Source: a virus (Duplodnaviria > Caudoviricetes). From it: a DNA stretch of 49,433 nt. Under the pieces are notes generated by a model that saw only the letters and a program-made list of their open reading frames with translations, did not search any database and had not been told where the DNA came from. Shown piece by piece: positions 1 through 49,433 of the stretch. A program made the position numbers and the translations under genes. The stretch spans positions 1-49,433 of the IMG/VR virus record IMGVR_UViG_3300036982_000470; one strand, given 5' to 3'. Position 1 is the first letter of the stretch. Every line of letters starts with the position of its first letter.

Positions 1-933
1 AAAACCAGTTATTTTATCTAATACTTTTTTATCTACATTTCTAGCTACAATTTTAGGTCCTATTCTAAGGTTAACTTTAGAATCAGCTCCTTCTACATAA
101 CCTTTTTTCTGTTTAAGCCTACCATCGTTTCCAAATATAATTGTACCATCATCTTTAGTTTCGTATTGACCAGCACCAACTGGTTCTATTTCATCTACTA
201 CATCTTCAGGATTTTTATTAACTGCATTAGCAGCTCTTTTAAGATCAAAATCTCCATCTAACTGCTCTTTAGCCTTTGACAACTCTCGTGTGTATTTTTC
301 TAAATTAGCTTCATGCCTGCTATTAATATTAAGTTTTCCAGAAGCTAGGAGCGCTGCCTGCTTCTCGCTATCATTTAAGCTTCCATATACTTTGCTTAAA
401 TGCTGGTCATAAAGTTTAGGCTCTGCTGCGTACACGTCATCATATTCACCGCTAAAAAGCATTTGCTTTTGTGCTAAAGGATCTGCTTGAGCGTACTTAG
501 ACTGTAAGCTAGAAGCTTTTTCGTTTAATGTTTTCTTTTGGTCGTAAGATTGTTTCTGATACTGCGCCCTAGCTAATTCAGCATCCAAGTTATCTTGCTT
601 GTTAGCCTGGTCCATCTCTAATTTTATCTGATTTATTTCATTTACTTTTTGTGCATTTTGAAGTTGCACTTGATCCATCTCATTCTGAACTGGAAGCTGT
701 TCAATTTGATTAGCTCTGATTTCATTCTCTTGGCCCTGCCTTTCAATGGTAAGCTGATTAGACTGCATCCGCTGCCCAGTCTCAAAGCCTTGCATAGCTC
801 CCCTAATAGCTGCTGTAGTCTCTGTGGGTAAGGCATTTCCTGCAGCTATACCCTGTGTTGCTGCGTCGCCAAAGAGACTAAGGGATATTTTAGGCTCTGG
901 AACTGCTGTAAATAAGTCATAGGCTCCGGCCAT
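1..933 (-). CDS. Putative internal virion/ejection protein, truncated at the window edge (not in the ORF track)
   Basis: ATG at 933 overlaps the upstream stop (TAATG). The frame is open to position 1 (MAGAYDLFTAVPEPKISLSLFGDAATQGIAAG...). The product is Gln/Ala-rich and helical, and the gene follows the 1571-aa protein. Confidence 0.7.
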   Translation of the reverse strand, partial: MAGAYDLFTAVPEPKISLSLFGDAATQGIAAGNALPTETTAAIRGAMQGFETGQRMQSNQLTIERQGQENEIRANQIEQLPVQNEMDQVQLQNAQKVNEINQIKLEMDQANKQDNLDAELARAQYQKQSYDQKKTLNEKASSLQSKYAQADPLAQKQMLFSGEYDDVYAAEPKLYDQHLSKVYGSLNDSEKQAALLASGKLNINSRHEANLEKYTRELSKAKEQLDGDFDLKRAANAVNKNPEDVVDEIEPVGAGQYETKDDGTIIFGNDGRLKQKKGYVEGADSKVNLRIGPKIVARNVDKKVLDKITGF

Positions 934-3900
934 TATGCACCCCCTGCGTAGCGAGCTTCATTTCTTGCTTGAAGCTCAGCCTTAGTCATACGGCTTGGCT
1001 TTATGTCTTTTACCGAAAGACCTCTTGGGCCTTTAAAGTACATAGGCTGATTAACTGCCTGATCCATTCCGGCAGGTTTAGTTCCATATTGCTCTATATC
1101 TGTACCTGCTAAAGCTGTTGGGCTCTCAGCGCCCCCACCCCAAACAGACATATCAGCTGCTGGATTCATTGACATCTCAGACCCTGTTACCCCTGGCGAG
1201 ACCATAGCTCCGGTTGTTGGCTTACCAGCCCCTGCCCCTGCAGCCATACCCATGTCTACTGCTGTAGGTTCTTCTTTTTCACTTGGTTCTCTCTTATCTG
1301 CAGTATTGATTTTACCTGCTGCATCAATTCCTTGGTGTCTACCGGATAACAATTGTTTGGCTAGGTTGTATCCATTATCTCCATCTCCAAACATCATCTC
1401 AGCCGTCTGCTGCGCTGCCATGTAATCCGCTTCACTTAAACGCCCTTCAGCAAAAGCGGCATTTGTTAATTGATACAAGTCTTCTTTTGACCCAATACCT
1501 GCCTTAGCATAGAAGCCCCGCATATTGGCTTGCATCGTATTAAAATTCTCTTGCGTCATTTCTTTATTAAAGCCGATATTACCTAGAGCAGCATTACCCA
1601 GCTGTCCACCAATGTCGTCGATGTTTTTAGCTTTAGCTCCAAAAAGAAGTCTAGTAAGCGCCATTCCGCCCATGCTAGCGGCATAGTCTAAGTCATTAGT
1701 ATAGTCTACGTCATAAGCATTAAGCGGCCTGTCGCGGTTCTCTTGGTCAGTAAGTAACTCTTTATTAGTAGCCTCATGTCTTCCGCCCCCGCCGTCAACA
1801 CCGATATTAGCTAAAGAGCCATCTGCTAAAGTTACATTGTATTCTTTATCAACCAGGAAACCTTGTTCTTGCCAACCCTCTCTAATTGCATCCCTAGCAT
1901 TCTGATCTTTGTGTTTTCCAGTCTTTATAGAATTACTGATAACAGCTGTAGCCATTAAGGCTGCTCCTATAAGCGGCATACCCATCATAGCCATTCCGGC
2001 CATCATCATGGCTCCGCCCATAACACCATTCTTAGTGTCTCCTGAGCCCCAACCTTGATACGTTGTGTAGGCTCCGCCTATAACTGAGCCTGCTCCTGGT
2101 GCATATAAATCAGCAGCACCTGCTGCTACCCCAACACCTGCACCTACCTTATCTCCATGTTTATAAGCTTGATAAGCGTTATACGCTTGTAAGGCGGCTC
2201 CAGCATATCCTGCGTTCTGAAGATCCGCAGCGTTTCCAGTGTATGCAGCGTAGCCCTGTGCTGCAGCGCTAACTCCAGTAAGTCCTGCACCTGCTTCGTC
2301 TCCTTGTTTATATCGTTCATAAGCATTATATGCAGTTAATCCTGCTCCAGCATACTGCCCGTAATTAGTTCCTTCTCCTTTGGGAAGCTTACCAGCAGCT
2401 ATTTGATTCTGATTATATTTATCAATTTGGCTCCCTATAATACCAGCTGTCTGAATTGCTGACTGAGTACCTGGCTTTCTGGACCACATATTATAGATAT
2501 TAAAAGCCGCCTGACTCCAGCCTAATGCTTGTTGTGCTGTGCTTTGAGGCTTCTGAGTTTGCTGAGATCCCTTTAACCCTGGGACATCTCCAATGCTCAT
2601 TAGGTTATTGTCTTTGCCTACAGACCAGTTGGACCAGCCAGATGGAGCCTTAGCAGCACCACCTAGTTGATTAGCATTTTGTCTAGTGCTGCCTTGTGCC
2701 ATTACTGGCTTGCCTGAAGGGTAGCCTGCCATAGTGGCGGCTCCACCCTGATTGTAATTTACAAAATTACTTGTATCGGGCTGTATACCAGAAGTAGTAC
2801 CTTCATTAAGAGATGGGTATCTACCGGGGTCAACTCCATTACCTGGTACTCCAGGAGCTGTTTGTACTCCGTTAGCTGGTACTCCAGGAGCTGTTTGTAC
2901 TCCGTTAGCTGGTACTCCAGGAGCTGTTTGTACATTACCTGGTACTCCAGGAGCTGTTTGTGCGTTGCCTGGTACTCCAGGCGCAACGGTGCCTGCTTCC
3001 TGCTGTGCCATCCACTGCTCAGGAGTCATATTTATATTGTTGTTATCGAAGCCGCTATCATTATAGGAATCAGGCCCACCTTGTGGAAACCTATTTGCTG
3101 CCGCTACAGCATTAGCTGCAGCCCCTACATTAAAATCAGGCATTGTTCCACCTGCAGCCGCTGTAGTCTCTCCTCTTTCCCATTCAGTAAGAGGTCTACT
3201 ATTAGTTGGCCCTCCTGAATAAGATACTGACTGCAGACCATTCTTCGATATCGCACCCTTCGCTGTATAAGCTGTGCCCTTTGGTGCTGCTACAATGTTT
3301 TTGCCATCGTTATGAACTTCTACAAAGCCATTAGGAAGCTTTGACCCTTTAGCCCCCATAATAGCACCAATGCCTAAATGTGGACTAACACCCCATCCAT
3401 CTCTAGCTAAGCTCTCTGCTGTAATCCCTGGCACTTCAGCGCCACCTACACCAGCGCCTAGCATCCCAAGTCTTTGTGCAGTTTGTGCCACTGTATCCGG
3501 GTCGTTAGACCCTGCTGCTACTGCTGCAATAACACTAAACTGATCCCATTTATTAGTAAGAGGATAAGCGTTAATGCCTTGTGAAAACCATTTCAAAGCA
3601 TGAGCTGCAGTTACAGGCTTTGTGGCAGGCTTTAAAGTCTTAGGTAAAATCACTTCTCCTAAACTTTTCTTGCCTTGGAAGTCTGCCGCCTTCATGCCCA
3701 TGCCAGCTACAAGAAGGCTTTTTTGTTCTGGACTAGCTTGGTTAAAGTTTTGCATTACTTCATAAGAAGCGTGCGCTGTGGCAAGGCCATTTTTGTCTGG
3801 TGGGTTAGCAATCTTTGAAGCATCTTTTCCAAAATGCTTTAGTGTTGCATTTACAAAGGATGGAACGTCTCCCCTACCTGCAGACTGTGACAAAGAATTA

Positions 3901-5648
3901 ATAAGCTCTGGATCACTTGCAGCAAGTCCTACTGCGTCAAGTTTCGCTTGGTCTGCTTCATTAAAAGCACCAAAAGGAGCCATTACATTACCTAATGTTG
4001 ACACCATTCTAGTACCTGCTTCTGGGTCAGTTCCTCTAGAAAGCACAGGATTTGAATAAACTTTTTTGCCTTCGTAGTTAGCCCCAATCTCTACAGAGTT
4101 AGGTATAGCTTGCTGATTTGTGGTCATGCCAGCCGTTTGCATAATAGAGTTTGTACTATTCTGAAAGCTTGAGTGGTAAGGAAGCCCTGTTGCTTGCTGA
4201 AACTGATAACCAGGATTACCTATTTTTAGGTTAAAGCCGTCTGTTGCGCCTCCACCTCCAGTGCCTCCCATGAAGTTATAACCACTGCTTTCAGACTCAC
4301 CATAATGTGCATCAAAGTCCGGAGTACCATTAGAGAAATCAGGCTGGTAAGTATCGGGATATTCCGGGGTCATGGAAATAGGATCACCCGGTTGTGGGGC
4401 AGGAGCTTCTACCATATGACCATCTATACTGGGCCCGTCTGTCCCAAACTCAATGTTCCCTTCGTTTGCTCCAAATACGTTAGCCGGAGCATATGGGTCA
4501 CCTGGCTGTTCTGTAGTGTACCCATAACCACTTTGATTAGGAGTATTATTAGGACTAAACATCCCACCAACTGCATTGATAACTGAAGGGATAAGACTTC
4601 CAGCAGCTCCTCCACCGCTAGCAATAGCTCCTACTTGACCTGCTGATTGAGCTGCTGCCATTTGGTCTTGGAATATTTGACCATATTGTTGCTGCTGCTG
4701 GAGCCCCATAGCTGTATTATTATTAGCTGTTTCAACACCTGCTTGAACCCCTGCTAAACCTACCTGATAACCAAACTTACTTAAAGCAAACTGATTAGCT
4801 GCTTGAGCATTAAACTGTGATTCAGCAAAATTACCTTGAGCATTAAACTGTCTAGTCTGTTGCTCAAGTCCTGTCATAAATTGACGCTGCTGTAATCTTG
4901 CACTTAAGACAGTACCAGGCTGCATCATAGTAAGTTGATTAGCTTCGCTCAAAGCTCCTGCAGCTAAGCGACTCCCACCTACTTCAGGCATAGTACGAAT
5001 CTGTTGCCCGGCATCTGAGTAAGCAGTAGGAGCAAGCATAAGGCCTGCTGTAGTCTGAATGTTTGAGTTAGTAAGCTGGTCACCATATTGAGATAATTGT
5101 ATGCGCTGCTCTGCTGACATTAAATCAGATGCCTTCCTAGCTACTGAACTAGACTGCCCAAAGCCTCCAGCTGCTGACCTGTCCGCTGAGGCTGAGCGTG
5201 TATTTAGCTCTAAAGCTCTATCAGTTATTGAATCAGGAGCACGGCCTTCCGCATAAGATTTAGCTCTGGCTGCTTGGTCAGATAGCTGCTGTTGAGCTAA
5301 GGGCATAGTAGAATTAACTTGTTGTGTTCTTTGCTGTTGGTTAAAAAGATTATCAGCTGCAGTTTCTGTGCGTTTCAAAGCAGACGCGGCAGGGGCAAAC
5401 TTACTCATTCCAGCTAATTCAGTATCTAATTCTTGCTGAGCAATAGTATTTGCTAATTGATAGTTTTTTAATATTTCAGCTCTGTTAAAAGCTCCCCAAC
5501 GTTTTGCAAAACGCATAGGTTTAATAGGCTTATACGGAGCTGCTTTAATGCTCTGAAAATTAGCCGTTGTTACGCCAGGAAATTCACCTGATAAATCTGG
5601 TGGAGCTACTGCTGGTCCTCCAGAGGTTCCGCCTTCACCTTCTGCCAT
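933..5648 (-). CDS. Large internal virion (DNA ejection/pilot-like) protein, 1571 aa
   Basis: Ala/Gly/Gln-rich, with QFNAQ repeats and Gly-zipper/hydrophobic segments (GGAMMMAGMAMMGMPLIGAALMATAV). Its position downstream of the tail genes is typical of podovirus ejection proteins. Confidence 0.65.
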   Translation of the reverse strand: MAEGEGGTSGGPAVAPPDLSGEFPGVTTANFQSIKAAPYKPIKPMRFAKRWGAFNRAEILKNYQLANTIAQQELDTELAGMSKFAPAASALKRTETAADNLFNQQQRTQQVNSTMPLAQQQLSDQAARAKSYAEGRAPDSITDRALELNTRSASADRSAAGGFGQSSSVARKASDLMSAEQRIQLSQYGDQLTNSNIQTTAGLMLAPTAYSDAGQQIRTMPEVGGSRLAAGALSEANQLTMMQPGTVLSARLQQRQFMTGLEQQTRQFNAQGNFAESQFNAQAANQFALSKFGYQVGLAGVQAGVETANNNTAMGLQQQQQYGQIFQDQMAAAQSAGQVGAIASGGGAAGSLIPSVINAVGGMFSPNNTPNQSGYGYTTEQPGDPYAPANVFGANEGNIEFGTDGPSIDGHMVEAPAPQPGDPISMTPEYPDTYQPDFSNGTPDFDAHYGESESSGYNFMGGTGGGGATDGFNLKIGNPGYQFQQATGLPYHSSFQNSTNSIMQTAGMTTNQQAIPNSVEIGANYEGKKVYSNPVLSRGTDPEAGTRMVSTLGNVMAPFGAFNEADQAKLDAVGLAASDPELINSLSQSAGRGDVPSFVNATLKHFGKDASKIANPPDKNGLATAHASYEVMQNFNQASPEQKSLLVAGMGMKAADFQGKKSLGEVILPKTLKPATKPVTAAHALKWFSQGINAYPLTNKWDQFSVIAAVAAGSNDPDTVAQTAQRLGMLGAGVGGAEVPGITAESLARDGWGVSPHLGIGAIMGAKGSKLPNGFVEVHNDGKNIVAAPKGTAYTAKGAISKNGLQSVSYSGGPTNSRPLTEWERGETTAAAGGTMPDFNVGAAANAVAAANRFPQGGPDSYNDSGFDNNNINMTPEQWMAQQEAGTVAPGVPGNAQTAPGVPGNVQTAPGVPANGVQTAPGVPANGVQTAPGVPGNGVDPGRYPSLNEGTTSGIQPDTSNFVNYNQGGAATMAGYPSGKPVMAQGSTRQNANQLGGAAKAPSGWSNWSVGKDNNLMSIGDVPGLKGSQQTQKPQSTAQQALGWSQAAFNIYNMWSRKPGTQSAIQTAGIIGSQIDKYNQNQIAAGKLPKGEGTNYGQYAGAGLTAYNAYERYKQGDEAGAGLTGVSAAAQGYAAYTGNAADLQNAGYAGAALQAYNAYQAYKHGDKVGAGVGVAAGAADLYAPGAGSVIGGAYTTYQGWGSGDTKNGVMGGAMMMAGMAMMGMPLIGAALMATAVISNSIKTGKHKDQNARDAIREGWQEQGFLVDKEYNVTLADGSLANIGVDGGGGRHEATNKELLTDQENRDRPLNAYDVDYTNDLDYAASMGGMALTRLLFGAKAKNIDDIGGQLGNAALGNIGFNKEMTQENFNTMQANMRGFYAKAGIGSKEDLYQLTNAAFAEGRLSEADYMAAQQTAEMMFGDGDNGYNLAKQLLSGRHQGIDAAGKINTADKREPSEKEEPTAVDMGMAAGAGAGKPTTGAMVSPGVTGSEMSMNPAADMSVWGGGAESPTALAGTDIEQYGTKPAGMDQAVNQPMYFKGPRGLSVKDIKPSRMTKAELQARNEARYAGGA
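2843..2981. repeat. In-frame tandem repeat, 5 copies of CTGGTACTCCAGG with 33/33/30/30-nt periodicity, encoding APGVP(G/A)N(G)xQT
   Basis: Copies start at 2843, 2876, 2909, 2939 and 2969. Confidence 0.95.
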
Positions 5649-5657
5649 AAATTACCC

Positions 5658-6620
5658 TCACACAATATTCTTAACTGCTCCAGCACTAGTCATATACATA
5701 ATGTCAACAGGCTGTCCATTCTGCACCCTCTTATACTCGCCTTCCATAATAATTGAATCTTGTAAAAAGCCGTCTTTTGCTTTTGCCATTTCTGGGTCAT
5801 CGTTAAAGTTAGCGTTAATACTTTGCCCTGCTAACTCCAGCGCATAAAGATTTTCAAAAGGAATAATATCATTATCGGCGTAGTTATCTTTAAGCCTAAT
5901 GCGCCCCAATACTGAAACTTGCACAGTAGACGTACAATAAGGATTAGTTAACTTATATCTGCGATAGGAAGGAAGTTCTTCACTGGGAGCATAATCAGCT
6001 AAAAAGCCTTTTATGTTTGTACTAGGATTTACCCAAAAGAGTTGTACATAACCATTAGTTTGAGTCTTTTGAATGCCTGTTACTACACCAAAAGAAACTT
6101 GAGTATACCTAAGTTGCCCTTTTACAATACGAAGGTATTCACCTGTAATCTGAGTGCCTTCGTGATTAGTAACTACTTCCCGGCCCGTAGGGTCTTTACC
6201 TTGCACAATTACATGGGCATCTGTAGCTTCACAGGCTGTTGCTAACACTCCAATTCTAGAGCCAGAAGGCGCGTCATAGACTGTAGGGAACCTATTGGGC
6301 TCCTCGTACATGGCGTCACTGCAAGGAACACAAGACTCCATCTCACCAATGTTGTAGTACTCAAACCACTTATCCCAGACAGTACCTACGCGATTTCCTA
6401 TCTTAACCTTTAGAGGAGTTTCCAATTCATAGGGAATAGTAATGCACCCCTTGTAAGCGCAGAAACAGAACTTCCTTAAGTTTCCATAGCTCCCTTTAAA
6501 GAGCATATGCTGTAAAACTTTCTTGACAAATAAATCAGTTTCTTTGCCAACAACACATTTACCACCACGCCCAGCATACCTAGCAAGAGTAGTTCTAGCA
6601 TCACCGTATGTAATAGGCAC
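5658..6620 (-). CDS. Virion structural protein, probable head-tail adaptor/tail tube-like
   Basis: 320-aa ORF with a GTG start between the tail genes and ejection genes. The function is inferred from synteny only. Confidence 0.45.
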   Translation of the reverse strand: MPITYGDARTTLARYAGRGGKCVVGKETDLFVKKVLQHMLFKGSYGNLRKFCFCAYKGCITIPYELETPLKVKIGNRVGTVWDKWFEYYNIGEMESCVPCSDAMYEEPNRFPTVYDAPSGSRIGVLATACEATDAHVIVQGKDPTGREVVTNHEGTQITGEYLRIVKGQLRYTQVSFGVVTGIQKTQTNGYVQLFWVNPSTNIKGFLADYAPSEELPSYRRYKLTNPYCTSTVQVSVLGRIRLKDNYADNDIIPFENLYALELAGQSINANFNDDPEMAKAKDGFLQDSIIMEGEYKRVQNGQPVDIMYMTSAGAVKNIV

Positions 6621-6803
6621 TTAACCCTCCTTTGGTTTAGGTACTACTGGTTGAGGATTTGGAAGCCCATCAGCCACTTTAGAAACATACCTCCACTGTT
6701 GCACTGCCCTAGGCCGTACTACACCATTACTTCCCGCTACTGCTCCTACTGGTCTAGGACGAGGCGAGCGGAAATATTTATGACCACACCCGCCACAACC
6801 CAT
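6621..6803 (-). CDS. Small basic protein with an N-terminal CGGC motif
   Basis: 60 aa, upstream AAGGTG SD, stop abuts the next start. Confidence 0.65.
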   Translation of the reverse strand: MGCGGCGHKYFRSPRPRPVGAVAGSNGVVRPRAVQQWRYVSKVADGLPNPQPVVPKPKEG

Positions 6804-6831
6804 TTTAGTTACACCTTAAAGTATAGACTAA

Positions 6832-7095
6832 TTAAGTAGGGTTTAACGGAACAATAAAGTTCTCTCCACCAGCAGCGCAGGTGCAGCAATCTTTCTGATA
6901 CGTATTAGGCATACTAACGCCACCTACACGCATCGAATGATCCTGATTGATATTACCAAAAGGAAAGGTATACACTTGTCCACTAGCTGCCCAATAGCCA
7001 TAGAAAGGAAGCAAAAATTTTGCATTTGCTCCTGCATTTCCATCTCTATCAGCAACCGTGGGAATACTACATAACGGTAACAAAGGTTTAGACAT
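6832..7095 (-). CDS. Small virion-associated protein, paralog E1
   Basis: Start moved to MSKPLL, which has a GGAG SD. Shares KPLLPLCSIPT, LPFYGYWxASGQV and MPNTYQKDCCTCAAG with 7129-7401. Confidence 0.8.
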   Translation of the reverse strand: MSKPLLPLCSIPTVADRDGNAGANAKFLLPFYGYWAASGQVYTFPFGNINQDHSMRVGGVSMPNTYQKDCCTCAAGGENFIVPLNPT

Positions 7096-7128
7096 TTTAA
7101 TCTCCAATCAAATAAATACAACAAACTA

Positions 7129-7401
7129 CTAATTTCTAGGAACTGGCCGATAGATATCAAAAAACGGATCATCATATCCAGCGGCACAAGTGCAGCAATC
7201 TTTTTGATATGTATTAGGCATACCTACTCCTCCCATACGCATGGTATTGTCCTGCCGGACCTCCATTGTAGGGAAAGCAAGTACTTGTCCACTTGCCGAC
7301 CAATAGCCATAAAAAGGAAGCCAGTGAAAAGTATTAGAACCCTGCCCTTCCTTATCAGCGATAGTCGGAATAGAACATAACGGTAACAGAGGCTTAGCCA
7401 T
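7129..7401 (-). CDS. Small virion-associated protein, paralog E2
   Basis: AGGAGAG SD; clear paralog of 6832-7095. Confidence 0.85.
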   Translation of the reverse strand: MAKPLLPLCSIPTIADKEGQGSNTFHWLPFYGYWSASGQVLAFPTMEVRQDNTMRMGGVGMPNTYQKDCCTCAAGYDDPFFDIYRPVPRN

Positions 7402-7412
7402 AGACTCTCCTA

Positions 7413-7616
7413 TTAACGCCTAGAATACCAAGGGTCTTCTACTTTAATTGCAGGAATTCCCTTAGACATAAACTCCGCCTTCACTTCCGGCTGTACACCA
7501 TTTACAATGGTCATAGCAGGATGAAGAATTGGGGTTTTGAAGAAAATGCCACCCTTATAACCAGCAGCTACTCTAGCCCTAGTTGCATCATCAGTGGTAG
7601 AAACATATCCAGCCAT
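7413..7616 (-). CDS. Hypothetical protein (67 aa)
   Basis: Start moved to MAGYVSTT, which has an AAGGAGA SD (the ORF track starts at 7667). Confidence 0.7.
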   Translation of the reverse strand: MAGYVSTTDDATRARVAAGYKGGIFFKTPILHPAMTIVNGVQPEVKAEFMSKGIPAIKVEDPWYSRR

Positions 7617-7701
7617 ATTAATCTCCTTTATACAAGTATTTAAACACAATCCAACATCATTATGCACTAATTTAAAACTTTGTTAAAGCCTAAATAATGC
7701 A

Positions 7702-8151
7702 TTAAAATCCTTCATAAGTTACATCAAACACAGCATACGCCAACCCATCCGCAGACGGAAGCCAAGCAGCCTGAATAGCTGCAATTTGTGCTACTGTAAA
7801 ATGTGGGTTTGAAGCGTCGATAAGCATGTACCCCAGTGGTACAGTTCTACTATCTCCATACATCCTGACAATCTCATTAGGGTGTGGGAATATCTGCTGC
7901 CAGTCGCCCATAGCATAAATGAATATCCCCTCAAAGCTGCCTGAAGGGCTTAGCTGAAACCAAACGTTATCCTGCTGGTCATCAGTAGGCTCACTAACAG
8001 ATACTGTTACGTTAGTGATATTACTAGGTATTTCTACCGCGAAGAAGCTTGAAAGCTTTAAGATAAAATCTGACCAGCTAGTGAAACATTCACAATCTGG
8101 CTTACCTACTAGCTTTAAAGCACCTAAAATTACGTCGTTGTCGGTTGACAT
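7702..8151 (-). CDS. Putative tail/fibre attachment protein
   Basis: 149 aa, overlaps the nozzle gene. The VSVSEPTDDQQDNVWFQ segment resembles fibre-type 'P...G.lW' modules. Confidence 0.5.
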   Translation of the reverse strand: MSTDNDVILGALKLVGKPDCECFTSWSDFILKLSSFFAVEIPSNITNVTVSVSEPTDDQQDNVWFQLSPSGSFEGIFIYAMGDWQQIFPHPNEIVRMYGDSRTVPLGYMLIDASNPHFTVAQIAAIQAAWLPSADGLAYAVFDVTYEGF

Positions 8152-10007
8152 ATATTAAAATCCTCTACACACCAATCATCATTACAATCTTCACACATAG
8201 CTTCTATACCAAATTCAGAACACACCGTCTCCTGGTTTTCCTGTGTCCTAGGGATAGCTTTAACCCTATATTCATGAATCTCCCAATACATCCCTGTAAC
8301 ATCAAGCTTTAATTGAATTTTTCTAAATATCTGATAAAGCTCTCTAGTAGCAGGGTTACAAGCAAGAGTCTCTCCACTAGGGCTCCCAATAGTCACGTCT
8401 CTTATTATTTGCGTTGCAAAGCCTTCTAAACAACTGTTACAGGGCATCTTGCACTCACGCCAAGGCACTTTAAAATCAATAGTTCCCCAAGGAATAAACT
8501 TAGAAGAATGCCCAGGCTTATACTCAACAGACAGTTTAAAGTCTCCTTTAAGAGCGTCAAAGTTTAAATCCATTGAGTGGATTTCTTTGTTCATGAAAGG
8601 GTCACCACAGTCATGCTCTTTAGTGTAAACGCGAGATTTAACATAACGAATCTTACAGTCTGAAGTATCATGATGTATCTCTGGATTAATTTCCCAAAGG
8701 CTATTAATGCTGTAGGCATCTTTAGACATAACAAAGCCACGTTCATTTAGAACCGCCATATCCATTGGATTAACGCCTGTCCAAAGACCTGCCCAAGTAG
8801 GGCTTGAAGGAGCTCCAAAGGATGTTAAGTTATCAAGCTCTAACACTACAAACCCTGAGTGAGCATAATCTGCAATAGGCCTTCTAGTGGCGTAATCCAT
8901 AGCTGGAATGCGATACGGATTAGCCGAGAAGAATACTTTATTGTTAAAATAAGACACAAAGCCAAACTGTTTTAATGCTGGGTCATTATACTTCATCCAA
9001 GGCTCTACTTCTCTAGAAATTGGTATCTTTGACCAACGAGACTGTTCGTCTCTACTCATTGAAAGAGTACGAACATAGCCATCAGCTGATAAATAAAACA
9101 AGTCAGAGTTAACGTTTGCCCATGCTCTTGGGCCTACAACTCCTGTGTTATAAGTAAGGAGTGACCCAAACTGCCCTTGCTCCCAAGCAGAGCGCGGCTG
9201 TGTTGTATTATAGGAATAAATAGAACGAGACGTTGCTATTAAAAGAGGACCAATGCCAGTCGAGATATCTGAAACTTGTAAAAACCCCATAGCCGTAATG
9301 TTTTCATTGGACGACTGAGTTGTAAGCTGAAAAATTTGTCCATAATAAGTAGAGGCTGGAAGCATTACCTCTTGAAAGGTAAGTGGAGGGTCAATAGGGG
9401 GGATAGCTGTTGGGTCTATTAACCCTACAGGGTCACCTGCTGTAAACTCGTTTCCAGCATTAGCGATAAAAAGTCTACTCTGATTATAGGCTCCATTTGT
9501 ACTTACAGGTATTTCCATATTTAATGGATTAGCCCGTCTAGCAGTAGTCCCTGTAATAATAACCGGGTAATTTGGAAAATCAAAAATAATCATGGACTTC
9601 CCCGCAGGAGTCCAGTTTAACCTTGGAGCCCTATGGTTAAGTGTAGACCCGCCTGCAATAGGAACTAAAGTTACAGTATGAGCATTAACATTAATAATAA
9701 AAATTAGTCCAGCAATTACTACCAGTAACCGCTCTATCTGGTCTGCCGGATAAGAAGCCATTAATTGAAACTTTCCCGATTCAAATATTTCTTTATAAGA
9801 AATGTATTGATTATTAACATTAAAGAATCCGCCCCCTGGGTAAGTAAGTGTCATTCGCTCAAAGCCCCAGCGCGGTTGAAGAGAAGCTTTTTTAGTAGAT
9901 ACGTTTACTCCAGCTGCATAACAATTATCAGGAATACGGTCAGGTATAAGGGCCGCATTTTGACCCCCTATAAAATCGTTTGCTTGTCCTAAAACGTACT
10001 GAGCCAT
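8130..10007 (-). CDS. Tail nozzle/DNA stabilization protein (P22 gp10 / T7 gp12-like)
   Basis: 625 aa and beta-rich. The N-terminus (DFIGGQN...NV...LQPRWG) and the internal GVVGPRAW...NSDLFYLSADG and ISREVEP segments match the pattern of this class. The C-terminus is Cys-rich. Confidence 0.65.
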   Translation of the reverse strand: MAQYVLGQANDFIGGQNAALIPDRIPDNCYAAGVNVSTKKASLQPRWGFERMTLTYPGGGFFNVNNQYISYKEIFESGKFQLMASYPADQIERLLVVIAGLIFIINVNAHTVTLVPIAGGSTLNHRAPRLNWTPAGKSMIIFDFPNYPVIITGTTARRANPLNMEIPVSTNGAYNQSRLFIANAGNEFTAGDPVGLIDPTAIPPIDPPLTFQEVMLPASTYYGQIFQLTTQSSNENITAMGFLQVSDISTGIGPLLIATSRSIYSYNTTQPRSAWEQGQFGSLLTYNTGVVGPRAWANVNSDLFYLSADGYVRTLSMSRDEQSRWSKIPISREVEPWMKYNDPALKQFGFVSYFNNKVFFSANPYRIPAMDYATRRPIADYAHSGFVVLELDNLTSFGAPSSPTWAGLWTGVNPMDMAVLNERGFVMSKDAYSINSLWEINPEIHHDTSDCKIRYVKSRVYTKEHDCGDPFMNKEIHSMDLNFDALKGDFKLSVEYKPGHSSKFIPWGTIDFKVPWRECKMPCNSCLEGFATQIIRDVTIGSPSGETLACNPATRELYQIFRKIQLKLDVTGMYWEIHEYRVKAIPRTQENQETVCSEFGIEAMCEDCNDDWCVEDFNICQPTTT

Positions 10008-11396
10008 TTAAAAGCCTAGAGCAATCCACTGTAAATTAGCTTGAAGCTGGTCAACTGTGTAATTATTAGGAGCTCCAAACCAATATTTAAAGTCTAAACT
10101 ACTAGAAAACCTAGCTTGGTTACCTGGATTAATAGACAATATCCTACCCCAAGTTCCTACCCAATCTTTAATAAGGTCAGCAGCAGCCCCATTAAATGCT
10201 ACATAATCATCTATCGCGTATATATTAGATTCTACTGGAACGCCTACTCCACCAATAGCTTCATATAAAAATCCAAATTTTGGAGTAATTACTAAGTGCG
10301 CTGCTTCTCCATCTAGGTACGGACTAAATTTTCCAAATACTTTGTACTCACCTAAGATGAATACGTCTACAACCTTACAAGTATAGTTAGTAATAGTTTG
10401 TATTGGGGTAGACCCTGAGCTTTGAACATTTGGAACTGTTACAGCCGTAGGTCCTGTATACGTATGTAAAACGTTACCTACATAACGTTTAAATCTACTA
10501 GTCAAATCTAACCCGCAAAGATTACCAACAATTTGCTCACAACAAGGGGCAAAGCAAACTGTAGTTCCAGCTGGAATTGTATCCATCCCTACAGGAGCAG
10601 GAGACACAGTAGCTGTAAACTGAAACAGGGATAATACATTAACAACTACGAACCTATCAGGCCTACCACCTATAATAAAAATATCTCCAGCGGCAAAGTC
10701 AACCGTACTAGCTACATTTATTGTATAAGGCCCAGCATTACCGATAATAAGCCCTAAATCTGAAGTTAATTCAGTACAAATACTAATAGGAGCATCTAAC
10801 GTTTGAAACTGAACTTCGTTTGTTCCAGCGTCTAGAGATACAGGCACTTGTCCTACAGCCGTAGCGTCCAGGGGCTGCATAACTCCTGCTTTGCAGACCA
10901 TTAGTGTTCCATCAGCTACAGCATTATTGGTACAAGGATTATCAATTCCTATAGGACTATCGACTACAGTAAAAAGAGTACAAGCAGGAACTGCCGTTCC
11001 TGGAGCTGCGTTACCGTCCTGGCACTCGTTTTCTACGATTATTGTAGAAGTGGCAAAGTCAAATGAAATAACTTTTAAATATCCGTACAAAGGATTCCAA
11101 AGATAAGTGCCAATTGTAATTAGCTGAAGCCCTGGAATCGTAAGAGTGACACGCTCCCCACAAGCAGGAAGGTTAAAGCTATTTGCTACAGGAAGTCCTG
11201 TTACATATTGATTTTGAATACGTACATCTACATGATGTTCTTGGCACCCAGCTGCTTGATTGTAATAAGGAGCAGCGCTGGCAGCAACTCCGGTCATGCA
11301 TCCACAAGAGCCGGAAGTTACCCCACAAGTAGGGCAAAGGGTATTCTCACAAGTGGATACATTTGATTCAATGTTATTGTTACAATTGCATGTCAT
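10008..11396 (-). CDS. Cys-rich tail fibre/appendage protein, paralog D1
   Basis: Starts MTCNCN. About 290 N-terminal residues align with 11408-12898 up to CCEQI; the C-terminal domain is divergent. Confidence 0.65.
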   Translation of the reverse strand: MTCNCNNNIESNVSTCENTLCPTCGVTSGSCGCMTGVAASAAPYYNQAAGCQEHHVDVRIQNQYVTGLPVANSFNLPACGERVTLTIPGLQLITIGTYLWNPLYGYLKVISFDFATSTIIVENECQDGNAAPGTAVPACTLFTVVDSPIGIDNPCTNNAVADGTLMVCKAGVMQPLDATAVGQVPVSLDAGTNEVQFQTLDAPISICTELTSDLGLIIGNAGPYTINVASTVDFAAGDIFIIGGRPDRFVVVNVLSLFQFTATVSPAPVGMDTIPAGTTVCFAPCCEQIVGNLCGLDLTSRFKRYVGNVLHTYTGPTAVTVPNVQSSGSTPIQTITNYTCKVVDVFILGEYKVFGKFSPYLDGEAAHLVITPKFGFLYEAIGGVGVPVESNIYAIDDYVAFNGAAADLIKDWVGTWGRILSINPGNQARFSSSLDFKYWFGAPNNYTVDQLQANLQWIALGF

Positions 11397-11407
11397 AAAA
11401 CAATCCT

Positions 11408-12898
11408 TTAATAAGAAGCCTCAAACGCATCAATTTGTAGCCGTATGCTTTGTACAATATAAGACACAACATTATTTGAAGTAGATGACACTGGCATTTC
11501 TACAGTTAGCTGAGCTGACATTTTAAGTTCATTACCAGGAATTACACCTAAAATATACATTTTACTATATGTATACGTCTTAGCCATTGGCTGTATAAAA
11601 GCTCCTGAATTATATACTAAGTAGTCATCCCAATCAAACAATGCAGCAGGCACCGGAGCAGGGGCTGCTCCAATCAACCCAGTTGTCCATGCGAATTTAG
11701 GAATTAATCTAAGACGAGCCCAATGGCTTAAATCAGTGGTTATAACACAATTTCCATGAACTCTATAAGACACAAACACATAATATCTAGAATTAACACA
11801 AAGAGTATTATGTAACGTTGGCAGAGCAACACCCGCAAGGGGGACTGCCGACCCCACATAAACACTATCTGGTCCCGTTAGTCCACCAGTAGCTCCAGCG
11901 CCTGCATGTCCAAATCTAGCGTCTAAATCCCATGAACATGGGTCTGCAACATAGTTATTAAAAATATTAGTTATATTTGTTATCTCATCACCTAGATCTA
12001 AATCTATTTGCTCGCAACATCCAATATGACACACAGGAGTTGTTGCTGGAATAACTTCGTTACCAGGCAGTGGGTCAACTGTTGCTGTAAATGTTGTTGG
12101 AGCAGTAACTAAAACAACCGTAAACCTATCAGTTCTACCACCTATTTGAAGTACATTTCCAGGAGCAAAAGTTGCTGTGTCAGTTACAGTAAGTACATAG
12201 GGGCCTGCGTTTCCAGCAATAAGAGTTAAATCAATAGTCAATTCTTCACAGATTCTTGTGGGAATATCAATATTTTGAAAAGAAACTATATTATTAACAG
12301 GGTCTGTTAGTACTGGAATCTGTCCAATCTCTGCACCATCCAAGGGATGCATTATACCACCAGAGCACACCATCAAAGAGCCGCTGTCTACAATACTATT
12401 CTCACAAGCATTAACAGCTAAGTTAGGAATATCAACTATAGTAAACACGGTACAAGCTGGAATTGTAGTTCCAGGAACAGCGTTACCTTCTAGGCACTCG
12501 TTTTCTACAACTACGCTAGAAGAAGCAAAATCAAAAGAAACTACTTTTAAGTACCCATAAACAGTGTTCCAAAGATAGACTCCAATATTAATTAGCTGAA
12601 GCCCTGGAATAACAAGTACAGCTGTTTGGTTGCAGGCAGGCATATTAAAAGTATTAGAAATGCTAACTCCAGTTACATACTGGCTTTGAATACAAACTCG
12701 TTTGTGTGATTCTTCACATCCTTCAGCAGCGTTGTAATAGGGGATAGCGGTGCCTGCTACTCCTGGCTGGCAACCGCATCCTGTATTACAGCCACAGTTA
12801 TTTACGAATGTTTGGGTAACACAAGTAGTAGGGCAAGTCTCATTACATTCAGTAGCATTCGATTCATTCGATTCGTTATCATTACAATTGCAAGTCAT
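11408..12898 (-). CDS. Cys-rich tail fibre/appendage protein, paralog D2
   Basis: Starts MTCNCN and shares IPGLQLIxIGxYLWNxxYGYLKVxSFDFAxSxxxVENEC with D1. Confidence 0.65.
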   Translation of the reverse strand: MTCNCNDNESNESNATECNETCPTTCVTQTFVNNCGCNTGCGCQPGVAGTAIPYYNAAEGCEESHKRVCIQSQYVTGVSISNTFNMPACNQTAVLVIPGLQLINIGVYLWNTVYGYLKVVSFDFASSSVVVENECLEGNAVPGTTIPACTVFTIVDIPNLAVNACENSIVDSGSLMVCSGGIMHPLDGAEIGQIPVLTDPVNNIVSFQNIDIPTRICEELTIDLTLIAGNAGPYVLTVTDTATFAPGNVLQIGGRTDRFTVVLVTAPTTFTATVDPLPGNEVIPATTPVCHIGCCEQIDLDLGDEITNITNIFNNYVADPCSWDLDARFGHAGAGATGGLTGPDSVYVGSAVPLAGVALPTLHNTLCVNSRYYVFVSYRVHGNCVITTDLSHWARLRLIPKFAWTTGLIGAAPAPVPAALFDWDDYLVYNSGAFIQPMAKTYTYSKMYILGVIPGNELKMSAQLTVEMPVSSTSNNVVSYIVQSIRLQIDAFEASY

Positions 12899-12903
12899 AC
12901 TAA

Positions 12904-13212
12904 TTACCTTACTAAATGTCTAAACAGTTCTTCAGCTATTACAATTAACGCTGCAGTATAAATACCAAAGTACACATTAACTACTGTACCTAAAGAAGTT
13001 AATTTTTTGTCTATAATTGCTAGTTTTGTTAAAGATTCCTTTTCAATATCTAAAAATCTAGACAATAAATCTTCTCTACAAACTGTATGTCTAGTAGTTT
13101 GTTCTCTTAATTCCTCTTGTAAGCTTTTAATGCTATCTTTACTTTCTTTTAACTGTACGCTCATGGTATTCATCCATTCTTGCAGCCATTTATCCGTATC
13201 GTCGTTATTCAT
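12904..13212 (-). CDS. Coiled-coil protein with a C-terminal TM helix (holin/XhlA-like candidate)
   Basis: N-terminal heptads followed by the hydrophobic stretch LGTVVNVYFGIYTAALIVIA. Confidence 0.5.
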   Translation of the reverse strand: MNNDDTDKWLQEWMNTMSVQLKESKDSIKSLQEELREQTTRHTVCREDLLSRFLDIEKESLTKLAIIDKKLTSLGTVVNVYFGIYTAALIVIAEELFRHLVR

Positions 13213-13248
13213 TATCTAAGTTCTTTATAGACTGCGATAATTTACATA

Positions 13249-13512
13249 TTATTTTTTATCAACAGACTTATCTTTACAAGTCTTTACTTCATCTTGGGTA
13301 GCTTTATATTCCTTTTGCAGGTCAGTAACGTCTTTAGACATTTTTACTAATCCTTGTTGAATCTGAGAAAAAGTAGAAGCATCTTTCCCCTGTACTGATA
13401 CTTGGGCTAGAGCTATTAAAATCTCTCTTAATCCAGCATTAACATCTTCATACTTATCAGCGCTGGCTGATAATGGCAGTAAAAGTAACAAACAAATGAC
13501 GGCTTTTTTCAT
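13249..13512 (-). CDS. Small exported coiled-coil protein
   Basis: Sec-type signal MKKAVICLLLLLPLSASA|D and an AAGGAG SD. Confidence 0.7.
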   Translation of the reverse strand: MKKAVICLLLLLPLSASADKYEDVNAGLREILIALAQVSVQGKDASTFSQIQQGLVKMSKDVTDLQKEYKATQDEVKTCKDKSVDKK

Positions 13513-13542
13513 ATAGTCTCCTTTAGTTAAAGTGTAAAAATA

Positions 13543-16539
13543 TTATAGTTCAGCTCCTTCAATACACCATAGTTGAGTTGTACTTGTAGCATGGCAATAC
13601 AGGCCTGTTGCTTTATGAAGTTCCACAGATCCATTATCAGCTATATTATTAATGTTGTCAGTCGCACTTCCTGCGTATACATGCACATGAGAAGTACCAT
13701 CAGTGTTATAAATAACATAACGCTGGCCCGATATAAGAGGAGTGGGAAATTTAACACCCTTTGTTTCGTCAGCACCCGTAACAGTTACAACTACAGAAGT
13801 AATTACTGCAGCACCTGCTAAATCACTTCCAGCGGCAGCTACAGTATTAATTTTATCAACTAAACCATATAAATCACGGTTAAATATAAGGTTACCACCA
13901 GTAGTAGCATTGTTAACTAAGTCTCCATCTGCCTCAAGAGTCCATTTATTAGTGCCAACTGTATTAAATTTAATAGTTCCAGCAGTTCCAGTACCAGCTT
14001 CTAAAGTCATACCAGCGCCAACTCCAGCGCCTCCAAAGTCATCACCAAGAAGAATAATACTAGCACCGCGAGCTGTACCAATAGTATCTGATGCATATAT
14101 TTCAACACTTCCCCAATCACTGCCATTTACAGTATCAGTTCTTATTGTTGCTAATGGTGGATATGCTGCTAATCCTGCTCCGGATGCAATTGTTATATCC
14201 CCACCCCTATTGGTATTGTTAACATCTTGACCTTGTAAAATAATATAAGCACCACGAGTACCGGATGGAGTGCCGCCAGCCGCAGCGAGATTACCCCCAA
14301 GTATCCGCAAAGTACCATCGTCATCTCCGTCAGTAGTATTAAAACGGATAGTAGCAACTCCGGCGTCATAAGTTGCATCTCCAAAATACATTTCTGGATA
14401 ATCACTGGAAGAGGTATCAGCAATAGTAACACGATAAGCCGCATGAGTAACTAATCTTATCTGACCTGCTGCATCTGCGCCGTTTATATTAATGCTACCC
14501 GCGTTAACAGCTGACTGCTCACCGTATAAAGTAATAAGACTACCTCTATTCCCTGTAGCAGCTCCACCAGCAGAAATAGCGATTCTACCCCAATCAGAAC
14601 CATCAGCAGAATCATTACGTATTGTTACGATAGGATAATCTGTGTTAGAAGCTCCAACACCACCAACAATATTAATATTACCACCAGAATTAGCCCCTCC
14701 TACATCTTCACCCTCTAATTGAACATAAGCTCCACGGGTACCAGACATAGTAGATGCTCCACCTGCAGTTATCTGTAATATTGAATCATCGTCCCCATCA
14801 GCAGTGCGCCCCCTAATTGTGAATACTGGAAGGGTTGTTGATGCAGCTCCTAAAATAACCTCAACATCATCAGCGTCAGACATTGCTGCAAGTTGTAGTT
14901 TATTATAACCGTTTTGGAGAACAGTGAATGCATTGAGAGTTCCAGTTCCTGTTTCAGCAGTAATTCCAGCGCCTAGTCCCGCGCCACCTGTATCATTGCC
15001 AAGTAAATTTATCCAGGCACTTCTAATTGTATTATTTGTTGACGAAGCCATTATAGTAATAGTACCATTATCAGTTCCATCAACTGATGAGATTCCAAGT
15101 CTAAGATCAGGAGCATCCCCCCTACCTGCCCAAATATTTAAATCTGCACCTTGTTTCCAACCTCCTACGTCATTGCCTTGAATTTGAATATAGCCTCCAC
15201 GGCTAACATCGACAGCACCTCCTCCTGTAAGATAAAGAGTAGTATCATCAGAGTTATCCGCCCGCGCTCCTCTAATAGTACCTATAGACGAGGCTAAAGC
15301 AGAAGTTCCAAATACCAAGTCCGAAACAGTCGCAGCGCCTATAGGCATAGTCCATTTAGAAGAAGTAACATTGCTACTTACTTGAGTCCAAAAATCAATG
15401 TAACCAGTAGTCCCACCACCGCCTGAAATAGTTACTGTACCTCCTGTAGCAGCCCCACCATAGTCATTCCCAAGTAGTTGAATGCCTGCACCCCTGTCTC
15501 CGCTGTAAGACCCTCCAGCAGTAAGTTGTATATAAGCGTCATCTGAACCATCTAGCTTTTGTGACCTAACAAGGAACCCAGGAGAAACATCAGCAAGAAT
15601 ACCATAAGTAATTACAGCTAATGGAGTAGTGCTTAAAGGGATAGAAAAATGCTGAACACCACCTGTATTAAAGTAAATCCCTCCGTCTCCAGCTTCATTA
15701 CCAGCGCTTAAAAGAAGCTTTCCGTCACTTGCATGTTCATTGCCATATAAACCAATGTACGCCCCACGAGTAGACGCTGTTGCCCCTCCTCCTGCAAGAA
15801 ATAGTACAGACACATCATCAGCATCTGTACGATTACTTCTAATTGTAGCAGTACTGGATGAATAGGAGCCATCACCATATTCTAAATCTTGTAAGATATT
15901 CGACCCTGTAGTAGGCATATACCAACCAGCATAACTTGCTGGTTCAAACCTAATCGCACTGCCAGCTACACTACCTGTTGAAATTACGGTGTCTCCAGCA
16001 TAAGCCGCTGCTGCAAATTCATTACCATACAAGTCAATAAAAGCTCCCCTAGAGCTAACAGGAAAAGCTGCAGGAGCAATATGTAAAAGCCCTGTATCAG
16101 CCCCGTCCAAGGTATAACCTAAGATACTTCCTACAGGATTAGCAGTTGCATGGTCCCCAAAAATGAAATTAGATGTTCCAACTGCACTAGCATCTATAGC
16201 CCATTTTAAAGCGGTTGTATTAGCAGCTGTCCAAGTATAGAAATCAATTGTAGCTGCAGCTGTTCCTGACCCAGAAGAAATAATAGCTTTTCCTCTATCA
16301 GTAGTCTTTTCGTTACCAGTTAGAGTAATAAAAGCTCCACGGCTTCCAGCTACGTCACCACCTCCTGCAATGCTAATGGCATTAGCATCAGCAGTATCTA
16401 TAGTAGTAGCTGTAATAGTAAATGGAACTGGAGCATCAAAGTACTGATTATAATGAAAATACCTTGAAGTGTATTCTTGAGCATTTGCAGTTAATGCAAA
16501 TAAGCTTAAAAGAACTAAAGCAAGTTTAATTTTTCTCAT
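13543..16539 (-). CDS. Signal-peptide-bearing beta-repeat fibre/adhesin-like protein, paralog B1 (998 aa)
   Basis: Signal MRKIKLALVLLSLFALTANA|Q. Ten copies of an RGAxIxLxG(N/E/Q/D)(E/D/Q) repeat. Fibre-like C-terminal domain. Confidence 0.7.
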   Translation of the reverse strand: MRKIKLALVLLSLFALTANAQEYTSRYFHYNQYFDAPVPFTITATTIDTADANAISIAGGGDVAGSRGAFITLTGNEKTTDRGKAIISSGSGTAAATIDFYTWTAANTTALKWAIDASAVGTSNFIFGDHATANPVGSILGYTLDGADTGLLHIAPAAFPVSSRGAFIDLYGNEFAAAAYAGDTVISTGSVAGSAIRFEPASYAGWYMPTTGSNILQDLEYGDGSYSSSTATIRSNRTDADDVSVLFLAGGGATASTRGAYIGLYGNEHASDGKLLLSAGNEAGDGGIYFNTGGVQHFSIPLSTTPLAVITYGILADVSPGFLVRSQKLDGSDDAYIQLTAGGSYSGDRGAGIQLLGNDYGGAATGGTVTISGGGGTTGYIDFWTQVSSNVTSSKWTMPIGAATVSDLVFGTSALASSIGTIRGARADNSDDTTLYLTGGGAVDVSRGGYIQIQGNDVGGWKQGADLNIWAGRGDAPDLRLGISSVDGTDNGTITIMASSTNNTIRSAWINLLGNDTGGAGLGAGITAETGTGTLNAFTVLQNGYNKLQLAAMSDADDVEVILGAASTTLPVFTIRGRTADGDDDSILQITAGGASTMSGTRGAYVQLEGEDVGGANSGGNINIVGGVGASNTDYPIVTIRNDSADGSDWGRIAISAGGAATGNRGSLITLYGEQSAVNAGSININGADAAGQIRLVTHAAYRVTIADTSSSDYPEMYFGDATYDAGVATIRFNTTDGDDDGTLRILGGNLAAAGGTPSGTRGAYIILQGQDVNNTNRGGDITIASGAGLAAYPPLATIRTDTVNGSDWGSVEIYASDTIGTARGASIILLGDDFGGAGVGAGMTLEAGTGTAGTIKFNTVGTNKWTLEADGDLVNNATTGGNLIFNRDLYGLVDKINTVAAAGSDLAGAAVITSVVVTVTGADETKGVKFPTPLISGQRYVIYNTDGTSHVHVYAGSATDNINNIADNGSVELHKATGLYCHATSTTQLWCIEGAEL

Positions 16540-16547
16540 AAGTTACC

Positions 16548-17000
16548 CTAGTGAATCGAATAAACATAAAATGCCCCAGAAGAAGAGGCTCCACCAATAC
16601 CATAACGAACACTTACAACAGCTGTAGTAATTAGTCCTAAATCTGCTAAACTAACAACTAACTTATCCCCACCTTTCAGATGATATGTAGTAGACCAGCC
16701 AGCATCCATACTTACATAAACATCACCATTAGTTTGATTATCTAAAGTAAATTGCCTAGTGTCGTCTGGAAGATCAACAACTGCCGTATAACCAATTATA
16801 ATTGAACCGTATGCTAATGACGCAAGCACTGGAAAAACTGCATGAGTACTTGGGGTAGGAGTTCCACCACTTATAGCTATTAGTATATCTGCTAAACCAT
16901 CCAATGACCTACAAAGAAGAGTAATTACAGCTTTTTTAAAGGAGCCATTATCTCTATAATGTTGTTCTGGGCAGGCACAAGGGTCACATTGATAAGTCAT
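16548..17000 (-). CDS. Cys-tagged appendage protein, paralog C1
   Basis: MTYQCDPCACPEQHYRDNGSFKKAVITLLC followed by a beta domain (LDNQTNGDVYVS); paralog of 17010-17459. Confidence 0.8.
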   Translation of the reverse strand: MTYQCDPCACPEQHYRDNGSFKKAVITLLCRSLDGLADILIAISGGTPTPSTHAVFPVLASLAYGSIIIGYTAVVDLPDDTRQFTLDNQTNGDVYVSMDAGWSTTYHLKGGDKLVVSLADLGLITTAVVSVRYGIGGASSSGAFYVYSIH

Positions 17001-17009
17001 ATTTACACT

Positions 17010-17459
17010 CTACTTAATAGAATAAACAAAAAATGTTCCTACAGTAGACGGAATAACACCATCTTTAAGCTGGACATCTGCGTTAGTTATTAATCCAATA
17101 TCAGCTAAGTTAAAAGTTTGTTTCCCACCAACTGTCATGTGATACGAATCTGTCGCTCCTCCGTCTAAGCTTACATACACATTTCCATTAGTTTGATTAT
17201 CTAGTATTACTTGCCGGGTATCTGCTGGAAGAATTACAGCTGAAGCGTAAGCGCCTCCAATAGCCGCTGAGGCCACAGGAGTTAAGGATGCAAAAGTAGC
17301 ATTAACAGAAGGAGGTGGGGACCCTCCTCCAGCAGCAATAGCAATATCTGCTATTAAATCATTCATGTTACAAAGAAGAGTAATTACAGCTTTTTTAAAA
17401 GTGCCATCATCTCTATAATGTTGTTCTGGACATACACAAGGGTTACATTGATAAGTCAT
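17010..17459 (-). CDS. Cys-tagged appendage protein, paralog C2
   Basis: MTYQCNPCVCPEQHYRDDGTFKKAVITLLC; GGAGG SD. Confidence 0.8.
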   Translation of the reverse strand: MTYQCNPCVCPEQHYRDDGTFKKAVITLLCNMNDLIADIAIAAGGGSPPPSVNATFASLTPVASAAIGGAYASAVILPADTRQVILDNQTNGNVYVSLDGGATDSYHMTVGGKQTFNLADIGLITNADVQLKDGVIPSTVGTFFVYSIK

Positions 17460-17500
17460 TAGTTGAGACCTCCACTTTAAATCTTTTCATATAATACCCT

Positions 17501-19222
17501 TTAAGTAGTCGTACAAACACAAGAGTCAGCAGCTGCGTTAGTGCAATCAACTAAAGCTGTAGTAGTAATATCATACCCAAAAAGACATCCTTTGTTAGCA
17601 CCACAAGTAGTAGTACAAGCCTGGTCCCCTGCAGCGGCTGCTCTAAAACCTGCATCACTAATAGCCGCATCCAAAGTGCCATCAGCATTGATAGTCCATT
17701 TATTAGCACCAGCTGTGTTAAACTTTAAAGTAGCTGCAGTTCCTGTTCCAGCTTCGAAAGTAATACCTCCGCCAGCTCCTGCACCTCCAACATCATCTCC
17801 CTGTAATACAATACTAGCGGCTCTAGTAGTACCTAAAGTATCTGCAGCATATATTTCAACAGTTCCCCAATCGGAACCATTTACAGTGTCAGTTCTTAGA
17901 GTTGCTAACGGTGTATATGAAGCAGAACCTGCTGCAGCTGCTAAAGTTATATCCCCACCTCTATTGGCATTGTTAACATCTTGACCTTGTAAAATAATAT
18001 AAGCACCACGAGTACCGGAAAGAGTAGAAGAACCACTTGAAGTTATTTGTAATGTAGAGTCGTCATCTCCATCATGTGTAGCAAAACGCATAGTTGCAGT
18101 AACAGCATTATAGCCTGCATCTCCAAAAAATATTTCAGGAGTAGTACTACTTGCAGTATCTGCGATAGTAAGACGATAAGCCGTATGAGTTGCTAGTCTT
18201 ATCTCACCATTAAGAGCCGCGCCTGTTATCTGTACATGCCCCGGATTAGTAGCTGACTGCTCACCATATAAAGTGATAAGACCACCTCTAGATTCTATAG
18301 CAGCCCCGCCAGAAGTAATAGCGACTCTACCCCAATCAGCACCATCAACTGAGTCATTACGTATTGTTACAATAGGATAATCTGTACCAGATGCTCCAAG
18401 TCCCCCAACAATATTAATATCTCCACCTTTATCAGTTCCACCAACATCTTGGCCTTCTAGCTGAATGTAAGCTCCACGATTCCCGACAAGAGTAGACGAA
18501 CCCCCACCTGTAAGATTAAGAATCCCATCATCAGATCCATCGGATCTACTGCTTCTGATAGTAAACACTGGAGATGAGTCAAACGCTGTACCATACGCTA
18601 AATCTACTGCTTGTGTAGCACTGTAGGGTATATTTAAATGTTGAAGTCCTCCGGTATACATAAATATACCTCCAGACCCTCCGCCTAAATGCAGTACACC
18701 AGGGATAGTAAACTCATTCCCGGAAAGCAGGATATAGGCACCTCTGGTATATGACACTGCACCTCCTGGTGTAAGTGCAAGAGATGCGTCATCAGCTCCA
18801 TCAATTTTGTTACTTCTGATGGTAAGCATAGGATTAACATTTAACGCTGTACCAAAAGCTAGCTCTGCTGCTGGTGTTGTACTATAAGGAATATTTAAAT
18901 GTTGAACTCCACCAGTATTAAAATAAATAACGCCACCTGCAGCATCATTTCCGGCCTCTAACTGAAGCATTCCATTATTGGCATGTTCGTTTCCGGCCAA
19001 ACCAATATAAGCGCCTCTTGTAGAAGACACTGCACCTCCACCCGTAAGTTGAAGCGCTTTATTATCGGCTGCATCAGCAGTATCAGCTTTGATGGAAAAT
19101 GGAGTAATAGTATATTTTAAATCACGAGTAAGGGCTGTATCTGTTGGGGTGATAACCTGTGCAGAACTGTTTAATGCTAATAAAAACAAGCATGTGAATA
19201 ATAAACTTCGTATAATTTTCAT
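17501..19222 (-). CDS. Signal-peptide-bearing beta-repeat fibre/adhesin-like protein, paralog B2
   Basis: Start placed at the ATGA overlap (19222; the ORF track gives 19237). Signal MKIIRSLLFTCLFLLALNSSA|Q. Six RGAxIxLxG repeats and a 6-Cys C-terminal domain. Confidence 0.7.
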   Translation of the reverse strand: MKIIRSLLFTCLFLLALNSSAQVITPTDTALTRDLKYTITPFSIKADTADAADNKALQLTGGGAVSSTRGAYIGLAGNEHANNGMLQLEAGNDAAGGVIYFNTGGVQHLNIPYSTTPAAELAFGTALNVNPMLTIRSNKIDGADDASLALTPGGAVSYTRGAYILLSGNEFTIPGVLHLGGGSGGIFMYTGGLQHLNIPYSATQAVDLAYGTAFDSSPVFTIRSSRSDGSDDGILNLTGGGSSTLVGNRGAYIQLEGQDVGGTDKGGDINIVGGLGASGTDYPIVTIRNDSVDGADWGRVAITSGGAAIESRGGLITLYGEQSATNPGHVQITGAALNGEIRLATHTAYRLTIADTASSTTPEIFFGDAGYNAVTATMRFATHDGDDDSTLQITSSGSSTLSGTRGAYIILQGQDVNNANRGGDITLAAAAGSASYTPLATLRTDTVNGSDWGTVEIYAADTLGTTRAASIVLQGDDVGGAGAGGGITFEAGTGTAATLKFNTAGANKWTINADGTLDAAISDAGFRAAAAGDQACTTTCGANKGCLFGYDITTTALVDCTNAAADSCVCTTT

Positions 19223-19635
19223 GTTGGCTGATACCATCCTAAAGTTACAACGTTTCCAGTTACATCCAAAACTGCTAACACATACGGGGGGTCGCTAGGG
19301 AAAGGAGGAAGGCCTGTTGGAAAAATCAAATTAGAATCTATTTCACTTCCAGACACATAATCAATGTAACTTGTAAGGCACCCTCTACAAACAACACCAG
19401 TTACATCTGCTTCTAATAAAGAGTACTCTGGGTCTAAAAGCTGCCCTTCATCATAAGTTACTGCATACCTGTACGTTGTTCTTCCACAAGAGTTAATTAC
19501 ACTGTCTGAAAAAGCTAACGTTCCTTCAATGAAAGGTGCGTTAGCAGCAGTTAAAGCGTCATCTAAACACACAATAACTGCGGCATTACAGCCACAACTT
19601 AGTTTATTATTCGATGTATAGCTTACTGATTTCAT
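19219..19635 (-). CDS. Stand-alone copy of the tailspike N-terminal (putative virion-anchoring) domain
   Basis: LSCGCNAAVIVCLDDALTAANAPFIEG...GVVCRGCLTSYIDY aligns with about residues 1-97 of 19632-23150. Confidence 0.75.
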   Translation of the reverse strand: MKSVSYTSNNKLSCGCNAAVIVCLDDALTAANAPFIEGTLAFSDSVINSCGRTTYRYAVTYDEGQLLDPEYSLLEADVTGVVCRGCLTSYIDYVSGSEIDSNLIFPTGLPPFPSDPPYVLAVLDVTGNVVTLGWYQPT

Positions 19636-22600
19636 GCGTCACTCCCATCAGCTTGAATCCATTTAGTCCCTTGCCACCAGATAGGAAGACCATCAGCGTC
19701 TAAGGTGGTATCTAAAAATAATTTGCCTATCTCTGTTGCTAAAAGAGTTGGTCTATTGCCTGTAGTATCTTTTGCTGGAATACGTTCAATAAAGTTTAAG
19801 GTACCGGCGTCAGCTATATCTGCGGCACATGCTAAGCCTCCCGGTCCGCCACCAATGCCATACTGTTGATAGCCTATACGGCATTTATAAGAGTTTGCAG
19901 TTAAATCTATAGCAGCAGCAGTAGACTTACAAAAAAAGTTTCCATTAACAACAGTCTGTCTTCCGTCTATAACTAAATGATGATCTTGAATTGCATTAAA
20001 ATAATTATCTTCAATAGTAACTTGTGCATATTGAGATACGTTAATACAAGCATCAGAAGCTGAACTAGTACCAAAAAAGTTACGAGCAATAACACCTAAT
20101 TCACCCTGATACTGATTCACTACAACCAAGCGTATATAATCTGTACAACCAGTAGGGTTAAATATATTATCCAAAATAGATATATTGTACCCCACCAAAG
20201 CTGTAGAATCTATACAAAAAGAACACGCGGAATTAGGAAAATGATTTTCTCGTATAACTGTATGAGCAATTGTTCCAGATAACAAAATACCTGTGTCAAC
20301 AACATCAAAATAATTCCTAGTTATTTCATTGTATACACCACGCACACTACTATCAATTCCTATAGTAGCATTCTGTAGTTTATTATCATATATTTTTATA
20401 CGCCCATTTGCATTACAATCAATAATAGTTGTAGCAGTACCATTACCATTTAATATAATTCCATGAATGCTAGTATAACTAGCATCAGTAGACGCTCCTA
20501 AAATAAGCATCGTTGCAGCTGCATTACTTCTAAGTGTAGGACTAGACTCACCATACTGGTCAGAACCAAAATCACAATGAAGCGGTATATTTAAAGTAGA
20601 AATTCTATAAATCTTTTTATAAGCTAGTCTAACTGGAAAATAAAAACTACCATCAATAGATGCGTCCAATGCTATTTGAACAGCGGTAGTATCGTCTGTA
20701 GCATTATCTCCTACAGCTCCAAACCACTCTACTAAAATCTTATCTATACTCCCTGCTGCAAAATTAACTTCTCCAGAAGCTGCTATAAAGCATCTGTGCG
20801 CTGGAGCACTAAAAGTTCCATTAATATTTAATGCATATATTGCAGTAGTTATTGGGCAGCCCTTAAGAATAGACAAACCTTTAGTAATAGTCCTAGTTCC
20901 GGTTAATGAGAAAGCTTCAATTACTATTATAAGATTACAATTAGCATCGGCTTGAGCAGTAATAAGTTCTGCCTCAGTACGAACTTGTATAATAGCATTA
21001 TAAAATACTATAGGTACAGCATCTGTACCATCCGATTTAATCCACTTAGATCCGTTCCACCAAATCGGAAGCCCATCAGCGTCCAAAGTGGTATCCATAT
21101 ACGTCATACCTATGTCATAAGCCGTAGGAGTAGGTCTATTACCAGTAGTATTTTTGTTTAACGCATAAGCAACACTTTTAAGTACAGGATTATGAATTGA
21201 AATAGCAGCTCCTGCAACTGGATTACTGACCGAAGTTGTCAATAAAATAGTAGTTCCAAAATGACCTTTAATTTTATAAAATCCAGTACACCCTGCAATA
21301 TCTATATAAGAACCTCTACTAAAAGCTGTTGTAACTCCTACTATATTAACTATATGATATAAATCCCCAGCAATAACATCTCCCGTAACCGGGAGAGTTC
21401 CTGCACGAATAGTACCCGCTTCTACAACAGCCCATTGCTGAGCATACCCTAAAGATGGAGCATCACTAATTATAATATCTCCACGTTCATAAGTACCGCT
21501 TTGAGTAATACTAGTATTAACTATATTAGGAACAATGTTACCAGCACCATGCATTTCTATTGGAATAGGAGAAAAATCAGCTTGACCAAACATTCCCCAA
21601 GTGTTTAAATCTAATCTATTTCTATTAGAGTTCACACCCAACTCAATTGCACTTTTATACCCTACAAGGTCATCAACTTCAGGTAAAGTAATTCTATTTC
21701 CCGTAATAAGACATTCTCTACCATCACAAAAAATACCTCTTGGGCAGGCTGTAATTTCATTATCAGTTATTTGAACAACCATGTACTGATAAACGTAAAT
21801 GCCTGCACCTTCAAATCTATTTCTAGTAATTACAACAGTAAGAACACGATGCCAATAAACAGCATTAACTTTTATAGCTGCCCAATCAGTAGCTACAGTT
21901 CCACCAATGTCAATACTATTACCAACAAAATCTATATACGTTCCGTAAAAAGTAGCATCTGTTATTAACGCATAACCTTCATGGTTACCACCACTAAAAC
22001 GATTATTTTGAATAGTTATGTAATTAGCGCCATAAGATATTAAAATATGCGTAAAAGGATCACTAGGTTGATCAAAATCACACCGTTCAATTCTACCCCA
22101 AATAATATGTCTACCAATAGCACCGGAGTCTATTTTTGCACCTATAGTGCAACGAATTATTTGACAGTCCAGTAATTGAGAATAATTATTTTGAATAGCA
22201 AGTCCTGCACTCCAGTCACCAAAACTAACACCAACTACACCAACGTAATTATGCCCACTAACAGTAAGATTCCTAATAGTAGAATGGGTCTGCCCTGCTG
22301 TTGCCCATTTAAATCTAACTACAGACTGCCCAACATTAAATGTACCATTTGCTTCTATAATAGACCCAACTTTGTTAGTTCCAGATAAATAAACATTTGT
22401 AGGTACAGTTAATGTAGCTGAAGTTAAATACCTACCAGGAAGAAGCTTTACTTCGTTACCTACCCTGCTACCATATTCTGCTATAGGTGAAATACCCTCA
22501 CCAGAATCAAGGGCTGCTTGAATAGCTAAGTAACAATCGTTTACACCGTTCCCTATAGCTCCAAACCATTCTGAATAAATCGTATCGATGGAACCGCGTT

Positions 22601-23150
22601 CAAATAACACCTCTCCAGAAACTGCGTTAAAGCATTGATAAGAACCTGCATTAAAAGACCCGTAAAAGGCAAGAGTAAAGCCTGTACAAGTAATCCTATT
22701 ATTTTCAACAATGAATAGTGGTTTTAAACTATTAACATCTTGAGTTAACGAAAATGACGCAATAACTATGCCTTGACTCCCAGGAGCAGTTTGAAAATCA
22801 ATTAATTGCTGTTCATTAGTGATAAAATAAATATTGGGGAACCCGCCCCCACCAATCCAGTAATCAATATAATTGGTAAGACAACCTCGACACAACACGC
22901 CTTCAATTTGAGAGGACAAAAGCGCTGTCGTTGGGTCAGCTAAATCAGAATCTGTATAAGTTATGTAATAGGAGTAAAGAACGTTACCACAAGTATCAGA
23001 GCCTTCTGTAAAAGAAGTAAGAAGACCATTTATAAAGGGAGCTCCAGTAGCTGTAAGAGATGTAGCTAAGCAAATAATAATTTCAGCGTTTTCTTCACAG
23101 CGGCAACTAAGTAGCGTGGAACTCTTATAAGTAATGTTTACTGTCGCCAT
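19632..23150 (-). CDS. Tailspike/depolymerase with two tandem pectate-lyase-3-like beta-helix modules
   Basis: Two entry motifs (EWFGAIGNGVNDCYLAIQAALD and EWFGAVGDNATDDTTAVQIALD), Asn-ladder beta-helix repeats, and two TTGNRPT...DTTLDADGLPIWWxGxKWI caps. Confidence 0.85.
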   Translation of the reverse strand: MATVNITYKSSTLLSCRCEENAEIIICLATSLTATGAPFINGLLTSFTEGSDTCGNVLYSYYITYTDSDLADPTTALLSSQIEGVLCRGCLTNYIDYWIGGGGFPNIYFITNEQQLIDFQTAPGSQGIVIASFSLTQDVNSLKPLFIVENNRITCTGFTLAFYGSFNAGSYQCFNAVSGEVLFERGSIDTIYSEWFGAIGNGVNDCYLAIQAALDSGEGISPIAEYGSRVGNEVKLLPGRYLTSATLTVPTNVYLSGTNKVGSIIEANGTFNVGQSVVRFKWATAGQTHSTIRNLTVSGHNYVGVVGVSFGDWSAGLAIQNNYSQLLDCQIIRCTIGAKIDSGAIGRHIIWGRIERCDFDQPSDPFTHILISYGANYITIQNNRFSGGNHEGYALITDATFYGTYIDFVGNSIDIGGTVATDWAAIKVNAVYWHRVLTVVITRNRFEGAGIYVYQYMVVQITDNEITACPRGIFCDGRECLITGNRITLPEVDDLVGYKSAIELGVNSNRNRLDLNTWGMFGQADFSPIPIEMHGAGNIVPNIVNTSITQSGTYERGDIIISDAPSLGYAQQWAVVEAGTIRAGTLPVTGDVIAGDLYHIVNIVGVTTAFSRGSYIDIAGCTGFYKIKGHFGTTILLTTSVSNPVAGAAISIHNPVLKSVAYALNKNTTGNRPTPTAYDIGMTYMDTTLDADGLPIWWNGSKWIKSDGTDAVPIVFYNAIIQVRTEAELITAQADANCNLIIVIEAFSLTGTRTITKGLSILKGCPITTAIYALNINGTFSAPAHRCFIAASGEVNFAAGSIDKILVEWFGAVGDNATDDTTAVQIALDASIDGSFYFPVRLAYKKIYRISTLNIPLHCDFGSDQYGESSPTLRSNAAATMLILGASTDASYTSIHGIILNGNGTATTIIDCNANGRIKIYDNKLQNATIGIDSSVRGVYNEITRNYFDVVDTGILLSGTIAHTVIRENHFPNSACSFCIDSTALVGYNISILDNIFNPTGCTDYIRLVVVNQYQGELGVIARNFFGTSSASDACINVSQYAQVTIEDNYFNAIQDHHLVIDGRQTVVNGNFFCKSTAAAIDLTANSYKCRIGYQQYGIGGGPGGLACAADIADAGTLNFIERIPAKDTTGNRPTLLATEIGKLFLDTTLDADGLPIWWQGTKWIQADGSDA

Positions 23151-23170
23151 AGTAGAGTCCTTCGATATGT

Positions 23171-23199
23171 AGAAATAGTGTGGGGGAAGGCCCCCACAC
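23171..23199 (-). terminator. Intrinsic terminator downstream of the major capsid gene
   Basis: Minus strand GTGTGGGGG-CCTT-CCCCCACAC followed by TATTTCT. Confidence 0.7.
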
Positions 23200-23217
23200 C
23201 GTTAAGCCGTCACACTA

Positions 23218-25059
23218 CTAAGATACACACTGAGTAATCACTGGCCCGTGACCACAAGCCGGACAAGTTGCATCGGTCTCAGGTGGGACACACACTGAGC
23301 AAATGCCTCTAGTCTGACACAGTGGCCCAGAGGTGGTAATTACGTAGACGTTGTGGATCAAATCCACCGCTACAATAATTCCAGTTCCAGTAGTTCCATC
23401 GCCGTAGTAGATGGTGATAACTTCACCAACTTCAGCCTTGATGGCGTGGTTAAGGACTAACTGCACGGTACCGACCTGGTTACAGTCAGAAGCACTTAAC
23501 ACGTCAGCGGAACATCCACGACTGTCGTCACAGAACACAGAAGTGAAGTGACTACAAGTCTCAGGCGTCACACCTTCTGGGAACGTTACTTCAAAGTACT
23601 TGAATGTCGCATCCACTGCCACGACCGTTGCGGTAATGTAACCACCGTTATCCAAGCCCAGAAGAATGGTTCCACCAACGCCTACGGTGTAAGGCACCGC
23701 AAACGCGATAAACCAGTTAGCCGGAGTTACAGGATTATGTACAACCGACAAGATTAATGGACACGGACATGATGTTGCAGGCACGCTATTATTACACTCC
23801 ACAGGTTGAGGTGGGCACGCAGTTTCTGGCAGAAATACCGCCATAGTCCTAACGCTTGGCCTTTCAACTAACACACCGAAAATGCCATTCGAGAACTGTT
23901 GGCTAATTCCAATAGTTGCCGAAGTTGCGAAAAATCCAACTCGCCGGAACGGGTCTTGAATCGTTTGCGGATTCACCCACTGCCACGAATTGAAGTATGC
24001 ATACTCTGGCCCAAACGAGCTATTAGCTCCAAGAGTCGTTTCGGTCGGCATGTAGTATACTTTAAACGGATACTTACCATGAATGAGTACTTCCTCATGA
24101 GTTGCCAGTTCATACCCCGGATTAACTCCAGTGTACGCGCCGACCTCAGAAGGAACGTCATTAACAAACGGCAGCACTTCGATAGGTTCACCAGTAACAG
24201 CAGCTAAGTTAAAGCGCCTCGGATAAAGAATCGGAGCCGCAATAAACATACCTCTAATGGTTGACATGAAGTTATACTTCATGAGGAGATCATTAGCAGC
24301 GCCGCTAAACCGGGCATCACGCCTAAGTTGTGCGTCGTCACGATATAAGTGAGAAAGCAGCTGAGCCGAGCACTCTAATGAGAAAATCGGAGAGCCGTCA
24401 ATTACATCATACGGTACGCAATCAGGAAGCCTACGCATCTGCTCATAGAAAAACTCCAAGAGCATAATGTTTAGAGTCGCCAAACGAGCAGCACCAACAT
24501 TACGGTAAACATAAGGATTACCAGGATTCGGCTGTGCGCCGTTAGAATCAATTACATACTTCTTAGCTAATTGAGTTAAAACGTTTTGACCAATGTTAAG
24601 TTCTTTGAAGAAATCAACCTGGGCATAAAGGTTTTCAACAATCTTAGCAAATAGTTGTTCGAAATGAGCGGTCGTTTGAATCTCGCTGATACAATACTCA
24701 GGAGACCTAAAATCACGATGCATCATTTCCATGACCTTGCGCTCTAACCCATAGCCACCCCAAATCGTCCAGTTATAGGAACAATCAGGCCCTGCGCAAG
24801 CATTACAGCCGTTATTAATCATGTTGTTATTAAGCCGTTTCCAAAGATTGAAACCACGTTCAATCTGGGGCTTTGCAGCACGGTATACGAGCTGTTCTTG
24901 GATAGTTCCATTACCTCTTGGAAACTCTTCAACCTCAAATACATCCCGATACCAATTAGGATGCTGAATAGATAGGTCAATAATTTGAGAAGAGATTAGA
25001 GGGGGAGCTTGTAAAAAAGCTTCTTGGATGTCTTGCGCACATACATTGCAGTCAGTCAT
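23218..25059 (-). CDS. Major capsid protein with a Cys-rich C-terminal extension
   Basis: Follows portal and scaffold, has a long leader and a downstream terminator. About 410-aa core plus a Pro/Cys linker and beta domains. Start moved to MTDCNVC (AGGTG SD; the track gives 25068). Confidence 0.75.
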   Translation of the reverse strand: MTDCNVCAQDIQEAFLQAPPLISSQIIDLSIQHPNWYRDVFEVEEFPRGNGTIQEQLVYRAAKPQIERGFNLWKRLNNNMINNGCNACAGPDCSYNWTIWGGYGLERKVMEMMHRDFRSPEYCISEIQTTAHFEQLFAKIVENLYAQVDFFKELNIGQNVLTQLAKKYVIDSNGAQPNPGNPYVYRNVGAARLATLNIMLLEFFYEQMRRLPDCVPYDVIDGSPIFSLECSAQLLSHLYRDDAQLRRDARFSGAANDLLMKYNFMSTIRGMFIAAPILYPRRFNLAAVTGEPIEVLPFVNDVPSEVGAYTGVNPGYELATHEEVLIHGKYPFKVYYMPTETTLGANSSFGPEYAYFNSWQWVNPQTIQDPFRRVGFFATSATIGISQQFSNGIFGVLVERPSVRTMAVFLPETACPPQPVECNNSVPATSCPCPLILSVVHNPVTPANWFIAFAVPYTVGVGGTILLGLDNGGYITATVVAVDATFKYFEVTFPEGVTPETCSHFTSVFCDDSRGCSADVLSASDCNQVGTVQLVLNHAIKAEVGEVITIYYGDGTTGTGIIVAVDLIHNVYVITTSGPLCQTRGICSVCVPPETDATCPACGHGPVITQCVS

Positions 25060-25236
25060 AAAATACACCTGTAAAATAGAAAGTTAATAAACTTTTACAA
25101 AGTTGTTACACTTTGAATACAATATTTCTTCCTACATACAGTTGTAACGTAACCGACGAATTAGTACGTATCCCCCTGCCGCACCGGGTAGTCGTGGCTC
25201 AGTAACGCACGAAGCACTCGTAAAATTTAATATAGC

Positions 25237-26592
25237 TTATTTTCGCTTAGATGCCAATACATTATTTATTAAACTTTTACCTGCCTCTAAAGGAGTCATT
25301 GGCCTAGCTGCTTGAGACGATGTTTCTACCCCAGGGGCAGAGCTGCCTACTTGAGGGCGATAGATTCTGGCGTTTCTTGCTTGGTTCTGTAAAAGCTCCT
25401 CTGACTGACGTACGGCCTCCGAGCGAGTGGGAATTGCCGTAGCCGAGGCTTGTGCTAAAAGAAACGTTTTTGCAAAGGCTTTACCAAACTCTTTTGACAT
25501 CTTTTCTAGCCCATTTTCAGCAAGCATTGTAATAGCCTTTCCGTACTCTTGGGCTGCTTGCTTTATTAGAGGCTCAACATAAGTCTTATTAAACTCCGGG
25601 TCATCTTCTTTGTAGATAAGCTCAATAGCTTTACCTTCTTGCTTAATCTCCTCATAAGCTTCATCCCAAGAAGATTTAACAGTAGTTCTAATAGCTTCCC
25701 TGTTTTTAGCTACCTGCGTAGCTCTTACTTGTTGTCCCTCTTCTATCAACGTTTGTAACGTTGATACAGGCTCTTTCTCTGCAGCTTGCGCTTGGTCCTG
25801 CAGGCCTTGCGCCTGTTTAATAAGCTGTTTTACTTCTAGAAAGCCACCATCGTCTAAATGATTTGATAAAAATCTGTTTAAATCCGCCTGGTTGCGTACA
25901 TTAACAGCCGATAACAGTTGATTAGGTGGAATTTTGTAATCGTTAGCAATCGCTACTAATTGTTCTTTAATATTTGTAAGAGGCTTAATAAACTTCTCCT
26001 GATACTCAGGAGCTGTTTTAAGAGAGACTATTTTTTCGTATTTTGAAAGACGGGCTATTTCAGTTTCTTTTTCTTGGAGTGCATCGGACAAGATTTCTCC
26101 GGTTTTGTACTTTTCAAGTTCTTCTCTGGTTTGCTGCAATTCTTGCTCTTTTGTTGACAGGACATTTTTTGTTTCATGTAAGACTTTCCTTATGTTTTTA
26201 AAATTTGTTGCAGACGAAGTATCTGGCTCTTCCGGAGTTACGTCAATAGACAGCTCTTTAGGGGCTGCTTCCACCACAGGGGCCGCCACTGGTAGAGTCT
26301 CTTTAACAGGAACTACAGCAGCAGCTGCGACTACTTGTTTCATTTCCTCAACAGCTAACTTTGCTTCATCTGCGCTTCTTTTAGCTTCTTCCGCTTTAAG
26401 AGAAGCGTCTGGAACTATCTCCATACCCGCACGCGCCGCAATGTTTTTCTTAATAAAGTCTAGCGGGCTTTCTCCGGACACAAGCTTTTTAGCCACTTCA
26501 TTAGCCACAGGCTGGGTTAATCCTGGGTTATAAAGCTGCGTTTGTGGAGCAGCCGAAGTTTCATTATTTAAGGGTGGGGATTGGTTGTCCAT
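25237..26592 (-). CDS. Capsid scaffolding protein (putative)
   Basis: Low-complexity N-terminus and a long charged coiled coil, located between portal and capsid genes. Confidence 0.65.
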   Translation of the reverse strand: MDNQSPPLNNETSAAPQTQLYNPGLTQPVANEVAKKLVSGESPLDFIKKNIAARAGMEIVPDASLKAEEAKRSADEAKLAVEEMKQVVAAAAVVPVKETLPVAAPVVEAAPKELSIDVTPEEPDTSSATNFKNIRKVLHETKNVLSTKEQELQQTREELEKYKTGEILSDALQEKETEIARLSKYEKIVSLKTAPEYQEKFIKPLTNIKEQLVAIANDYKIPPNQLLSAVNVRNQADLNRFLSNHLDDGGFLEVKQLIKQAQGLQDQAQAAEKEPVSTLQTLIEEGQQVRATQVAKNREAIRTTVKSSWDEAYEEIKQEGKAIELIYKEDDPEFNKTYVEPLIKQAAQEYGKAITMLAENGLEKMSKEFGKAFAKTFLLAQASATAIPTRSEAVRQSEELLQNQARNARIYRPQVGSSAPGVETSSQAARPMTPLEAGKSLINNVLASKRK

Positions 26593-26938
26593 TTCTTAGT
26601 GCCTCTATTTCTTCTGGTTCTAAATCGCCACTTTCAAGCACTTTATTCATTGCTCCAAAATCAATTGGAGCTTGGGTACTAATATCAGGATGTGCTAAAA
26701 AGAGCTCTCTAAAATAAACAAGCTCATTTAAAGCTTGATTATATCCTAAACTGAAATTTGCTTTCGCCGCTTGCGCTGCTACATAATTTACTGAACTTTC
26801 AGAAGTGGCTCGCACCTGCCCACGCTCGCGCAGGAACTCTAAAACGCCTGTAGAGTTAAGCGTAGAAAGCGCTCGAAGGAAGCCATCGAATGCTTCCTTC
26901 GAATTTTTGAATAAATCAACAGGGTCAATTAATGGCAT
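26564..26938 (-). CDS. Small head-module protein between portal and scaffold
   Basis: 124-aa helical ORF; this syntenic slot is common in podoviruses. Confidence 0.6.
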   Translation of the reverse strand: MPLIDPVDLFKNSKEAFDGFLRALSTLNSTGVLEFLRERGQVRATSESSVNYVAAQAAKANFSLGYNQALNELVYFRELFLAHPDISTQAPIDFGAMNKVLESGDLEPEEIEALRNGQPIPTLK

Positions 26939-26948
26939 AACTTATATT

Positions 26949-29417
26949 TTATAACGGCTCTATATCTGCAGGGGCAGGCGTTACCCCCATCATAGCTTCC
27001 AGCTGTGCTCTATTTTGTTCTAAGGTTGCTTCATTAGCGGCCTTAGTGTGTTCTACCACATTCTTATTACTAGTTTCAATCATTTTGTTTTGATGCTCTA
27101 AACCAATCTTAAGTCTCTGATTTTCCGAGTCTTTATCAATTTTTTGCTTCATGACTTCGGCTCTAGTAACATTAGCTTGGTCAGCTCTTCTTACTTGTGC
27201 TCCAACTTTAAAGTCAGCACGCCTTACTTCAGCTTCCACTTTAAACTTCTTCAAAGCCTCATCACTCATAGCAGCCTGCTGTGCTTGTTGTTGTTCCTGC
27301 TGTTCCCTAATACGTGCCTGAAGCATACTTTCGGCGTTCTTCTTGTTTAATCTGGCGTACTGGGTAATTTGGTCAAAAGGCTTCTTTATCTGCCCCACAA
27401 AATTAGCCGAGAAAGGAGAACGCACCACAGCTTCAAAGTGTTCTGCCATATGCGGAATAAGAACTGTAAACACTTTATCCGCTGCAATTGGGTCCATCTG
27501 CTGCCCTGCTACAGCCTTTACAGTGTAATCTCCTAACGCGATATGCGTGGCCATGTGACTCTGATGTTCATTATCCATAGAGAAAATTGCAGACTCACCC
27601 GTCTTCATGACAGCGTTTTCGACTCCTGCTAAAGAAGCTCCTCCAGCACGCTCGTCCGACTCTGAGCTATCCGGCAAGAACACTGAAAGATAATCTATAC
27701 CCATTGTGGCGGTAATATATTCCCGCTGATATTCTCTTGACTGTTTTGGTCCGAAAGTTGGCATAAGAAATTGAAGCTCTTGGAGTCCCATAATACGAGC
27801 AAGAGTTGAGCCGTCTCCTGCAACTCTAGAAGCTTTGCATCTAAGGTGTCTAGGGAGGCCATCAATACCAAGTTTTCCGGTAGCAAAGAGTTCTTCAGGA
27901 ACTCCATCATCAAAGCATCTTTGCTTCCATTCATGAGCATAATCATAGCCAGGGTCCCCTTTCTTTGATTTAAGCATTCGGGAAACCATGTTTTTCCCGA
28001 CTATATCGTATTGATTGTAGTAGTGGGCAATGTTATTTTTTAACACTCCAAACTCTTTGTAAGACTGCATTCTAGCTTGACTGGGGCTTACAGAACCCAC
28101 AGAAGCGTCCGGCTGGCTTGGGTCGTCACCTGCGTTAGCAATATTGTATTGAAGTTTATTTAGAAGGTACTGTGAGCCACCAATCATCTGGTCAATATTA
28201 GCACCCATATTGTTTTGCACAAACTCAGCAGTACCTATATTTGTGGGAACTCCGGGAATAAAGCGGATGGCTTCAAAGTCTTTAGTCCCAGTAGAAAGAC
28301 CTTTTACCATAGGAGTGGAGCTCCAGCGCACAGTGTCTACAATCGAGCAGTCAATCTGGTTCATAGCCTGAGCTAAAGAATACAATTCGTGTCCAGTGCC
28401 GCGATTTGAATGTATAGTAGATTCCCCCGGAGAAGCAGTAAAGATAACAAAAGCTTCTTGAAGACTATCGTACTGATTATCGAAACGATACAAGAAATCA
28501 CCATTATCATAATTACGATGAAACATATAATGAGAAATTTTTCCATCATATTCTTTGTAAAATAGCGATACCATTCTAATAGAATCTGAAAATATTGCAT
28601 CATAACATACATCCCCATTTTGAAGACGGCGTTGCATATCTACAAAGTCAATAAATTCGTAATTCGTTTTGGCATGTGTATTTGCCATGTGTAATAGTAA
28701 TTTGGTTAGTTCGTCTTTACTCCAAGGAGTTTCACCTTCTTTTTTATCTTTAATCTCTTCGTAAACTTCGAAAAGATATTGAACCGTGAAAAACGATTCC
28801 ACGCAGACTGCTGTTACTTGTTCAATGTCGGACTGACATTGGTCCTGAACAAAAAACTTTGAAAGGTCCACTACCCGCCAGCGCCAATCCCGCTCGTCCG
28901 GCCAGAAAATAGGAGAGATACCAAGTTTGACAATCTGCGCCCCGTGCATGTTAGTAAGCGTATTATAACTTGGCCATGAGCGAATCACGTCATTTAAATG
29001 ATGACTCATGATATCTGCAAATTCCAAAAGCTCAGGAGCTTTGCCTTTATCTCCTGGAAACTTTAAGCCAAGTCTAAACAGAACTTCAGCCTGATTTAAA
29101 AGGTTCCAATAAGCAAGAGCGCCACGCTTGTAGAGAGAGCGAGCATCAAGAGTATTAAAATTAGCAATGTGCAGAAGTCCAAACTTTTGAAGTTCTGCTG
29201 GATTATACGGGGGATTTCCAGCAATAAGACCTTCAATTTTAGCATATAAATCAATCCTTTTAACATGCTCAGCACGAAATTTGAAATAAATAGATTTTGC
29301 AGCAGTTATAGTTTTTACAATATTTGTAGGAGCTACTAAGTTACCTTTCGCATCAGGGACTACTTGTCCACGCAAGACGTCACGGCCACCGATAATTGAA
29401 TCAAGATTCTCTGCCAT
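26949..29417 (-). CDS. Portal protein
   Basis: 822 aa at the start of the head module, with a C-terminal Gln-rich coiled coil like the P22-type barrel. Confidence 0.75.
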   Translation of the reverse strand: MAENLDSIIGGRDVLRGQVVPDAKGNLVAPTNIVKTITAAKSIYFKFRAEHVKRIDLYAKIEGLIAGNPPYNPAELQKFGLLHIANFNTLDARSLYKRGALAYWNLLNQAEVLFRLGLKFPGDKGKAPELLEFADIMSHHLNDVIRSWPSYNTLTNMHGAQIVKLGISPIFWPDERDWRWRVVDLSKFFVQDQCQSDIEQVTAVCVESFFTVQYLFEVYEEIKDKKEGETPWSKDELTKLLLHMANTHAKTNYEFIDFVDMQRRLQNGDVCYDAIFSDSIRMVSLFYKEYDGKISHYMFHRNYDNGDFLYRFDNQYDSLQEAFVIFTASPGESTIHSNRGTGHELYSLAQAMNQIDCSIVDTVRWSSTPMVKGLSTGTKDFEAIRFIPGVPTNIGTAEFVQNNMGANIDQMIGGSQYLLNKLQYNIANAGDDPSQPDASVGSVSPSQARMQSYKEFGVLKNNIAHYYNQYDIVGKNMVSRMLKSKKGDPGYDYAHEWKQRCFDDGVPEELFATGKLGIDGLPRHLRCKASRVAGDGSTLARIMGLQELQFLMPTFGPKQSREYQREYITATMGIDYLSVFLPDSSESDERAGGASLAGVENAVMKTGESAIFSMDNEHQSHMATHIALGDYTVKAVAGQQMDPIAADKVFTVLIPHMAEHFEAVVRSPFSANFVGQIKKPFDQITQYARLNKKNAESMLQARIREQQEQQQAQQAAMSDEALKKFKVEAEVRRADFKVGAQVRRADQANVTRAEVMKQKIDKDSENQRLKIGLEHQNKMIETSNKNVVEHTKAANEATLEQNRAQLEAMMGVTPAPADIEPL

Positions 29418-29420
29418 AAA

Positions 29421-30035
29421 TTACTCCTTTTTATTTTCCGTTTGCCAGCAACCAACATCTTGCATTTGGCTCTTCTGCTCTGCATTTAGCCCCATGTCAC
29501 CTTTGTAGAAAACTTTGGCCCGAAGGTTGCAAGAGCAGATTTCACAATTAAAGAGAAGCACATGATGTTTAGATTTTGCATCTCCTACAGATTTCTGAGC
29601 CATGTTATCCGCCCAGATATCAAACCAGCCCTTATCTGGATTGGTGTTATATTTGCAACCTGTACAAATCTCGGCCCGTCTATCAGCCTCTTCCTGCGGC
29701 ACTCTTGCGGCCTCCCCGTACCAAAGATTATCCAGAAGAGCAATGCCACCTCTAATATACGCAAGTAGTCCTCTTTCAAGCATCTTACAAGGCTCACATT
29801 CGCCTAAGTTTTCAGGAAGTCTACACCAATAATTCTGAAGTACCTTGTCTAAATGCTTAATAATGGGAAGACTATTTTGAGACCTGTAGTTAATTATACG
29901 CTGGATAAGAGCTTTTTCGTTTTGCTCTTCATATACAAAGCCTGAGTCAGGGTCTTTAAATACCCAACGCTTAGGCCTAGAAAAGGGCCTAAATTTATAG
30001 AAAATGGGTTCCGGTGCAGTATAAGGCTTTGGCAT
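29421..30035 (-). CDS. Cys-rich putative zinc-binding protein upstream of the portal
   Basis: CEPC, RRAEICTGCKYN, CEICSCNLRAKV and CW motifs. Confidence 0.7.
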   Translation of the reverse strand: MPKPYTAPEPIFYKFRPFSRPKRWVFKDPDSGFVYEEQNEKALIQRIINYRSQNSLPIIKHLDKVLQNYWCRLPENLGECEPCKMLERGLLAYIRGGIALLDNLWYGEAARVPQEEADRRAEICTGCKYNTNPDKGWFDIWADNMAQKSVGDAKSKHHVLLFNCEICSCNLRAKVFYKGDMGLNAEQKSQMQDVGCWQTENKKE

Positions 30036-30065
30036 ATACTTTAAGCTATCAAAATTAATACATTT

Positions 30066-31955
30066 GTGCTAGATCCTAAATATATGCGTCAAAACAGTTT
30101 TGATAACCTAATACTAGCGGAAGGCTGGGAAATAATTGAAGAAGGAGACGAAGCTTATGTTATGGCCATGGGCGAAAAAATTAAGTACGCGCATCCGTTC
30201 TCTATTTGGGCAAAGATCTACAGAGGCAGTGGAAATCCAAGAGTCAGGTACACCTGTCTCCGTGCAATGCATAAATACGCTTGGCCAACTTATGAGCTTA
30301 CTTGGAACGCTTGGGATGAAAGGAGACTCAAAACTGCTAGCGAAAACTGGGATTATGTCAGTTACGCCGGAGGCGGCTCCACCGGAAAGAGCGACTTTGC
30401 GGCTAGATTTGCGCTCCTCTACTGGATGGCGTCGCCGAAGACACGGACAGTCCTGGTCGCCAGTACAACGCTGCAAGCGCTTTCGACGCGCATCTGGGGG
30501 TACATAAGTAGATTTGCCAATCAAATGGCTATTGATTTTCCGTTAACACTACTAGGCGGAAACTCCCCAAAGATTCTATACGATAAAAAAGACCCGATTC
30601 ATGGAATGTACGCCTTAGCTGCCGGAAAGGGGACTGACGAAAAGGCGATATCGAACTGGATTGGTAGGCATCCTAAAGAAGCTATGCTTGTAATTTTGGA
30701 TGAAGCCACCGACCTAGACCCAGTAATACTAAAGAGTCTACCTAATTTACAAAGCGGCGGCATTGAGTTTAAATGCATGGTCATAGGAAACTCATGCTCC
30801 AGGTTTGACTTGCATGGCTGTTTATCAACGCCATTATGCGGATGGAAAAAGCTTGACCCCATGAAGGAAGTGTCATGGCTTACAACGCAAAAGAATGGCA
30901 TTTGTTTATACTTTAATCCATACGAGTCACCTGCAATTCATGAGCCGAATTTGGAACAAAGAGCTAGGTTATCAAAATTTCTAATTACTAAAGAACGCAT
31001 TGAAGAAAATAAAAAAAACTATGGAGAAGACTCGGACGGCTACTGGCGGTTTGTCTTAGGCCTTTGGAAAGAAGATAGTGAAGATGAAACAGTTATCAGC
31101 CGAAAATTTATAGAATCTTTTAATGTTCAAGGAGTCGCCGAGTGGAGTGGGCTACATAAACTAAACATCGTAGCAGGCCTAGACCCAGCGTTTAGTCAAG
31201 GAGGAGACACTTGTATTTTAAGGCTAGCCGTGCTTGGGCAGTCGTCTGGGGGGCAGATTCTACTTGACTTTAGAGGAGAGCAGCTCTTACACAGAATTGT
31301 AATTTCACCTAAAGACCCCCGGTCGGCAGAGCTTCAGATTGCAGACAAAGTGCTTGAAGTGCTAAATACCTATGGATGCCCATTGACAAACCTTTGTGTA
31401 GACTCTAACGGCCAGGGGCGGGCACTTGCCGAAGTAATAAGGCTTCGCGCCAAAACATTAGAGAGTCCTCTAAAGATTTATTCTGTGCGGTCGGGAAATA
31501 CCGTGCAGAAAAGCTTTGATGTAATTATAAAAACCACGCATGAGCTTTGGTACGAGTTTAGGCGTTATATCCAAGCCGACCAGATTAGAGGGCTTGATTA
31601 TCAAACTATAGTTCAGCTCACTTCGCGTTTGGTTGAAGTAAAAGGCGGCAAACAATACTTAGAAACAAAGCCTCTGTACAAAGCTAGAATGGGAACAATA
31701 AATCCTTCGCAGGCGCACTCTCCCGATGAAGCCGATGCAGCTGCGTTAGCACTTCAGGTAGCTATTATAAAGTTTGGCTTTACACCAGGACAGCGCCGAG
31801 AAGTAAAAAGAGAGGAAACATTCACAGCCGAAAAGATGTATGCCATGATGTCGGCTAAGATGATACAGGAAGAGCATAATAAGGAAATAAGGCTTAATGA
31901 TGATTTCTCTTGTGACTTGTATAGCGCCTCTACGGTGAAATTGCCTTTTTCGTAA
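30066..31955 (+). CDS. terL: Terminase large subunit
   Basis: Walker A GGGSTGKS, Walker B LVILDEA, coupling motif IGN, and RNase H-like GLDPAFSQGGD and SPDEADA. Confidence 0.9.
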   Translation: MLDPKYMRQNSFDNLILAEGWEIIEEGDEAYVMAMGEKIKYAHPFSIWAKIYRGSGNPRVRYTCLRAMHKYAWPTYELTWNAWDERRLKTASENWDYVSYAGGGSTGKSDFAARFALLYWMASPKTRTVLVASTTLQALSTRIWGYISRFANQMAIDFPLTLLGGNSPKILYDKKDPIHGMYALAAGKGTDEKAISNWIGRHPKEAMLVILDEATDLDPVILKSLPNLQSGGIEFKCMVIGNSCSRFDLHGCLSTPLCGWKKLDPMKEVSWLTTQKNGICLYFNPYESPAIHEPNLEQRARLSKFLITKERIEENKKNYGEDSDGYWRFVLGLWKEDSEDETVISRKFIESFNVQGVAEWSGLHKLNIVAGLDPAFSQGGDTCILRLAVLGQSSGGQILLDFRGEQLLHRIVISPKDPRSAELQIADKVLEVLNTYGCPLTNLCVDSNGQGRALAEVIRLRAKTLESPLKIYSVRSGNTVQKSFDVIIKTTHELWYEFRRYIQADQIRGLDYQTIVQLTSRLVEVKGGKQYLETKPLYKARMGTINPSQAHSPDEADAAALALQVAIIKFGFTPGQRREVKREETFTAEKMYAMMSAKMIQEEHNKEIRLNDDFSCDLYSASTVKLPFS

Positions 31956-32253
31956 TGGGGTGCCGCAGGGGCTTAAAAGGGGAGAAACGCTTTCCCCAGG
32001 ATGTAATAAGCTCATTAAAGCCGTCAGGATGAATAAGAAGAGCGTCGTTTTCGCATAAAAAGGCATAAACCGTAGGAGCAGTGACAACAAACAATAAAAG
32101 GTCGTCATAAGAGACATCAAACTTTTTGCAAATATCGTAGCTATGATAATACTCTTTAAAGGGAGCCCAGACAAAAGGAAACTCCCAGTGTGCATGAGCG
32201 TTAATCCACTGGCTCAACGATGAATCGTTTAGTTTTGGTAGTCTCTTTAACAC
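31930..32253 (-). CDS. Hypothetical protein
   Basis: 107 aa with a GTG start; overlaps 32201-32503 and converges on terL. Confidence 0.45.
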   Translation of the reverse strand: MLKRLPKLNDSSLSQWINAHAHWEFPFVWAPFKEYYHSYDICKKFDVSYDDLLLFVVTAPTVYAFLCENDALLIHPDGFNELITSWGKRFSPFKPLRHPITKKAISP

Positions 32254-32503
32254 CGTAAGGCATCTCCATTATAGCCCGCCTGTGCTTACTAAAATCTGTG
32301 GTGAATTTAAATAGACGGGCTAGTTCATTAATAGTCATATCGACAGAACACCACTGTTTATACAGATTAACGGCAGCCATGTTGATGGTGTCAATGTCAG
32401 ATTGAGTGATTTCTGATTGTGATGATTGGGGAGTAAGGAAGGGGATAGGGAAGGAGGGGGTGGAGGAGGGGGAGGGTAAGGTATTTTCGGTGGGTTTCTT
32501 CAT
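32201..32503 (-). CDS. Hypothetical protein, possible terminase small subunit
   Basis: 100 aa near terL with a Pro/Ser-rich N-terminus and a helical core. The TerS call is positional only. Confidence 0.4.
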   Translation of the reverse strand: MKKPTENTLPSPSSTPSFPIPFLTPQSSQSEITQSDIDTINMAAVNLYKQWCSVDMTINELARLFKFTTDFSKHRRAIMEMPYGVKETTKTKRFIVEPVD

Positions 32504-32509
32504 AAGTAT

Positions 32510-32538
32510 AAGATAATGGTTTTTGATATGGTTGTAAA
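32510..32538 (-). promoter_or_regulatory. sigma70-like promoter for a probably leaderless transcript
   Basis: TTTACA-N17-TATCTT-N6-ATG(32503), with no SD. Confidence 0.5.
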
Positions 32539-32672
32539 GGTGTAATTTGATTGGATAAAGGTAAGTATGCGACGATAGTAGGGATAAGTTTTACTAAATA
32601 TAGTAGAACTACAGCCGGGGGCTTTGAATCCTAACCTAGGGATATCATTACATAATAAAGAGAATACCTCTT

Positions 32673-32731
32673 AAATTGACCGATAAGATTACACCAAATT
32701 GACCGATAAGAATAACTTATCGGTCAATTTG
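32673..32731. repeat. Triple repeat AAATTGACCGATAAG: two direct copies and one inverted copy
   Basis: Direct copies at 32673-32688 and 32696-32711. 32695-32710 and 32716-32731 form a perfect 16-bp inverted repeat with a 5-nt spacer. Confidence 0.95.
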
Positions 32732-32750
32732 AAAATGATAATGTATTTAG

Positions 32751-32763
32751 TATCAAGTACTTA
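32751..32763 (+). promoter_or_regulatory. IHF consensus site
   Basis: TATCAAGTACTTA matches WATCAANNNNTTR and has an AT-rich 5' flank. Confidence 0.6.
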
Positions 32764-32857
32764 CAAGAACGACACAAGTGCATTAATACATCATTGTCGA
32801 ACACACGTATTGCGCTTATGGCTCATGGCTTTGCGCTTTGCAAAGTTTGCATAGCAT

Positions 32858-32873
32858 TGTGCAAAAATGTACA
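32858..32873. promoter_or_regulatory. Candidate upstream activator sequence for a sigma54 enhancer-binding protein
   Basis: TGT-GCAAAAATGT-ACA (TGT-N10-ACA) within the imperfect palindrome ATTGTGCA-AAAA-TGTACAAT, about 115-130 bp upstream of the -24 element. Confidence 0.45.
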
Positions 32874-32957
32874 ATCGGCGATTCGTTTGCAAGTTCAATT
32901 AGTTAGTGCATGTTTTACGTATTTATACGTATGAAATTAGTTCAACATGGGGTTTTG

Positions 32958-32970
32958 TAAGTACTTGATT
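32958..32970 (-). promoter_or_regulatory. IHF consensus site between the UAS and the sigma54 promoter
   Basis: Minus strand AATCAAGTACTTA matches WATCAANNNNTTR. Confidence 0.65.
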
Positions 32971-32986
32971 TTGTTCGGTGCCAAGT

Positions 32987-33002
32987 TGGCACGAATAGTG
33001 CT
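32987..33002 (+). promoter_or_regulatory. sigma54 (-24/-12) promoter for the early gene cluster
   Basis: TGGCACGAATAGTGCT versus consensus TGGCACGNNNNTTGCW: one mismatch and exact GG-N10-GC spacing. Confidence 0.75.
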
Positions 33003-33105
33003 ACATAAGCAATCGAAAGCGATTGCAAGCATTTGAAAAACTGCTTGCGGTCAATTTGCGGATAAACCGCAATGTTTTAAATATGTTAATTGATAGGAGA
33101 ATAAC

Positions 33106-33375
33106 ATGAGTACATTACAAGCAATAGCAACAGGCAATACCAAGAGTCTAGAACAGCAATTAGCTGAGTTACGTGCTGAAAATGAAGCACTTAAATCAAC
33201 TAAGGCCGCTAATTTACGGCTTAAAGTTAGCGAGAAAGGCGCATTGTCAGTGTATGGTTTAGGTAGATTCCCAGTCACACTCTATAAAGAGCAATGGCAG
33301 AGACTATTGACCAAGGTATCTGACATTGAAGCATTTATCAAAGCTAATGAGTCAACACTAAGCGTAAAGCAGTAA
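33106..33375 (+). CDS. Conserved small protein (KVSEKGxxSVYGLGRFPVTLYKEQW family), possibly a PC4-like nucleic-acid binder
   Basis: Strong SD AGGAGA, N-terminal coiled coil and a recognisable conserved motif. The fold is inferred. Confidence 0.7.
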   Translation: MSTLQAIATGNTKSLEQQLAELRAENEALKSTKAANLRLKVSEKGALSVYGLGRFPVTLYKEQWQRLLTKVSDIEAFIKANESTLSVKQ

Positions 33376-33379
33376 CAAG

Positions 33380-33431
33380 ATTACATACACAAATGATATA
33401 TCTTAATTGATATATCAAATGTGTATGTAAT
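33380..33431 (+). other. Long intergenic hairpin
   Basis: ATTACATACACA-AA-TGATATATC-TTAATT-GATATATCA-AA-TGTGTATGTAAT (12+9 bp). Confidence 0.85.
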
Positions 33432-33494
33432 TATCCTAACCTTGGTTTTATTTTAAAATTTTAATTATAAATGCATAATATTATTGGGGAAATT

Positions 33495-33722
33495 ATGAAT
33501 ACTAATGAATTTGATAACTTAGCTATCCTAGACGAGTTAGATATCACTGTTAGAGGCCTACAACTAACTGAATCTATTAAGAATCTTATTAGGGATGCTG
33601 TGCATGAATCCACCGACTTAACCTATAACGATTTAGCCAATATTGAACGCATGTTCGCTAGAGGCATGGTCAACAGCATTGCCTTAGCTAAAGGCAAGTG
33701 TTCCCACCACAGGCCTAATTAA
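33495..33722 (+). CDS. Hypothetical early protein
   Basis: Start moved to MNTNEF, which has a GGGGA SD (the track gives 33471). Confidence 0.6.
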   Translation: MNTNEFDNLAILDELDITVRGLQLTESIKNLIRDAVHESTDLTYNDLANIERMFARGMVNSIALAKGKCSHHRPN

Positions 33723-33727
33723 TGCCT

Positions 33728-33748
33728 AGCTAGAGCTTAGCTCTAGCT
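33728..33748 (+). other. Short intergenic hairpin
   Basis: AGCTAGAGC-TTA-GCTCTAGCT. Confidence 0.6.
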
Positions 33749-33777
33749 TAAATCATAACATGATTATGGTTTAAGCT

Positions 33778-33963
33778 ATGGCTAACAAGATTACATACAA
33801 AATTGATTTAAACGCCTCACAATCGGCGAATCGTGCACAATGCAGCCCTAGGTATGCACCTAAGCAACAAAATACAACTACAGGCCTACAAATCGATTTT
33901 AGCCGTATGTTGGCCGTTAGCAGAGCCGCTAAAAAGCACAGATTTTTTATTTTAAGAGGGTAA
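33778..33963 (+). CDS. Hypothetical protein (doubtful)
   Basis: 61-aa ORF with no clear SD. Confidence 0.3.
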   Translation: MANKITYKIDLNASQSANRAQCSPRYAPKQQNTTTGLQIDFSRMLAVSRAAKKHRFFILRG

Positions 33964-33967
33964 AACT

Positions 33968-34213
33968 ATGACTAAACAATATATGACTGAGGTATCAGTA
34001 ACTTATTGGAAGCTTAAAGAGACAGGCTGGTCAAAGCTTAGGACTCGCAGAATTAGAATCCTACTTGATACATTCCTAAAGCATATCGAAGCAATAGAAT
34101 CAAATCCGAATAATCTTATCTTTGCCCGTCATTATGATGGCATTAGTTACCGAGTAACTACCGAATCACCGAATGACAGGCATGTTTATAGAACTAGTAT
34201 TTATTATCAATAG
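33968..34213 (+). CDS. Hypothetical early protein
   Basis: 81 aa, GAGGG SD. Confidence 0.65.
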   Translation: MTKQYMTEVSVTYWKLKETGWSKLRTRRIRILLDTFLKHIEAIESNPNNLIFARHYDGISYRVTTESPNDRHVYRTSIYYQ

Positions 34214-34224
34214 GAGAAACTATT

Positions 34225-34656
34225 ATGACTAACAATGCAGGTATAGACTATGGCTTTGGTAAAACCAATATCGATAAAGATACTGGTATTAGATATGGCG
34301 TTATAAATAACAACACTGCCGAATATCTTAGTGAAGTTATGGAGCCTGTTTATCCTAAAGCACATAACTATGAGGATATGGATGAGTATCCTGATTATGA
34401 TTGTGAACCAATTGGCTGGGAATATGAAGGCGAAGGCTATCAGCTTACAGACTGTCTGGACTCTGCTGTTATGGTTATTAAATCCCCTTATTACACCTAT
34501 TGCAAATATTGTTCTCCCTGTGTTCCAGGAGCAGGGGATTTAAATAATCCTGAAACTGACGGCGTTAAAACCTATTGCCTAAACCATGATTTTTTTACCA
34601 GTGGCAAAGCCCCTTATCCCGTTTACTATACTGAAACTAATAAACTAGTGGAATAA
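34225..34656 (+). CDS. Phage protein with a CxxCSPCxPGAGDL motif
   Basis: AGGAGA SD; Cys cluster YCKYCSPCVPGAGDL...YCL. Confidence 0.8.
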   Translation: MTNNAGIDYGFGKTNIDKDTGIRYGVINNNTAEYLSEVMEPVYPKAHNYEDMDEYPDYDCEPIGWEYEGEGYQLTDCLDSAVMVIKSPYYTYCKYCSPCVPGAGDLNNPETDGVKTYCLNHDFFTSGKAPYPVYYTETNKLVE

Positions 34657-34657
34657 T

Positions 34658-34858
34658 ATGAATACTAATCATTACTGGTCTGACATTATAACCAATTCCG
34701 TTACTAAAAATAAATCAACATTAGTAGGCTATTGGTTAGGCATAGCTGCTTACTATCTTGATTCAATTACTGGTGTGGTGTGCCATAAAATGAACTGGAC
34801 AGGAAAAATAGCTAGTGGCGAATATAAAAACGCTTATTACTGGATATTTATTAGCTAA
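34658..34858 (+). CDS. Hypothetical protein
   Basis: 66 aa, coupled to the upstream stop. Confidence 0.5.
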   Translation: MNTNHYWSDIITNSVTKNKSTLVGYWLGIAAYYLDSITGVVCHKMNWTGKIASGEYKNAYYWIFIS

Positions 34859-34866
34859 GGAAACTT

Positions 34867-35103
34867 ATGAAAGCCTTTACCCAAGCCACCCTTGACCAAA
34901 TGACTGAAGCCCAAATGATAACCATAGATGGCCTATTAGTTAATGGCGTAACAGTAACAGAGCCGTTTGTTATTTACCTACCAGACAGATGTCTCTTAGG
35001 CCGAATAACATTAGACTCTGGAGCCACTATTAGTATATCAATCAATAAAGATGGAATAGCTACTTTTACACAACTATTAAGACTAACAAAGGAGAAATTA
35101 TGA
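34867..35103 (+). CDS. Hypothetical protein
   Basis: 78 aa, AAGGA SD, ATGA overlap with the next gene. Confidence 0.65.
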   Translation: MKAFTQATLDQMTEAQMITIDGLLVNGVTVTEPFVIYLPDRCLLGRITLDSGATISISINKDGIATFTQLLRLTKEKL

Positions 35104-35303
35104 AAGCTTGGGATATTATTGGCTATGCTTATGATGCTGATTGCCATTGCATAGAATGCACTGAAAAACTTTATTCAGACCCACAAGATGATACCTGTGA
35201 AGACTCTGAAGGCAATCCCTTATCCCCTATATTTGAATCAGAAGAACTAGAATCAGATTTATATTGTGGGACTTGTGGAAAAATAATTAAGTCATTCTCC
35301 TAA
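35100..35303 (+). CDS. Small acidic zinc-finger-like phage protein
   Basis: AAGGAGA SD; CIEC...CGTC. Confidence 0.75.
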   Translation: MKAWDIIGYAYDADCHCIECTEKLYSDPQDDTCEDSEGNPLSPIFESEELESDLYCGTCGKIIKSFS

Positions 35304-35306
35304 CAA

Positions 35307-35370
35307 TGTCGAAACACGGGTATTCCCTCGAATACCTGTGTCTGTAGGTAATTCCTACACTGATGAGACA
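35307..35370 (+). ncRNA. Type II hammerhead ribozyme
   Basis: TGTC-GAAA-[CACGGGTATTC-CCTC-GAATACCTGTG]-TC^-[TGTAGG-TAATT-CCTACA]-CTGATGA-GACA. All core nucleotides and three stems are present, with a GUC cleavage triplet (cut after 35342). Intergenic. Confidence 0.93.
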
Positions 35371-35402
35371 ATCATTAGAAATTTTTATAGGAGAATTATT
35401 AT

Positions 35403-36455
35403 ATGAAACAAGGTCGAACTTTAGTTGAACTAGCTCAAGAGCTAGAGCGTAGGCGAGAGTCTAAACATGATTACATAGCCAGAGGTGAAGCATTACATAT
35501 GTATTCACCGCATAGCATAGCTATTACTAATGGCGAAACTAAAACACTACAGCTTAACACTTTAGCTAAAGAGCAATTAGCCTCACGTCTTAATATCCCT
35601 AAAAAATATTATGACTACCTTGAAACAGAGCATCCTGATTTACTTGTAAAAAATGTAAATTATTTATTTCCTAATTCAGGTCAAAACCACCTAGTCCGCA
35701 CATTAGACGATAAGGCTAGAGCTATCCTTTCAGACCGCTTTCGCTGCTTAGATGATGCTCCCTTTGTTGAATCAATATTGCCTGTATTACTTAACTCTGG
35801 CTTTGAAGTTGTTTCAAGTGAACTAACTGATACGCGGATGTATCTTAAAGTTATATCCCCAAAGCTAATAGCTGAAGTTAAGAAAGGTGACGTTGTTACA
35901 GCAGGCTATTGGTTTAGAAATAGTGAAGTGGGGCATTCTCGCTTAGCAGGTGGCTTATTCCTTAACCGCTTAGTCTGCACTAATGGCATGATGATGAGCA
36001 AAGAATATGGTTTTGCTAAAAATCATAGCGGAAAAGCTTTAGACTTTAGTGAAGCCGCCGAAGCGTATTACACTAATGCGACTAGAGCACTAGATGAAAA
36101 GGCTTACTTTGCTAAACTCCGTGACGTTGTTAATGGCATGATAGGCTCTGAAAATGGCTTTAAAGCAGCCATTGCTAAATTCCGGGAAGCCTCACAAGAA
36201 CAAATCACAGGTGACCCTGTTAAAGCCATTGAAGCTGTAACAGAAGTATTTAGTCTTAACAAAGATGAATCTTGCGGAGTCTTACAAGCATTAATCAAAG
36301 GAGCTGATTTAAGCCGTTGGGGTGTAGCTAATGCTTTAACTGCTTACTCCCAGACTATAGCTGACTATGACCGGGCTACTGACTTTGAATCTTTTGGTGG
36401 ACAAATAATTGAATTGCCGCGCTCTGATTGGCAAGAAATTGCTGTAGCTGCTTAA
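35403..36455 (+). CDS. DUF932/DUF945-family protein
   Basis: MKxGRTLxELAxELxR start; RAILSDRF, NSEVG and RLVCTNGM motifs. Confidence 0.85.
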   Translation: MKQGRTLVELAQELERRRESKHDYIARGEALHMYSPHSIAITNGETKTLQLNTLAKEQLASRLNIPKKYYDYLETEHPDLLVKNVNYLFPNSGQNHLVRTLDDKARAILSDRFRCLDDAPFVESILPVLLNSGFEVVSSELTDTRMYLKVISPKLIAEVKKGDVVTAGYWFRNSEVGHSRLAGGLFLNRLVCTNGMMMSKEYGFAKNHSGKALDFSEAAEAYYTNATRALDEKAYFAKLRDVVNGMIGSENGFKAAIAKFREASQEQITGDPVKAIEAVTEVFSLNKDESCGVLQALIKGADLSRWGVANALTAYSQTIADYDRATDFESFGGQIIELPRSDWQEIAVAA

Positions 36456-36461
36456 AGCTTC

Positions 36462-36481
36462 GACCGCACAATAGTGCGGTC
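36462..36481 (+). terminator. GC-rich hairpin after the DUF932 gene (terminator or mRNA stabiliser)
   Basis: GACCGCAC-AATA-GTGCGGTC with a weak U-tract. Confidence 0.45.
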
Positions 36482-36513
36482 CTTGGTTTAACTAACTATA
36501 GGAGATACCATTT

Positions 36514-36882
36514 ATGGGCTGGAATTGGACACACAGACCTTCACATGAAACCGCTAAAGAATTTATGACCAAACAACTAACTTATGAATACACTGAAGTC
36601 TTAGGTATTAGTATTCATAATTCTGTAGGCTATGTCGCCGTTAAAAATAAACCTACTAACTTAGTTGAATGCGTTGTAATCTTACTAAAACAAGATTCAA
36701 CCGTTCTTTACAATCAAGGCTTTAAATTAATCTGGGAAGAAGAAGGCCCTTATCACACTGATTGCCCATATTACATTTTAGCTTTGTTGTCTGACACTAC
36801 TGCCTGGAGAAGTATTGAATGGCGTGCTGCCTGCCGTGACAGAAGACCGCCTAACTATATTCAACCAGGAGTACAAGTATGA
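36514..36882 (+). CDS. DUF6927-like protein
   Basis: MGW start; EEEGPYHTDCPxxILxLL...WRxxCR motif. Confidence 0.7.
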   Translation: MGWNWTHRPSHETAKEFMTKQLTYEYTEVLGISIHNSVGYVAVKNKPTNLVECVVILLKQDSTVLYNQGFKLIWEEEGPYHTDCPYYILALLSDTTAWRSIEWRAACRDRRPPNYIQPGVQV

Positions 36883-37157
36883 CTAAATTTGCTGATATTG
36901 AAGTTGACATAGATAATTTAGCAAAAGGTCTGCTGGATTTAATTTATATCCACCCAGACAAATTCGCTCTATCGTATGGCTGCATTCCAGCCGATATAAT
37001 GTACTTATTTGACAAAATACTAACAATAAAAATACCGGATAACTGTATAAAAAACCACTACGTGATTGATGGCGTATACATACGCCAACAAATAACACAC
37101 GCCGTTATTTGTTCGATTTTAGAACAAGCTTGTAAAGACAAAACTTGTTTAGTTTAG
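36879..37157 (+). CDS. Hypothetical protein
   Basis: 92 aa, AGGAG SD, ATGA overlap. Confidence 0.65.
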   Translation: MTKFADIEVDIDNLAKGLLDLIYIHPDKFALSYGCIPADIMYLFDKILTIKIPDNCIKNHYVIDGVYIRQQITHAVICSILEQACKDKTCLV

Positions 37158-37204
37158 TTCACTAGAGGCAGGTCACACCGTGACCTGCCCATAGTGGCCT
37201 AACT
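37154..37204 (+). other. Long interrupted intergenic hairpin
   Basis: CACTA-GA-GGCAGGTCAC-ACC-GTGACCTGCC-CA-TAGTG with further flanking pairs. Confidence 0.75.
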
Positions 37205-37257
37205 TTAAAGATTCTCTTTAAAACTAAACCACTGTTTTAAACTTGCAAAGGAAACTT

Positions 37258-37557
37258 ATGATAAAGGTTATATTCGTTTTAGCCATAATGCCTGTAATAG
37301 CCGGTTGCGGGGTCGCCTACGCTCCAAACCCATTTACCAAGGGTCACATAGCCATTGTGGCCGATGAAGCTGGCATGAGGGCATTTTCTGACCTACAGAC
37401 GGGGCTGGTAAATGAAGCTAAGACTTCACCCGATGTCAAAGGCGCTCACTACCAACACCGTGACCTATCCGAACAGGAAGAAACCAAACGAGCTTATGCT
37501 CCTGGTTTTCTCCAAGGCCTCTTTACACCCAAAATTGAAGGGAGCAATCAAAAATGA
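37258..37557 (+). CDS. Lipoprotein
   Basis: Start at MIKVIFVLAIMPVIAG|C (AAGGA SD); lipobox IAGC. Confidence 0.7.
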   Translation: MIKVIFVLAIMPVIAGCGVAYAPNPFTKGHIAIVADEAGMRAFSDLQTGLVNEAKTSPDVKGAHYQHRDLSEQEETKRAYAPGFLQGLFTPKIEGSNQK

Positions 37558-37637
37558 ATGAATGCATAAAATTCGTTTTATATGGAACTTCTTTTGTCGG
37601 ATTTTTATATTTACTTAGTCAAACCAATATGTTATAG
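37554..37637 (+). CDS. Small hydrophobic peptide (27 aa, not in the track)
   Basis: MNECIKFVLYGTSFVGFLYLLSQTNML; GGGAG SD and ATGA overlap. Confidence 0.5.
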   Translation: MNECIKFVLYGTSFVGFLYLLSQTNML

Positions 37638-37645
37638 GTAACTAT

Positions 37646-37849
37646 ATGAAAAGAAAAGACTTTATTATCTCTATCTTAAACGATTCTGCCCATGGTGAAA
37701 CAACACCGCTTAAAGGATTAATTTACTATCTTAGAGACGATTGTAATATCTCTGTCGAGAGGATAGTTCACATAGCAAGGAAGCATTTCAGTATTCCTGT
37801 AAGTGTTAGCCTAGCGACTCTTGATACCATACTCCCGGAGTTAAGCTAA
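37646..37849 (+). CDS. Hypothetical protein
   Basis: 67 aa, AGGT SD, last gene before the terminator. Confidence 0.6.
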   Translation: MKRKDFIISILNDSAHGETTPLKGLIYYLRDDCNISVERIVHIARKHFSIPVSVSLATLDTILPELS

Positions 37850-37857
37850 ACAACTCC

Positions 37858-37893
37858 TAGGTACCTAGAGCATTTGCTTTAGGTACCTATTTT
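37858..37893 (+). terminator. Intrinsic terminator closing the early cluster
   Basis: TAGGTACCTAGAGC-ATTT-GCTTTAGGTACCTA followed by TTTT. Confidence 0.7.
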
Positions 37894-37904
37894 CATCCAC
37901 CAGA

Positions 37905-38001
37905 CGTATGGGACGTATGGGACGTATCTCTCCTATTGTTATATATTCTTTTAAATTCAATAGCCAACAATAAGAGGTATGCGTCCCATACGTCCCATGC
38001 G
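37905..38001. repeat. Inverted iteron array around an AT-rich core; putative replication origin
   Basis: Arms 37905-37940 and 37966-38001 match at 31/36 positions. They are built from 9-bp GGGACGTAT units around a 25-nt AT-rich spacer, directly downstream of the primase-helicase gene. Confidence 0.75.
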
Positions 38002-38040
38002 GCACTTTTAGAACAAAACCGCACAGTTGCAAATACCCTA

Positions 38041-41000
38041 TTAAGGAACTAGCATTTTACCTTCGCAAACATCGTTTTGTAATTCAGGATAATTCTCATA
38101 TAATAAAACAGAGTTTAATTCTATGCCTATATATCCCCTACCTGGCTGACTATCAAACATGAATTTATTACCATACCTACTCATTGGGAACATCTGTTCG
38201 ATCACTGACTTTATCTTTAATTCAATCCTACCGCTGAGCTTTATGTTCTTCATCTCGGCTATACTCGTTATTAAATCGGTTATAACAGAGCTTTTAATTC
38301 TTCCTTCGGTATTTCTGACCAAATATTTCCTTACAAATGTATCTACCAAGTCTAAATTATCCGTTACTTCCCTAAGTCCGGTGTCTAGAGCTCTACTGTC
38401 GTCGACTTGGAGCGGCTGCTTTTCCTTTCTAGCTTTACTCCAGGCGATGGCAGAGAGCGTCGCAATAGCCCCAGCTTCAACCTGGAGTATTTGAGCTGCC
38501 GGGTCAACCTCGTTTTCGGCTTCAAACGACTTCTCAAAACCCACTACAATCATCCTCGACCTTACGGCATGGCCCTTATCTTGGTAATTGGGCGGCTCAT
38601 TTGATTGAAGAATAAATTTTGCAGTGACATCATCCTCAAAAGGCTGCCCATACTTAGCTTCAAACATTATCCTTTCACCGCCTAAAAGCTTCTTTAAATA
38701 ACCCATTCTCTTTTCATGTTCTCCGGCGCTGCCTTCCACCTCTTCAAAACAAACCACTAGCTTATTGTGAATTCCAATGGTTTTAAAGGTATTATCCAGC
38801 ATGGTGTAATCCCCGGAGCAGTAGTTACTAGACCCAAGCAGACCACAAAGTAACCTAGCTATTGAACCTTTTCCGGCTCTTGTGGGCCCATAGAAGAAAC
38901 AAAACTTCTGTTTTGAAAAGTCTGTTGTCATGGAATACCCCATAAACCGGAGTAGTAGCCTTACTATGCCTGTGTCTGCCGGAAACCAGTCTGTCATGTA
39001 TTTACTAAATACTGGCAGTAGCCCCTTAACCTCTTCTCCCTGGCCAAGCCTTGCCTCTATATCTCTATCAAAGCGGCACCATATGGGGTGACTGTACTTA
39101 ATCGGAGCCATCAAATCTTCTGTAAACAGCCCTGACCCCAAATCAAATACACCGTTTTGAAATACAATAATATCAGGCTTTTGCCTCGGCTCTACTGCCC
39201 ATAGCTCGGCAGAAGCCAGTGCTACTTTACTAAGCACCATAAGCTGAGTGTTTGTAATAGGCTTTGACTCCCCGTCTTCCCGGATGGTTTTACTATCTAA
39301 TACTTTTAACGCATGTTCTATAACGCTTTTAAACCCTTCTTCGGGTAGCTTTACCGGGTAACAAATAGACTCACCATACTTACTTAAGTGCTTTACATGG
39401 GCGTATATGCCATCCTTTCTAAATACTCCTACTAAATGCCACCTAGAACAAACATACTTAGCAAATCCGTGTGCCTGTTTCATTCTAACTGCGGCGCTAA
39501 GCTTAGCCAAAGCGTGCCTCCCTTCCTCCGACCCATTACCCCATAAAATGTCCCCAAACCTATCGGCCACTTCTATAAGGCTTTCAGGTATTTCTTGTAT
39601 TTTGCTCGCCTTTTTGTCCGCTGTTTTGTCCGGCTTCTCATTCTCATTCTTACCAGGAATGAGACTTCCATTTTCATTTTCACTCGTACACGAGTGAAAA
39701 TCACTCTTGTCATTTTCTAAAAATGACTCATCATTTAGCCTAATTACAGGGTCTATCCCTCTATCGGAAAAGTTAGTTTCACTCTCCACGAGTGAAACTA
39801 CTGTCTCATTACTGTGCCCGTTGCCCCCGTTTTTAGACCACCAATCAACCGTATGCTCCCCCATAATTACTTCCTGAAATAGGTGCTCAGGCTTCAATTC
39901 CTGCCCTACTCTACAGGTGTTTTCCTTGTTTGGTTCGTGGTATCCGGTGCGAATCGGCGGCTCGATAGGAGGCTCTACCCCATCAAACGGCCCAAAGTCT
40001 TTCTCTACCTGTTTTTTGGTTAGCTCTAGCCGTTTATTCCACTGCTCCCGGTCTACATCTACGTCTACCGCTACTAGTGGCTCTACTTCTGGCCCTTTAA
40101 TATCCCAAGGCCTAGTTTCTAGTACCTCCACCACTTCCGACAAGACCGCCACAGCTTCCTTGTCCCTTTCCGCCTTCCTTTCCAGCGCCTGCTGGGCCTT
40201 GTTCCAGGCCTTCCGGCACGTTTCCCGGACCTCACTCACCCCTAACCCTTCAGCAAAGCATTTGTTTAGCCCTAGCCCATACTCCACCGCGTCTTCTAGC
40301 CCTAGGCCCTCCTTGTAGCAGGCATCCTTGACGGTGAAATACATTACTGAATTACGACCAGCTTCAATGACAGTCTTTAATGTCCCTTCCTTCCCAACTA
40401 GCCCGCCTTTCCAGGCTTTGCGGGCAAGCTCGCCGATGGCCTTCCTTTCGGCGGCCAACTTCTCCCGGCCCTTCTCGGCCCAAACCCCAATTTCAGGCCA
40501 CGCCGCAAGCACTCCTTTCTCAGTAAGCTCTGCTACAAGCTCTGTCTCAAACACAATTCTGCTTTCAAAAAGCGTGCCATCTTTGCAGACTCTCTCAAAC
40601 CCAGGAACCCGCATCATGTGAGTCGGTTGTCCCAGATTTAAATCTCCTCCTAGTCGCCAAGCCAAACCAATTTGATACATCGACCACCGCTCCACCGGAA
40701 TTAGAAATGATACCTTCCAGTATACGTGATATTTACCGGGCGATGATTCGACAATTAATCCCGGAGCCATCTTTTTAATTCCTGCTAATTCATCTGCTGA
40801 AAGTACCCGGTCCAAATCCACACACAGTACCCGCACTCCTTTCATGTTTTCGGTGCGCCGTCCTAATCCGTTAGTTTCGAGAAGTGTTGTGTGAAGAGTT
40901 GATTCATTTCCAGTAGATCCAGTACGACTATTAATTTGCGGCACCTTATTATAAATATATTTTAGTTCGTTTATGTCGTTGGCATTATAGAAACAGCACG

Positions 41001-41112
41001 AAAACCCCGGTAAAATGGCCCCATTTGCATCAAACCAGGCACAAGTGAATACCGCTTTTTCACTCTTATTTAAGAACTTGAAAAATTTAATAGCTTCGTG
41101 TATATTGTTCAT
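38041..41112 (-). CDS. Primase-helicase: RepB-type (AEP) primase + PriCT + D5-like SF3 helicase
   Basis: VLCVDLD, ESSPGKYHVYW and MRVPGF (primase); GRN (PriCT); IVFQNGVFDL (D5_N); YGPTRAGKGS, VCFEE and ILQSN (SF3 motifs A/B/C). Confidence 0.9.
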   Translation of the reverse strand: MNNIHEAIKFFKFLNKSEKAVFTCAWFDANGAILPGFSCCFYNANDINELKYIYNKVPQINSRTGSTGNESTLHTTLLETNGLGRRTENMKGVRVLCVDLDRVLSADELAGIKKMAPGLIVESSPGKYHVYWKVSFLIPVERWSMYQIGLAWRLGGDLNLGQPTHMMRVPGFERVCKDGTLFESRIVFETELVAELTEKGVLAAWPEIGVWAEKGREKLAAERKAIGELARKAWKGGLVGKEGTLKTVIEAGRNSVMYFTVKDACYKEGLGLEDAVEYGLGLNKCFAEGLGVSEVRETCRKAWNKAQQALERKAERDKEAVAVLSEVVEVLETRPWDIKGPEVEPLVAVDVDVDREQWNKRLELTKKQVEKDFGPFDGVEPPIEPPIRTGYHEPNKENTCRVGQELKPEHLFQEVIMGEHTVDWWSKNGGNGHSNETVVSLVESETNFSDRGIDPVIRLNDESFLENDKSDFHSCTSENENGSLIPGKNENEKPDKTADKKASKIQEIPESLIEVADRFGDILWGNGSEEGRHALAKLSAAVRMKQAHGFAKYVCSRWHLVGVFRKDGIYAHVKHLSKYGESICYPVKLPEEGFKSVIEHALKVLDSKTIREDGESKPITNTQLMVLSKVALASAELWAVEPRQKPDIIVFQNGVFDLGSGLFTEDLMAPIKYSHPIWCRFDRDIEARLGQGEEVKGLLPVFSKYMTDWFPADTGIVRLLLRFMGYSMTTDFSKQKFCFFYGPTRAGKGSIARLLCGLLGSSNYCSGDYTMLDNTFKTIGIHNKLVVCFEEVEGSAGEHEKRMGYLKKLLGGERIMFEAKYGQPFEDDVTAKFILQSNEPPNYQDKGHAVRSRMIVVGFEKSFEAENEVDPAAQILQVEAGAIATLSAIAWSKARKEKQPLQVDDSRALDTGLREVTDNLDLVDTFVRKYLVRNTEGRIKSSVITDLITSIAEMKNIKLSGRIELKIKSVIEQMFPMSRYGNKFMFDSQPGRGYIGIELNSVLLYENYPELQNDVCEGKMLVP

Positions 41113-41288
41113 GGTAATTTCCTATAAAAAACATCCAATGAGCCTGGGAGAATTTAAAGAATATGAGAGACACCACTTTAAAATCTTCAAGGCTCTTTCT
41201 TTAGATACCTTAAAAATTCTCAAAGAAACATTCATAAAATAACTTTTTAATTATTGTAACACCCCTAAGAACTACAGGTGCATTTTTG

Positions 41289-41317
41289 ACCGTACGCTTA
41301 ATTGATAAAGCTGTCAA
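41289..41317 (-). promoter_or_regulatory. sigma70-like promoter toward the primase-helicase
   Basis: Minus strand TTGACA-N17-TACGGT. Confidence 0.55.
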
Positions 41318-41427
41318 CCAGTTTTTCAGCCTTGATATACCGAGCATTTCCATCATATCGGAATTGATTGAATTAAATACTAGTAATTATTAGTGATAAA
41401 ATCTTTATAAAAATCTATCAATTTTGA

Positions 41428-41456
41428 TTGACAGCCATCTTTCGGTGTGCTACATT
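41428..41456 (+). promoter_or_regulatory. sigma70 promoter for the replication operon
   Basis: TTGACA-N17-TACATT with an extended -10 TG. Confidence 0.75.
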
Positions 41457-41463
41457 TACATTC

Positions 41464-41583
41464 ATGTTAATTAAAAAAATAAAAACCATTATGCCTTCTA
41501 TGGAAATTGTTAATTGTATAGTAAGTGTTCTTGCTTTAATTTTAAGCCTTTGGGCACTCGCTAAAATACTTTCAGATTTATAA
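41464..41583 (+). CDS. Small membrane peptide (not in the track; start uncertain: 41464, 41491 or 41500)
   Basis: ...MEIVNCIVSVLALILSLWALAKILSDL; the stop abuts the next ATG. Confidence 0.4.
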   Translation: MLIKKIKTIMPSMEIVNCIVSVLALILSLWALAKILSDL

Positions 41584-41706
41584 ATGAAAAACTCTGAGCA
41601 TCCTTGGATTGAGTTATGGATTACGTTCATAATCTGTTTACTATTTTTTAATCTTGTAATGATTCTATCATTTTATTGGTATACTAAATGGGTTTACTGG
41701 TTTTAA
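41584..41706 (+). CDS. Small membrane peptide, 40 aa (not in the track)
   Basis: MKNSEHPWIELWITFIICLLFFNLVMILSFYWYTKWVYWF; tightly packed between its neighbours. Confidence 0.45.
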   Translation: MKNSEHPWIELWITFIICLLFFNLVMILSFYWYTKWVYWF

Positions 41707-41707
41707 A

Positions 41708-43060
41708 ATGAAACTTATTTACCCTTCCAATAAGACTCTTTATCCGTTTCAAATCGAAGCGATAGAGAAAACCATTCATTTTTTACGAGTCAATCCCACC
41801 TCCTCTTGTTACAACGCCTGTGAAATGGGGCTTGGCAAAACCATTCAAGCGATTGTCGCTCTAAACACTTTAGGCTACAAAAAAGTTCTTGTTGTTTGCC
41901 CTGCTATCATGCGGCTGGTTTGGGCGGATGAGATTAGAGCCTGGAGCGAGCCCCTATCCCCTAGCTACACAATTCTTAAAGGCTCTGATATTACCGGAAT
42001 GTTTAAAGTTCCCTGGAACTGGCTCATTACTTCTTACGATTTAGCTTCAAGTGCAAATCTTCTTCGCTACCTGCAAGATTTACCCTTTGATGCTATTATA
42101 TGTGACGAGGCCCACTACCTAAAAAACAGCAAAGCCAAGCGCACAAAAGCCGTGCTGCAGCATCTTTTCCCCAAAGCCAAATATCATTTAGCGCTTTCCG
42201 GGACTCCCTTCACTACGCGCATTGTTGACGGCTACACACTTTTTCACCGGATGCTCCCTTCTCGCTTTCCGGACTTCCCTTCATTTGCCGATGAGTTTTC
42301 GCATTGCAGAATAATGCATATTAGTGGAAGAGCCATTCGTGATTACTACGGCGTTAAAAACGCTGATGTGCTCCGCACAATTATCCGGCAAAACTTTTAC
42401 GTGCGCTATACCAAAGAAGAGGTATTAAAAGACCTGCCGCCCAAGCAGTTTAATAAGATTGCATTACCTGTCGAGTACGCGGTAGTGCCAAAAGAAGTTA
42501 GTAAAAGAGAGGAGCTTGAGACCCAAGCGAATTTAATCAGGCAAGCCCTTGAGGCCGGAAACCCAGCGCCTCCCTTGCCTGCCTCTTTAGCAGAACATAG
42601 GAGATTACAAGGTGAAAAGAAAGTTCCAGCCGTTATCGAGTTTGTGCAAAACCTTCTGGACCAAGATATACCAGTGGTTTTATTTGCCTGGCATAGAAAT
42701 GTCATTGCGGCATTACACCTTGCGTTTGGAAAATATAACCCTGGAGTCATCACTGGCGACACAGCGCCTGGCGCTCGTAGAACGGCTGTGGCTGCGTTCC
42801 AGAGCGGAGAAACGCTACTATTTATTGGAAACATGGGCGCGGCTGGTGTTGGAATTACACTCACAACATCGTCGACTGTGGTCCTTGCAGAGCTCGATTG
42901 GTCGCCTACAGTTGTCTCACAGGCGATTGACAGACTACATCGAATCGGACAGAGGGACGTGGTAAATGTGTACTACTTTTCGGTAGAAAATAGTCTTGAT
43001 GAATCTATTGAGCATGTACTAATGAATAGGGTAAGAGACTTTAAAAAGGTGTTGGAATGA
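41708..43060 (+). CDS. SNF2-family (SF2) helicase
   Basis: EMGLGKT, DEAH, LSGTP, GVGITLT and QAIDRLHRIGQ motifs. Confidence 0.93.
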   Translation: MKLIYPSNKTLYPFQIEAIEKTIHFLRVNPTSSCYNACEMGLGKTIQAIVALNTLGYKKVLVVCPAIMRLVWADEIRAWSEPLSPSYTILKGSDITGMFKVPWNWLITSYDLASSANLLRYLQDLPFDAIICDEAHYLKNSKAKRTKAVLQHLFPKAKYHLALSGTPFTTRIVDGYTLFHRMLPSRFPDFPSFADEFSHCRIMHISGRAIRDYYGVKNADVLRTIIRQNFYVRYTKEEVLKDLPPKQFNKIALPVEYAVVPKEVSKREELETQANLIRQALEAGNPAPPLPASLAEHRRLQGEKKVPAVIEFVQNLLDQDIPVVLFAWHRNVIAALHLAFGKYNPGVITGDTAPGARRTAVAAFQSGETLLFIGNMGAAGVGITLTTSSTVVLAELDWSPTVVSQAIDRLHRIGQRDVVNVYYFSVENSLDESIEHVLMNRVRDFKKVLE

Positions 43061-43062
43061 AA
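42990..43062 (+). repeat. 73-bp perfect direct repeat, copy 1
   Basis: ATAGTCTTGATGAATC...GGTGTTGGAATGAAA, identical to 43531-43603. Confidence 0.97.
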
Positions 43063-43356
43063 ATAGTTGAAAAATTGAAATATGTAATCGTTAGAACTTA
43101 TAGCGCCGGTGTTTTTGCTGGGCATTTAGTCAGTAGAACAGGCCAAGAAGTTGTTTTAACCAATGCTAGACGTCTGTGGTACTGGAAAGGGGCGGCGTCT
43201 CTGTCACAACTAGCTATGGAAGGAGTAAAGTACCCAGCTGATTGCAAATTTCCTTGCCCGGTTGATAGGGTGGAGCTTTTGCAGGCAATTGAAATTCTAG
43301 ACGTGACGGACGTGGCCAAAAAAATTATCGAAGACGTTCCAGTATGGAAAGTATAA
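43057..43356 (+). CDS. DUF6948-family protein
   Basis: YVIVRTYSAGVFAG...NARRLWYWKGAASLSQLAMEGV motif. Confidence 0.8.
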   Translation: MKIVEKLKYVIVRTYSAGVFAGHLVSRTGQEVVLTNARRLWYWKGAASLSQLAMEGVKYPADCKFPCPVDRVELLQAIEILDVTDVAKKIIEDVPVWKV

Positions 43357-43520
43357 TTAATGGCTACAATGGTTTTGGAATTGGTGATGGTTGGGGCTTC
43401 GACAATGGCGACGGCTCAGGCTTTGGCTCAGGAGGAGGCAAGGGGTCTAATTATGGTGACGGTTGTGGCTCTGGCTTTAGCGATGGCTACGGCAACGAAG
43501 AAGGAAACGGCGAAAGCTAG
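43344..43520 (+). CDS. Gly-rich GxG-repeat protein, 58 aa (not in the track)
   Basis: MESIINGYNGFGIGDGWGFDNGDGSGFGSGGGKGSNYGDGCGSGFSDGYGNEEGNGES. Such GDGSG tracts commonly accompany DUF6948 genes. Confidence 0.65.
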   Translation: MESIINGYNGFGIGDGWGFDNGDGSGFGSGGGKGSNYGDGCGSGFSDGYGNEEGNGES

Positions 43521-43530
43521 AGGATAATAT

Positions 43531-43603
43531 ATAGTCTTGATGAATCTATTGAGCATGTACTAATGAATAGGGTAAGAGACTTTAAAAAGGTGTTGGAATG
43601 AAA
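43531..43603 (+). repeat. 73-bp perfect direct repeat, copy 2
   Basis: Identical to 42990-43062; supplies the SD and ATG of 43598-43813. Confidence 0.97.
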
Positions 43604-43813
43604 GATGAGACTCCGGAAAGAATTTGGAAAGCGTTAACTACTAAAGCTGGAACTTTAAGAGCTATAGTTACTATGTTGCACCCTAAAAAAGGATTACAGG
43701 AGGAGTTAAGACTAACTACTTTAAAAATAGCTTACGAAGAGTATTTAGAAGCTAATGCTATATTACTTGAGTACTTAAAAGATGTAGTGGAACCGGAGAT
43801 AAAAAATGAATAA
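43598..43813 (+). CDS. Hypothetical protein
   Basis: 71-aa helical ORF. Confidence 0.6.
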   Translation: MKDETPERIWKALTTKAGTLRAIVTMLHPKKGLQEELRLTTLKIAYEEYLEANAILLEYLKDVVEPEIKNE

Positions 43814-44615
43814 ACAATTTAAAGGAGTATCTGCTTATGCGCTCTTATCAAAAACGTTTCCTATTCGCCGTTTTATTAGGTGTTATCCTTTTCCTATTTA
43901 TTATCCCGCTACTGCTATTCTTTTTAACCGCTTTGGAGTATCTTTTGGGCATATAAAAACCTTTTGTAAAGCATTCCCAATAAAGCACGCCCTTGAAGCC
44001 TTCTTCTCCTCCGGCCCGGCTAGGCGAAACCACTCTTTTGATATGTTTGATATATACCAAGACTTATCAGTGTCGGAGTACAATAGAGCTATTATCGCAG
44101 GGACTCTACCTAACATTGAGAAAAAGATTCATAAATTTGCTGTAGCTTTGCGGGACAATATAACTGATAAAACAAAACTCCTCATTTGCCCGGAGCTTGA
44201 AGACAATTTGTCTGACCACGCTTTTTGTATACTTTTAAATCTTTTTAAATCTGAATTTAAACTCTGGAAACCTCAGCCTACATTTGTCCGCTCTCCTTGC
44301 ACTGGAGACAAAGGATTATACGGCTGCTACTACGAAAGACACGGAAGAAACACTAAAGCTTGCGATATTTATAACCCTGACGGCGTTTCAGTTGATTTTG
44401 ATGACGGCGAGGCATATTTTGATACTATGAGTCTAAACTCCCTTACCTGGTATATGGCTAATAATAAAGCTGCAAAGCTTCGCCTTATCTGGAGTGCTAA
44501 TATGCAAGGCAATGGGCATGCTTCTAGCTTTAACTATAAGCCCCCCACAAAAAGAAACTTTATTGTAACTGATAACGCAATTCTTTACTGCCAAAAGATA
44601 CTAAACACTATTTAA
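43806..44615 (+). CDS. Hypothetical protein
   Basis: 269 aa, GGAGA SD; no motif recognised. Confidence 0.7.
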   Translation: MNKQFKGVSAYALLSKTFPIRRFIRCYPFPIYYPATAILFNRFGVSFGHIKTFCKAFPIKHALEAFFSSGPARRNHSFDMFDIYQDLSVSEYNRAIIAGTLPNIEKKIHKFAVALRDNITDKTKLLICPELEDNLSDHAFCILLNLFKSEFKLWKPQPTFVRSPCTGDKGLYGCYYERHGRNTKACDIYNPDGVSVDFDDGEAYFDTMSLNSLTWYMANNKAAKLRLIWSANMQGNGHASSFNYKPPTKRNFIVTDNAILYCQKILNTI

Positions 44616-44623
44616 GGACACTT

Positions 44624-44809
44624 ATGCAAAACTATAAAAAGCCCGTTAGACCTGTTATCTTAAATCCTATCGTTATTGACCCCTCTGCCTGGAGTTACAG
44701 GTCAAAGAAAGGCGAGTTTCTAACAGCTGAAATATATAGGGCTACTATAGCGTTTTTAATAATAAGCTCTATTTACTTTTTTATGTTGACAAGTGTCTTT
44801 CAATTTTGA
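44624..44809 (+). CDS. Small membrane protein
   Basis: AAGGA SD; C-terminal hydrophobic helix. Confidence 0.55.
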   Translation: MQNYKKPVRPVILNPIVIDPSAWSYRSKKGEFLTAEIYRATIAFLIISSIYFFMLTSVFQF

Positions 44810-44822
44810 TATTAAACTCTTT

Positions 44823-45584
44823 ATGCATTATTTATCCCTAGCTGCAATGGTACGAAACGAAGGTCCTTACCTAGAAGAGTGGATTAAGTGGCACTACTAT
44901 GCAGGAGTCGAACATTTTTATTTGTATGAGAATGATTCTACTGACGCCACAATGCCTATTATTGCGAGACTTTCCCATGATTATCCAATTACCTGTGTCC
45001 AAGTATCCGGCAAAGCTATCGTAAAAAGTGTGTACGAGTCCTGCGTAAAGGACCACTCAAAGGATTCCCGCTGGATTGCTTTCCTGGACGCTGATGAGTT
45101 TTTAGTAGCTAATGATAATCTTCAAAGGTTTTTAGTTCCTTACGAAAAGTACTCGGCGCTTACGGTTCATTGGTATCTTTTCGGCTCAAATGGCAGAACC
45201 GTTTACACTACTACTCCTGTAATCGAACGATACACTATGCGGGAACGTACTCCGCACAAGGCTTGTAAAACTATTTGCGCCCCAAGCCGCACGTTTGAAT
45301 GCTATACCTCTCACCGCTTTAAGCATGATACTGATCCTGTAGACGAGCATTTTGTGCCTATTACTACTGCTGTGGCACGCCTTGATAAGGCCACTTGTGA
45401 CCTAATTCAAATTAATCATTACGTCACAAAATCAAAAGAAGAATGCCTTAAGCGCCGCGCTGAAAGGAGACTTTCCACTGGTACTCCTCACGCCTCGGCT
45501 GAGCAGTATTTTAAAGTTCACGATAGAAACGAAGTAGAGGATTTAAAAGCTTTTAATGTTTGGAGAGGGATAAATGGAATATAA
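44823..45584 (+). CDS. Glycosyltransferase, GT92/GT2-like (GT-A fold)
   Basis: LAAMVRNEGPYLEEWIxWH, YENDSTD, WIAFLDADEF and INHYVTKSKEE motifs. Start at MHYLSL (the track gives 44793). Confidence 0.88.
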   Translation: MHYLSLAAMVRNEGPYLEEWIKWHYYAGVEHFYLYENDSTDATMPIIARLSHDYPITCVQVSGKAIVKSVYESCVKDHSKDSRWIAFLDADEFLVANDNLQRFLVPYEKYSALTVHWYLFGSNGRTVYTTTPVIERYTMRERTPHKACKTICAPSRTFECYTSHRFKHDTDPVDEHFVPITTAVARLDKATCDLIQINHYVTKSKEECLKRRAERRLSTGTPHASAEQYFKVHDRNEVEDLKAFNVWRGINGI

Positions 45585-46104
45585 AAACAATGGAGCTAAA
45601 GATAGATGGGCTGCTGTAACTGAGTTGTTTAAGCAAAATAATACCATTAAGGAAAACCGTGGAGCGGAAATAGGAGTAAGAGAGGCTTTCTTTTCTTGTT
45701 ACCTATTAAACGAATTTGCTAATCTTTGGATGCTTCTTGTAGACCCTTATATGCCGTATCAAGATGTTGTTAATTTTTATAATCAAGAACAGCAATTTGC
45801 TTGGTTAACTGAAGCTAGAAGGAGGTTAGATAAATTTGACAAAAGATATACTTTAAAAATTGATCACTCTAATAAAGCTTGTGTATACCAAGAAGACGGT
45901 TCTCTTGACTTTGTCTTCATTGACGCCGAACACACTACTCCCGCTGTCATTACTGACATTACCCTTTGGCTGCCTAAAGTACGCAAGGGCGGCATCATGT
46001 GCGGGCATGACTACAATATGCCGCAAGTAAGGGCCGGAGTGGATAAGATGTGTAAAGATGTTTTGTACATTAAGACAGCTGATGTCTGGGCGGTAGAGGT
46101 ATAA
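45574..46104 (+). CDS. Class I SAM-dependent methyltransferase (Methyltransf_24-like)
   Basis: GAEIGV, VDPY, LDFVFIDAEH and KVRKGGIMCGHDY motifs. Confidence 0.88.
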   Translation: MEYKNNGAKDRWAAVTELFKQNNTIKENRGAEIGVREAFFSCYLLNEFANLWMLLVDPYMPYQDVVNFYNQEQQFAWLTEARRRLDKFDKRYTLKIDHSNKACVYQEDGSLDFVFIDAEHTTPAVITDITLWLPKVRKGGIMCGHDYNMPQVRAGVDKMCKDVLYIKTADVWAVEV

Positions 46105-46223
46105 TGGAGCAAACTGCTATAAACATATTATTTTGGCTATTAATTGTAGCTATAGGCCTATACATATTAGGGGTGCTTTTTAGGCTACTTTGGAACTTAG
46201 TAATACTTTGGATAACACGATGA
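46104..46223 (+). CDS. Small membrane peptide, 39 aa (not in the track)
   Basis: MEQTAINILFWLLIVAIGLYILGVLFRLLWNLVILWITR; TAATG and ATGA coupling on either side. Confidence 0.6.
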   Translation: MEQTAINILFWLLIVAIGLYILGVLFRLLWNLVILWITR

Positions 46224-46402
46224 AAATTAGAGTCATGGAAACTGAATGGTATCCTTTTTATGAGGAAGAAGAACTAACTTCAAAATACGGCTTAGTTATC
46301 GAGCTTTCAGACAAAGAGTATAAAGAATATAAGAAAGCTGTAGAAACTTTTAATAAATACCAAGATATGTTTAAAAATTTATGGGATGCCTCTGATGACT
46401 GA
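46220..46402 (+). CDS. Hypothetical protein
   Basis: Start moved to MKIRVMETEWYP at the ATGA overlap (the track gives 46190). Confidence 0.6.
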   Translation: MKIRVMETEWYPFYEEEELTSKYGLVIELSDKEYKEYKKAVETFNKYQDMFKNLWDASDD

Positions 46403-47594
46403 ACGCGAACACTCTGAACTTTCCCTCTCCTCTTCCGACCGCTGGGTAGCTTGCCCTGGCTCCATTTTCTTAATTAGAAATATTGAAGTCCCTCCGGCAG
46501 GCCCGGAAGCTGAGCGCGGAACTAAGGTCCATGAGTTATGCGCTGTGCTATTAGAGGATTTTTTAAAACATAAGCTTACCGGCAGTGATGCATTAGGTAG
46601 AGTACTAAAGATGCAGCCCGATTATGAGCCAGAAGACACAGAAAATGCTTATAATTATAGAGATACCGTCTGGCGTGAAGTACTTGACCAGTCAATCACA
46701 CACAAAGCTTATGGCATCGAAGAGAAATTTGTTTTTGATGAAAAATTAGATATTTACGGAACTGTAGACTTTTGGTGCATCTATATTGATGACCGGGCTA
46801 AAAGGGCTGCTGTTATTTGTGATTACAAGAATGGGTATAATTATGTCGATGAAGAATCAGGACAACTTAAAAGCTATGCATGCGCTCTTAGACAGGAGAT
46901 TAGAAATAGTGGAAAGGACATTGATTATGTTAAAACATGCATCTTCCAACCAAGATGCCTTAGTGCAGCGCCTTTCCGAAGCGCTCAGTTCACTGTTAAA
47001 CAGCTTTCTACATGGGAAAAAAAGATGTTTAAAGCTGCCAATCAAATATACGTTAAGAAAAAGCCCACCTTTAAAGTCGGCTCACACTGTAAATGGTGTC
47101 CAGCCAAATCAATCTGTAAAGCGTACGCGAAAGAAATCGAAAACCAAACGAGCCTTGCATTAATTAGCCCGGACTCTGTGGTGCTGCCAGCTCCTGAAGT
47201 TATCCCGGACGACAAGCTTGCCAACATAGTATTACATGCCGATGCTATTGAAGACTTTTTAAAGGCTTGTAAGGCCTATTGCCTCAACCGCCATTTGTCA
47301 GGGAAGCCACTTCCTGGCTTAAAGGCAGTTTTGGGGAACACTAGGAGATGCTGGAAAGAAGATGAAGCTAAAATTATACTAGGCCTCTATGCTCTGGGGT
47401 TAAAAGATGAGGATGTATTCCAAAAGCCCAAAATCAACACTATTACAGCTGTTGAAAAGCGCGTAGGTAGAGGCAAACTTGACGACCTTACCACTATGAG
47501 TGAGGCAAAACCGATTTTAGTTCCGAGCAATGACGCCCGGCTAGAAATTAAAGACGGTCTAGCAATGCTGGAAACAGTACCAGAAGACCAATAA
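46386..47594 (+). CDS. DUF2800-family PD-(D/E)XK / Cas4-like exonuclease
   Basis: HSELSLSSSDRWVACPGS, AERGTKVHE, GTVDF, DYKNG, QLKSYA and GSHCKWCPAKSIC motifs. Confidence 0.9.
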   Translation: MPLMTEREHSELSLSSSDRWVACPGSIFLIRNIEVPPAGPEAERGTKVHELCAVLLEDFLKHKLTGSDALGRVLKMQPDYEPEDTENAYNYRDTVWREVLDQSITHKAYGIEEKFVFDEKLDIYGTVDFWCIYIDDRAKRAAVICDYKNGYNYVDEESGQLKSYACALRQEIRNSGKDIDYVKTCIFQPRCLSAAPFRSAQFTVKQLSTWEKKMFKAANQIYVKKKPTFKVGSHCKWCPAKSICKAYAKEIENQTSLALISPDSVVLPAPEVIPDDKLANIVLHADAIEDFLKACKAYCLNRHLSGKPLPGLKAVLGNTRRCWKEDEAKIILGLYALGLKDEDVFQKPKINTITAVEKRVGRGKLDDLTTMSEAKPILVPSNDARLEIKDGLAMLETVPEDQ

Positions 47595-47613
47595 ACAAAC
47601 AGAAAGGAAATAT

Positions 47614-48294
47614 ATGAATACTAAATATTATAAACACCCAAAATATGGGACCGTATATGGTAATGCCATTGTAACGCCAACTGGCAGGTGTGCATGGCCC
47701 GCTCTAGTTAAGCCTCAAGAAGCTCCTCCGGCAAAACCAGGGGAACCCCAAGGAGCGCCTCGTTACGGAGTTACTATAATTCTTCCGAAAGCTGATAAAG
47801 CTGCACAAGAATGGGTAAAAGCTGTAAGTATTATGGTTAAAGAAATGCTTGTTAGCTTTAATGAAGGACGTAAAGCAAAGTTAAGCCTTGATTCTGTGCT
47901 TCTTGACGGAGACGGCTTTGACCTCGAAAAATACCCCTATTACAAAGACTCTTGGATTTTGACTGCCAGAAATGTGAAGTTGCCTAATATTGTGGACGGC
48001 AAGAAAAGTGAGCTTCCTGCTGACGCCATTATGGGGGGCATGTTTGTGAGAGCTACTGTTACTCCACTTCTCACTGGACACGGAGTATCCTACAAGCTTG
48101 AAGCTCTGCAGCGGGTGCGGGATGACTCCACTCGTTTTGCAGGTGCTTCTCGCGCTGGCGGATACTTGGATATGATTCCTATAGTAGCTGATGAAGGTGA
48201 AGCTCAAGCTACTTCAGATGAAACGCCGCTAGCAGCTGCCCCTGCTACCGACGCTCCAAAAAATGGCAAAGCGAAAGCGCTTGCCATGCTCTAA
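47614..48294 (+). CDS. DUF2815-family ssDNA-binding protein
   Basis: GRCAWPALVKP...RYGVTIILPK...GVSYKLEALQRVRDD; canonical DUF2800-DUF2815-PolA gene order. Confidence 0.85.
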   Translation: MNTKYYKHPKYGTVYGNAIVTPTGRCAWPALVKPQEAPPAKPGEPQGAPRYGVTIILPKADKAAQEWVKAVSIMVKEMLVSFNEGRKAKLSLDSVLLDGDGFDLEKYPYYKDSWILTARNVKLPNIVDGKKSELPADAIMGGMFVRATVTPLLTGHGVSYKLEALQRVRDDSTRFAGASRAGGYLDMIPIVADEGEAQATSDETPLAAAPATDAPKNGKAKALAML

Positions 48295-48303
48295 GGTTGT
48301 ACT

Positions 48304-48342
48304 AAAGGCATGGCAGTATAATTACTCCTGCCATGCCTTTTT
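48304..48342 (+). terminator. Intrinsic terminator after the SSB gene
   Basis: AAAGGCATGGCAG-N11-CTGCCATGCCTTT-TT. Confidence 0.85.
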
Positions 48343-48410
48343 ATTCAATCCAAAGGGATTGAATGTTTAAAATATTGGGCCCGGAAATTTTAGAATAAGG
48401 AGAATTTTTT

Positions 48411-48638
48411 ATGTGGATAATGACACAAGATGGTTTATTCAATACGGATCACTGTACGCATATAACTGTTAAGTTGACTACAGAGCATCCGGAAGACGAA
48501 ATTTATGCAATTAGAGCTGTGTTGACAGACAAAGATAGCTTTGAACTGCATTCTGGTACGCTAGAAAGCTGTACAGATTTGTTAGAAAGATATGCTACTA
48601 GGCTTAATGCAATTGGTGCGCGTTCTGATAAGAAATAA
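48411..48638 (+). CDS. Hypothetical protein
   Basis: 75 aa, TAAGGAG SD. Confidence 0.75.
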   Translation: MWIMTQDGLFNTDHCTHITVKLTTEHPEDEIYAIRAVLTDKDSFELHSGTLESCTDLLERYATRLNAIGARSDKK

Positions 48639-49433
48639 ATGGAACAAAAAGAATTTAAAACAAAATTTCTTGACGAAGAAATTACCTGCTATTATATTAA
48701 GGATGCAGCACAAGCAGCCGATGCTCTAGCTATTATGATGGAGCAGGACGGCATCTTTGGTATTGACACTGAAACTGAAGCCCTTCCTCAGTGGCACTCT
48801 AATCCGGAAGCTCCCCTCTCCCCTCACCTAGCAAAGGTACGTTTAATTCAAACCTATAATAGCCGGGCGGCGTGTGTGTTTGATTTAAAGTATCTTCCAT
48901 TTCAAATGTTTATTCCTTTTCTAGAAAGTAAAAGATTTGTGGCTCACAATGCCATGTTTGATTTAAGTTTCTTCCTTAAGCAGGGCTGTAAGGAAGTAGA
49001 CATTGGCTGCACCTATCAGCTAACAAAGCTTATGTTTCACGCGGCTAAGCCCGATGACGGAGGCTTAAAGGCAAGCCTTGAAGGAGTTGTTAACGGCCTT
49101 TACTCTCAAGAGATATTAAAAAAGGTACAAACTTCTGATTGGTCTATCCCAGAGTTAACCTTCGAGCAAGTTGAGTATGCTGCTATGGACGCCATTTCTG
49201 TCTATAAGATAGCAGATAAGCTTGCTTCTGTTATTACTGGCTACAAGATGGAGCGCTATTACGGGCTAATTAGAGCCGCTCAATTGCCACTGGCTAAGAT
49301 GCAGCTAAACGGCATTAAGTTAAACGTTGAAGGGCATAGACATTTAGTAGAAGACTGGCTCTATGACTTAAACAAAGCTAGAAAAGATGTAGTAGCAGTA
49401 CTCGGCTCTGAATCGGTGACTCCTACTACAATA
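48639..49433 (+). CDS. polA: Family A DNA polymerase, N-terminal 3'-5' exonuclease region (truncated; not in the track)
   Basis: Open frame from ATG 48639: ExoI GIDTET, ExoII HNAMFD, ExoIII YAAMD, then LAKMQLNGIKLN (start of the polymerase domain). Confidence 0.9.
   Translation, partial: MEQKEFKTKFLDEEITCYYIKDAAQAADALAIMMEQDGIFGIDTETEALPQWHSNPEAPLSPHLAKVRLIQTYNSRAACVFDLKYLPFQMFIPFLESKRFVAHNAMFDLSFFLKQGCKEVDIGCTYQLTKLMFHAAKPDDGGLKASLEGVVNGLYSQEILKKVQTSDWSIPELTFEQVEYAAMDAISVYKIADKLASVITGYKMERYYGLIRAAQLPLAKMQLNGIKLNVEGHRHLVEDWLYDLNKARKDVVAVLGSESVTPTTI

Follow-up and report, generated by a model that had tools for sequence, protein, structure and literature searches.

The ribozyme locus and its flanking genes

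The window analysed here is a whole phage contig of 49,433 bases. It carries a terminase large subunit gene and a primase-like gene, and we therefore take it to be the genome of a tailed phage; the metagenome runs containing it come from sediment. The locus of interest lies inside a + strand block of small genes (33106-37849). An earlier sequence-only reading had placed it between two early genes. The intercistronic position stands, whereas "early" is a suggestion drawn from the gene layout only. The features needed below are the following, where SD denotes a Shine-Dalgarno sequence and anti-SD its complement.

33089..33105, + strand: leader and SD of gene 33106, which opens the + strand block; of all ungapped complements of the anti-SD element in the genome, this is the best
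35100..35303, + strand: 67-aa upstream ORF with two CxxC motifs, from an unnamed family (488 relatives at E<=0.001)
35294..35302, + strand: anti-SD 9-mer ATTCTCCTA, exact reverse complement of the DUF932 SD TAGGAGAAT
35300..35303, + strand: CTAA, candidate outer extension of stem II with TTAG 35375-78 (predicted only)
35307..35370, + strand: hammerhead ribozyme of type II, in the short-loop-I subclass, with GUC as cut triplet and C35342 as the last base before the predicted cut
35314..35341, + strand: stem III hairpin, 12 pairs including one G.U (35314-25 with 35330-41); fold prediction
35343..35359, + strand: stem I hairpin, 6 pairs, loop TAATT (35343-48 with 35354-59); fold prediction
35372..35378, + strand: anti-core word TCATTAG, complementary to CUGAUGA 35360-66 (7 pairs, one G.U)
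35388..35396, + strand: SD region belonging to the DUF932-like gene, whose ATG follows after 6 nt
35403..36455, + strand: gene for a DUF932-like protein, 350 aa; phrog_1362 match, homologues with PF06067

The upstream 67-residue protein has no Pfam or PHROG family, and its two CxxC motifs are likely to bind zinc. Its C-terminal residues past the second CxxC motif are variable among 18 aligned members, and thus neither explain nor support the anti-SD. The downstream gene had been named a DUF932 gene. Its product stays below the Pfam gathering score (17.6 bits against a cut-off of 23, E 0.0034), but most homologues at 40-49% identity among the matches listed carry PF06067, and the 350-residue protein is therefore a divergent DUF932 relative. 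It has no solved relative and no clear fold match (best Z 7.5). Protein-led searches returned 6 viral and 58 metagenome loci of the DUF932 family, the best at 58% identity. None of 24 candidates from an alignment-led viral scan was confirmed, and annotated phages contained distant DUF932 relatives only, with no match to the RNA element. Promoter-like sites between 32400 and 38100 showed no excess (18 versus 20.5 in shuffles).

The hammerhead ribozyme

The complete type II hammerhead reported earlier at 35307-35370 is borne out in every coordinate, with a perfect core and three stems. Stem II, which is open, pairs TGTC 35307-10 with GACA 35367-70. GAAA occupies 35311-14, the GUC cut triplet (35340-42) follows directly on stem III, and the catalytic CUGAUGA spans 35360-66. 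The CUGANGA core, GAAA and NUH cut triplet of type II are thus all found at 35307-35370, as is the type II topology, in which loops close stems I and III while stem II is left open. By a descriptor scan and a covariance model (R1) this is the only hammerhead on either strand of the window. R1, built from 38 other short-loop type II phage hammerheads, matches the locus at 60.5 bits (rough E 8e-18), a score in which the core match is partly by construction since the training loci were collected by a core pattern common to this locus. Stems I and III covary strongly in the training set.

In the Infernal check suggested earlier, against the Rfam hammerhead models, no model, RF02276 included, matched at gathering score, and Hammerhead_3 gave a weak match only (18.8 bits, E 3.2). 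This type III match (35335-35413) is off-register and partial, and was rejected. RF02276 detects none of 12 short-loop loci and 7 of 8 long-loop loci, so the Rfam miss shows the coverage of the model and not non-membership. A pseudoknot between loop I and the 3' tail is a feature of the majority of type II hammerheads (PMC3088659, accessible part). At this locus the candidates for it are A-U only, of 4-5 pairs (for example UAAU with AUUA 35374-77), and no covariation was seen. On these sequence grounds we regard the locus as a genuine type II hammerhead, in a subclass that Rfam misses. Self-cleavage at C35342 would be expected by analogy with the family (PMC3088659), whose phage clusters, according to the accessible part of that report, cleave both in vitro and in E. 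coli; the making of gene-length mRNAs was proposed as their role.

Complementarity between the upstream flank and the SD

Two further claims of the sequence-only reading hold exactly: ATTCTCCTA (35294-302) is perfectly complementary to TAGGAGAAT (35388-96), and it overlaps the upstream stop, the TAA at 35301-03 lying inside the element and 3 nt before stem II. The predicted cut site at C35342 does fall between anti-SD and SD, which in the precursor would form 9 Watson-Crick pairs across it. A complement of at least 9 nt in a 35-nt flank arises by chance in 0.06% of cases when judged by 8,653 sense-strand coding 35-mers, in 0.15% under a Markov model and in 0.27% when the ORF end is recoded synonymously. 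Only one copy of the 9-mer is present on the + strand of the 49-kb genome, and the match is the longest among the genome's 61 leaders, the next being 6 nt. No aptamer was found at the ribozyme locus, and nothing in the window matches Rfam at gathering score.

The same element has a second possible partner within the genome. Between 35291-35307 and the 33106 leader, 15 of 17 positions are complementary, compared with 13 of 17 for the DUF932 leader, and the predicted duplexes are worth -14.9 and -12.1 kcal/mol, respectively. The 33106 match is the best on either strand of the genome, the next reaching 13. Given the shared 9-mer, at least 15 of 17 arises in 2.8% of draws. The word TAGGAGA precedes genes 33106, 34225, 35403 and 36514.

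Predicted folding and unmasking of the SD

In a nearest-neighbour model of the uncut RNA, the anti-SD pairs with the SD (P 0.98), and in the same fold the catalytic CUGAUGA is buried by UCAUUAG 35372-78 (P 0.99). The core-buried fold with the SD helix has an energy of -40.9 kcal/mol, the active core with the SD helix -33.5 kcal/mol, and the active core with the CUAA:UUAG extension -27.2 kcal/mol. Neither the SD lock nor the anti-core hairpin can form together with this extension. The earlier proposal that the anti-SD/SD helix extends stem II is therefore compatible with an active core, whereas in the lowest-energy fold predicted the helix accompanies the core-burying hairpin instead. The model omits tertiary contacts and Mg2+, both of which favour the active hammerhead fold. 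How far the active fold lies above the ensemble depends on chain length: with the chain end at 35370-76 the gap is only 1.0-2.6 kcal/mol, and past 35378 it is 4.7-6.6 kcal/mol (rank 16 of 138), so that complete default cleavage is not assured.

The energy predicted for opening the SD is 5.3-5.6 kcal/mol in the precursor, 2.1-2.5 kcal/mol in the 3' product after the cut, and 2.7-3.3 kcal/mol when an upstream ribosome is modelled. The unmasking predicted for the cut ranks third among 120 natural type II hammerheads, for which the median is 0.08 kcal/mol. The anti-SD:SD helix is left unbroken between the two products (cofold -7.7 kcal/mol), and release of the SD thus needs product dissociation, which is plausible at cellular concentrations. 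Of the earlier statement that cleavage or upstream translation releases the SD, the predicted drop in opening energy is found for both events, but the cut by itself does not break the helix.

The word that buries the core is not confined to this locus. A scan of viral contigs for such tails gave 73 loci, of which 71 have hammerhead folds (L477-L549). CATCAG follows directly after stem II in 54 distinct sequences from 47 loci, and in 5 sequences the anti-core word stands 3 nt further on, as it does here. In sets unselected for the tail it is present in 6 of 137 hammerheads versus 1.5-1.9 in shuffles (P 0.006-0.017), and in 6 of the 43 tails that begin with CA versus 0.66 expected, counts that kinship among loci may inflate. 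A scan for core plus anti-core lacking the GAAA arm gave 21 loci, with no hammerhead by eye. The anti-core penalty at this locus (3.25 kcal/mol) is close to the median of the tail-bearing set (3.05 kcal/mol), and having the tail is thus no sign of a dead ribozyme here. It may displace stem II after the cut, or limit the time available for cutting. The core-burying tail of these 71 phage type II hammerheads is apparently an undescribed module: a literature search of main texts, few of them from subscription journals, found no paper on it. Even if the SD lock is false, the tail offers a testable lead on product release or cut timing.

Survey of other hammerheads

A pattern scan covering 12 of the 64 parts of a viral contig collection gave 130 loci (about 670 estimated) and 137 distinct type II hammerheads besides the present one. 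With this locus included, 120 of 138 have an SD and an ORF at most 70 nt downstream, and in 117 of 138 an upstream ORF ends at most 60 nt away. The order stop, ribozyme, SD, ATG is generic. In 91 of 138 (L007-L136 and this locus) the upstream stop lies within 5 nt of stem II, a distance at which a terminating ribosome would overlap the 5' arm of the ribozyme. Such tight spacing possibly reflects compact packing or translation-gated cutting.

The anti-SD has a different distribution. None of 119 other type II hammerheads has one of at least 7 nt. A complement covering at least 4 SD bases is absent from 111 of the 119, reaches 4 nt in 7 and 6 nt in 1, with no excess over cross-pairs, and 3 of the 119 form duplexes at or below -12 kcal/mol where 3.4 would be expected. 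When hammerheads preceded by TCCT were sought, 97 viral and 44 genome loci yielded 78 others with an SD, of which 1 reaches 7 nt, compared with 3.1% of cross-pairs; the duplex energies agreed with expectation in these sets as well. Among anti-core hammerheads 53 of 56 are without an anti-SD of at least 4 nt, and the same is true of 28 of 29 type I and 6 of 7 type III hammerheads. The anti-SD is therefore not a class trait of type II hammerheads. A direct scan for TCTCCTA together with GTCGAAAC gave 120 loci from 30 of the 64 parts, none of them a hammerhead. One unrelated phage hammerhead (L286:470-620) has an 11-pair anti-SD around a 2-nt bulge (-12.3 kcal/mol) together with a core-complementary tail; the frequency of such duplexes is within chance, 3 being seen against 5.5 expected at or below -12. 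L286 carries a second hammerhead at 880-946.

The leaders of other DUF932-family genes were also inspected. In 2 of the 64 loci (L148:2420-2500 and L173:2420-2500) a type III hammerhead lies directly 5' of the gene, each after a GC hairpin, and no anti-SD is apparent by eye. Many DUF932-family loci (L141-L172) have in common a GC-rich structured leader around a GCGGGGA...CCCCGC hairpin, some 100 nt 5' of the gene, and the leaders scanned gave no Rfam match. Before the DUF932-like gene of 58% identity, L137:110-165 contains two adjacent hairpins that resemble stems III and I, with a TAAT loop. They have no catalytic core and match neither Rfam nor R1, and may be a decayed ribozyme or a plain processing hairpin. 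A hairpin at L002:109-132, likewise before a DUF932-like gene, has both 9-nt arms of the present stem III in swapped order, a likeness that is probably due to chance.

Relatives of the locus

The relatives are known as differences plus 30-letter loose ends from single low-depth contigs. X11 aligns over 35294-35425, i.e. from the first base of the anti-SD, and is unrelated further upstream, where its stop codon lies 3 nt before the anti-SD. Since this homology starts at 35294 and the last residues of the upstream protein are unconserved, the sequences suggest that the anti-SD travels with the ribozyme and not with the upstream protein. Weak similarity may reach about 8 nt further upstream. The SD core of X11 (35388-95) has no listed change. 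Four of its eight substitutions could be placed no more closely than to the outermost 30 nt or so at either end, which means that the anti-SD of X11 may be altered; at about 10% divergence, a run of 9 bases without a change would be no surprise.

X9 has the same upstream ORF, the same stem II arm and GAAAC, and a different stem III. In X11 stem III is shorter, and two of the three substitutions listed there keep pairs while the third needs an unlisted partner change. These two relatives support the hammerhead fold. A35374G in X11 keeps the anti-core pair as U.G and also suits the weak loop I pseudoknot. X5, about 91% identical in the gene, keeps TAGGAGA and TCATTAG, and its next two SD-flanking bases are changed, which leaves 7 of the 9 anti-SD:SD pairs unless these are compensated on the 5' side, outside the sequence seen. 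X3, X4, X7 and X10 have no listed differences, in sequence that does not span the element. The evidence of the relatives on the lock is thus mixed.

Possible roles of the ribozyme and the anti-SD

The explanation towards which we lean, with slightly less than even confidence, is that the ribozyme mainly processes polycistronic mRNA, cutting the shared message after C35342 by default. Cleavage would take place during or soon after transcription, leaving stem III as the 3' end of the upstream product and giving the DUF932 gene its own hairpin-capped mRNA with stem I at the 5' end. The anti-core hairpin may then displace stem II, which would release the products and leave two hairpins at that 5' end. 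The anti-SD would be a locus-specific match, mattering only for transcripts both uncut and untranslated upstream, and output would be little changed. In favour of processing are the generic layout, the lack of anti-SD enrichment, the near-zero unmasking at the class median, the small energy gap while the chain ends at 35370-76 together with the cleavage known for phage clusters (PMC3088659, accessible part), and the type III hammerheads, with no apparent anti-SD, that precede two other DUF932-family genes. The wide gap once 35378 has been made weakens it. On another reading the ribozyme might be trapped, the anti-core hairpin mostly blocking the cut and the anti-SD:SD helix serving only as ordinary translational coupling to the upstream ORF. 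In the full RNA this hairpin indeed has a predicted P of 0.99 and outdoes stem II by about 5 kcal/mol, and an upstream ribosome by itself lowers the SD barrier. We nevertheless find a trapped ribozyme unlikely: its core is perfect, the relatives keep a stem III, rebuilt in X9 and in X11 still paired at two of three listed substitutions, 71 other intact hammerheads carry such a tail at a similar median penalty, and the folding model lacks the stabilising tertiary contacts and Mg2+.

Processing is weakened also by the rare, genome-unique 9-nt match, the high unmasking rank and the point at which the X11 alignment starts. The same observations argue for a selected SD lock, a two-state RNA opened either by cleavage with product release or by a ribosome terminating at the overlapping UAA. 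In one state the ribozyme would be active, CUAA would pair with UUAG and the SD would be free; in the other the anti-core hairpin and the anti-SD:SD helix would form together, with ribozyme and translation both off, and a co-transcriptional race would choose between them. The switch proposed by the sequence-only reading keeps some of its ground here. The match is rare by chance (0.06-0.27%) and pairs at P 0.98, no flank of the 119 other hammerheads pairs as well with this SD, the opening energy falls after the cut or with an upstream ribosome, and in X11, where homology begins at 35294, the stop would let a terminating ribosome reach the anti-SD. L286 offers an unrelated 11-pair bulged anti-SD, and the engineered counterpart works (PMC5052635, accessible part). 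Elsewhere the switch loses ground: no hammerhead set is enriched in anti-SDs and L286 is within chance, 3% of cross-pairs are equally strong in absolute energy, the X11 anti-SD is possibly altered, X5 changes the SD flank and retains 7 of 9 complementary SD-side bases, the match was picked post hoc out of a very large scan, and the element fits the leader of gene 33106 better than that of DUF932. A selected lock is accordingly possible but doubtful. That better fit could mean that the element mirrors a leader common to the block genes and not the DUF932 SD specifically, so that it would damp 33106 and its sisters. After the cut it would adjoin the 3'-terminal stem III of the upstream piece, from where it could fold back or act in trans; long-range pairing of a 3' end with an SD is known from S. 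aureus icaR. The 15/17 match, its duplex energy, the 2.8% chance and the common TAGGAGA speak for this, but it rests on a single genome and on element boundaries chosen post hoc, an equally well bound leader exists for 1.3% of 1,651 random sense 23-mers, and the partner is 2.2 kb away, with one shared transcript assumed. We therefore consider it unlikely. Tentatively, and with more doubt than belief, one may picture a natural ligand-free switch in which hammerhead folding races against the core-burying hairpin and the outcome is a message either cut and translated or SD-locked, with the ribosome stopping at the UAA as a second key and the tail as a widespread, apparently undescribed module.

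Relation to known systems

The following comparisons draw on the accessible parts of the sources cited. The locus resembles known type II hammerheads (PMC3088659; RF02276) in its core, in the permutation that leaves stem II open, in its intergenic position before a single phage gene and in the transcript processing proposed for them; it differs in its short loop I lacking a clear Watson-Crick pseudoknot, its anti-core tail and its locus-specific anti-SD. In engineered SD-masking hammerhead and twister switches (PMC5052635) the anti-SD likewise lies across the cut from the SD, which cleavage would set free. A ribozyme stem is made of SD and anti-SD in those designs, and their function has been measured, whereas at the present locus the helix is set apart from stem II by a large loop, goes with the inactive fold, overlaps a stop codon, involves no ligand and is a sequence prediction only. 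The RiboJ insulator (PMC6206723) shares the removal of upstream RNA by self-cleavage and a hairpin-containing leader before the ribosome-binding site; it is synthetic and placed after a promoter, whereas this locus is natural, intercistronic and of type II. The glmS ribozyme and the c-di-GMP group I intron (PMC5052635, PMC9481103) are also natural ribozymes tied to gene control, but they depend on a ligand, whereas our locus is without an aptamer. A search for riboswitches adjoining self-cleaving ribozymes, as given in the accessible part of PMC9481103, found none. VIPR guide arrays with interspersed hammerheads (bioRxiv 10.64898/2026.04.26.720920) also use phage hammerheads for RNA processing. 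We rejected such an array here: there is one ribozyme, no GGY/NN repeats are seen by eye in the 32-nt leader, and no RAMP-like match is listed downstream.

In the accessible part of a 2019 review (PMC6765202), phage hammerheads were suggested to process polycistronic RNA and to affect its stability or translation, a role that was left undefined. Our literature search of main texts, few of them from subscription journals, found no natural SD-masking hammerhead; Dataset S1 of PMC3088659 may contain such sequences. If the lock is true, nature would here have a counterpart to a design known from engineering. With a length of 110 nt, the locus makes the role of a phage hammerhead directly testable.

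Two other regions of the window are worth recording. A long inverted repeat with 9-nt tandem units (37890-38018) lies between converging genes and adjoins the primase-like gene; it is possibly an origin or terminator region. The leaders of two genes (43040-43057 and 43580-43598) are also identical over at least 28 nt.
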